From an uncultured bacterium (lineage in GTDB: Bacteria; B130-G9), in contig CBDVDH010000035.1 of assembly GCA_965372715.1 (NCBI GenBank), forward strand, positions 1 to 40,645: a stretch of DNA of 40,645 bases, given 5' to 3'. The position numbers and the translations under genes were made by a program. The first letter of the stretch is position 1. The number at the start of each line of letters is the position of its first letter. The notes below the pieces were generated by a model that made no database searches, had not been told where the DNA came from, and saw only the letters and a list, made by a program, of their open reading frames with translations. Positions 1 to 40,645 of this stretch are shown in pieces.

Positions 1-176
1 AACGCCTTAACCTGCGCGGGGGACTGCGTGCCATTCCTCTCCGCAAAGAGCACGTTGTAGTTCTGATCGCTTTTGAAAGGTGGGTCCAAGTAAATCAGGT
101 CAACCGACTCATCCGTGACGTGTAGCCTCAGCACCTCCAGATTGTCGCCGTAGTAGAGCACGTTCTTATCTTGCAT
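1..176 (-). CDS. 5' part of a third DNA methyltransferase copy (runs off the window)
   Basis: ATG at 176; reads MQDKNVLYYGDNLEVLRLHVTDESVDLIYLDPPF...; nt 1-176 identical to 1517-1692 and 3036-3211. Confidence 0.85.
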   Translation of the reverse strand, partial: MQDKNVLYYGDNLEVLRLHVTDESVDLIYLDPPFKSDQNYNVLFAERNGTQSPAQVKA

Positions 177-213
177 CCTCAAATCCTTACGGCTATGTAG
201 AATTACCGTCACT

Positions 214-1692
214 TCAATCGAATACGTTGTTTGAGTCGTCGGCGTCGTTATTCTTGGCTCTCTGAGCCTTCTTGAAGGTAACGTTGGTTCGCTTAAGCGG
301 CGGACAATCGACGCCTTTGCCGCGCAGGATGTCCTCAATCGTAAGAATCTGAATGCGCGGATAGCGCTTCTGCCAGACTGTCGATTCATAGAAACCGGCG
401 CCTGCCGCCTCCCCTCGCATGTCCTTCGTTGGGTCGAGCATCGTTATCAGGACACCGATCTCCGCGCCCTCCCGCTCAATCACACCCCGCAGATCGCGTA
501 TCATGTACGACGTAACGTGACCCGACTTGACTGAGAAGACGATCTGCTTGGTTTTACCGCCCTTCGCCTCGTCATGGAAATAGAGCCGTCCGTCAATGCC
601 CTTGTCGGACCCTTTCTTCTCCTCAACGGGCCTTGCGCCCAACAGGCCCAGCGCCCACCATTGAAACTGATACGGATTCTCCTTCGCCAGTTGCATCGCG
701 CCGGAGATGGAGACCGGCTCGCCAATCACCTCATACTCCTTCTTGATCTCCTCACCGAACGTGTTCTCAAGTCGGTATTTCATGAGCGTTACGGCCAAAT
801 GCGTTATGTCGATGCCGATCCAGCGGCGATTGAGGCGCTGGGCGACGGCGACCGTCGTGCCACATCCGCAGAACGGGTCGAGAACCAGATCGCCCTCGTT
901 GCTGGAGGCGCTGATAATCCTCTCGAGCAGGCGTTCAGGCTTCTGCGTCGGGTAGCCAAGTCTCTCCTTAGCTGAAGGCATGACGGGCTGCATTGTCCAA
1001 ACGTCGTCAGGATGCTTGCCCTGAGGATGTGGCTCGTAGGAATCATAGACTTTGTCCCCCCGAAAAGCCTTTGCCTTGTACTTCAACCTCTCCGCAGTAT
1101 CTGACGAATACGGCGTCCGAACCGCGTCAACGTTAAATGGTCGCTTGGCGGTCTCTGTCTTCGAATAGAAGAGGATCACGTCATGGCGCCGACCGAAGCG
1201 ACGCTTGGATACTCCGCCTCCACGGTAGTACCAAACGATTTCGTTCTGGAGATTCTGGGGCCCAAACACAGCATCCATAATCAGCCTCAGATGCGCACTC
1301 GCAGTTGGATCGCAGTGCAGGTATATGCTTCCGGTGGGCTTCAAAACACGCCTAAGCTCGATGAGGCGCGGCGCCATCATAGATAGGTAGGCGAGCATAT
1401 CGCTGTCGCCCAGGAGCTTCCTGAAGCCCTGCATAGCCTGGGAGACCTTGCCGCCTCTCTCCACGACCTCCTCGTATGCCTCAGCTGACTCCATGTCCCA
1501 CGTCCAAGTATCCTTAAACGCCTTAACCTGCGCGGGGGACTGCGTGCCATTCCTCTCCGCAAAGAGCACGTTGTAGTTCTGATCGCTTTTGAAAGGTGGG
1601 TCCAAGTAAATCAGGTCAACCGACTCATCCGTGACGTGTAGCCTCAGCACCTCCAGATTGTCGCCGTAGTAGAGCACGTTCTTATCTTGCAT
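214..1692 (-). CDS. beta-class N6/N4 DNA methyltransferase with C-terminal Mrr-like nuclease-fold domain (copy 2, 492 aa)
   Basis: True start is the MQDKN ATG at 1692 (the ORF track over-extends to 1905); DPPF motif IV, YPTQKP, LDPFCGCGTT motif I; C-terminal DKGIDG...FSVKSG. Confidence 0.9.
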   Translation of the reverse strand: MQDKNVLYYGDNLEVLRLHVTDESVDLIYLDPPFKSDQNYNVLFAERNGTQSPAQVKAFKDTWTWDMESAEAYEEVVERGGKVSQAMQGFRKLLGDSDMLAYLSMMAPRLIELRRVLKPTGSIYLHCDPTASAHLRLIMDAVFGPQNLQNEIVWYYRGGGVSKRRFGRRHDVILFYSKTETAKRPFNVDAVRTPYSSDTAERLKYKAKAFRGDKVYDSYEPHPQGKHPDDVWTMQPVMPSAKERLGYPTQKPERLLERIISASSNEGDLVLDPFCGCGTTVAVAQRLNRRWIGIDITHLAVTLMKYRLENTFGEEIKKEYEVIGEPVSISGAMQLAKENPYQFQWWALGLLGARPVEEKKGSDKGIDGRLYFHDEAKGGKTKQIVFSVKSGHVTSYMIRDLRGVIEREGAEIGVLITMLDPTKDMRGEAAGAGFYESTVWQKRYPRIQILTIEDILRGKGVDCPPLKRTNVTFKKAQRAKNNDADDSNNVFD

Positions 1693-1729
1693 CCTCAAAT
1701 CCTTACGGCTATGTAGAATTACCGTCACT

Positions 1730-3211
1730 TCAATCGAATACGTTGTTTGAGTCGTCGGCGTCGTTATTCTTGGCTCTCTGAGCCTTCTTGAAGGTAACGT
1801 TGGTTCGCTTAAGCGGCGGACAATCGACGCCTTTGCCGCGCAGGATGTCCTCAATCGTAAGAATCTGAATGCGCGGATAGCGCTTCTGCCAGACTGTCGA
1901 TTCATAGAAACCGGCGCCTGCCGCCTCCCCTCGCATGTCCTTCGTTGGGTCGAGCATCGTTATGAGGACACCGATCTCCGCGCCCTCGCGCTCAATCACA
2001 CCCCGCAGATCGCGTATCATGTACGACGTAACGTGACCTGACTTAACTGAGAAGACGATCTGCTTGGTTTTACCGCCCTTCGCCTCATCGTGGAAATAGA
2101 GCCGGCCATCGACGCCTTTATCAGCACCCTTTTTCTGCTCAACGGGCCTTGCGCCCAACAGGCCCAGCGCCCACCACTGGAATTGATACGGATTCTCCTT
2201 TGCCAGCTGCATCGCGCCGGAGATCGACACTGGCTCGCCGACCACCTCGTATTGGCTATTGATTCCCTCACCGAATGTGTTCTCAAGTCGGTATTTCATG
2301 AGCGTAACGGCCAAATGCGTTATGTCAATGCCGATCCAGCGACGATTGAGGCGCTGAGCAACGGCCACCGTCGTGCCACATCCGCAGAACGGGTCGAGAA
2401 CCAGATCGCCCTCGTTGCTGCTCGCCGTGATAATCCTCTCCAAGAGCGACTCAGGCTTCTGCGTCGGGTAGCCAAGCCGCTCTCTGGCCTGAGAGTTGAT
2501 TACAGAAATGTCCCATACATCGTCCATGGGTGCCCCGGGAGATACTTCCTTGGTCATCTTTGTAACCTGTCGCATCCCATTCTTAAACTCGACCCGGCTC
2601 TTGTGTCCGCGCCAACGTCTAAGTGTGCCTTTCGTCAATGGCTCCAGTAGAACGTTGAAAGTGTTCTTGCCGTGCTGGTTACTGTAGAATAGCAGTACAT
2701 CGTGCATTCTTTGAAACTGAAATTTGCCAGCGGGCCAGCGCTTGTAATGCCAGATTGCCTCATTTCGGAAGTTCTCTGTTCCGAAAACCGCATCCATAAG
2801 CAGCCTTAGGTGTGCGCTGGCTGTCGGGTCGCAGTGCAGGTATATGCTCCCGGTGGGCTTCAAAACACGCCTAAGCTCGATGAGGCGCGGCGCCATCATG
2901 GACAGGTAGGCGAGCATATCGCTGTCACCCAGGAGCTTCCTGAAGCCCTGCATAGCCTGGGAGACCTTGCCGCCTCTTTCCACGACCTCCTCGTATGCCT
3001 CCGCTGACTCCAGGTCCCAAGTCCAAGTATCTTTGAACGCCTTAACCTGCGCGGGGGACTGCGTGCCATTCCTCTCCGCAAAGAGCACGTTGTAGTTCTG
3101 ATCGCTTTTGAAAGGTGGGTCCAAGTAAATCAGGTCAACCGACTCATCCGTGACGTGTAGCCTCAGCACCTCCAGATTGTCGCCGTAGTAGAGCACGTTC
3201 TTATCTTGCAT
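1730..3211 (-). CDS. beta-class N6/N4 DNA methyltransferase with C-terminal Mrr-like domain (copy 1, 493 aa)
   Basis: Same motifs as copy 2; different central TRD segment; RBS-like AGGGGG upstream. Confidence 0.9.
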   Translation of the reverse strand: MQDKNVLYYGDNLEVLRLHVTDESVDLIYLDPPFKSDQNYNVLFAERNGTQSPAQVKAFKDTWTWDLESAEAYEEVVERGGKVSQAMQGFRKLLGDSDMLAYLSMMAPRLIELRRVLKPTGSIYLHCDPTASAHLRLLMDAVFGTENFRNEAIWHYKRWPAGKFQFQRMHDVLLFYSNQHGKNTFNVLLEPLTKGTLRRWRGHKSRVEFKNGMRQVTKMTKEVSPGAPMDDVWDISVINSQARERLGYPTQKPESLLERIITASSNEGDLVLDPFCGCGTTVAVAQRLNRRWIGIDITHLAVTLMKYRLENTFGEGINSQYEVVGEPVSISGAMQLAKENPYQFQWWALGLLGARPVEQKKGADKGVDGRLYFHDEAKGGKTKQIVFSVKSGHVTSYMIRDLRGVIEREGAEIGVLITMLDPTKDMRGEAAGAGFYESTVWQKRYPRIQILTIEDILRGKGVDCPPLKRTNVTFKKAQRAKNNDADDSNNVFD

Positions 3212-3229
3212 CGTCAGCCCCCTTTTGCC

Positions 3230-3934
3230 TCAGCATCGCGTCTGGTTCCGGTTCGTTTCTGCTCGCGGATTATCGGCATTCATCAACGGGCGGAGCAGTG
3301 CCCGGACTGGGGCGCCGTCGGGCACGTCGATCCTCAGCGGTAAGCATAGGAGCTCATAGCTGCCAGGGGCAACCTGCGAGAGGTCCAGGCCCTCGAGAAT
3401 CAGCACGTCGCGGGCAAGAAGCGTCCTGTGTGTTTCAACTCCAGACGACCCCATCTGCCCTATTGAGAGATAATCAATCCCCACGAGCGACGCGCCAAGC
3501 TCGGCAAGGAACTCCGCGCCGTCTGGAGTCAAATAGACGTAGTTGCGGTTGAAGTCTGCTTGCGAAATGAGCTTGGAGTTCCTGGTCTTGAGAAGGACCC
3601 GCTCTTCGTGTGCGATCTCTTTCCCAGCGAGCGTCTCGGCGTCGATGCACACCTCGCATTCAGTGCAATCAAGAACGCAGCATTCGCCGACAAGTCGCGA
3701 CAGGTCAATCTGCGGCAGCGTCCGCCCCCCTCTGATTATATGTGCTGGGGCATCGATATGTGTGCCGGAGTGGCTGCCCATGCAGAACCTGTGGACAACC
3801 GCGGCATCCTCTGCGCTTGCGCCCTTGATCTTCTCGATCTCGACCGTCGGGTCGCCAGGATATGTAACCGTCTGCAGCGACAGCGGCAGAGAGATGTCAA
3901 TCAACGGAGCCTGAGAGCTATTCTTCGACGGCAC
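3230..3934 (-). CDS. Cyclase family metal-dependent hydrolase (KynB/arylformamidase-like)
   Basis: HSGTHIDAPAH motif, VGIDYLS, ILEGL, DGAPVRA. Confidence 0.88.
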   Translation of the reverse strand: MPSKNSSQAPLIDISLPLSLQTVTYPGDPTVEIEKIKGASAEDAAVVHRFCMGSHSGTHIDAPAHIIRGGRTLPQIDLSRLVGECCVLDCTECEVCIDAETLAGKEIAHEERVLLKTRNSKLISQADFNRNYVYLTPDGAEFLAELGASLVGIDYLSIGQMGSSGVETHRTLLARDVLILEGLDLSQVAPGSYELLCLPLRIDVPDGAPVRALLRPLMNADNPRAETNRNQTRC

Positions 3935-4700
3935 TCTTGCGAGGTCTTCCTCTTTTCTTGGCGGGCTTTCCTCCCACGAGCCTCAACCTGTAGTCATCCG
4001 CCTTGATCTCGACTAACTTGCACATCTCGTAAAGCCGCGAACGCAACCGCACTCCTATTCTGTCCTGAAGCGTCTCCGTGGCTCTTGTAAGGCCGCTCTT
4101 TTGGGCCCCAGCATCCATGAAATTGGTCGTGATGATCATGGCTTTTTTGTGGTTGTAGCGATGATTGATGATGAAGCCCAGCCTATCACGAACCCAATCG
4201 CTAATCCGCTCCGCCCCCAGGTCATCCAAGACCACGACGTCAGTCTCCAAGACAGGCGACAAAACGTCGCTCTCGGAAGTCTCCCCCTTGGGGTCCGAAT
4301 AGGTCTCCTTGATCTCGCCAAGAAGAGACCGGAAATCGACAAAGAGGCATGGCACGCTCTTTGTTGAAACCATCTCCTTCACTATCGCGACGGCAAGATG
4401 TGTTTTGCCCACACCAGACCCTCCCATGAAAAGCAGGCCGTCGCGTTTGGCCGGATATGCTCTCACGAAATCCTCCGCAGATTTCTTGGCCTCTCCAAGG
4501 CTGACATTGTTCGCTATATCGAAGTCATTGAAGCTGCAATGCGAATAGCGCTGGGCGATATTCGCCTGAGAAAGCAGAATGTTCTGCCTCAAGCTCTCGT
4601 AGCAGTCGCAGCGGAACGCCTCCTCGCCCTCTATCACCCAACCAGTGTCGTTACAGCGCTCGCATCGAGGGCCTTCAGAATCGTAATGCGAATCCGTCAT
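3918..4700 (-). CDS. DnaC/IstB-like AAA+ ATPase with N-terminal Zn-binding motif
   Basis: CERC..CDC, Walker A GGSGVGKT, Walker B VVLDDLG, IITTN, RLRSRLYEM. Confidence 0.88.
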   Translation of the reverse strand: MTDSHYDSEGPRCERCNDTGWVIEGEEAFRCDCYESLRQNILLSQANIAQRYSHCSFNDFDIANNVSLGEAKKSAEDFVRAYPAKRDGLLFMGGSGVGKTHLAVAIVKEMVSTKSVPCLFVDFRSLLGEIKETYSDPKGETSESDVLSPVLETDVVVLDDLGAERISDWVRDRLGFIINHRYNHKKAMIITTNFMDAGAQKSGLTRATETLQDRIGVRLRSRLYEMCKLVEIKADDYRLRLVGGKPAKKRGRPRKSAVEE

Positions 4701-4711
4701 TGAGCTCCCGC

Positions 4712-5005
4712 TTATTCGTTCTTTATGACCCTCGGCACGCGGAAATAATCGCCCTGCCGGTCAGGCGCCATCCCTAAAGCCACGTCCTGGGGCAGGCCCG
4801 GCCGACATTCGTCCTCGCGAAACACGTTCGTCAGGTTCTGCGTGTGCGCGGTTGGCGGCACGTCGGAAAGATCAAGCTCGTTCAGCTTATCAACGTAGGC
4901 GATGATCCGCAGAAGCTGGCGGCTGAACGTCTCCTTTTCCGCCTCGCTGAGCTCAATCCCGGCTAGCCCCGCAAGGTATTCAACCTGCTCCTTTTTTATT
5001 TCCAT
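4712..5005 (-). CDS. gatC: Asp/Glu-tRNA amidotransferase subunit C
   Basis: 97 aa; VEYLAGLA..L, LNELD, PTAH, NVFRED, YFRVPRVI are typical of GatC. Confidence 0.93.
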   Translation of the reverse strand: MEIKKEQVEYLAGLAGIELSEAEKETFSRQLLRIIAYVDKLNELDLSDVPPTAHTQNLTNVFREDECRPGLPQDVALGMAPDRQGDYFRVPRVIKNE

Positions 5006-5009
5006 CCGA

Positions 5010-8000
5010 TCAATTCACGGTAAGATATGGATATATGGCGCTCGAGTTCAAAGAGCTGTCGAACGCCACGACCTCCAGCGTCATGCAGCCCGGCGCAAGC
5101 CCTCCGGGCATCAGTATCTGGAACGTGTAGATGCCGTCCCCGGCAAAGTCATCGCCGTCTATGCCGTCGTCATTGAAGAAGAAACCCGTCGGGACCCCGC
5201 CCTCGAGAAACAGCTCGACGCGGTCGATGTCGGATAGGCCGTCGGGATCAGAAACAAACGCAACTATCTTCATGCTCTCGCCAGGACCGACGGTTTCGCG
5301 TCCAAAGAAGCCGCCGCCCAGAATAACTGGCGCTCCGTCCGCCGTCATCGCCGGCTGCCAGACATCCACGTTCATCTGCGACAGTTCGCTTGGCAAGGCC
5401 AACGGGCCGGACAGCACGTTCAGATACGGCCAGGATGTGCTCTGGTTGCCGGCGGCGTCCGTCGCTACAAGCTCCACACGGTAATTCCCAGGGCCGATCT
5501 CGCCAGGCGCCATCTGCGCAAGACACGTGAAGATGCCATCACCAGGGAGGTCGTCCGGCTCAAGGCCGTCGTCGGTCAAGAAAACGCCCAAGGGAATGCT
5601 CCCGTAACACGCCTCGACAGTCTGCACGTCGGAAAGGCCGTCAAGATCGACAACGAACGCCTGCATCCCAAACTCGAACCCCGTGGCGGAATTGACGCTG
5701 GCCTCAAGATAGCCGGCCGCGTATATCTGTGGCGCGACGGAGGGCGCCTCCCCAGGCGTGAACTCTAGCACAAAAGAGTCCCTTGCTGGGATCGCCACGT
5801 AGTTCTCATAGCTCTCCACGTGCTTCCAGGCGCCACCACTCTTCTTGTTCACATCAACGCTAATTGTTACAAACTGCTTAACACAGACGGTGTCCTCATT
5901 CGAGAAAACGATGTAGTAGCTCTCCGACGGGGTCTCGGCGTTGAAACTGTCGCCCGGAGAATCGGTGCGCCACTCATGCGCCTGAAAAGCCTCATCGTTC
6001 TGATACTTGTCATACTCGTCAGAGCTGACGATGAAGAAATCAACGTTGCCGGCTTTCTCCTTGTGCCCGAAGGACCCCGCGCTGATGCTGTAGAGCATCT
6101 CAAACTCCACGTTGTAGGTGAAGTCGAGTCGGTATTCACGCTCGCCCACTGGGAACTCTACGCTCTGAATCGGTGGCAGCGTCGGCATCAGGCCCTCCTC
6201 AATGACCCAAGTGTGAGAATACTGCTCACCTGCTACAGTACCGGTTAGAATCTGAGCGTCGCCCACGTTGCCGACCCGGCTCCTGACGTTCATCCAGAAG
6301 TCCCTGTTGTTGCCCAGGTCTATCAAGACTTCTCCAGTAGAATCCGTGTAGGACACAATCGCGGTCCCCAGACCATAGGCGGGGTTATTATTGTAATAAA
6401 CCTTCACTGTTATCTCCGCTCCGTCCACAGGATTGTGATTTAGGTCCTCGACCCTCGCACGGAGCGTGCAGACCTTGCTGAATCTCTTGGTCGCGTTGAC
6501 AGGATACGTGTCGCCCCTGTCCTGCGAGATCGCGGAGAGGTCCTTGCTGCCGCCGAAGTCCTTGTCATAAAGCACGCTCTGCTTGGCAACGGAAGTGTGG
6601 TTGCCGTTCCAGTCAACTTGGTACCCATGCCAATCCCCCTCCCAGAACTCGTTCGTAACGTGGTCCCAGGTGTGGTTGTTGACGCCGGCGCACGGCAGGA
6701 GGCAGGCTCTCGCTGCGGCGTTCATCAAGTCCTGAATCTCGCCGCAGTTGCCGTTATGCTCGAAGCATATCTGATTGGCCTGGATTGGCCGGTTGCCTCT
6801 CGCTCTGAAAGGCAGATTCCTGCACACCCAGTTGCCGACAACATCCACCGCCATGCTGTTGGGCTCAAATGGTCTGAAGGCGGCCAGCGAGGCATTCACG
6901 ACGCTGTCGTCCCAAAGGTGGCTCGCGTTCCCTATCACTTCCTGCAGCGTGGGATAACGACCTATACCAACCTCGTTAATCGTCTCAGGGACGTACCCCA
7001 AACCGAATGGCAAGTCGAGATCGCCCCAAGCGTTCTCAGGAGCGCACGCCCCATGGAACTGGAACGTTACGTAGCTCGCCGCCATCCAGCTGCGAATCCG
7101 GGACACGACGGTTTCGTCCGCCAGCGCCTCGTAAAAGGCGCGGCTCTGATTCGAGGCGACGATGACCTTACTGCACCGACTCCAGAATCGAATTATGAAG
7201 TCGTCGGACGTGAACATCTCATAAGGGATGTCGTTGTTCTCCAAGATTTCCTGAATCGGGCCGACTATATTGGGGTCGCCGGTGTCATCGAGTATGCCTA
7301 CCCAGTCGCTTGGTATGAGCATCTCGCTCGCAATGCCGTTAGAACGCATAACGAGATTCTGAAGCATCTTGGTCTTGCCCGTAGCGTAGGCCTGCTCCGC
7401 GTCCATCGTCGTAACAATCACGCGCGACATGCTCCAGGGATACTCACAAAGGAGCGGCTTTTCAGCGTCGGACCGGGCCATCAAGATGGCGGCCCGATAG
7501 CCCTTGTAACCGTCGGTCAGGTAACCCGTCGCGGACGGGCCCCAACTATCGACGTCAGCGTCCGTTATCCAGTTGGGCGTCTTGTTCACGTAGTAGTTTG
7601 TGTAGTCGTATTCCTCGGATGGATTGTAGAACAGGTATTCGCGCCAGAGGTAGCCGTAGGTGCTGGTCCTATCGGTAATCGCGGGACTCATTGAGGGGTG
7701 CTCATCGCCGTGCTTCGGGTGAACCACAAACCAGTAGTAGATGTCCCTCGGCAGCTCATATTGGCCCATTACGCCGCCGCGTATCGTGTTGTATCGCACG
7801 GTGGAGTAGTAATCGAGGTCCTGTCCAGGGACGCCATAGTCAACGATGTCCGCATAAGCGACCTCGGCGTCTATCTGATACAGAAGCTCCGCGTTTCTAA
7901 TGAGCAGCTGCGGATCGCCTCTGGTCAGGACGCTTTTAGAAGAGTGCGCAATCGTGAAAGCCACCTCGTCTATGAGCCTGAGGTCTGTGATGTCGAGAAG

Positions 8001-8360
8001 CAGCTGGCCAAAGTCTTCCTGCTGCGAAGTGGTCATGCGGACGAACATGTCGTAAACGTCCATTCGCAGCCACTCGGGAACCAGCAGGAGCGCGTCCTCC
8101 GCCTGAGGCGCGATCGGCGTTCCCGGGCCGACCTCGTTCACGAAACTGCCGTCCCCATTCAGCGGAACAGGCAACCCTGCCCCGACTGCGCCAGAAACGA
8201 CGCCCAACTCGCCGAAATCAACGTCCGTCTCGGCCCAGGCCGGCCCCCCCGTCGGCCCACGAAGGACCTCGGCCGGAAGCTCAATGTCAGAGGCGAGCAG
8301 TCCCACGCTGCACGCCATGAGCGTCACGGCAATCGGGAGCATCAATTGAATCTTCCTCAT
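5010..8360 (-). CDS. Large secreted transglutaminase-like domain protein with two C-terminal DDG...GDG(I)(F/Y)T repeat domains
   Basis: Signal peptide; GNCGE / DHVTNE / QVD putative Cys-His-Asp triad; duplicated C-terminal module DDGxxxDDxxGDGI. Confidence 0.7.
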   Translation of the reverse strand: MRKIQLMLPIAVTLMACSVGLLASDIELPAEVLRGPTGGPAWAETDVDFGELGVVSGAVGAGLPVPLNGDGSFVNEVGPGTPIAPQAEDALLLVPEWLRMDVYDMFVRMTTSQQEDFGQLLLDITDLRLIDEVAFTIAHSSKSVLTRGDPQLLIRNAELLYQIDAEVAYADIVDYGVPGQDLDYYSTVRYNTIRGGVMGQYELPRDIYYWFVVHPKHGDEHPSMSPAITDRTSTYGYLWREYLFYNPSEEYDYTNYYVNKTPNWITDADVDSWGPSATGYLTDGYKGYRAAILMARSDAEKPLLCEYPWSMSRVIVTTMDAEQAYATGKTKMLQNLVMRSNGIASEMLIPSDWVGILDDTGDPNIVGPIQEILENNDIPYEMFTSDDFIIRFWSRCSKVIVASNQSRAFYEALADETVVSRIRSWMAASYVTFQFHGACAPENAWGDLDLPFGLGYVPETINEVGIGRYPTLQEVIGNASHLWDDSVVNASLAAFRPFEPNSMAVDVVGNWVCRNLPFRARGNRPIQANQICFEHNGNCGEIQDLMNAAARACLLPCAGVNNHTWDHVTNEFWEGDWHGYQVDWNGNHTSVAKQSVLYDKDFGGSKDLSAISQDRGDTYPVNATKRFSKVCTLRARVEDLNHNPVDGAEITVKVYYNNNPAYGLGTAIVSYTDSTGEVLIDLGNNRDFWMNVRSRVGNVGDAQILTGTVAGEQYSHTWVIEEGLMPTLPPIQSVEFPVGEREYRLDFTYNVEFEMLYSISAGSFGHKEKAGNVDFFIVSSDEYDKYQNDEAFQAHEWRTDSPGDSFNAETPSESYYIVFSNEDTVCVKQFVTISVDVNKKSGGAWKHVESYENYVAIPARDSFVLEFTPGEAPSVAPQIYAAGYLEASVNSATGFEFGMQAFVVDLDGLSDVQTVEACYGSIPLGVFLTDDGLEPDDLPGDGIFTCLAQMAPGEIGPGNYRVELVATDAAGNQSTSWPYLNVLSGPLALPSELSQMNVDVWQPAMTADGAPVILGGGFFGRETVGPGESMKIVAFVSDPDGLSDIDRVELFLEGGVPTGFFFNDDGIDGDDFAGDGIYTFQILMPGGLAPGCMTLEVVAFDSSLNSSAIYPYLTVN

Positions 8361-8481
8361 CTAAATTCCTCCTCTAAAAAGACAAGTCTCAGAGCCCAAT
8401 ATCAAGCAAAGGCTCGTAAAAAGTGACGTGCAGCTCGACAACACCGCGTCGAAAAAAACCGATCAAAATAGGTGAGAACAC

Positions 8482-8510
8482 ATCATAGATACCGCCACCT
8501 TAGCTGTCAA
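8482..8510 (-). promoter_or_regulatory. sigma70-type promoter for the 8360-to-left operon
   Basis: TTGACA-17 bp-TATGAT on the minus strand. Confidence 0.75.
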
Positions 8511-8521
8511 CGCAATCGTCA

Positions 8522-8571
8522 GAGGAGTTTCCCCGTCGGGGACACGGGCGAAAACGTCAATAGGCTAAAAA
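8522..8571 (+). repeat. 50-bp purine-rich dispersed repeat, copy 1
   Basis: 40/50 ungapped identity with the reverse complement of 31741-31790. Confidence 0.7.
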
Positions 8572-8682
8572 GGACAAAGGGGAGGGTTGGTATTAGAGTA
8601 TAACCTGGTCGGTAACCGGCTTTACCGGAAGGTTGGGTGCTAGGACGTCAGTGGTGGCGAAAGCGTCTTCCCTTGACCGCAT

Positions 8683-8711
8683 TTGGTTCTTGTGCAGCAA
8701 TTTGTTAGAAT
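8683..8711 (+). promoter_or_regulatory. Possible extended -10 promoter for the DUF433 gene
   Basis: TTGGTT-17-TAGAAT with TG at the extended -10 position. Confidence 0.45.
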
Positions 8712-8771
8712 GGAGCGGATTACGGAGGTGCTGCTATATCAAAGTTATGTCGAACAAGGGCAGGATGTCTG

Positions 8772-9161
8772 ATGTCGAAAGAGATAGCAAAACTTGAGCA
8801 GTATGTCGTGACGGACGACCGCGTTTGCGGGGGCAAACCCAGGGTTGCTGGAACTCGCATCAAAGTCCAGCAGATCGTCCTGGAGTATGAGCAACTCAAT
8901 ATGACGCCGGATGAGATTTGTGACGCTCATCCTCGCCTGACGCTCGCCGCGGTGCATTCCGCAATCGCCTATTATTACGACCATCAGAATGAGATTCTTC
9001 AGGCAATCCGGGACGACGAGACATTCGCCGAGTCTTTCACAGAAAGGAATTCAGAGCGAAATGGCGAAAGAAATCATCTTCCAGGTCCAGGAATCCCCGG
9101 AAGGCGGATACGAGGCGTGGGCGCTAGGTCATTCCATCTTCACCGAGGCCGACACGGGTGA
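8772..9161 (+). CDS. DUF433 domain antitoxin-like protein with read-through C-terminal tail
   Basis: VCGGKPRVAGTRIKV...HPRLTLAAVHSAIAYY; the last ~33 codons overlap the next gene out of frame. Confidence 0.85.
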   Translation: MSKEIAKLEQYVVTDDRVCGGKPRVAGTRIKVQQIVLEYEQLNMTPDEICDAHPRLTLAAVHSAIAYYYDHQNEILQAIRDDETFAESFTERNSERNGERNHLPGPGIPGRRIRGVGARSFHLHRGRHG

Positions 9162-9270
9162 AGAGCTGAGAAAGGCTGTAGCCGAGGCGGTCCGCTGCCA
9201 TTTTAATGAGCACAAGGTGCCGAGCGTGATCCGATTGCATTTCGTTGCCGAGGAAGTCCTAGTTCCATGA
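9061..9270 (+). CDS. HicB-like small antitoxin (69 aa)
   Basis: MAKEIIFQVQESPEGGYEAWALGHSIFTEADT..EL...EAVRCHF; start 9061 preferred over 8989. Confidence 0.75.
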   Translation: MAKEIIFQVQESPEGGYEAWALGHSIFTEADTGEELRKAVAEAVRCHFNEHKVPSVIRLHFVAEEVLVP

Positions 9271-9293
9271 AATTGCCCGATAAAAGCGCTTGA
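9267..9293 (+). pseudogene. Probable HicA toxin remnant (MKLP then stop)
   Basis: ATGA overlap with the HicB-like stop; reads MKLPDKSA*; MKLP is a common HicA start. Confidence 0.45.
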
Positions 9294-9318
9294 CAAGAAA
9301 TATGTTAGGATGTAGTGT
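9290..9318 (+). promoter_or_regulatory. sigma70 promoter P1 of the island
   Basis: TTGACA-17-TAGTGT with A-rich upstream sequence. Confidence 0.7.
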
Positions 9319-9323
9319 CCCAT

Positions 9324-9492
9324 CTGTTAAAAGGAGAATACGATCAGGGAGTCGGAAACGATGGTAGGGGTCAGGTCGGACCTGCAGCCTATCATCCTTC
9401 CGTTTTGCGGATAGTTCGTCCGCGAAGACCTTTCAGATCGCGTAGTATCGTACTTGTAGTGGGCAGACCTATGTGTTTGTCTGGAATAGATG
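9324..9492 (+). ncRNA. Candidate structured non-coding or leader RNA (unknown family)
   Basis: Three-way junction found by hand: 9353-9376 with 9380-9402, 9404-9412 with 9418-9426, closing 9341-9353 with 9427-9440; starts right after P1. Confidence 0.45.
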
Positions 9493-9513
9493 TGGCGCCA
9501 TGGCAAAAAGCAC

Positions 9514-9570
9514 TTGAATCCTTATTGTCTTCTGTATATTGTTTGCGGCGTGCATTAGATACTATATCTA
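9514..9570 (+). promoter_or_regulatory. Second promoter P2 plus palindromic operator-like site
   Basis: TTGAAT-17-TATTGT (9514-9542); TAGATA-N3-TATCTA at 9556-9570. Confidence 0.5.
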
Positions 9571-9660
9571 GAGGTTGCTGTTTGTGGGGCTTGGCTTGTT
9601 ATCCGCGATCCAGCTAAAGTGGTGCCGTTGGATAGTCCGATAATGTTCGTAAGAGCTATG

Positions 9661-9687
9661 AAGCACACTCCTATGTGTGTTTTTTTT
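9661..9687 (+). terminator. Intrinsic terminator-like hairpin just upstream of the 9708 RBS
   Basis: AAGCACAC-TCCTAT-GTGTGTTT followed by a T run (8 T, 9680-9687). Confidence 0.55.
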
Positions 9688-9707
9688 GATTAGGGAGAGG
9701 CATCGGT

Positions 9708-10364
9708 GTGATTGGCGTCAGAGTCGAGACACAGCTGTTCTATATACGGATTGAGGGTGAGTTCAACCCAGCGACCCTAAATCATGACTTCCTTCTGAAG
9801 ATAGGAGCCATTCCAGATGATGCTGAGGTGCCAGAACCCACAGTCATTCCGGTTATGGCCTCACTGGATTACAAGGGAAGAGGGCTTAAGATAGTCGCGG
9901 ATCTAGACCAATTCATGGTGTGGCATAAGGCAGATGTTCCCGAGCCCAAGCAGGCAATCAGCCTGGCTAAGTCTTACTTGAAGACTCTTGAGCATACGCC
10001 TGTGAAAAGTGTTTCGTTTAATTTTCATGGCCAGGCTCTGTTTCCGACAGTGGAGGGGGTTGCCAGTTTCGAGGCTTGGCTGTTGAGAGATAAGACGGCG
10101 CTAATGTCAAATCTTCATACAGATAGACTCCGTGTCACGGTCCAACTAAGCTATGATTTTGATGACTTTGAGGCAACTGCGAGACTGGGCCCCATAGATG
10201 TCAAGGAGGCTTCCCTACGTTTCTTGCTGTGCTACGAGAAGAAGATTTCAGATGCACGGGGCATCGTTTCGTTGCTTGGGGACGAAAGCCGCATTTCAAG
10301 AATAATGGAGGCCTCGGTTCTGCACCTTCGGGGTTTTTGCGTGGGAGGTATCATCAATGCGTAG
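9708..10364 (+). CDS. Hypothetical protein (N-terminal GEFNPATL motif; possibly TIGR04255-like)
   Basis: GGGAGAGG RBS, GTG start, 218 aa, overlaps the next gene. Confidence 0.75.
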   Translation: MIGVRVETQLFYIRIEGEFNPATLNHDFLLKIGAIPDDAEVPEPTVIPVMASLDYKGRGLKIVADLDQFMVWHKADVPEPKQAISLAKSYLKTLEHTPVKSVSFNFHGQALFPTVEGVASFEAWLLRDKTALMSNLHTDRLRVTVQLSYDFDDFEATARLGPIDVKEASLRFLLCYEKKISDARGIVSLLGDESRISRIMEASVLHLRGFCVGGIINA

Positions 10365-10992
10365 AGAAAGGCTATCTCACCAGTCTGAAATAGACTCGGT
10401 GATGTTGTTTCCCCGGGATACCGATCTTTCGGAAAAATCAGTGACGGAAACTTACGAATGCCATGAGGAAGGCGGGCGCTATTCGACAGCACTTGAGAAA
10501 TTCATCCAGGCATTAAACGGCAATTTCGCACGAAATGCTTTGTCGCGCTCTGAGTGCGCATCTGAGATATCCGATGTGTTTAATGGCTTACGCGAAAGGG
10601 CTGCTCGCGAGCGCTTTTCCGATGCCGATGTGCAAATGCGTTGCTTGGATGGGTTCTGGCTCCAAGAGGCTGAATTGGACGCCGCGCCTAGGCTAGATCC
10701 CCAACTCACGGCGGGAGCGCTCCAGGAGGGTGCCTGGGCCGACTTAGACCTGGGTTATCTCGCGGACGATGAAAACGTGAAGGCGTTCCTCGCGGAACTG
10801 CCAAGTCTTCTTGCGGAGGGGCACAGGTCCAAATTCGCCGCTTTTGCCCGTGGCAAGTTGGTGGGGATCGACGCGGATTTCGAGCCCCTCCGGAAAAGAG
10901 TCGAACGTTCACATCCTGACGATTCGATCCTGATCCAGCAGATCGACACTTGCCCGCCTCAAGTGCAGCTCTCTAGCCCCAAATTGCTGTAG
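10357..10992 (+). CDS. Hypothetical protein with C-terminal DUF5678-like domain
   Basis: C-terminal ENVKAFLAELPSLL..HRSKFAAFARGKLVGIDAD...ILIQQI pattern; GGAGG RBS. Confidence 0.7.
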   Translation: MRRERLSHQSEIDSVMLFPRDTDLSEKSVTETYECHEEGGRYSTALEKFIQALNGNFARNALSRSECASEISDVFNGLRERAARERFSDADVQMRCLDGFWLQEAELDAAPRLDPQLTAGALQEGAWADLDLGYLADDENVKAFLAELPSLLAEGHRSKFAAFARGKLVGIDADFEPLRKRVERSHPDDSILIQQIDTCPPQVQLSSPKLL

Positions 10993-11006
10993 GTTGGCTC
11001 GGCCGC

Positions 11007-11399
11007 ATGGCATGGAAGTACGACAAAAGCCAAGTTCCCGCCCCTATCGCAGATGTGGTTGTCACCAATCCTCGAACCAGTCAGCAGCTCAGCGTCGAGG
11101 GCTGCCTTGTTGACACGGGCTCAGCTGCCTGCTGGCTCAGGAAGAGCGACATAGATGGACTTGGACAAACCACAAATCACATGAGGTCCGCCTCGGTACC
11201 CGGCGTGCCTAAGAAGGGTTGCGGTATGCATCTTCTGGCTCTGCAGGTCTGGGGACGAACATTCGAGGAAGTCTGGGTGATGGCGCTCCCACCTGACAGC
11301 GCAATCGGTCCCGTGCTGGGCAGAGATGTCATCAACAAGTTAGATCTAACGCTAAAGGGCCCTGATCAAGGTTACGAAGTGGCAGACAGAACCGATTAG
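11007..11399 (+). CDS. Retropepsin-like (clan AA) aspartyl protease
   Basis: LVDTGS catalytic motif and VLGRD motif in a 130-aa single domain. Confidence 0.85.
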   Translation: MAWKYDKSQVPAPIADVVVTNPRTSQQLSVEGCLVDTGSAACWLRKSDIDGLGQTTNHMRSASVPGVPKKGCGMHLLALQVWGRTFEEVWVMALPPDSAIGPVLGRDVINKLDLTLKGPDQGYEVADRTD

Positions 11400-11407
11400 C
11401 CCATTTC

Positions 11408-11608
11408 CTAAACTTGACCTAGCGCCCTTAAGTGCAAGAGTATCCATTCCTCGAGAACTTCTTCCAACTGGTTGCGGCAGGCCCCGAGTGTCTTTGCGTT
11501 GGCCCAGACGCCTTTGAAGCCCGGGACCTCGCCGAACAGCGTGCTATCGTCGGAAAGTATCTCGTAATGGGCTTTCCCCATTGCCGCCTGGATGTCATCC
11601 CTCAACAT
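11408..11608 (-). CDS. HicB family antitoxin-like protein, probably 3'-truncated
   Basis: AMGKAHYEIL.DD..FGEVPGFKGVWANAKTL.ACR.QLEEVLEEWILL; no partner HicA visible. Confidence 0.75.
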   Translation of the reverse strand: MLRDDIQAAMGKAHYEILSDDSTLFGEVPGFKGVWANAKTLGACRNQLEEVLEEWILLHLRALGQV

Positions 11609-11673
11609 TTCAGCGTCCGGAGACGGTCATTGATTCCAAGCGTTGCCAAAATCTGCGGGCAGGATGCCTCGAC

Positions 11674-12723
11674 TTACTCCTGCGTCTTGGTGGCCTCGGC
11701 CTCCTTCGGCGGCGACATCTGCGGCAGCTTCAGCTCTTTGCGGAGCGCGTTCTCGATCTCGAGGGCGGCGCTGGGATTCTCCTTCAGGAACTTGCGGGTG
11801 TTCTCACGGCCCTGGCCGATGCGCTGGTCGTTGTATGAGAACCATGTGCCGCTTTTCTGGATGATGCCGCAGTCAAGGCCCATGTCGATGATCGTCCCTT
11901 CGCGGGATATGCCCTGGCCGAAAATGATGTCGAACTCGACCTGCTTAAACGGCGGCGCGAGCTTGTTCTTGACTACCTTGACGCGGGTCCTGTTGCCGAC
12001 CACTTCGCCGCCGCCGGCCTTGAGCGCTGCTATCCTTCTGATGTCGAGCCTGACCGACGAGTAGAACTTGAGCGCATTGCCGCCGCTCGTCGTCTCGGGG
12101 TTGCCGAACATGACGCCGATCTTGTGCCTAACTTGATTCACGAAGACCACGCACGTCTTGGATTTGCTGATGGCCCCCGTCAGCTTGCGAAGCGCCTGAG
12201 ACATCAGCCTCGCCTGAAGGCCCATCTGCGGCTCGCCCATCTCGCCCTCGATCTCGGCGCGGGGCACGAGCGCCGCAACCGAATCGATAATAATCAGATC
12301 GACGGCCGACGAGCGGACGAGCGCATCGACGATCTCGAGCGCCTGCTCGCCAGTGTCGGGCTGGGACACGTAAAGCGAGTCCATATCGACCCCAAGCGCC
12401 TGGGCATAAATCGGGTCGAGCGCGTGCTCAACGTCAATGAACGTGGCGATGCCAGCACGCTTCTGCGCCTCAGCCGCAATCGAAAGCGCCAGCGTCGTCT
12501 TGCCGGACGCCTCAGGGCCGTATATCTCAACGACGCGCCCGCGAGGCACGCCGCCGATGCCGAGCGCGACGTCGAGCGCCAGCGACCCCGTCGGAATCAC
12601 CTCAATGTCCATGAGCGCTCCCTTGTCGCCGAGGCGTATGATCGAGCCTTTGCCGTAGGATTTCTCTATTTGTGTTATCGCGCTCCTAAGTCTCTCTTCT
12701 CTGTTTACGTCTCTTGTTGCCAT
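11674..12723 (-). CDS. recA: Recombinase A
   Basis: [45 protein letters not shown]. Confidence 0.99.
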
Positions 12724-12739
12724 CCTATTTCCTTCCTAT

Positions 12740-13804
12740 TCAAATAAGCCCCACTTCGCTGTTATCGCCCAGCACAAAGCGCAGCGCCTTGGGCTTTGCG
12801 TCGCTTTTGCCGATCAGCACGTTGCGTCCGATGAGGCTGTCTTCGATCCTGAAGCCGATGTTCTGGAGCCGGCAGTTTGCAAGGATTACGCTGTGCTCGA
12901 TCTCCGACCCGATGATCTCCGTATCATGATTGATCGACGTAAATGAGCCAATGTAAGAATCGATGATCTTGGTGTTCTTGCCTATGATGGCTGGGCCCCT
13001 AACCACGCTGTTTCGAATCTCGCAGCCCTGCTCAAGCACGACCTTGCCTACGATCTCGGACCCCGAATCGACCAAGCCGTCCGACCTGGGCGTGAATGAG
13101 TCCAGAACGAGCCTGTTCGCCTCGAGCAGGTCCTCGACGTTGCCGGTGTCCTTCCACCAGCCGGTTATCGTGTGGGGATTGACGGTGTAGCCCTTGTCTA
13201 TCAGGTATTGAATCGCGTCGGTTATCTCGAGCTCGTTGCGGAACGACGGCTTGATGCTCCTGGCCGCCTCGAAGATGTTGCTGTCGAAAAGATACACGCC
13301 AACGAGCGCAAGATCGCTCTTTGGTTCTTTGGGCTTCTCCACGAGCTTGACCACTCTGCCGTTCTCGAGCTCCGCTACGCCAAAATGCGACGGGTTTTTG
13401 ACGTGCTCGAGCAGAATCTGCGCGTTCGGCGCGTTCCTTTCGAATTCCTCCACGAAGCGGGCGACGCCCTCGACGATGAGGTTATCGCCGAGATACATGA
13501 TGAACCTGTCGTCGCCCAGGAACGCCTCGGCGGTTAGGACTGCGTGCGCCAGCCCAAGTGGGTTCGGCTGGTCGATGAACGTGAAGTTCGCGCCAAACCG
13601 CGAGCCGTCGCCACAGGCCGCGACAATCTCGTTCTTGGTCTCGCCGACGATTATCCCGATGTCGGTTATTCCCGCCGCAACGATCGCCTCGATCCCATAA
13701 AACAGGATCGGCTTGTTGGCAACGGGGATCAGCTGCTTGGCGTTGGTGTATGTTATCGGCCTCAGCCTCGTCCCTTTCCCGCCGCTGAGTATTAGGCCCT
13801 TCAT
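12740..13804 (-). CDS. rfbA: Glucose-1-phosphate thymidylyltransferase, long form
   Basis: GGKGTRLRPIT...KQLIPVANKP, WWKDTG, C-terminal left-handed beta-helix. Confidence 0.93.
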   Translation of the reverse strand: MKGLILSGGKGTRLRPITYTNAKQLIPVANKPILFYGIEAIVAAGITDIGIIVGETKNEIVAACGDGSRFGANFTFIDQPNPLGLAHAVLTAEAFLGDDRFIMYLGDNLIVEGVARFVEEFERNAPNAQILLEHVKNPSHFGVAELENGRVVKLVEKPKEPKSDLALVGVYLFDSNIFEAARSIKPSFRNELEITDAIQYLIDKGYTVNPHTITGWWKDTGNVEDLLEANRLVLDSFTPRSDGLVDSGSEIVGKVVLEQGCEIRNSVVRGPAIIGKNTKIIDSYIGSFTSINHDTEIIGSEIEHSVILANCRLQNIGFRIEDSLIGRNVLIGKSDAKPKALRFVLGDNSEVGLI

Positions 13805-13903
13805 CTGCTCTGTCTTTCCGATTGCCGTTGGTTCACGTTAATTCCGCCGCAGTGTTACCGTGGCGATTATCCTAAGGTATTCGGTTATAGAAAGCCACCT
13901 CCG

Positions 13904-14064
13904 CTTCGTGGTTCTTAGTGTCCTTCGTGGATTCCCGATTCTATTAGATGAGTGATCCACGAAGAGCACGAAGCCACACGAAGATGTTCCTGGCTCTTGC
14001 CGGCGTGCCCAATTCGTGTTCATTGGCGTTCATTCGTGGTTCCCTCTGCGCTTCGTGGTTCATT
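13904..14064. repeat. Cluster of short CACGAA(G/T)-core repeats in inverted arrangement
   Basis: 13904-13931 is an imperfect inverted copy of 13956-13983; (T/C)TTCGTG/TTCATT units at 14011-14064. Confidence 0.65.
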
Positions 14065-14068
14065 GTCA

Positions 14069-16645
14069 CTACAGAAACGGGAGCTTGCTGCTGCCGACGT
14101 TCTTGAGCGTTATTGAGAGCGAGAATTGGGTATCCTGACGTGTTTCTTTCTCCCACTTCCCATCGACAGTTCCCCATTGGAATTGGGTCTCGTGGCCAGC
14201 GAAAAACGTGAGGGACCAGCACTGCGAGTGATAGACCACAGTGTAGTTGTTTTGGTTGAACATTTCTTCAGCGATGTTGTATTTGACGGTTGTATAAAAC
14301 TCCCATTTCGGATGAGGCGCGCAGCCCAGCTCCGCGGTCAGGTAGCGAGTATCGGCATAGCTGCTATCGTCGCTGGTGGTGTCAGTCTGCGGGCGGAAGA
14401 AGTCAATTGAGCGGAATCGGAGCTCCGCCCGCCAGCTTTCCTTTCTGTATTTGGCGGCGAGTGTGTAGTTAGAGATGCGGTTCTTGTGGGGATTGTAGCT
14501 GAGCTGCGCGTCAGCGTCGAACGTCGCGGTAGGGCGCGCGGTCGCAGACGCTATAACGTCAGAGAATGGGCTGTAATCCGACCTCCACGGACTGTAAACA
14601 TCTTTCTTGAGATATCCCGCAACCTTGAGGTCATAGCTCTGGCGGAGTGTGATGGTAAGAAGGTCTCGATAGTCAGTTTTGGGCTCACCATCGTCGGTCG
14701 GCTTGATGATCTTGGCTCGCAGACGATTGGTGAGTGAATATGTCATGGCGCTCCTGCCCCACAGGTCGCCGGTTATCATCCCGATGTAGTCTGTGTTATC
14801 GTAGTTGAGCGGATAGTTGTATCCGAGGATATTGACCTGATAGAGCAGAGACTGGTTGACGGCGGGGATGTAGTCGAACCTAACAGCGGGGGTGATCAGG
14901 TGCTCCACCTTGTCTATGTCGCCCCATCCCGAGAATGAGAATATCCGGTGAACCGACGGGCCAGAGCAGCTGAGAGTGCAGTCGTAAATCTCCCTTCGCA
15001 CGTCGTTGCCGTGGCGAACCACCCTCTCGAAGAGGCGCTCCTTGTCGAATATCTTCCCGTCCTTCCGGCCGGTTATCGCCTCGGAGTTATCGGCGATGAA
15101 CGAGTAGGTTTTGACCTTACCCAACCGAACGCCATGGAGCCGCACGTCCAGGTCCGACAGGTCCATCGATGAATCGAGATACCACGTCGTCCTGAAACCC
15201 ACACGCCCGGTTATCGAGAGCCACTGGCCGATGTTTAGCGGGTAGGTTAGCTGCGGATAGAAATCGAACCTGTTGGTCTTCCTCTCTATTGGCACCTGAC
15301 CAATTAAGAAACTGGAGGTCTGGGCGAGGCTGGCGGCCTGTGCCGAGAACTGGAAGAACACGGGCGTGCCCCATATCGGCTGCTTCATGCTGACGAGGTT
15401 GATCTCCGGGAGCTTTTGCAGGATCGTGTCGGTCGGGTCATCTTCGTCCAGGCCCTCGATGTGCAAGACATTCGCCGAGAAGTAATACTGGGACCAGCTC
15501 TTGGTTACTGAGATTTCGGAGACGACCTGCTGTGGCCGGTCCGACAGAAGATACACGTAGTCGTCTCCGAAGTGCTTGTCGCTGACGTAGTTGATGTTGG
15601 CGGTTCCCCTGAATCCCTTGCCGAGGTCCTGGGTGTGTTGGAGGCTGACCTGCCAGCGCTCGGAGGGGTTGTTGACAAAAGATGTCGTGTCGTAGGCTTG
15701 CTTGGCGAGCTTCTCGGACACGTGAAAGGCATAGAAGTTGCCTCCCGCCGTCGGCGACAAGACATACCTGAACTCCAGCGACTGTGCCGACGTCCCCTCG
15801 TCGTAGTATTCGAGCGAGAACGTCGCGTCAGTGTTGTCCGTGATTGCCCAAAAAAATGAGCTCCTGAGGTAATTGCCAAGCCGCGAGCTGCTGCCGAACT
15901 CCGGCATCAGAAGGCCCGTCGTCCTGTCGGGCTTGATGGGGTATATCCAGTAGGGCAGATAGATGACGGGCATTTTCTTGACCCACATCGAGCCGTGCGA
16001 CAAGTAGATGTAGTTATCCACGTGGATCGTCGCCTTCTTCATTTTGAAGGACCAGTCGGGGACCTCCTGTGAGCACGATGTGAACGTCCCCCGGTGAACT
16101 CGGTATTTGTCCAGCTTGAAGCGCTCCAGTTTCTCGGCAGTCAGAAAAAACGACGGCGCCAGGAACGCCTGCGCCGAATAGACCTTCGCGAGTCGCGTTT
16201 TTAGGTTCATCTCGAGCCTATCGCCGACGATCCTGTTCTCCAGGTATTCCAGTATGATGTTGCCGGTTGCGACCGTTTCCATGGTCCGCCTGTTGAACGT
16301 TATCTTATCGGCGCGTAGCCTGATCTCGCCAAACCGGATATCGACGGCGCCCTCCAGCGTCGCTATCCCGGTCTTGGCGTCGTAATGCTGCCTGATTGCA
16401 TACACCTCGACCGTGTCTTCTTTCTCGGCCATCTTCAGGAACTCGTCCTGCATCTTCTCAGCCCTTGTGAAGAGCTTCGTCTGCGCGCTCGCAGGGTGAA
16501 TGATGAGAACGAATGAGAGGAAGGTCAGACACACAAGCAGGATGCGCCGCGCGGGGCGGGGGAGCTGCGGGTGCGACCTTTGATAGTGGGTAGAGCTCTG
16601 GTCATCACGACCGCGTTTCAACGCGGTCATATAGAAGGCTCTCAT
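14069..16645 (-). CDS. lptD: LPS-assembly protein LptD-like outer-membrane protein (start uncertain)
   Basis: Signal-like segment, OstA-like N-domain (RLRADKI, FTSC..PDW), RTTGLLMPEFG, C-terminal beta-barrel with SQCW. Confidence 0.85.
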   Translation of the reverse strand: MRAFYMTALKRGRDDQSSTHYQRSHPQLPRPARRILLVCLTFLSFVLIIHPASAQTKLFTRAEKMQDEFLKMAEKEDTVEVYAIRQHYDAKTGIATLEGAVDIRFGEIRLRADKITFNRRTMETVATGNIILEYLENRIVGDRLEMNLKTRLAKVYSAQAFLAPSFFLTAEKLERFKLDKYRVHRGTFTSCSQEVPDWSFKMKKATIHVDNYIYLSHGSMWVKKMPVIYLPYWIYPIKPDRTTGLLMPEFGSSSRLGNYLRSSFFWAITDNTDATFSLEYYDEGTSAQSLEFRYVLSPTAGGNFYAFHVSEKLAKQAYDTTSFVNNPSERWQVSLQHTQDLGKGFRGTANINYVSDKHFGDDYVYLLSDRPQQVVSEISVTKSWSQYYFSANVLHIEGLDEDDPTDTILQKLPEINLVSMKQPIWGTPVFFQFSAQAASLAQTSSFLIGQVPIERKTNRFDFYPQLTYPLNIGQWLSITGRVGFRTTWYLDSSMDLSDLDVRLHGVRLGKVKTYSFIADNSEAITGRKDGKIFDKERLFERVVRHGNDVRREIYDCTLSCSGPSVHRIFSFSGWGDIDKVEHLITPAVRFDYIPAVNQSLLYQVNILGYNYPLNYDNTDYIGMITGDLWGRSAMTYSLTNRLRAKIIKPTDDGEPKTDYRDLLTITLRQSYDLKVAGYLKKDVYSPWRSDYSPFSDVIASATARPTATFDADAQLSYNPHKNRISNYTLAAKYRKESWRAELRFRSIDFFRPQTDTTSDDSSYADTRYLTAELGCAPHPKWEFYTTVKYNIAEEMFNQNNYTVVYHSQCWSLTFFAGHETQFQWGTVDGKWEKETRQDTQFSLSITLKNVGSSKLPFL

Positions 16646-16824
16646 TGTCCTAACACCCGACTTCGAGTCGGGTGTTCTGGAAGCCGAGTCGCAACCCTAC
16701 TCCTCCCCGAGATCTTGATCTGAGGAGGATGGAGAGAAGGGTGTCGAGTTCTGGGGTCTCCCGATTGAAATCGGGAGTTAACACAATGATAGCCAATCTG
16801 TCGCCTCGGCTGAAGCCGGGCGAC
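16609..16824. repeat. Four-hairpin palindromic element, copy 1
   Basis: Hairpins at 16609-16628, 16652-16676, 16758-16777, 16800-16824; homologous to 23944-24166. Confidence 0.85.
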
Positions 16825-16934
16825 CTGAACGCACCTCGGCCGGCTAGGCAATGATGCGGCCAAGTTACCTACAATCCAGGGACGCTCCCAGAGCAACTTG
16901 CGATTGAATCCGCTGGAGGTCCTAGGCTGGCAAT

Positions 16935-17861
16935 TCAATCTTCTGCTTTTTCGGTTACGGCCTTCTCGTCGGCGGGCCCTGTCTTGTCTGACGTTGTCCT
17001 GTCCGGGCGCGCCGCCTGGTCCGGCGAGAAGAAGGTGAGCAGATCGCCAAGGACCCTTTTGAGTCGCTTGCGTTCTACGACAATATCTATGAAGCCATGC
17101 TCCTGCACGAACTCGGAGCTCTGGAAGCCCTCGGGGAGCTCTTCGCCGATCGTCTCCTTGATGACACGCGGCCCGGCGAAGCCAACCAGGGCCTTTGGCT
17201 CTGCAACGATGATGTCGCCGAGCATCGCGAACGAGGCCATCACCCCCGCGGTCGATGGGTCCGTGAGCACAGAAATGAAGAGGTTGCCCGTCTGCCCGAA
17301 TCTCGCCGCGGCCTGGGAGGTCTTCGCCATCTGCATCAGCGAAAGCATGCCCTCCTGCATCCGTGCGCCGCCAGTGCTTGCGATGGTGATCATGGGTGTG
17401 TTCTTACGGGCTGCTCGCTCGAAGCCGCGCGTAACCTTTTCGCCCACGACCGAGCCCATACTGCCGCCCATGAACTTGAAGTCCATCACGGACGCGGCAG
17501 CCGGGCATCCGGCGATCTTGCCCTCGGTGTTCATTACAGCGTCCGGCATGTTCGCCCTCGCCTGATGCTCCTTGATCCTATCCTTGTATTTCTTGCTATC
17601 GACGAATTTCAGGGGGTCGGTCGGGTATAGGCCCGTATCCAGTTGCGTATATTCGCCGTTGTCGAAGATGAGCTCGCAACGCTCCACGGCGGTGAGTTTG
17701 AAGTGGAAGCCGCACTTGGGGCATACCTTCAGATTGTCCTGAACCTCTCGCCTATAAACGATCTCATTGCACCCGGGGCACTTGAGCCACATCCCGTCGG
17801 GCATCTCAATTCTCGTGCCCCCGGCAGGCTTCTGTATCCCTCTCTTCTTCTTAAACCACAT
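16935..17861 (-). CDS. accD: Acetyl-CoA carboxylase carboxyltransferase beta subunit
   Basis: WLKCPGC..VCPKC Zn finger, FMGGSMGSVVGEK, GGARMQEG, GFAGPRVI. Confidence 0.97.
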   Translation of the reverse strand: MWFKKKRGIQKPAGGTRIEMPDGMWLKCPGCNEIVYRREVQDNLKVCPKCGFHFKLTAVERCELIFDNGEYTQLDTGLYPTDPLKFVDSKKYKDRIKEHQARANMPDAVMNTEGKIAGCPAAASVMDFKFMGGSMGSVVGEKVTRGFERAARKNTPMITIASTGGARMQEGMLSLMQMAKTSQAAARFGQTGNLFISVLTDPSTAGVMASFAMLGDIIVAEPKALVGFAGPRVIKETIGEELPEGFQSSEFVQEHGFIDIVVERKRLKRVLGDLLTFFSPDQAARPDRTTSDKTGPADEKAVTEKAED

Positions 17862-17920
17862 GATCTATGAACATCTTCATTCTGCTAACGTTTCTGTGTC
17901 CCGCCCTAGGCGCTCTGCCG

Positions 17921-18679
17921 TCAGAACTCAATGACCTCGCCCTGCCTCAGAAGCGCTACGTTCCCACCCAGCGACGCGGCGTCGCTTGCTATCTGTTCAA
18001 CGTAGCGGGGCTTCATGTGGAACAACCGGATTGGGACACGTTCGCCGAGTGAGTCCACAAGCGGCACAAGCTGCTCCGGGACTAGATGCCCTGTCGTACG
18101 CGCCAGGTCCCGCAGACAGTTCGGGAACGATGCTTCCAGGATTGCGAGCTTCAGGTTATCGGTCTTCTCTGCCTGTCGGATGACGGGCCTAAGATCGCAC
18201 GTATCAGCTGAATAGAGCATTGCGACTTTGCCGTCGGAGACGACGAAGCCCACCGTTTGCACAGTGTGCTCCACACTAAAGGGCGTGACAACGAGTTCGT
18301 CCACCTCCTTTGGCTTGCCCGGCTCAAGTACCTCAAGCGTTACGACCGAGCTACTCTTGCTTCTGATTGTGGTGAAGTCGGGCCACATCGTCCCGTTCAG
18401 GAGATGACTTTGGATCGCTCGGCCGGTCTCCGCCGTGGCAATTATGCGAAGCGGCGCCTTCGCATCTGCGAAGATGTTATCAGTCAGAAAAACAAGGCCG
18501 GCGCAGTGATCGAGATGTGAATGGCTGATGATCGCAGCGTCTATTCGCCGCTGCTGCTCGAGCGCAAGCGATGCCGGCGCGGAGCCCGCATCGAGCAGGA
18601 CGTGATCGTTGATCAGAAAGCTAGTTACTCTGTGGTCCTGTGTAATGCCGCCGTAGCAGCCTAAAACACGCAGCTTCAT
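17921..18679 (-). CDS. Metallo-beta-lactamase-fold 3',5'-cyclic nucleotide phosphodiesterase (class II-like)
   Basis: VLGCYGG, SHSHLDH, WPDF, EASFPN, GHL, HMKP. Confidence 0.85.
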   Translation of the reverse strand: MKLRVLGCYGGITQDHRVTSFLINDHVLLDAGSAPASLALEQQRRIDAAIISHSHLDHCAGLVFLTDNIFADAKAPLRIIATAETGRAIQSHLLNGTMWPDFTTIRSKSSSVVTLEVLEPGKPKEVDELVVTPFSVEHTVQTVGFVVSDGKVAMLYSADTCDLRPVIRQAEKTDNLKLAILEASFPNCLRDLARTTGHLVPEQLVPLVDSLGERVPIRLFHMKPRYVEQIASDAASLGGNVALLRQGEVIEF

Positions 18680-18899
18680 GTCATATCTTCCCCAGTGAAC
18701 GGCCGTGAAAGGAAGGACACGCGCTCACGCTCCTAATGCGGCCCTTGTTTGCACGGCCTTTTGAGGCCCAGTTTACGCAATCCTACTGCAACAGGCTGCT
18801 CCGAATCAAGCCCGGCCCGAGAGCCCGTCATAACCCTCATTGCTCGCAGGAGCCAGGTCATCGGTCGCAGCTTCATATTGCGTGGCGCTCAAGCACGTT

Positions 18900-19292
18900 T
18901 CACGCAAGGGTTGAGGCCCAATTCAAGACCAGCTCAGCGTGGCCGATGCACTCAGTCGCCCTCTCCGCATCGCAGAGGTTCGCTGGCACACCACCGGCGT
19001 GATAGGGGCATTTGGCTCTACCGTATTCTGGTGCCAGGTTCAGTGCCGCTTTGTGAACCGCCGAGGGAACTTGGCAGACCGACGTGAGGCGCTCCAGACT
19101 ATGCGTATATGGCATCTCTTGTCCGCTCCGGATAATGACGGACTTGATCGCCTTCTCGGCGACCTGATGAGAGAAGAATGCGGCCGCGTAGAACCTGCCC
19201 GCATCGAGGTTGACCTTCGCGGTTGTCATATCCTCCCGAGCCTGCTGCTCCCACCATTCAGGCGGCGTTCGATGTGAGTTGTCCATACTCAA
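18900..19292 (-). CDS. HEPN domain protein (no intact MNT partner)
   Basis: WW..AREDM..A...F.SHQ.AEKAIK...YTHSL..L pattern. Confidence 0.85.
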   Translation of the reverse strand: MSMDNSHRTPPEWWEQQAREDMTTAKVNLDAGRFYAAAFFSHQVAEKAIKSVIIRSGQEMPYTHSLERLTSVCQVPSAVHKAALNLAPEYGRAKCPYHAGGVPANLCDAERATECIGHAELVLNWASTLA

Positions 19293-22200
19293 TACGCGAA
19301 TCCTATTATTTTGACCGCTGCGGCGACCTGCTCGACATCGAGTGATGGAGCGTCAGTGCGAAGGGTCAACACGGCGCTGTAGGTCCCCGGCGCGAGAGCG
19401 AGGTCACGTTCGACAAGGCTCTCTGTGTGCTGATCAAGACGCAGGTTACATCGCAGCTGGCCATCAATCGCGAGCTCCAGGTCCGCCTCGGCCCCGGCGG
19501 GGAACTCTCCCAGATTTACAGCAAAGGACTCGACGGTAAATTGAGGCGCAAGACCGATCGCAAAAACGGCGGTCCGACCGTGGGGTCCTATCTTCCACTT
19601 AATCTCGTCATCGAAGAACATGATCGCGCTTTGAAGCCGAACGCGGCGCAGGAAAAACTGTCGGTCTTGTCTATCCTTCTGGAACGTGTGGTCATTGATG
19701 TAATGAATCTTCAGATTGTGGGCGCCGGGCTCGACGTCCTCAAAAAAGACGTAAGTATTAGTCCAATCGTGATATGGGATTCTAACGTATTGGGGGGCGC
19801 TGTCGCCCAGCGTGACCTTGAGAGTTGGAAAGACATATCTGCTGAACCCCGTCGCCGGGTCTATAACCAGTCCTGTCTCAACGTGGGTCTCAAAAGTTCC
19901 CCTTGCCTTGACGTTCATCCCGACCGCGAGCGTGTCCGAAAGAACGTTAACCTGCGCCTCAAAGAAGCCGTTCCGCTCGAGGAGCCAGGCCCCGTCATCG
20001 ACTGCTCTGCCGCCCGATTTCGTCATTTGCCCCACCGTCAGCTCTGATGTCCTGGTCTCCTGCATCAGCTGGATGGCACGGCTTTTTTGCGTATCATCAC
20101 TGAAGCTCTTGGCCAAGGTGAGCAGATGGCACAGCGCATCGAATCTTTCCTCAAACGACTCTTCGGCAAGTCTTGTGAGAACACGATACGCTTGTCGCGC
20201 GTCGCTCTTTCGAATAAGGCATATTGCCCGAAGATAGTCCGCTTTTCGGGACACAGCGGGCTCCTTCGCAGCCCTCGGCAACGACGACAGCGCCGCGTCT
20301 ATTTCGTTGCGACCAAGATGCGCCTCCGCAGCTGCAAGTCCTACCATGAGCGAGATAGATGTGTCCCCCGGAATGAGCCTGAGCAACTGGAGCGCGTGCC
20401 GGTATCGCTTTTTCGCGAGCTCCGCCTGGGCCAGCTTCAGCAGTTGATGGGGTTCGCCGCGCGGCGAAAGAAGGTCGAATGGGTCAGAGTCAGCCTGAAA
20501 GGAGAAGAGGTCCGCGGCCTCGGGCCACATATCGGCCTTAACAAAGGCCCTAAAGACGTTCTCGCCTAGGCTCTTGTATTTGGGCTGGGCGATGTAGGCA
20601 TGGCCCAAGAAATCGCGCCCCTGGGGCAAACAGAGCAGATCATAAAGCCGGCCAAATGCCGCGTACAGAAAGGCCTCGAGCCCATCGGCGTCGAAAATCT
20701 GTACTCGATCAACGTAGATGTTGGCCACTTTGTCTGGGTCAATCTCCTTCATATCCACGTCCGCTATCGCTATGCCGAGGCGCATTAGATAGTGCCCGCC
20801 AGCGAGCCTCACGCGCCTGTAATACTTCTGCATTAGCTCGACCTCGACCGGTTCGTCAACGACGCGAATCGTCTCTGCGCAGCTCCGCAATTCGAGCCAT
20901 AAGTTGGGGACCGTCGTCCAAATTGGGTTCCGCATCATCGCCTCGACGATAATCAGCTTCTCGCCGGGTGAGATTTGAACCTCTCGTTCAAGCGGGTAAC
21001 CGGGCGTCAGTCGTCGTCCGCCTTTGATATAGGCTCTAGACGGCGGGTCGTAAATCGACAGCGGCTCGTCTTCCATTTGATAGGTAGCCTTCTCGACGCG
21101 CAGATCATAGACCGTCCCGACTGCGAGCAGGAAAACCATGAGCGCCACGCCGACTCCCGCTGCGTGAACATATCTGCCTGTCTTAAAGAGGTCTTTCTTG
21201 GGCGCCGACTGCCTGTTGAATCTCACAATCATGAGCAGAAGAAAAGCGAAGGCGATGATCTCGACAAACACCTTGACCGCCGTTGCGATGTCGGTCCTGA
21301 AAAACGACGGCAAGAACCGCGAGAGATCGATGTTCGTGTTCACGTGAAGCAGCCAAAACGCCCGGCTGGCCCCGTTGGCTTGGTCGTACCGGAATACAGG
21401 GGATAGAAGATGCAGAAACGTGACCGTCGCCGAAATCGCCGCCGCAAAACTGAACGCGGCCGCCTGCCTCATTGTTGCAATCCGCTCAAGACCTAGGCCG
21501 AGCAGCGCCCCGAGAAACGGCAGAATCACAATCAGGAAGCGGCATGGCGGGCACCATGATGCGTTCCACCACGGCATAGAGCCCACGACGAGGTAATATG
21601 GCCCGATGACGAGCAGTATCTTGAAGAGCATCCCACTCTTGCTTCTGAAGAGCGCCAAAGCGCCCGCTGCCGAGAGAATGTAGATCGGTGCCAGCACGAG
21701 GAGGCCGAACTGTTGGTCGAGCGTCTGGCCAAGCACACCGTTGGCCGGCGTGAAGTCCCCGACGCCCATGCGGAAAAGCTCGTCCAGCCGAGAGGTCAGC
21801 AGCTGCAGCGTCACAACACGGTCGCGCAGTAGAAAACCCAAGAGCGCAACGGTTGCGGCCCCGCCCGACGCGTATAGCCATACGGCCTTTCTCTTCGTGG
21901 TCTGCCACATAGCGAGCAAAAGCAGAGGCGCGATGATCAGCGAGAGCCGTATCTTGAGCATGAAAAGACCGAAACAAAGAACAAGCAGTGTCAAGAGTTC
22001 CTTTCGTTTGCCTCGCCCAACGCGCGAAAGCCGTCTGAACGCGTAGATCGCAACCAGCGCCGTCGGCGTGGCCGGAAAGATTTGATTTGCGTAATTGAGC
22101 ATCGGAACTGAGAACCCGAACAAAAGAGCTCCCAGCAGCGCGTGTTTTCTGCTGACTCCCAGCTCCTGGCTCAAGAGGAAGACGTTCACGACCAGTAGAG

Positions 22201-22918
22201 CGGCAAGAAAATTGATGAAGGCAACCGCGCCGCGGAAGCCGAAAAGTCTGTAGGGAAGCGCTATCAAGAGGGGAAAGCCAACGTTGTAGTTCTGAACCTC
22301 GTAGTGCTTTCCCTTGATGCTTATGCTCCGATACTGCGGCTGAAGCTCATAAGGGTAATAGGCTAGGTATTCCTTGTTCTCGAAGTTGTTGGTGCGGTCG
22401 ATGTCCAGATCATAACCGATGCTGTGGGCGGTAAGAAGGTAGTATGGCTCGTCGCCGTCGGGTGGGTGTTGGTCATAGGACCATAGGCCGAGCCAGAAAT
22501 AGCACGAGGCGCACACGATTGTCAGGGCTAGTATGAGTCTTCTGCGCGGAAGCTCGCTCGCGCCACGCACGAGTATAAGCATCAGAGTAACTGAGACCGC
22601 GATGATCACCCCGAGAAGAACCGTGCCTCCCAGCGCCTCAAAGTATCGCGACTCCGCAGTTATCAGCGGTGAAGCCAGGATAAGAAAGGCAATTGCGCCG
22701 AACGCGCAGATCATCTTGGCGCCCGCCTCGATTCTCTTGCGGAGTCCTATCTTTCCCAGCACCGGCAGGAGTATCGCCGCGTGGGCGAGTATAATCGGCA
22801 GATATTGGGAGACTATCTGTGGCCGTGGGACATCGAGCGCAAGCCAATAGCCGCTCAACCACAGCGCTGAGGCGATGGCGAGGCATATTGTGCAGGCAAC
22901 CCAGAAGTGTGTGTTCAT
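19289..22918 (-). CDS. Large polytopic membrane protein, GT-C-like glycosyltransferase with TPR-like and beta-rich C-terminal domains
   Basis: Many TM helices, DGDEPYYL loop, helical repeats in the C-terminal half, IND....DR motif near the end. Confidence 0.7.
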   Translation of the reverse strand: MNTHFWVACTICLAIASALWLSGYWLALDVPRPQIVSQYLPIILAHAAILLPVLGKIGLRKRIEAGAKMICAFGAIAFLILASPLITAESRYFEALGGTVLLGVIIAVSVTLMLILVRGASELPRRRLILALTIVCASCYFWLGLWSYDQHPPDGDEPYYLLTAHSIGYDLDIDRTNNFENKEYLAYYPYELQPQYRSISIKGKHYEVQNYNVGFPLLIALPYRLFGFRGAVAFINFLAALLVVNVFLLSQELGVSRKHALLGALLFGFSVPMLNYANQIFPATPTALVAIYAFRRLSRVGRGKRKELLTLLVLCFGLFMLKIRLSLIIAPLLLLAMWQTTKRKAVWLYASGGAATVALLGFLLRDRVVTLQLLTSRLDELFRMGVGDFTPANGVLGQTLDQQFGLLVLAPIYILSAAGALALFRSKSGMLFKILLVIGPYYLVVGSMPWWNASWCPPCRFLIVILPFLGALLGLGLERIATMRQAAAFSFAAAISATVTFLHLLSPVFRYDQANGASRAFWLLHVNTNIDLSRFLPSFFRTDIATAVKVFVEIIAFAFLLLMIVRFNRQSAPKKDLFKTGRYVHAAGVGVALMVFLLAVGTVYDLRVEKATYQMEDEPLSIYDPPSRAYIKGGRRLTPGYPLEREVQISPGEKLIIVEAMMRNPIWTTVPNLWLELRSCAETIRVVDEPVEVELMQKYYRRVRLAGGHYLMRLGIAIADVDMKEIDPDKVANIYVDRVQIFDADGLEAFLYAAFGRLYDLLCLPQGRDFLGHAYIAQPKYKSLGENVFRAFVKADMWPEAADLFSFQADSDPFDLLSPRGEPHQLLKLAQAELAKKRYRHALQLLRLIPGDTSISLMVGLAAAEAHLGRNEIDAALSSLPRAAKEPAVSRKADYLRAICLIRKSDARQAYRVLTRLAEESFEERFDALCHLLTLAKSFSDDTQKSRAIQLMQETRTSELTVGQMTKSGGRAVDDGAWLLERNGFFEAQVNVLSDTLAVGMNVKARGTFETHVETGLVIDPATGFSRYVFPTLKVTLGDSAPQYVRIPYHDWTNTYVFFEDVEPGAHNLKIHYINDHTFQKDRQDRQFFLRRVRLQSAIMFFDDEIKWKIGPHGRTAVFAIGLAPQFTVESFAVNLGEFPAGAEADLELAIDGQLRCNLRLDQHTESLVERDLALAPGTYSAVLTLRTDAPSLDVEQVAAAVKIIGFAY

Positions 22919-23853
22919 CGATCGAGGAATAAGACCTTTTTGATGTAGATTCGGAGCAGTTGTTGCTCTGGATCGTCGAGGCTGAAGAAAACTTCGACTG
23001 ACTTCGGCTCAATCTGCTTGCCAAAACTGAACGTCGCGGAGCATGACCTCCCCATATACGCCTGGCCGTGAGCCAAAAACTCTGCGTTGCACTCCTGGGC
23101 GTGCGATCTGATATGGCGTATGTGGGTTCGCGTGTTCGGGATTTCATAGCATTTCTCGGAAGCGTGAACGCCGACGCGGAAGGCAAAATCATATCCAGCG
23201 CCACTTTTATCAGTAACCCTGAGGTGTGCGATTTTCGTGTCTTGCAGTATCCCGCCAGAATGCACGAGCGCCGTCTGAAGACGAATGCTGGTCGCGTGGG
23301 TTCCTTCCTTCACGGATGCGCTAAGCGTGTGGTTTCTTCTCGCCAGATACGTCTCCGGCCCGAACTTGATTGTGGCCGTTATGTGCTCCCTTTGGCCCGA
23401 GATAGCCACAATCGTCAGAATCACGCTTAGGGATAGAGTGCTGCCAAACAGGACGGTCGGCCAGCGCCTCGAGCCAGAATCGCTCGCCCGGGCCATGGAA
23501 TAGACTGTCGCCAGCGCCTTCAACGCCGCGATCACGATGAAGCCGCGGACGAGAGAGAGCTCGCCCAGGAGCTCAACCGCGCAGATGCCACCCGCTGTGA
23601 TGGGCAAGAACGCGTAGAACAACAGGTCGAAGATCGCGGTGCGGCGCCAGTGCTCGTTGCTCCGTCTTCGCCAGACGAGCGTCAATGCTGTTGTCAGTAG
23701 GAACCAGGCTGGCAACGCAAAGGCGAGAGCCATCACGAGCGCACGGTCCATAGATGCGAATTGCGCCTTCTTGAGTGCGACAAGCCCCGCGAACACAACG
23801 TAGAAGACGCAAATGAGAACGCAGAGCAGGAAGTACTTCGCTCTATCCATCAC
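22915..23853 (-). CDS. Hypothetical membrane protein
   Basis: About five TM segments plus a soluble C-terminal domain; ATGA overlap with the next gene. Confidence 0.7.
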   Translation of the reverse strand: MMDRAKYFLLCVLICVFYVVFAGLVALKKAQFASMDRALVMALAFALPAWFLLTTALTLVWRRRSNEHWRRTAIFDLLFYAFLPITAGGICAVELLGELSLVRGFIVIAALKALATVYSMARASDSGSRRWPTVLFGSTLSLSVILTIVAISGQREHITATIKFGPETYLARRNHTLSASVKEGTHATSIRLQTALVHSGGILQDTKIAHLRVTDKSGAGYDFAFRVGVHASEKCYEIPNTRTHIRHIRSHAQECNAEFLAHGQAYMGRSCSATFSFGKQIEPKSVEVFFSLDDPEQQLLRIYIKKVLFLDR

Positions 23854-23883
23854 GCCCGTCCCGTTAGATTACAGGTGTGTCCG

Positions 23884-24330
23884 GTAGGGGCGCGGTCTCA
23901 GACCTGAAAACTATACGCATATTCTGAGGGTATGTTCCTCTGAATCACCGCGTTTCAACGCGGTGATATTGATGGTTATCATCATATTAACACCCGACTT
24001 CAGTCGGGTGACAGGTGGACGCCCGATAGCCTCCTCCTCACTCCAAAGAATCCCCTCCTGAAAAGGATGTAGGGAGGGTGGTGGCCTCCTCTTCAGACCC
24101 CCGAATCAATTCGGGGGTTAGGACAATGATAGCCCTTTGCATCGCCTCGGCTGAAGCCGGGCGATGAGTGTCGGACATGTGCTCCCGCCGGCAGATCCGA
24201 ATCACCCCATTTCGCACGTCGTTACTGCTGCTATTCCCCTTTGGGGAATGCGATTTATGGAACTCACTAAACAGCCCTCATTAACCAAAATATATGCGCA
24301 CAACTGTCAGGTTCGAGACCACGCCCCTAC
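23884..24330. repeat. GTAG-type REP inverted pair enclosing ~400 bp
   Basis: GTAGGGGCGCGGTCTCAGACCTGA (23884-23907) versus TCAGGTTCGAGACCACGCCCCTAC (24307-24330). Confidence 0.8.
23944..24166. repeat. Four-hairpin palindromic element, copy 2
   Basis: Hairpins at 23944-23967, 23991-24010, 24097-24118, 24140-24166. Confidence 0.85.
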
Positions 24331-24361
24331 GCATTCGTGTGGTCTGTCGGCGATCCCCTCG

Positions 24362-25411
24362 TCAACACGAGGTCAGATGCTCGACGATATAGTCCCAATT
24401 GAGCCTCTGCGCTATCTCATATCCCGCCTCGCCCATCCGTTTGGCGAGCTTCGGCTGGCCGACGAGCAAATCAATCTTCTCCGCAAGCGACTGTGGGTTG
24501 GTTGCCGCCACATGCCCTGTAACGCCGTCATCGACGAATTCCAGGACGGCCCCGGAGCTTTCGGTCGTGATCACAGGCTTCTTGGAGAGGAACGCCTCGA
24601 GCGTGATGAAGCCCAAATCCTCGTCCTTGGGCGCAAAGAGGACCCCCAGGCACCTCGCATAAAGGTCGAGCAGCGTTTTCTCATCGACCCAACCCACGAA
24701 CTCAACTCTTTCGCCGAGCCTGAGCTTCTTCGCCTGCTTCTTGAGCGCATTCTGCTGCGGGCCTCGCCCGGCGATAACGCATCTGATCTTGGCGTCGGTC
24801 TTTGCAAGGGCGTCGAGCACTAGATCGACGCGCTTGTTGAGCTCCAATCTGCCCGGACAAAACACAAATGACTCGTATCCCTCGCACCGGAAGACGTTCT
24901 TGAGGCGCGGAGGCGCGTAAAGCGCCTTGCTCTCGATGCCGTTGTATCGTTTGAGCCGCTCGGCCACACGCTTGGAGTTTGCGAAAACGGCCTTCGCCTC
25001 GCGCAAGGCTTGATTGTCGATGGCGACTATCGCGTCCCTTATCCCAAGGTCCTCCTCGCTGCTCTTGAGCTGGCTAAAGCGCGTGCCCCACAGCTCGTAA
25101 ATCTCCCTGTGCTGGTGCAGAAGATACACAACCTTGTTCGGATGCTGTGCAACGTAGGATGGGAACTTCGTCGCTACAAAGAGGTCGAAGGGCCGCAAGT
25201 AGCTCTTCGTGAGGTCGAGCAGGCGCCAGGCGAGGCAGTCCCTTATCAGCTGCCTCGGCGGTGAGAAGTTGAACGGGATATCGATTCTCGATACCTCAAA
25301 TCCCCTCTCCCTCAAGGCCGTGTCGAGGCACGATATGTGCATCTCCGCGCCGCCCTCCACAGAATGAACGATTGGAAAGCCGATTCCGATTGTCTTTTTC
25401 GCTCTAGCCAT
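24362..25411 (-). CDS. Glycosyltransferase family 4
   Basis: GGAE, GRLELNKR, EDLGFITLEAF motifs. Confidence 0.92.
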   Translation of the reverse strand: MARAKKTIGIGFPIVHSVEGGAEMHISCLDTALRERGFEVSRIDIPFNFSPPRQLIRDCLAWRLLDLTKSYLRPFDLFVATKFPSYVAQHPNKVVYLLHQHREIYELWGTRFSQLKSSEEDLGIRDAIVAIDNQALREAKAVFANSKRVAERLKRYNGIESKALYAPPRLKNVFRCEGYESFVFCPGRLELNKRVDLVLDALAKTDAKIRCVIAGRGPQQNALKKQAKKLRLGERVEFVGWVDEKTLLDLYARCLGVLFAPKDEDLGFITLEAFLSKKPVITTESSGAVLEFVDDGVTGHVAATNPQSLAEKIDLLVGQPKLAKRMGEAGYEIAQRLNWDYIVEHLTSC

Positions 25412-25463
25412 GCAGGCGATCTTAGCAGCCGCTGCGATGATCTTTCAAGGCGACCCATTACAT

Positions 25464-25485
25464 TAGCCCCATCTTCAGATGGGGT
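25464..25485. repeat. Single TTCA-loop hairpin related to the four-hairpin element
   Basis: TAGCCCCATC-TTCA-GATGGGGT. Confidence 0.5.
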
Positions 25486-25600
25486 CTGCGCGAAGCCGAC
25501 CCTCTCCCCCACAACCGGACCGATTCGCTTGACCTGTGAAGGCGAAAAGTGCTCAATATGCTGAGATCAGTCAGAGCATACGCGGGACATAGGGGAAAGT

Positions 25601-28600
25601 ATGAACATCTATGAAGCCCTTCAGGTATTCGCCGAGACCGTTAAGGCCAAGATGGGATTGATGACTCCCGGCGAACCCGAAGATCAACTGCGAGGACCGT
25701 TTGAGAACTTCATGACCGAAGCTGGACGGGCCTTGGGGGGCAACGTTGCTTGCAAAGGTGAGACGCCGCTTGCCGATCGGCTTGGTAAGCCAGACTATGC
25801 CGTTCACGTGAAGGGTTTGCTCGCTGGCTTCGTCGAACTAAAAGCGCCCGGACTTGGGGCGAATCCCAAAGACTTCCGCCGCCACAATAAGGATCAGTGG
25901 AAACGCTTCCGGCTGCTGCCAAATCTCATTTATTGCGACGGGAACGAATGGGCGCTCTATCGCAAGGGCGAAGTCGTCCACAAGTTGGTGCGCCTATCCG
26001 GGGACGTGACAGTAAAGGGGCGTAAGGCCGTTAGCACAGAGGATGCCCGCGCGCTCGAACGCCTGCTACGTGGGTTCTTATCCTGGGAGCCTAGTATCCC
26101 GATCGACCGGAATGGCGAGATTGACCTAAAGCGCTTCGCTGACCAGCTGGCCCCCCTCTGCGGAATGTTGCGCGATGACGTAACCGACGCGCTCCAAGAT
26201 CAGAAGTCTCCGCTCGTCCAACTCGCCCAGGATTGGCGCCAACTGCTCTTTCCAGACGCCTCGGATGAGCGATTCGCCGACGCGTACGCTCAGACTGTCG
26301 CGTTCGCCCTGCTTCTCGGGAGGAGCGAGGGCGCGGACCCGCTGACGCTTGACAGCGCCGAGAACGCTCTCAGCGCACAGCATACACTGCTTTCACGTGC
26401 ACTCCGCCTCCTGACCGACCCACAGGCTCGTCCTGTGATGTCGGCCTCCGTGGACCTCCTGTTGCGGGTTATCGCTCTCGTGCCTCACAGGGCCCTGACC
26501 GGGGCCGCAAGCCGTTGGCTTTATTTCTATGAGGACTTCCTTGAGGCCTACGACCCCAAGCTGCGGAAGGACGCGGGGGCGTATTACACGCCCGTCCAGG
26601 TTGTGCGAGCCCAGATCCGGCTGATCGATGACCTGCTTGTGAACCGTCTCGGCAAGCGGCTCGGTTTCTGCGACCCAGGTGTCGTAACTCTGGACCCCGC
26701 CGCCGGGACCGGCACGTATCTACTCGGTGTGATCGAGCACGCACTCAGTAAGGTTGAAGCTGAACAGGGTGCCGGGGCAGTGCCGGGCCAGGCTTCCACG
26801 CTCGGGGCCAATCTCTATGGTTTCGAGTTCATGGTTGGTCCCTTCGCCGTTGCGGAGCTCCGGGTCAGCCAGGCCTTGCGGGATTCCGGGGCGAGGATGC
26901 CGCAAGACGGGCCTCGGGTCTACCTGACTGACACCCTGGAAGACCCTGCTGCCAAAGCAGCGCAAGTATCCTTGCCACTCAAGCCTATCGCCGATCAGCA
27001 CGCCAAGGCGCTAGCAGTCAAGAAAGATGTCCCTGTGATCGTGTGTTTGGGCAACCCGCCCTACGACCGCCACGAGGCCGCAAACGAGAATAACAAGGCC
27101 CGGACTGGAGGGTGGGTCCGATGGGGCGATGACGGCAAGGGAAACCGGTCGATCGAAGCGAAGATCCCTAAAAGTGTTCCGGCAATCTTCAACGATTTTG
27201 TTTTTCCTGCCGTCCAGTCCGGTCTTGCCCTCCACATGAAGAACCTCTACAACCTCTACGTCTATTTTTGGCGCTGGGCACTGTGGAAGGTCTTCGAGTG
27301 CGCCGCCACTCCGGGCCCTGGGGTGGTCAGCTTCATCAGCGCATCGAGCTATCTCGACGGCGATGCATTTGTTGGTATGCGCGAGCACATGCGTCGCCTA
27401 TGCGACGAAATCTGGATTCTAGACCTGGGAGGCGAGGGACGCGGCACTCGCAGGAGCGATAACGTTTTCACCATCCAGACGCCCGTAGCCATAGCCGTAG
27501 CTGTTCGGTCGGCAAACCCGAACCAGGACCAGCCGGCTAGTGTGCGCTACGCCCGTATCGAGGGCTCTCGGCAGCGCAAGCTCGGCGAGCTGGAGTGCAT
27601 TCGCGATTTCGCATCGGTGAAATGGGTCGACTGTCCCCAGGAGTGGCAGGTGCCCTTCCGTCCTGCCGGAAAGGGACGATACTTCGACTGGCCGCTTCTG
27701 ACTGACCTCATGCTGCCATGGCAGCCCACGGGGGTGATGGCGGGCAGGACGTGGGTGATCGGTCCAAGCACAGAATGCCTTTCAGCTCGCTGGAGCGCGC
27801 TGCTTGGCATTCCAGCGCGGAAGCGAGCCGGCTCATTTATCGACAACGCCACTGGACGCAAGATCACTGACCACGCCTTGAGCTTGTATCCGCCGCGTCG
27901 GAAGCTCAAGCCAATTCGAGAGCTCCCACGCGACACGCCCTGCCCGGAGATTAGACAGGTTGGCTTCCGCGCTTTTGACAGGCAATGGTTGATCGCAGAC
28001 GGCCGCATGATTGACAGACCCTGCCCAGACCTCTGGCGTGCACATGGGCCCAAGCAGGTTTATATGGCAAGCTGTGTAGTTCTCGAATTGGGCCGAGGTC
28101 CGGCTGTTACTTCCACGGGGCATATTCCTGATCGACATTTCTTTGCGGGCAGAGGCGGAAAGGACATCATCCCCCTGTACCGTGACAGTGAGGCGACGAA
28201 ACCGAACATCCTCCCCGGCCTGCTGGAACTGCTTGGCAAATCCTACGAGCGACAGGTGACTCCAGAGGATTTTCTGGCCTATGTCTATGGCGCGCTTGCG
28301 CAGCCAGCTTTTACGGAGCATTATTGGAAAGAGCTGGAGACGCGAGAGCTAAGAGTGCCGATCACGAAGAAGCCTACCTTATTTGAGAAAGTCCGCGTCA
28401 TTGGAGCGAAGCTGCTCTGGCTGCACACATACGGCGAGAGGCTTGTTCCACCGGGGAAGCAGCGAGGCCAGGTCCCTTACGGTGCCGCGAAGTGCACTGA
28501 AGCCGTCCCCGGGGACGAGGACGGCTATCCCGAATCGTTCGAGTACAATGACTTGACGCAGACGCTCCACGTCGGGGCCGGAGGGTTCCGGCCCGTGTCG

Positions 28601-28933
28601 CCCGAGGTCTTCGAGTTTGAGGTCTCAGGATTAAAGGTCGTGCAGTCCTGGCTGAAATACCGCATGAAGAAAGGCGCGGGTAGGAAGTCCTCGCTGCTGG
28701 ACGATATCCGCCCTGAGCGCTGGACTAGCCAGTTCACGACGGAACTGCTTGAGCTGCTCTGGGTGCTTGAGGCGACCGTCGCGGGGTATCCAGAACAGGA
28801 AAAGCTCTTAGAAGCGGTCGTCAGCGGCCCCTGTTTTCGCGCGGACGAGCTGCCACCAGTTCCCGAAGAAATGCGCAACCCGGCCCCGGCGCGTCGCCCA
28901 AGAGGCTCAGAAACAATCAAAGGCACGGCTTGA
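25601..28933 (+). CDS. Type IIG/ISP-like restriction-modification fusion (PD-ExK nuclease, N6-adenine MTase, LlaBIII-like C-terminal specificity domain)
   Basis: KPDY...VELK, GAYYTP, LDPAAGTGTY, GNPPY, FRAFDRQW; no helicase motifs. Confidence 0.88.
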   Translation: MNIYEALQVFAETVKAKMGLMTPGEPEDQLRGPFENFMTEAGRALGGNVACKGETPLADRLGKPDYAVHVKGLLAGFVELKAPGLGANPKDFRRHNKDQWKRFRLLPNLIYCDGNEWALYRKGEVVHKLVRLSGDVTVKGRKAVSTEDARALERLLRGFLSWEPSIPIDRNGEIDLKRFADQLAPLCGMLRDDVTDALQDQKSPLVQLAQDWRQLLFPDASDERFADAYAQTVAFALLLGRSEGADPLTLDSAENALSAQHTLLSRALRLLTDPQARPVMSASVDLLLRVIALVPHRALTGAASRWLYFYEDFLEAYDPKLRKDAGAYYTPVQVVRAQIRLIDDLLVNRLGKRLGFCDPGVVTLDPAAGTGTYLLGVIEHALSKVEAEQGAGAVPGQASTLGANLYGFEFMVGPFAVAELRVSQALRDSGARMPQDGPRVYLTDTLEDPAAKAAQVSLPLKPIADQHAKALAVKKDVPVIVCLGNPPYDRHEAANENNKARTGGWVRWGDDGKGNRSIEAKIPKSVPAIFNDFVFPAVQSGLALHMKNLYNLYVYFWRWALWKVFECAATPGPGVVSFISASSYLDGDAFVGMREHMRRLCDEIWILDLGGEGRGTRRSDNVFTIQTPVAIAVAVRSANPNQDQPASVRYARIEGSRQRKLGELECIRDFASVKWVDCPQEWQVPFRPAGKGRYFDWPLLTDLMLPWQPTGVMAGRTWVIGPSTECLSARWSALLGIPARKRAGSFIDNATGRKITDHALSLYPPRRKLKPIRELPRDTPCPEIRQVGFRAFDRQWLIADGRMIDRPCPDLWRAHGPKQVYMASCVVLELGRGPAVTSTGHIPDRHFFAGRGGKDIIPLYRDSEATKPNILPGLLELLGKSYERQVTPEDFLAYVYGALAQPAFTEHYWKELETRELRVPITKKPTLFEKVRVIGAKLLWLHTYGERLVPPGKQRGQVPYGAAKCTEAVPGDEDGYPESFEYNDLTQTLHVGAGGFRPVSPEVFEFEVSGLKVVQSWLKYRMKKGAGRKSSLLDDIRPERWTSQFTTELLELLWVLEATVAGYPEQEKLLEAVVSGPCFRADELPPVPEEMRNPAPARRPRGSETIKGTA

Positions 28934-28984
28934 CTGTCGGATGCAGGCTGCCTGGTCCGCCCGGATTCACGGAGTCTGGCCGCT

Positions 28985-30202
28985 CTACGCGTGGGCGGGC
29001 TTGAAGATGCAGTCGGAGAACTTCACAACGAGGTCGTGGAAGGCTGGGCGGAAGTTCTTCATGCTATCTTTCCTGTAAGTGGGCTGGACCGCATTCGACA
29101 GCAGGACGATGGTCAGTTCCCTCAAGGGATCGACCCACACGCTGCAACCGGTGAACGCCGTGTGGCCAAACGCGCTCCTTGAGATTACGCGACCGCCGCT
29201 TGTCTCGCTGCCTTCTATCAGCTGCCAGCCGAGGCCCCGTCGTTGGCCACCAGCTTCCTTGTGGGTTCTTATCATGAGTTGGATGCTTTCGGGCGAGAGA
29301 ATCGCTGTTCCCGCTCGACCCGTTGCGCCCATCAAGTACTCCTCCGCCATTTGCACTACATCCGAGGCGCAGCTGAAGAGCCCGGCGTTGCCGCTGACGC
29401 CGTCCAGAAAACAGGCGTTTGTGTCGTGGACCTCGCCCCGGATAGGCCCCTCGCGCCTCATCGACTTGAGCCGCTCCTTCGCGCGCTGGTATTGGCTCTC
29501 AAGAAAAGGGTCCTGTGACGCGCTGGTTTCAAACTCGTCCAGAAAGCGAGCCGCCATCTGCTGTTCGTGGACGTTTCCATTCTCGGTCGGGACGATCCGC
29601 TCTAGCAGCTCCCCGGGTGGATTGAAGAACGTGTGTTGTAGGTTTAGTGGCCCGAATATGTGGTCGGCCGCGAATTCCGCGAGGTCCTGTCCCGAGACCG
29701 TTTCAACTATACGGCCAAGCAATATGAATCCGAGGCAGCTGTATTGGATTTTGTGCATTGGCTCGTATTCAAGCGGGACACGGCAGATGAACTCGATTGC
29801 CTCGTCTTTGGCATCGGCAAAGAGGTAGATTGGGGCCCAGGCAGGCAGACCGGACGAATGGGTCAAGAGGTCCCGGAGCCTGACGAGCGACCTGTGCCCC
29901 TTGCAGAACGCAGGGAGGTAATCAGCGACTGGGTCGTCGATTGAGAGCTCGCCGGCCTCCTGGAGCAGCAACACCGCTGGGGTCGTAACGAGCACCTTCG
30001 TCAGCGAGGCTACATCGAAGATCACATCCTCGTCCAACGGCGCACTCTCTGATCCAGTGCCAAGAGAACCTTTCGCGTGATGAAGGATCCAGTCACCCTC
30101 TCGCTTCACGAAAAAGACCGCCGCGCCAAAAACCCGGTCTTGAATCGCCGAATCTACAAGACCGTGGAGCTCAGCGAAGTACTCAAGAGCCCTGCCTTGC
30201 AT
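28985..30202 (-). CDS. Serine hydrolase, beta-lactamase/PBP family
   Basis: ASLTK (SxxK), LLTHSSGL, YSC, GEVHD.NA, GHTAFTG; ATG 30202 preferred as start. Confidence 0.9.
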   Translation of the reverse strand: MQGRALEYFAELHGLVDSAIQDRVFGAAVFFVKREGDWILHHAKGSLGTGSESAPLDEDVIFDVASLTKVLVTTPAVLLLQEAGELSIDDPVADYLPAFCKGHRSLVRLRDLLTHSSGLPAWAPIYLFADAKDEAIEFICRVPLEYEPMHKIQYSCLGFILLGRIVETVSGQDLAEFAADHIFGPLNLQHTFFNPPGELLERIVPTENGNVHEQQMAARFLDEFETSASQDPFLESQYQRAKERLKSMRREGPIRGEVHDTNACFLDGVSGNAGLFSCASDVVQMAEEYLMGATGRAGTAILSPESIQLMIRTHKEAGGQRRGLGWQLIEGSETSGGRVISRSAFGHTAFTGCSVWVDPLRELTIVLLSNAVQPTYRKDSMKNFRPAFHDLVVKFSDCIFKPAHA

Positions 30203-30247
30203 CAGTCTAACCCTCTGTGCGGCCCAGCACAATAGCAACCCATCATA

Positions 30248-30276
30248 ACTCTACAAGGCCGATCCACAAAAGTCAA
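30248..30276 (-). promoter_or_regulatory. sigma70-type promoter of the serine hydrolase
   Basis: TTGACT-17-TAGAGT. Confidence 0.55.
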
Positions 30277-30631
30277 CAGAGATTCGAGAGAGTTTTTGCT
30301 CGCCGTTCGTCATGCCTGCGATAAGTCGCAGACGGCAAAAAGGAGGAAAGGAAAAACGGAAAAAGGGTGAGACACGAACGCCCGCGTAAGGCCTGATCTG
30401 AGCCTGTCTGGGCCGAGTGTAATACCGTGGCTCGCGCGTACATATGGAACGCCTATTCCGGATGGTGCTTTTCCTTTATACGCCTACCCATATACTGACT
30501 TTCAGAGGGGCTTACAGCTTCTGTACAGCTCCCCGATTCTGACCCAGAGCCTCGCTAGGAAGTGCACGACCTGGGCAAGAAAAGACCTGGGAATAAACCG
30601 AAACCTGTCGAAAAGCTGCGCGGCTTGACCG

Positions 30632-31309
30632 TTATACTGGCCGCAAGGATTCCACTCGTCGCGATGGTCTTGTGCAGAAGGGTTCGCCCAGAGATATGAT
30701 GCAGCTGAGAAGGAATCCGAGGAGCACGTACAGCAATATGCTCCAACCGTCGATTTGTGATGTGTTCACAATCGGCACTCCTGCGAATGCGAACATGAGG
30801 ACTCCGAGCAAGACAAGCGCGGTCCCGGCGCCGGCTCGAAGCGCCCTGGTCAACATCGGCCTCAGCGACGGTTTTCGCGGCTTCTGCCCCACGACAGCAT
30901 TTGCTTTCTGGTCGCTGCGCCGCCTTCTGGCCTTCCAACCGACTATCACCCGGCAGACCGTGAATACGACGGAGACGAGCCAGAAGAGTTTGCCGACGGG
31001 CGAATCTTCGCCGGCGGGGGAAAGGATGATCTTGAAGAGGATGCAAAGGCCAGTGCAGGCGCCCAGGGCAGTAGGGATTGAGAAAAGGAGCCTTCTAGAG
31101 GCCGCAAGCGAGATTGAAGCGGAAAAGGCCGCTATGCCTCCGATGAGGCCGCAAGCAGTGGTGAAGACGGCGATTCTGATTGGCGAGTCAAAGAAGTTCG
31201 TGGGAGAAATCATCGAAATAATTGCCACGGATATGAAGCCGCTGACGACGCCTCCAACCTGGCCAACCGCCCCGAGGCAAAACGAACGCTTGACGTCGCT
31301 TACTCGCAC
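30632..31309 (-). CDS. Hypothetical membrane protein
   Basis: About six hydrophobic segments; no recognisable family. Confidence 0.55.
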   Translation of the reverse strand: MRVSDVKRSFCLGAVGQVGGVVSGFISVAIISMISPTNFFDSPIRIAVFTTACGLIGGIAAFSASISLAASRRLLFSIPTALGACTGLCILFKIILSPAGEDSPVGKLFWLVSVVFTVCRVIVGWKARRRRSDQKANAVVGQKPRKPSLRPMLTRALRAGAGTALVLLGVLMFAFAGVPIVNTSQIDGWSILLYVLLGFLLSCIISLGEPFCTRPSRRVESLRPV

Positions 31310-31530
31310 GGTCGCTCTCGAAGCCTACCTAGTGGCGTGTTCCGCAGATTGCCCACGGTATTATTCCGACAAGGATGGTCCGGCGTGGGGCGGGCATCCC
31401 GAGGCTGGGTCATAATCCGATTGGCGAGGTTCTTGTTGTCCATTCAGACAACAACGATGCAGGAAACACGACCGATTGTCAAGATCAACGCGGCGGTTTT
31501 CATTTGCGACGCGATTGTCGGAATCGGCCT

Positions 31531-31601
31531 GTAGGGGCAGGCCCCCGCGCCTGCCCTATCTTATTGATCGTAAAGGGCAACCGCGGGGGGATTGCCCCTA
31601 C
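31531..31601. repeat. GTAG REP doublet (REPIN-like)
   Basis: GTAGGGGCAGGCCCCCGCGCCTGCCC ... GGGCAACCGCGGGGGGATTGCCCCTAC. Confidence 0.85.
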
Positions 31602-31740
31602 ACAACCGCAACGACTTATGGGACAGCCGCTTAAACGGCGCCCAACTGGCAAACCCTTGCCGGGAAAACACCCCCGTGATCAGCTGTCTCGGATTTCTGA
31701 GGGACAGTGTTGAGCCCTTGTAGTGGGCATCGTCCGCTCC

Positions 31741-31790
31741 CTTTTCGCCTTTTCCCCTTTTCGTCCGTTTCCCCGATGGTGAAACTCCTC
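31741..31790 (-). repeat. 50-bp purine-rich dispersed repeat, copy 2
   Basis: Reverse complement matches 8522-8571 at 40/50 positions. Confidence 0.7.
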
Positions 31791-31906
31791 GCGAGCAAGC
31801 CTTGAACCTTGCTACTCGACAGGGCAGTATGTTGCCAGCATTGCCGAATGTGGCATTACTTAGCTGCTTCTAGACTCGGAGCGCGATACTTGAGGGAAGG
31901 ACAGAC

Positions 31907-33526
31907 ATGGAAGAATTCAGCAAACTGAGCGAGCGGATCGCCGATTTCATCATTGAGAGCAATCCTACTGGCGCCACGCAGATGGGCGTGCACGACAAGG
32001 ATGGCGAGCTGGACGACATGAGTCGTCAGTCCATCGAAGACAAGATCGAGAGGCTCCGAGGATTCAGCAGGGAGCTCGATCAGATCGATCGGTCGGCGCT
32101 TTCGCTGAACGAACGGATTGACCTTGAGGTGGCAAAGGCTGACTTTGACCTGTCCGTCATCATGCACGAGCAGCTCGATCATCTGTCTATCAAGCCCTCG
32201 ATCTATCCTGGGCTTGCCATATTCGGGGTCCACAGCCTCTTCTCGCGGACCCCGGAGCCGGATGAGGACAGGATAGCTGCCGCCGCGTCGCGACTGAGGC
32301 AATTCAGGCGAGTGCTCGAACAGGGCAAGGAGAACCTCAAGCGCCCCCCCAGCATCTTCACCAAGATAACGCTCGACCAAGTTAAAGGTAGTTGCGATTT
32401 CCTCGCTAATTCGATCCCTAAGATAGCGAATGCTGCACCCGGCGGCGCCAAGGAGCTGCTGGCCGCCAATGACTACGCGATCTCTGCGCTGAACGACTAT
32501 CGCTCATTCCTCGAGCGGGACCTTTCTCCCCGCTCCGACGGTGAGTTCGCCATTGGACGTGAGCTGTTCCAACTCAAGCTCAAGATGGACCATTTCCTCG
32601 ACGTTGACGTGGACACGCTGCTTGAGATGGGTCGAGAGACGCTTGAGAAAACGAAGGAAGAACTGAAGTCGGCAGCCGCCGAAGTTGACGCCTCGAAGAG
32701 CTGGCAGGAAGTTGTGGAGGACATCAAATCTGAGCATCCAGAGCCTGGCGAGCTCAAAGCCACGTATCAGCGTTATATGCTGGATGCGAGGGAGTTCGTC
32801 ATCGACAGGGGCCTCGTTGACGTCCCCGCCGGTGAGGAGCTCCGCGTCGTCGATACGCCCGAGCCCTGGCGACCCATCATTCCCTACGCGGCATACAGTA
32901 TGCCCGGGCCGTTTGAGAAGGAACAGGTTGGGCTGTTCTACGTAACTCCAGTCGATGAGAGGCTGCCCGCGGACACTCAGGAGAGCATCCTCAGAGACCA
33001 TTCGATCCCCAACATCAAGGTAGTGGCTCTGCACGAGGCGTATCCCGGGCATCATCTCCAGCTGGTCTGCGCCAACAAGTGGCCCGAGAGGCTCAGGCAT
33101 TTTTTCCATAACACGGTTTTTGTCGAGGGCTGGGCGCTCTACTGCGAGGAGATGATGCGCCAGCAGGGCTTTCTGGCCGACCCAAAGAGCTACGTCCTCC
33201 AGCTCAAGGCGCAGCTCTGGCGGGCTTGCCGCGTTATAATCGACGCATCGCTGCACACAGGCCAGATGTCCGTCGAAGAGGGGATTCAGCTCCTTATGGA
33301 TGAGGCGCTCTTGGCAGAGCCGAACGCGACGGCGGAGGTCAGGCGATACACGATGTCCCCCACGCAGCCGCTGAGCTATCTTGTAGGCAAGGCTGAGATC
33401 AAGAAGCTGAAGGCAAAGGTCGAGGCCAAGATGGGCCCTGACTTCAACCTGCGCGACTTCCACAATCGCCTGATAAGTTTCGCCTCGCTGCCCACCAAGT
33501 TCATAGCGCAATTGATGCTTCAGTGA
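31907..33526 (+). CDS. DUF885 family protein (putative metallopeptidase fold)
   Basis: HEAYPGHHLQ, EGWALYCE, WRACRVIID, PTQPLSY, FH..L. Confidence 0.92.
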   Translation: MEEFSKLSERIADFIIESNPTGATQMGVHDKDGELDDMSRQSIEDKIERLRGFSRELDQIDRSALSLNERIDLEVAKADFDLSVIMHEQLDHLSIKPSIYPGLAIFGVHSLFSRTPEPDEDRIAAAASRLRQFRRVLEQGKENLKRPPSIFTKITLDQVKGSCDFLANSIPKIANAAPGGAKELLAANDYAISALNDYRSFLERDLSPRSDGEFAIGRELFQLKLKMDHFLDVDVDTLLEMGRETLEKTKEELKSAAAEVDASKSWQEVVEDIKSEHPEPGELKATYQRYMLDAREFVIDRGLVDVPAGEELRVVDTPEPWRPIIPYAAYSMPGPFEKEQVGLFYVTPVDERLPADTQESILRDHSIPNIKVVALHEAYPGHHLQLVCANKWPERLRHFFHNTVFVEGWALYCEEMMRQQGFLADPKSYVLQLKAQLWRACRVIIDASLHTGQMSVEEGIQLLMDEALLAEPNATAEVRRYTMSPTQPLSYLVGKAEIKKLKAKVEAKMGPDFNLRDFHNRLISFASLPTKFIAQLMLQ

Positions 33527-33548
33527 AATGGGCGTGTTTGGCAGAGTC

Positions 33549-33695
33549 TGGGGCGGGCTTTCCAGCCTGCTATGCCGTAGGGGCGGTGCTTGCCCCGCCC
33601 TTCGTGCGTTCGGTCAAATCAGGGAAGGGCGGGGCAAGCACCGCCCCTACACAACCGCAACAACTTACCTCTCAGCCTCCAAGCACCGCCCCTAC
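33549..33695. repeat. REP cluster: GTAG REP doublet plus extra half-copies
   Basis: Perfect inverted pair 33577-33650 (GTAGGGGCGGTGCTTGCCCCGCCC); half copy 33680-33695; GGGGCGGGCTTTCCAGCCTGC near 33550. Confidence 0.85.
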
Positions 33696-33711
33696 ATGCC
33701 GGCACTGAATT

Positions 33712-35088
33712 GTGACACGGCATCTGAAAGGTAAGGGAATCCTCTGGCTGTTCGTGGCCTCGCTTCTCGTGCGGCTGCTTTTGGTGTTCATCCACACTGA
33801 CGTGAAGCTCGTCCACGAGATGAACGGCTACGATTACGCGGCACGTTCGATGCTGGCCGGCAAGGGGTTCATCTGTGTCGAGGAACGCGGCTACAGGGCG
33901 TTTCTGCCACCCGGATACTCCTTCTTTCTCGCCGGCGTCTATTGGCTCTTCGGACACAGCTTCTTCGCAGTCAGGTTCGTCCAGGCGATACTCGGCGCGC
34001 TCAGCGTCGTATTTACGTATCTCCTGGCCAAGCGCATCTTTGACGAGAAGGTCGCGAGACTCGGCGCCTGGATACTCGCCTTCTACCCCCAATCCGTCCA
34101 GTTCGCGGACCTGATGCAGACCGAGACCGTTTTTTTGTTCTTCTTCCTGCTGGCGATGGTACTTTACGTAAGAAGTCTCCAAGGCGCCTCGTCGCCGAGC
34201 CTCGTAGCAGCGGGCCTGCTCTTCGGCGTCGCAGCGCTCGTCAGGAGCATCATCATGTTCTATCTGCCGCTGATAATCGGCTTCTTCCTCATCTTCAGGC
34301 GCGACAGGCGCACGATCAAAAAGAGCGTGCTAGTCACGCTGCTGATGTTCGCCACTATCGCGCCCTGGACGATACGCAACTATGTAGTTCTCGATGCCTT
34401 CGTGCCCATCAACACGAAGGTCGGGTGGGACTTTTTTCAGCACAACCACTCGGGCGTCTATCACATAATCCGCAACCTGTCGGATGAACCCGGCGAGGAC
34501 GAGGCGGACAGGATGGCTACGGACGAGAATGGCCACATAGATGAGCTCAAGCTCGGCAAGGTCTGCCGGAAGCTCGCGCTCAAATGGATCGTCCAGAATC
34601 CGCACCTGTTCATCTTCAAGGGCGTCAGGATGCAGTGGAACCTCTACTCGATGGAGCGGACGTTCTTCGTGAACCTGCGCGAGGGCTACTACGGCCACGT
34701 GCCCAAGTGGATGCTGCTCATCGCCGGGCCTTACATGGGCCTGCCGTTCCTGCTGTTGCTGCCCCTCGCCGTCGTCGGCTTCGTTTATATGAAGAAGGAA
34801 AGCCTCTACGAACGCCTCATACTCGTTCTGTTCGGCTACTTCAGCGCTATCGCATTTGCGGCCTTCCTTTTCTACCGCCAGCGATACCCACTTCTACCGT
34901 TCCTGTGCTGCTTCGCGGCTTATGCGGTCCTCAGGCGGAAGGAGATACTCGCCGACATCAAGACCGCCTCCACCGACCGACGCGCCAAGAAACGTGCGAT
35001 AATCGCCGCGTCAATGATAGCCTTCTTCGTCATCGGCTGGCTGATAGACATCGGCATGAGCGTCGCCACGCTGAAGGACACGTTCTGA
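33712..35088 (+). CDS. GT39/ArnT-like (PMT_2) membrane glycosyltransferase
   Basis: PPGYSFFLA, TETVF, PWTIRNY, RYP; multiple TM helices. Confidence 0.88.
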   Translation: MTRHLKGKGILWLFVASLLVRLLLVFIHTDVKLVHEMNGYDYAARSMLAGKGFICVEERGYRAFLPPGYSFFLAGVYWLFGHSFFAVRFVQAILGALSVVFTYLLAKRIFDEKVARLGAWILAFYPQSVQFADLMQTETVFLFFFLLAMVLYVRSLQGASSPSLVAAGLLFGVAALVRSIIMFYLPLIIGFFLIFRRDRRTIKKSVLVTLLMFATIAPWTIRNYVVLDAFVPINTKVGWDFFQHNHSGVYHIIRNLSDEPGEDEADRMATDENGHIDELKLGKVCRKLALKWIVQNPHLFIFKGVRMQWNLYSMERTFFVNLREGYYGHVPKWMLLIAGPYMGLPFLLLLPLAVVGFVYMKKESLYERLILVLFGYFSAIAFAAFLFYRQRYPLLPFLCCFAAYAVLRRKEILADIKTASTDRRAKKRAIIAASMIAFFVIGWLIDIGMSVATLKDTF

Positions 35089-35191
35089 GTGTGGGCCGTT
35101 CGCCGGGCTTTCATGCCGTTGCGACTCATCTTGGACCACTCCACGGCCGCCTCACTGTCCCGCCGGTGGCCGCAACTTCACACTAGGAGCA

Positions 35192-36952
35192 TTATGGCCA
35201 ATCCACGCGGAATTTGCGTGACAGACACGCAGAAATGGGGGACAGCGTCCCAGCGTGGTTGATCAGGACACCGAATTTAAAGAAGTGGGGGTAGGGATAT
35301 GATCGCTCGGCAACCTCGAACTCGAACACGACCTCCGGCCCATATACGAAGCCTTCTGGAATCACGAAGTCCGAAAGCCACGGTTTGAACTTCTTGTCTA
35401 TCCGCTCTGGAGTGATGTAGCAATTCATTCCCTGGCTCCGGAAAAACACCACCAGATAAACGTCAACGCAGACTTCTTGTCCGAGGTTCTGCCCCTCCAG
35501 TGACAGCGTTATGCGGTCCCCGGGTTGAAAGGGACCTCCGTTGACGGCGCACTTGCTCTCGAACTTGGCGTAGGGTAACTCCGGCGTGTAATGGAAGCCC
35601 ATATCAACCGGGGGCTGATCAGGTTCCTCATCACTTCTGGTCGTGAGATTCCTGGGTATCTCATGATTGACAAAAACAGCGCCTGCATCGATACACGGAC
35701 TATCGACATCTTGGCCGGCGTCGCGTGAGGAGAGATAGAGACTACCCTGTGGACCAGCTACAAACAGAGGGTCATCTGAGATGTTCCCCTCGCCGCCCAG
35801 AGACCAATCCCTGATGCAGGAGTAACGCGGTGTCGCGACCAGGTAGGGGGCATGGAAGTCACATGCTTCAAGGGCGCTGTTACCCCAGATGATGCTGCTC
35901 TCGATGCCAGAGTAGAAGCCCCCATGATACACGCCTCCGCCCTTTAGTCCTGCCCTATTACCAACAATCGTGCAGTTCCCAAATGTAATGCCAGTGTAGT
36001 TAAACGGAGCGTAAACCCCACCTCCGTTCTCGTAAGCCTCATTGTAGGCTATGAGACAGTTGGTCGCGTGGGATGACCTGTCACACTTCCACAAGCCCCC
36101 TCCATTCTCCGCTGTATTCCCTACGATTGCGCAATTGAAGAGATCAGTCTGGGAGCATGCCACCCCCCCGCCCTGGTTATAGCTGATCAGACAGTTTGAG
36201 ATTATGGTCTCGCGGCAAATAACGCCCGTCCCGGAGTTACCAGTAACAGTGCAATTGAACATGATCCCACTGATCATTACGACACCCGTCCCGGAGTTGT
36301 CGCGAATGATACAGTTGCTCATTACCCCATCACCCCAACTCATCCCATTGCACTTGTTGTCTCTAATGAGGCACTCTGTGATAATCGCATGGCACTCGGA
36401 GACAGCTGCTCTATCCGAGTAAAGGCTAGCGTTGAGGATTTCGTTCTCCGCAATGACGCAATTACTGATCACGCCAGAGCAACCATCCATCCCCGCGCCG
36501 TTTGACAGCCTCCCAGTGCCTACATTCCTGCTGATAATACAGTTCCGTACACTGCATTCAGCGTCCTGGCCGTTGATTCCCGCCCCCCTTCCGGCTGTCT
36601 CACCATTCGTGATCGTGAAGCCGGAGAGCTCGCAGGTCTCATCCTCGGTGCCGGCGAACGTGACCACCGAGCCGCTCTCCATTCCATCGATAATTGTGCT
36701 CTCAACACACTCTCGGTCCTCGGGATCGACGGATCGGAGCACGATGTTCTTGCCGAGAAAGTGGATGTTCTCGTAGAACGTGCCCGGATGCACAATGATG
36801 GTGTCACCATCCACTGCGGCATCGATCGCCTCCTGAATGACCGCAAAATCCCCCGTCCCATCGAGCTTCACCTGATACTCCGCCGCGTAGGTTTGTGAAG
36901 TTATGAAAAGTAAAGCCGACAAAACCCCAAGAACAACGACCACAAACCTCAT
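35192..36952 (-). CDS. Secreted right-handed parallel beta-helix repeat protein
   Basis: Signal peptide, IQEAIDAA.DGD.I.V.PGT, repeated NC.I..N, GNI..DPLFV, SPCIDAG, DMG. Confidence 0.88.
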   Translation of the reverse strand: MRFVVVVLGVLSALLFITSQTYAAEYQVKLDGTGDFAVIQEAIDAAVDGDTIIVHPGTFYENIHFLGKNIVLRSVDPEDRECVESTIIDGMESGSVVTFAGTEDETCELSGFTITNGETAGRGAGINGQDAECSVRNCIISRNVGTGRLSNGAGMDGCSGVISNCVIAENEILNASLYSDRAAVSECHAIITECLIRDNKCNGMSWGDGVMSNCIIRDNSGTGVVMISGIMFNCTVTGNSGTGVICRETIISNCLISYNQGGGVACSQTDLFNCAIVGNTAENGGGLWKCDRSSHATNCLIAYNEAYENGGGVYAPFNYTGITFGNCTIVGNRAGLKGGGVYHGGFYSGIESSIIWGNSALEACDFHAPYLVATPRYSCIRDWSLGGEGNISDDPLFVAGPQGSLYLSSRDAGQDVDSPCIDAGAVFVNHEIPRNLTTRSDEEPDQPPVDMGFHYTPELPYAKFESKCAVNGGPFQPGDRITLSLEGQNLGQEVCVDVYLVVFFRSQGMNCYITPERIDKKFKPWLSDFVIPEGFVYGPEVVFEFEVAERSYPYPHFFKFGVLINHAGTLSPISACLSRKFRVDWP

Positions 36953-37377
36953 AATCCAAACCTCCTAACTCCTCCCTAGTGTTCTCCTGGGCCAAATGCG
37001 CCAGCTAGAAAGCTTCCAAGAGATTACATCGATTCTCGTAAGGCTTCAAGGCCCCTCTAAATGACCGCGCCAAACTCCATGCGTCATGCCAGTTGTGCCG
37101 GCTCCCACGCTGTCCTGTTGCAGCCGACGGTTATTGGCAGGGGCAAATACACAAGCTAGAAGGGGCAGTTCCCGGCTGTGCCATCATAGAGTTTCTCGGT
37201 ATAAACATCTCTTGTCAGTGCTTTTCTTGCAGCGAGGAGAGCTTGACCCAACGATGCCGTTGCAGATTACTTTGATGCGTCTATTGCTCTTGATTGCGGT
37301 CTCTTCGCCTCAAGATCGCGCCGCTTGTAAAACCTGTCCTTGAGACTTACAGTCTTTTCAGACAACTATGAGGCTCG

Positions 37378-38229
37378 ATGGAGATGAGTAACCAGCGATT
37401 CTTGGCTGTATGTGGTCTTGTTGTTACGGTTGGTCTGGGCCTTTTGCTCCTCCCAACAGCGATTCTGGCGGAGGGTGAGGAGGGCCCGAGTGGCTGGAAC
37501 ACTGGGGCGGCCGCAGGGCAGGCCGGGGTAGAAGGCGCCGCGTCCGACTCTGGGCTTCTGCCGCCGAAGCAGGGCATCTTTCAGCAGGCTGGAGCCGCTC
37601 TTTCGGGCGTGTTTGGCGACGTTCTTTCCACATTCAACGTCTTGCTGGGCAAGCCCATGCAGGTGGTATTGGCCACAATGGCTGTTGCGCTGCTTTTTCT
37701 CTTTTTCGGATGGCGGATATACAGGATAACGCTCGTTGTGTTCGGGCTTCTGCTCGGGGCCGCGCTTGGGTTCTCTTTGGGTGAGTGGGTGTGTATCAGG
37801 TTCACGATCGACTCCGTGACGCTGCCGTTGGCATTTGCCGTTGTGTTGGGGCTTTTGCTGGGCAGTCTCGCGGTTCCGTTCGTCAAGCTGACGGTTTTCA
37901 TTTTCTGCGGCCTTTTTGGCGCGGTCTTTGTCTCTTATCTCTGCGAGCGGTTGGGTCTTGGCTCCTCGGTACTTTGGACTTTTGCGTCTTTTGTTATACT
38001 AGGATTGCTTTCAGTTTCGTTAATACGACATGCTATGATACTGTTTACGTCTCTTTCAGGCTCGTATTTGCTGGTGGCCGGGGCCGTGGCAGTGCTTTAT
38101 AGCCTGAGGGGGATTTTGATCGGCAGCAGGATGGACCTTGTTTGGCCGATGATAGCCTGGATTGTGTTGTTTCTGTGGGGGGTTCGCGCCCAGGCCTCAA
38201 AAGCTGCGGAGAAGAAGCACGGCAGCTAA
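37378..38229 (+). CDS. DUF4203/TMEM198-like membrane protein
   Basis: FFGWRIYR...G...G, TSLSGS, Gly-rich TM helices. Confidence 0.75.
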   Translation: MEMSNQRFLAVCGLVVTVGLGLLLLPTAILAEGEEGPSGWNTGAAAGQAGVEGAASDSGLLPPKQGIFQQAGAALSGVFGDVLSTFNVLLGKPMQVVLATMAVALLFLFFGWRIYRITLVVFGLLLGAALGFSLGEWVCIRFTIDSVTLPLAFAVVLGLLLGSLAVPFVKLTVFIFCGLFGAVFVSYLCERLGLGSSVLWTFASFVILGLLSVSLIRHAMILFTSLSGSYLLVAGAVAVLYSLRGILIGSRMDLVWPMIAWIVLFLWGVRAQASKAAEKKHGS

Positions 38230-38274
38230 TCGTGGTTGTCGTGCCATCATTATAAACGGGAGGTTTTTAGCTGT

Positions 38275-40645
38275 ATGGCGAATGTTGAGGATTTGAAACC
38301 TAACCAAGAGGAAAAGCCCGTGGACGAGGATAGCCCGGGTTCTCCAGAAGAACCGGCGGCCAGTTCAGATTCTCTGGCTGAACCGGAGCCCGAAGAAGAC
38401 GAGGACGAGTCTTCGGAGGAGGCTCAGACCGAACCGAGTGTCGCTCCGAGCTTTATGGCTGAGCAGATGTTTTTGGAAGACGAGGAAGAGGCGGAGGAGG
38501 ACTATCTGCGCGATTCGGAAGATGAGCCGGAGCTCGACCGCGAGGTTCTGGAGAAGCTCTACGATGACACGATGAAGGACCTGAAGGAAGGCAACGTCGT
38601 CACCGGGTTGATCATTGAAGTTGATGATTCGAGCGTTCTTGTCGATATCGGTTATAAGTCTGAGGGGATTGTGCAGCGTCAGGAGCTTGAGGAGAGCCTC
38701 TTCCCAGTTAAGGCAGAGGTCGGTCAAAAGGTCGAAGTCGTTCTGGAAGCGATAGAGAATCAGGACGGCCGGGTTCTGCTGTCAAAGCGCAGAGCAGATC
38801 GACTGAAGTTCTGGGATGAACTCAGGAATAAGTTTCAGAACAACGAACCCATTGACGGGACCATCATCAGCCGCAAGCGAGGCGGATACACGGTCGATAT
38901 CGAAGGCATTAAGGCCTTCTTGCCGGGCTCTCAGCTTGACCTACATCCAGTTCGGAATATGGACGAGTTTGTCGGATGTACGTATCCGATGAAGATACTC
39001 AGCCTTCAGGTTGAGGGCACGCACAGAAACATCGTCCTGTCGCGGCGTGCCGTGCTCGAGGCGGACCTGAAGGACCGGATTGAGGCGACGCTAGCGAAGC
39101 TTCAGGAAGGCCGGATCGTCAAGGGCATCGTCAAGAACATCACTGACTGGGGCGTCTTCATAGACCTCGGCGGCATAGATGGCCTTCTGCATCGGACAGA
39201 CATCTCGTGGGGCCGGACAGAGCACCCGTCGCAGTATTTCAAGGTCGGCGACGAGGTGGAGGTGATAATTCTCCGGTTTGACAGGGAGCGGAATCAGGTC
39301 TCCCTCGGGTATAAGCAGAGGACGCCGGACCCGTGGCAGCACGTTGAGGAGCGATATTATGAGGGCGCCAGGATTAAGGGGCGTGTGGTTAGCTTGAAGC
39401 AATATGGCGCGTTCGTGGAGCTTGAGGAGAGCGTGCAAGGGCTATTGCATGTGTCCGAGATGTCTTGGACCAAGCGGATTGAGCACCCCTCGCAGCTCAT
39501 AACCGAGGGCGAGATGATTGATGTGGTCGTCCTGCGGGTTGACGCGGCCGAGCGAAAGATCTCGCTTGGACTGAAGCAGTTGACAGAGGACCCCTGGAAG
39601 CAGATCGCCGACGTGTATCCCGTTGGGTCCGGGGTCAGCGGGATAGTCCGTGAGATAAGCAACATTGGGGCCAAGGTGGAGATTGATGAGGACATAATTG
39701 GGTTCTTGCACAGAAGCAACATCACATGGAGCAGGCACATGCGCCATCCCGGTGACGTGCTCGAACTCGGAGACCCGCTCGACCTCGTTGTGCTTGAGGC
39801 AGACCCCGAGTCTCACAAGCTATCGCTGGGACTGAAGCAGATTAAAACCGATCCGTGGGAAGGCATTGAGCAGGACCTTAAGCCCGATATGGTTATCTCC
39901 GGTCGGGTCATAAACATCCTTGATTTTGGCGCCTTTGTCGAGGTCCGTCCTGGTGTTGAGGGCCTCGTCCATATCTCTGAGATAGCGAGCAAGCGGCTAG
40001 GCCACCCTGGCCAGGTTCTTGACCAAGACCAGGCAGTGCGGATCAAGGTCATCTCGGTCAATGAACAGGACCACCGCCTAAGCCTCAGTATCCGGGAATG
40101 CCTCGACGAGGCCGAAGAACAAGAAATGCTTGAGAAGCTCAAGAGGGCGCAGGAGCGAGAGGCGGCTAGATCAGCGGCCGCTAAGCAGCAAAAAGAAACG
40201 AAAGAGGCAAGGAAAGCAAGGGAGCCAAAAGAGGTCCCGCCGGAGCCGCCTAGCGAGGATATCGAGCAAGAGAAGGCAGAAGCTCCAGAGGCTCCCGAGC
40301 TCGAGCCTTCCGAGCCCGAAGTCGCCCTCCAGCAGGCAAAGCCAGGGGAGCCGGCGCAGCAAGAAGTCGAGCGACCGGAAGAAGTCACCGCTGAGCAGCC
40401 GGTAGAGCCTGAGCAGCCGGCGGAAACTGAACCGACACCGGCGCCAGAACCAGTTGCGGGAGAAGAGGCTGAGCCTGAACCAGCTCCTGAACCGGCGCCA
40501 GAGGCGGTCGAGGCTGGAGGCGCGGAGGCGGTCGAGGCTGGAGGCGCGGAGGCGGTCGAGGCTGAGCAACCAGCTCCGCCCGAGCTGGCCTCAGAGCCGG
40601 CGCCAGAACCAGAACCTGTTGAGGCAGAGGGACCCGAGGAGGCGC
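38275..40645 (+). CDS. rpsA: 30S ribosomal protein S1, 3'-partial, with long acidic extensions (absent from the ORF track because there is no stop in the window)
   Basis: GGAGG RBS; VLVDIGYKSEG, AFLPGSQ, VKNITDWGVFIDLGGIDGLLH, YGAFVEL, FGAFVEV..GVEGLVHISE; six S1 domains. Confidence 0.95.
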   Translation, partial: MANVEDLKPNQEEKPVDEDSPGSPEEPAASSDSLAEPEPEEDEDESSEEAQTEPSVAPSFMAEQMFLEDEEEAEEDYLRDSEDEPELDREVLEKLYDDTMKDLKEGNVVTGLIIEVDDSSVLVDIGYKSEGIVQRQELEESLFPVKAEVGQKVEVVLEAIENQDGRVLLSKRRADRLKFWDELRNKFQNNEPIDGTIISRKRGGYTVDIEGIKAFLPGSQLDLHPVRNMDEFVGCTYPMKILSLQVEGTHRNIVLSRRAVLEADLKDRIEATLAKLQEGRIVKGIVKNITDWGVFIDLGGIDGLLHRTDISWGRTEHPSQYFKVGDEVEVIILRFDRERNQVSLGYKQRTPDPWQHVEERYYEGARIKGRVVSLKQYGAFVELEESVQGLLHVSEMSWTKRIEHPSQLITEGEMIDVVVLRVDAAERKISLGLKQLTEDPWKQIADVYPVGSGVSGIVREISNIGAKVEIDEDIIGFLHRSNITWSRHMRHPGDVLELGDPLDLVVLEADPESHKLSLGLKQIKTDPWEGIEQDLKPDMVISGRVINILDFGAFVEVRPGVEGLVHISEIASKRLGHPGQVLDQDQAVRIKVISVNEQDHRLSLSIRECLDEAEEQEMLEKLKRAQEREAARSAAAKQQKETKEARKAREPKEVPPEPPSEDIEQEKAEAPEAPELEPSEPEVALQQAKPGEPAQQEVERPEEVTAEQPVEPEQPAETEPTPAPEPVAGEEAEPEPAPEPAPEAVEAGGAEAVEAGGAEAVEAEQPAPPELASEPAPEPEPVEAEGPEEA
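40501..40563 (+). repeat. 24-nt coding tandem repeat (EAVEAGGA x2.6) in the S1 tail
   Basis: GAGGCGGTCGAGGCTGGAGGCGCG twice plus 15 nt. Confidence 0.9.

Follow-up and report, generated by a model that had tools for sequence, protein, structure and literature searches.

A tandem array of methyltransferase genes with a nuclease-fold domain and differing putative target-recognition segments in an uncultured bacterium

Genes that lie head to tail, agree exactly at their ends and differ in their centres raise the question of whether a genome keeps several DNA-recognition specificities side by side, and of how such a set would change. That question is posed by one end of contig C35 of an uncultured bacterium, the whole of which forms the window analysed here (40,645 nt). 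The reading preferred below, held with moderate confidence, takes the tandem array to be real and to occupy a fixed chromosomal slot, in which recombination would swap target-recognition domains (TRDs) and change the number of units, each unit contributing an additive, putative restriction-modification specificity.

Layout of the units

Two full genes, units A and B, are followed head to tail by the start of a third at 176-1 (Table 1), in agreement with the first-pass annotation, whose quoted peptides also match the translations. The spacers at 177-213 and 1693-1729 are identical, as had been claimed, and nucleotides 1-447 equal 1517-1963 with zero mismatches in the assembled sequence, the first mismatch falling at 448. 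Units A and B are identical over the first 176 nt and over the last 234 nt, and divergence grows inward, from 100% identity at the ends to 51-58% per 100 alignment columns in the centre (successively 100, 96, 97, 91, 58, 52, 51, 67, 91, 87, 91, 87, 98, 100, 100 and 100), with the N- and C-terminal parts 96% alike and the central TRD segment 34%. The observation of tandem genes with homogenised ends and a differing central segment is confirmed. The third copy amounts to 176 nt and has no visible TRD because C35 stops exactly at the first difference between A and B. No third close unit was found at any other contig end of the source genome, and a search with the C-terminal end returned no third protein with an identical C-terminus among 27 matches.

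Table 1. Coordinates of the tandem units, their parts and the upstream flank in the window
Feature	Position	Strand	Basis or comparison
Third unit start (58 codons), truncated by the contig end where A and B first differ (gene nt 177)	1..176	-	
Junction block 2: end of B, spacer and third unit start	1..447	.	
Spacer between unit B and the third start, 37 nt	177..213	-	identical to the 1693-1729 spacer
Unit B: architecture as unit A, 492 aa, TRD type b	214..1692	-	ORF, Pfam
Mrr-like nuclease-fold domain of B	271..723	-	ORF, Pfam
Variable segment (putative TRD) of B, about aa 151-241	970..1242	-	89-91% identical to G001 unit 1 and the last G002 unit
Junction block 1: end of A, spacer and start of B, 447 nt	1517..1963	.	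identical to 1-447
Spacer between A and B, 37 nt, with a ribosome-binding-site-like stretch	1693..1729	-	read from sequence
Unit A: beta-class DNA methyltransferase with C-terminal Mrr-like PD-(D/E)xK-fold domain, 493 aa, TRD type a	1730..3211	-	ORF, Pfam, AlphaFold2 model, fold matches
Mrr-like nuclease-fold domain of A, about aa 325-475; motif D364-x-G-x-D368-G ... S388-V-K390	1787..2239	-	VIA-align, conservation, dN/dS
Variable segment (putative TRD) of A, about aa 151-242	2486..2761	-	92% identity with the G003 slot unit and 34% with B
Upstream slot flank: gatC, DnaC/IstB-like ATPase and cyclase/arylformamidase-like gene, on one strand with short gaps or overlaps	3230..5005	-	

Unit architecture and the question of cleavage

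Each unit joins a methyltransferase and a PD-(D/E)xK-fold domain in one chain, according to Pfam and the structural model, with the beta-class methyltransferase first and the nuclease-type domain last. Pfam returned N6_N4_Mtase for units A and B (E 2e-48 for A), together with NA-iREase1 and Mrr_cat above their cut-offs, and the AlphaFold2 model of unit A has a pLDDT of 89. The methyltransferase part adopts the beta-class fold in VIA-align comparisons with CcrM (Z 26.6, rmsd 2.1, 220 aligned), M.RsrI (Z 26.2) and M.BceJIV (Z 26.1). The catalytic motif IV, DPPF, lies at aa 31-34 ahead of the variable segment, and the SAM-binding motif I, F275-x-G277-x-G279, lies after it, both invariant in 110 of 110 sequences. 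Placed between motifs IV-VIII and X-I, as in the beta-class Mod proteins described in PMC3467074, the variable segment is a putative TRD.

The C-terminal part, aa 327-476 of the model, aligns with AF1548 (Z 10.6, rmsd 2.7, 100 aligned), AspBHI (Z 9.9) and MspJI (Z 9.7) in VIA-align. Foldseek against the PDB gave only methyltransferases among the matches listed, and PDB sequence searches gave no nuclease match. Predicted in isolation and with no alignment, the nuclease domain reached a pLDDT of 36, and that model was discarded.

The most durable rival to the preferred reading accepts that the array is real and that each unit has its own motif, and takes the nuclease-fold domain to be non-cutting, with a structural or DNA-binding role, so that the units would be orphan methyltransferases acting as an anti-restriction shield or epigenetically. 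The best C-terminal Pfam match, NA-iREase1, is indeed a family named 'inactive', and the third catalytic position (388) is Ser in 107 of 156 proteins, A and B included. Members are also found in 28 phage records, and phage methylases commonly serve anti-restriction. In the phages examined, however, the gene adjoins an integrase or repressor, a position typical of lysogen-expressed genes. Against a non-cutting domain also stand the two aspartates and the lysine, since D364, G366, D368, G369, K390 and G392 are invariant in all 156 proteins, and strong purifying selection, with a dN/dS of 0.011-0.055 for aa 321-415, the lowest among the regions with protein-level differences. Moreover, position 388 is Gln in 47 proteins (Glu and Arg occur once each), which gives the QxK of Mrr-type enzymes, a variant shared by the active fusion BtgZI (PMC4081073). 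This rival is considered unlikely, and the preferred reading of putative restriction-modification units is retained.

The slot, its recognition segments and its assembly

The units occupy a slot in a run of housekeeping genes, ordered gatC-dnaC-cyclase-[units]-ilvD-sirtuin, and the same slot is used in several genera of the family. The gatC-dnaC-cyclase order is the same in G001, a sister species, and in G003, and dnaC and the cyclase gene are adjacent in G002, G004, G005 and G006. Across seven family genomes, the slot holds zero, one, two or more units. In G004 it is empty, the cyclase gene standing directly before ilvD on one contig, and in G003 a single contig spans the whole slot with one unit. 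G002 carries a first unit without the nuclease domain followed by an intact one, as read from two contigs that overlap by about 118 nt with one mismatch. Sister species G001 has two tandem units with a homologous spacer at their junction and a second spacer copy at the contig end. In G005, one contig bears a start-end scar of 19 codons and another a gene end with ilvD, while G006 holds at least one unit and the source genome, G000, at least two. Sequence P0005, which joins the start of the first G002 unit to the rest of the last, was set aside as evidence of contraction, an assembler skipping a loop giving the same product. The gain, loss and shuffling of TRDs suggested by the first-pass annotation are seen across the relatives' slots (0 to at least 2 units, and five TRD types in the 9 slot units whose TRD can be read).

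The TRDs travel between scaffolds. Type b is 89-91% identical on scaffolds as distant as 74%, all adjacent units in the TRD comparison differ in TRD, and 155 sequences fall into 67 TRD clusters (5 of 160 were left out, lacking the regex anchors). The scaffold tree joins the tandem partners, namely A with B (99/97), the three units of L167 (100/100), the L199 pair (100/100) and the L112 pair (100/93), and the TRD tree, from a quick search only, separates them. The two trees disagree. The inner scaffolds of A and B have a dS of 0.41-0.56, which dates their divergence to the time of the split from G001 (0.36-0.47); at the ends, dS is 0.02-0.03. The C-terminal end differs from G001 at a dS of 0.25-0.27, with 17 differences in 234 nt between A and the sister-species unit. 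These distances point to recent homogenisation of the gene ends; only 3 of the first 176 nt distinguish the unit from G001, so identity at the gene start is weak evidence of it. Together, tree conflict and homogenised ends support the earlier interpretation of TRD shuffling. The GC content of the TRDs, 0.50 and 0.54 against 0.55-0.57, is at most a weak signal of foreign origin.

The fusion family (N6_N4_Mtase with Mrr_cat or NA-iREase1; PF01555 with PF04471 or PF22722) has members in many phyla, in archaea and in phages. At one gene position near the integrase, each of four integrase-encoding Streptomyces phages has a different TRD. Most members are solitary, and arrays were found at 4 of 160 loci, in unrelated taxa. 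One 4.0-Mb single-chromosome record holds two tandem pairs whose C-terminal parts are 89-100% alike and whose TRDs differ. No adjacent matches were found in 15 and 4 other family-bearing genomes of two orders, two genomes picked for their tandem genes aside. L149 was dropped as a multi-copy locus, being a single frameshifted gene. Similar arrays arose in unrelated taxa, sporadically and rarely. In the openly readable literature, no paper on the family's activity or arrays was found, and the family is apparently uncharacterised.

Such a distribution could also arise from the insertion, duplication and decay of addiction-like modules, with tandem genes as a by-product of recombination among many paralogues. 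The source genome holds ten family genes, one of them frameshifted, and a start-end scar on C30; G002 and G005 contain decayed units; and array-bearing genomes mostly hold several family copies. This selfish birth and death is nevertheless judged improbable as the explanation, given the use of one slot across several genera, the purifying selection on recurring TRDs (dN/dS 0.04-0.06) and the TRD differences between all adjacent units, where recent neutral duplicates should often share a TRD. It is compatible with the preferred reading of an array recombining in a fixed slot and does not exclude it.

The layout might, finally, be an artefact of short-read assembly, the locus being single-copy and its strain alleles, which differ in TRD, having been joined end to end. 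The commonest overlap between contig ends is 55 nt, which suggests an assembler k of 55; identical stretches inside A/B reach 54 nt at most, one short of that value, and C35 stops exactly at the fork. With these values, a few isolated differences could be hidden in the 447-nt block, and the hiding of 17 differences in 234 nt is unlikely. No raw or long reads of the source organism were found, the best run containing 0.16 of the words; 4 of 19 runs were compared, and their records are contigs of related organisms that give no depth or copy number for the source strain. The copy number is accordingly provisional. The relative in run X2 bears a salt marsh label. Such concatenation is nonetheless very improbable, because the sequence upstream of A is unlike the end-spacer-start junction, which must stem from reads, a contig in run X2 (record 9) crosses a gene end, spacer and gene start, the G001 units, about 70% alike with a homologous spacer between them, cannot collapse, and A and B each lie on two contigs (longest 43,248 nt for both, possibly from the same reads). 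For the third unit alone, an assembly loop is a substantial possibility, though not the favoured one. The tandem layout is real, since the sister species carries a tandem pair with a homologous spacer in the same dnaC-cyclase...ilvD slot.

Known systems and a proposed mechanism

TRD exchange is already known from Type III mod genes; in Helicobacter pylori, according to Furuta and Kobayashi 2012 (PMC3467074), TRDs move between Mod paralogues via recombination in conserved flanks. The units resemble those proteins, as described there, in their beta class, in a TRD between motifs IV-VIII and X-III and in disagreeing TRD and scaffold trees, and differ from Type III Mod/Res in that a nuclease-fold domain is fused at the C-terminus. 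As for a res gene, no ResIII match fell on C35 or C49 among 7 matches, and the G003 contig running from the cyclase gene through the unit to ilvD holds none. PMC4081073 describes BtgZI as one polypeptide with an N-terminal alpha-class methyltransferase and a C-terminal PD-QxK-type nuclease, and the canonical Type IIC/IIG order as an N-terminal nuclease with a gamma-class methyltransferase. By that description, the units are like BtgZI-type Type IIC enzymes in their single chain and domain order, and differ in their beta class and in the SxK of A and B; neither the canonical arrangement nor that of BtgZI with its alpha-class methyltransferase applies, as a beta-class methyltransferase precedes the nuclease domain. 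Type I hsdS shufflons, as portrayed by Atack et al. 2020 (PMC7394358), switch a single expressed gene by means of inverted repeats, in many cases together with a recombinase encoded at the locus. The slot shares with them several variable recognition modules exchanged by repeat recombination, but consists of whole intact genes in direct repeat; no inverted repeats linking the units occurred among the 25 longest of 129 inverted pairs, and no tyrosine recombinase (PF00589) match fell on C35 or C49 among 5 matches. Staphylococcus aureus tandem paralogue clusters, an example cited in PMC3467074, are rearranged by unequal recombination at conserved motifs. They are alike as tandem paralogues whose conserved parts are crossover sites, and unlike the units here, which are methyltransferase-nuclease genes with a putative DNA-recognition domain as the variable part. 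Gene conversion from silent cassettes fits poorly, A and B being full-length with both domains under purifying selection; the first unit of G002 is truncated.

In the preferred reading, each unit consists of an exchangeable target-recognition segment set in a conserved scaffold, and homologous recombination would drive the changes in the slot, C35 and C49 having shown no tyrosine recombinase. Crossover or conversion in the conserved motifs flanking the TRD would swap specificity, unequal crossover between units would add or remove whole units while copying the end-spacer-start junction, and internal deletions would inactivate units. Copying of the junction by unequal crossover would explain why the junction block is near-identical and why identity falls towards the TRDs. 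The most likely activity of each unit is methylation of its own motif; cutting of unmethylated DNA, by analogy with one-protein restriction-modification enzymes, may be a second. The units appear, from gene spacing alone, to be co-transcribed, and a promoter and terminator scan around them gave nothing above shuffle level. Because the units are full-length and apparently co-transcribed, their specificities would add up rather than switch, and the locus is probably a defence repertoire of DNA-recognition specificities that expands and contracts.

A bolder version, put forward tentatively and thought rather doubtful as a whole, is that the units represent an undescribed one-gene restriction-modification class with a central swappable TRD, whose accordion arrays, fed by a shared TRD pool and homogenised at their junctions, constitute an immune repertoire that is additive and can evolve. 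Dimers are common among beta-class enzymes, and near-identical co-expressed scaffolds might form mixed dimers with new specificities.

The slot offers a natural matched set, in which near-identical scaffolds carry different recognition segments, so that motifs can be assigned to TRDs unit by unit, and the same set suits the question of whether the fusion family cuts DNA. If it does, the family would be a further single-chain restriction-modification class with programmable specificity, and the slot would show restriction repertoires expanding and contracting through ordinary recombination in an uncultured bacterial lineage.

Tandem units and the slot they occupy

The head-to-tail gene starts, identical spacer and 447-nt repeat described by the first-pass annotation are borne out: the window holds two intact methyltransferase-nuclease genes, A and B, and the start of a third unit after B, with positions 1-447 equal to 1517-1963 in direct comparison and no difference between the two 37-nt spacers. 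The divergent centre between like ends also holds, since identity between A and B is 96% in the N- and C-terminal parts and drops to 34% in the central segment. The window is contig C35 in its entirety and terminates at the first base distinguishing A from B. Overlaps between contig ends peak at 55 nt and the longest run shared identically inside A and B is 54 nt, from which we infer assembly on a de Bruijn graph with k=55; the third unit would therefore be visible only as far as a fork in that graph, and a handful of scattered differences within the 447-nt block might have been collapsed. A 43,248-nt contig carries A and B as well. A search with their C-end found no third protein sharing it among 27 matches. 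A third unit after B is probably real.

The slot lies between gatC, a DnaC/IstB-like ATPase and a cyclase/arylformamidase-like gene upstream and, in relatives, ilvD, a sirtuin and an elongation-factor-G-like gene (label read from sequence) downstream. In this genome ilvD begins another contig, C49, so the remainder of the array falls in an assembly gap. The break in the assembly ahead of ilvD is probably due to one REP-like palindrome; the palindrome 8-mer occurs 505 times versus about 166 expected, and such motifs stand at 48 of 224 contig ends.

The gene family is present in 6/6 other genomes of the same bacterial family (G001-G006) versus 1/34 outside. The proposed gain and loss of units is visible at their slots: zero units in G004; one in G003, on a contig spanning the slot; two in G001, separated by a homologous spacer and about 70% alike, before the contig ends in a second spacer copy; a unit lacking the nuclease domain, then an intact one, in G002; a 19-codon start-end scar on one G005 contig and a gene end ahead of ilvD on another; and at least one unit in G006. 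A contig from run X2, a sequencing run labelled salt marsh (record 9), covers gene end, spacer and gene start. Because these slots and this contig show them, tandem layout and copy-number change are not confined to this assembly, and an origin of the array in assembly error is very improbable.

Coordinates of the units and other features (window positions unless a contig is named)
Feature	Position	Strand	Remarks
Unit A	3211-1730	-	intact gene, 493 aa
Unit B	1692-214	-	intact gene, 492 aa
Start of third unit after B	176-1	-	first 176 nt of the gene; ends with contig
1116-aa protein	5010-8360	-	transglutaminase-like core, Ig-like domain; conserved upstream of gatC in G001, G003
Small ORF	8772-9270	+	this and the next resemble antitoxin fragments (DUF433-like, HicB-like)
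Small ORF	11408-11608	-	
55- and 35-nt elements	16610-16794; 23947-24134		two diverged copies (83-84%), ~7.3 kb apart; may belong to a small repeat or mobile element
GTAG...CTAC REP-like palindromes	33577-33650; 23884-24330; start of C49		
Type IIG/ISP-like restriction-modification fusion	25601-28933	+	1110 aa; Pfam Type_ISP_C; PADLOC REase_MTase_IIG, 1139 bits
Deletion scar	G000:C30:39872-39979		family gene with ~37 codons from its start fused to its end
Family copy	G000:C30:32190-33801		frameshift near aa 130
Second slot, rpiB...glyA (labels read from sequence)	G001:C87 4604-7887 (L022); G000:C57:4940-6412		two units in G001, one in this genome (G000)

Protein architecture

The N-terminal part matches Pfam N6_N4_Mtase (E 2e-48), and NA-iREase1 and Mrr_cat exceed the cut-off in the C-terminal part. 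The order DPPF, variable segment, FxGxG is that of the beta class, and by analogy with passages of PMC3467074 the place of the central segment in this order makes it a putative target-recognition segment (TRD). An AlphaFold2 model built from 110 sequences (pLDDT 89) resembles CcrM, M.RsrI and M.BceJIV (Z 26), and its residues 327-476 match AF1548, AspBHI and MspJI (Z 9.7-10.6). No variation occurs at D364, G366, D368, G369, K390 or G392 across 156 distinct full-length homologues. At position 388, Ser is found in 107 of them (A and B included), Gln in 47, and Glu and Arg in 1 each. In the 7 pairs tested, dN/dS over residues 321-415 is 0.011-0.055. The nuclease-fold domain is maintained, and cutting by it is putative; that the units only methylate is an unlikely but serious alternative.

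Exchange of centres between homogenised ends

The nine slot units with a readable central segment fall into five TRD types: a in A and G003 (92% identity), b in B, G001 unit 1 and the last G002 unit (89-91%), c in G001 unit 2, d in the first G002 unit and G006 (100%), and e in locus L096. The suggested shuffling of TRDs is upheld here, as type b sits on scaffolds (the conserved remainder of the unit) as little as 74% alike, and stands first in G001, second in this genome and last in G002. Tandem partners cluster in a 39-scaffold tree (A+B, branch support 99/97) and are separated in a TRD tree from a quick search. Between A and G003, dS is 0.71 in the TRD, 1.25-1.58 in four neighbouring scaffold regions and 0.60 at the C-end. 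Family-wide, 155 of 160 central segments (5 skipped) form 67 clusters by single linkage at 50% identity. One further scaffold clade (G000:C75, G001:C3, G002:C23, G003:C106) carries two alternative TRDs, 77% and 89% identical within pairs, an instance of TRD swapping in a second scaffold lineage.

The A and B lineages are old, because their inner-scaffold dS (0.41-0.56) is no smaller than that separating each of them from G001 unit 2 (0.36-0.47). Their C-end and spacer were copied recently, given an end dS of 0.02-0.03 while the C-end distance to G001 is 0.25-0.27; the last 234 nt show 0 differences between A and B and 17 against G001. The 176-nt gene start, with 3 differences from G001, is less telling. 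The same end pattern recurs in G042, a 4.0-Mb record made up of a single chromosome, where two tandem pairs agree at 89-100% in their C-terminal parts, and in the three-unit array L167 of a Desulfococcaceae genome (scaffold mostly 87-100%). Homogenisation is not universal, since the three units of genome G043 are only 58-75% alike past the first 100 nt, excluding TRD and last block.

Distribution, mechanism and meaning

Eight further family genes, one frameshifted, lie elsewhere in this genome, and each of the seven recovered in full has a central segment of its own. At the second slot, the gap between the G001 units is 176 nt and resembles a copy of the upstream gene's end. Several copies occur at 4 of the 160 loci, which comprise the best 80 of 593 candidates from metagenomes and the best 80 of 603 from genomes; the family is present in 16/81 and 5/81 genomes of two orders, where adjacent matches occur in only the two genomes picked as centres. 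Arrays are recurrent yet sporadic. Among phage records 28 of 50,697 carry the family; of five phages fetched (L231-L235), four Streptomyces phages (Likavirus) each carry a different TRD at one shared gene position next to the integrase; in Marinitoga phage MPV1 the fusion gene follows the repressor. Birth and death of units as selfish elements is an improbable account of the array.

The feature is genuine, and the first-pass reading of a TRD-shuffling cassette array largely stands. On balance we favour one-gene, restriction-modification-like units with specificity in the central segment: ordinary homologous recombination would exchange the centre, unequal crossover would alter unit number and duplicate the junction, and deletions would eliminate units. 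Neither a tyrosine recombinase nor a ResIII gene was found on C35 or C49. Because the genes are intact and closely spaced, their specificities may be additive rather than switching.

Passages of PMC3467074 describe how the TRDs of Type III mod genes move by way of conserved flanks; unequal recombination was not found in that study for Type III systems. In the parts of PMC4081073 concerned, BtgZI is a methyltransferase-first fusion with a PD-QxK nuclease; it shares with A and B the order of methyltransferase first and nuclease last, but its methyltransferase domain is alpha-class and theirs beta-class. The hsdS shufflons, unlike these arrays, employ inverted repeats (passages of PMC7394358). 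Passages of the reviews PMC12707154 and PMC10609329 do not mention the fusion, and a literature search short of subscription papers, supplements and REBASE found neither the family nor its arrays described. TRD-exchanging methyltransferases are known; apparently new is their form here, as methylase-nuclease fusions lined up in a tandem slot that can expand and whose unit ends are homogenised. With scaffolds so closely matched, the array allows a direct test of activity and specificity in a large uncharacterised family.
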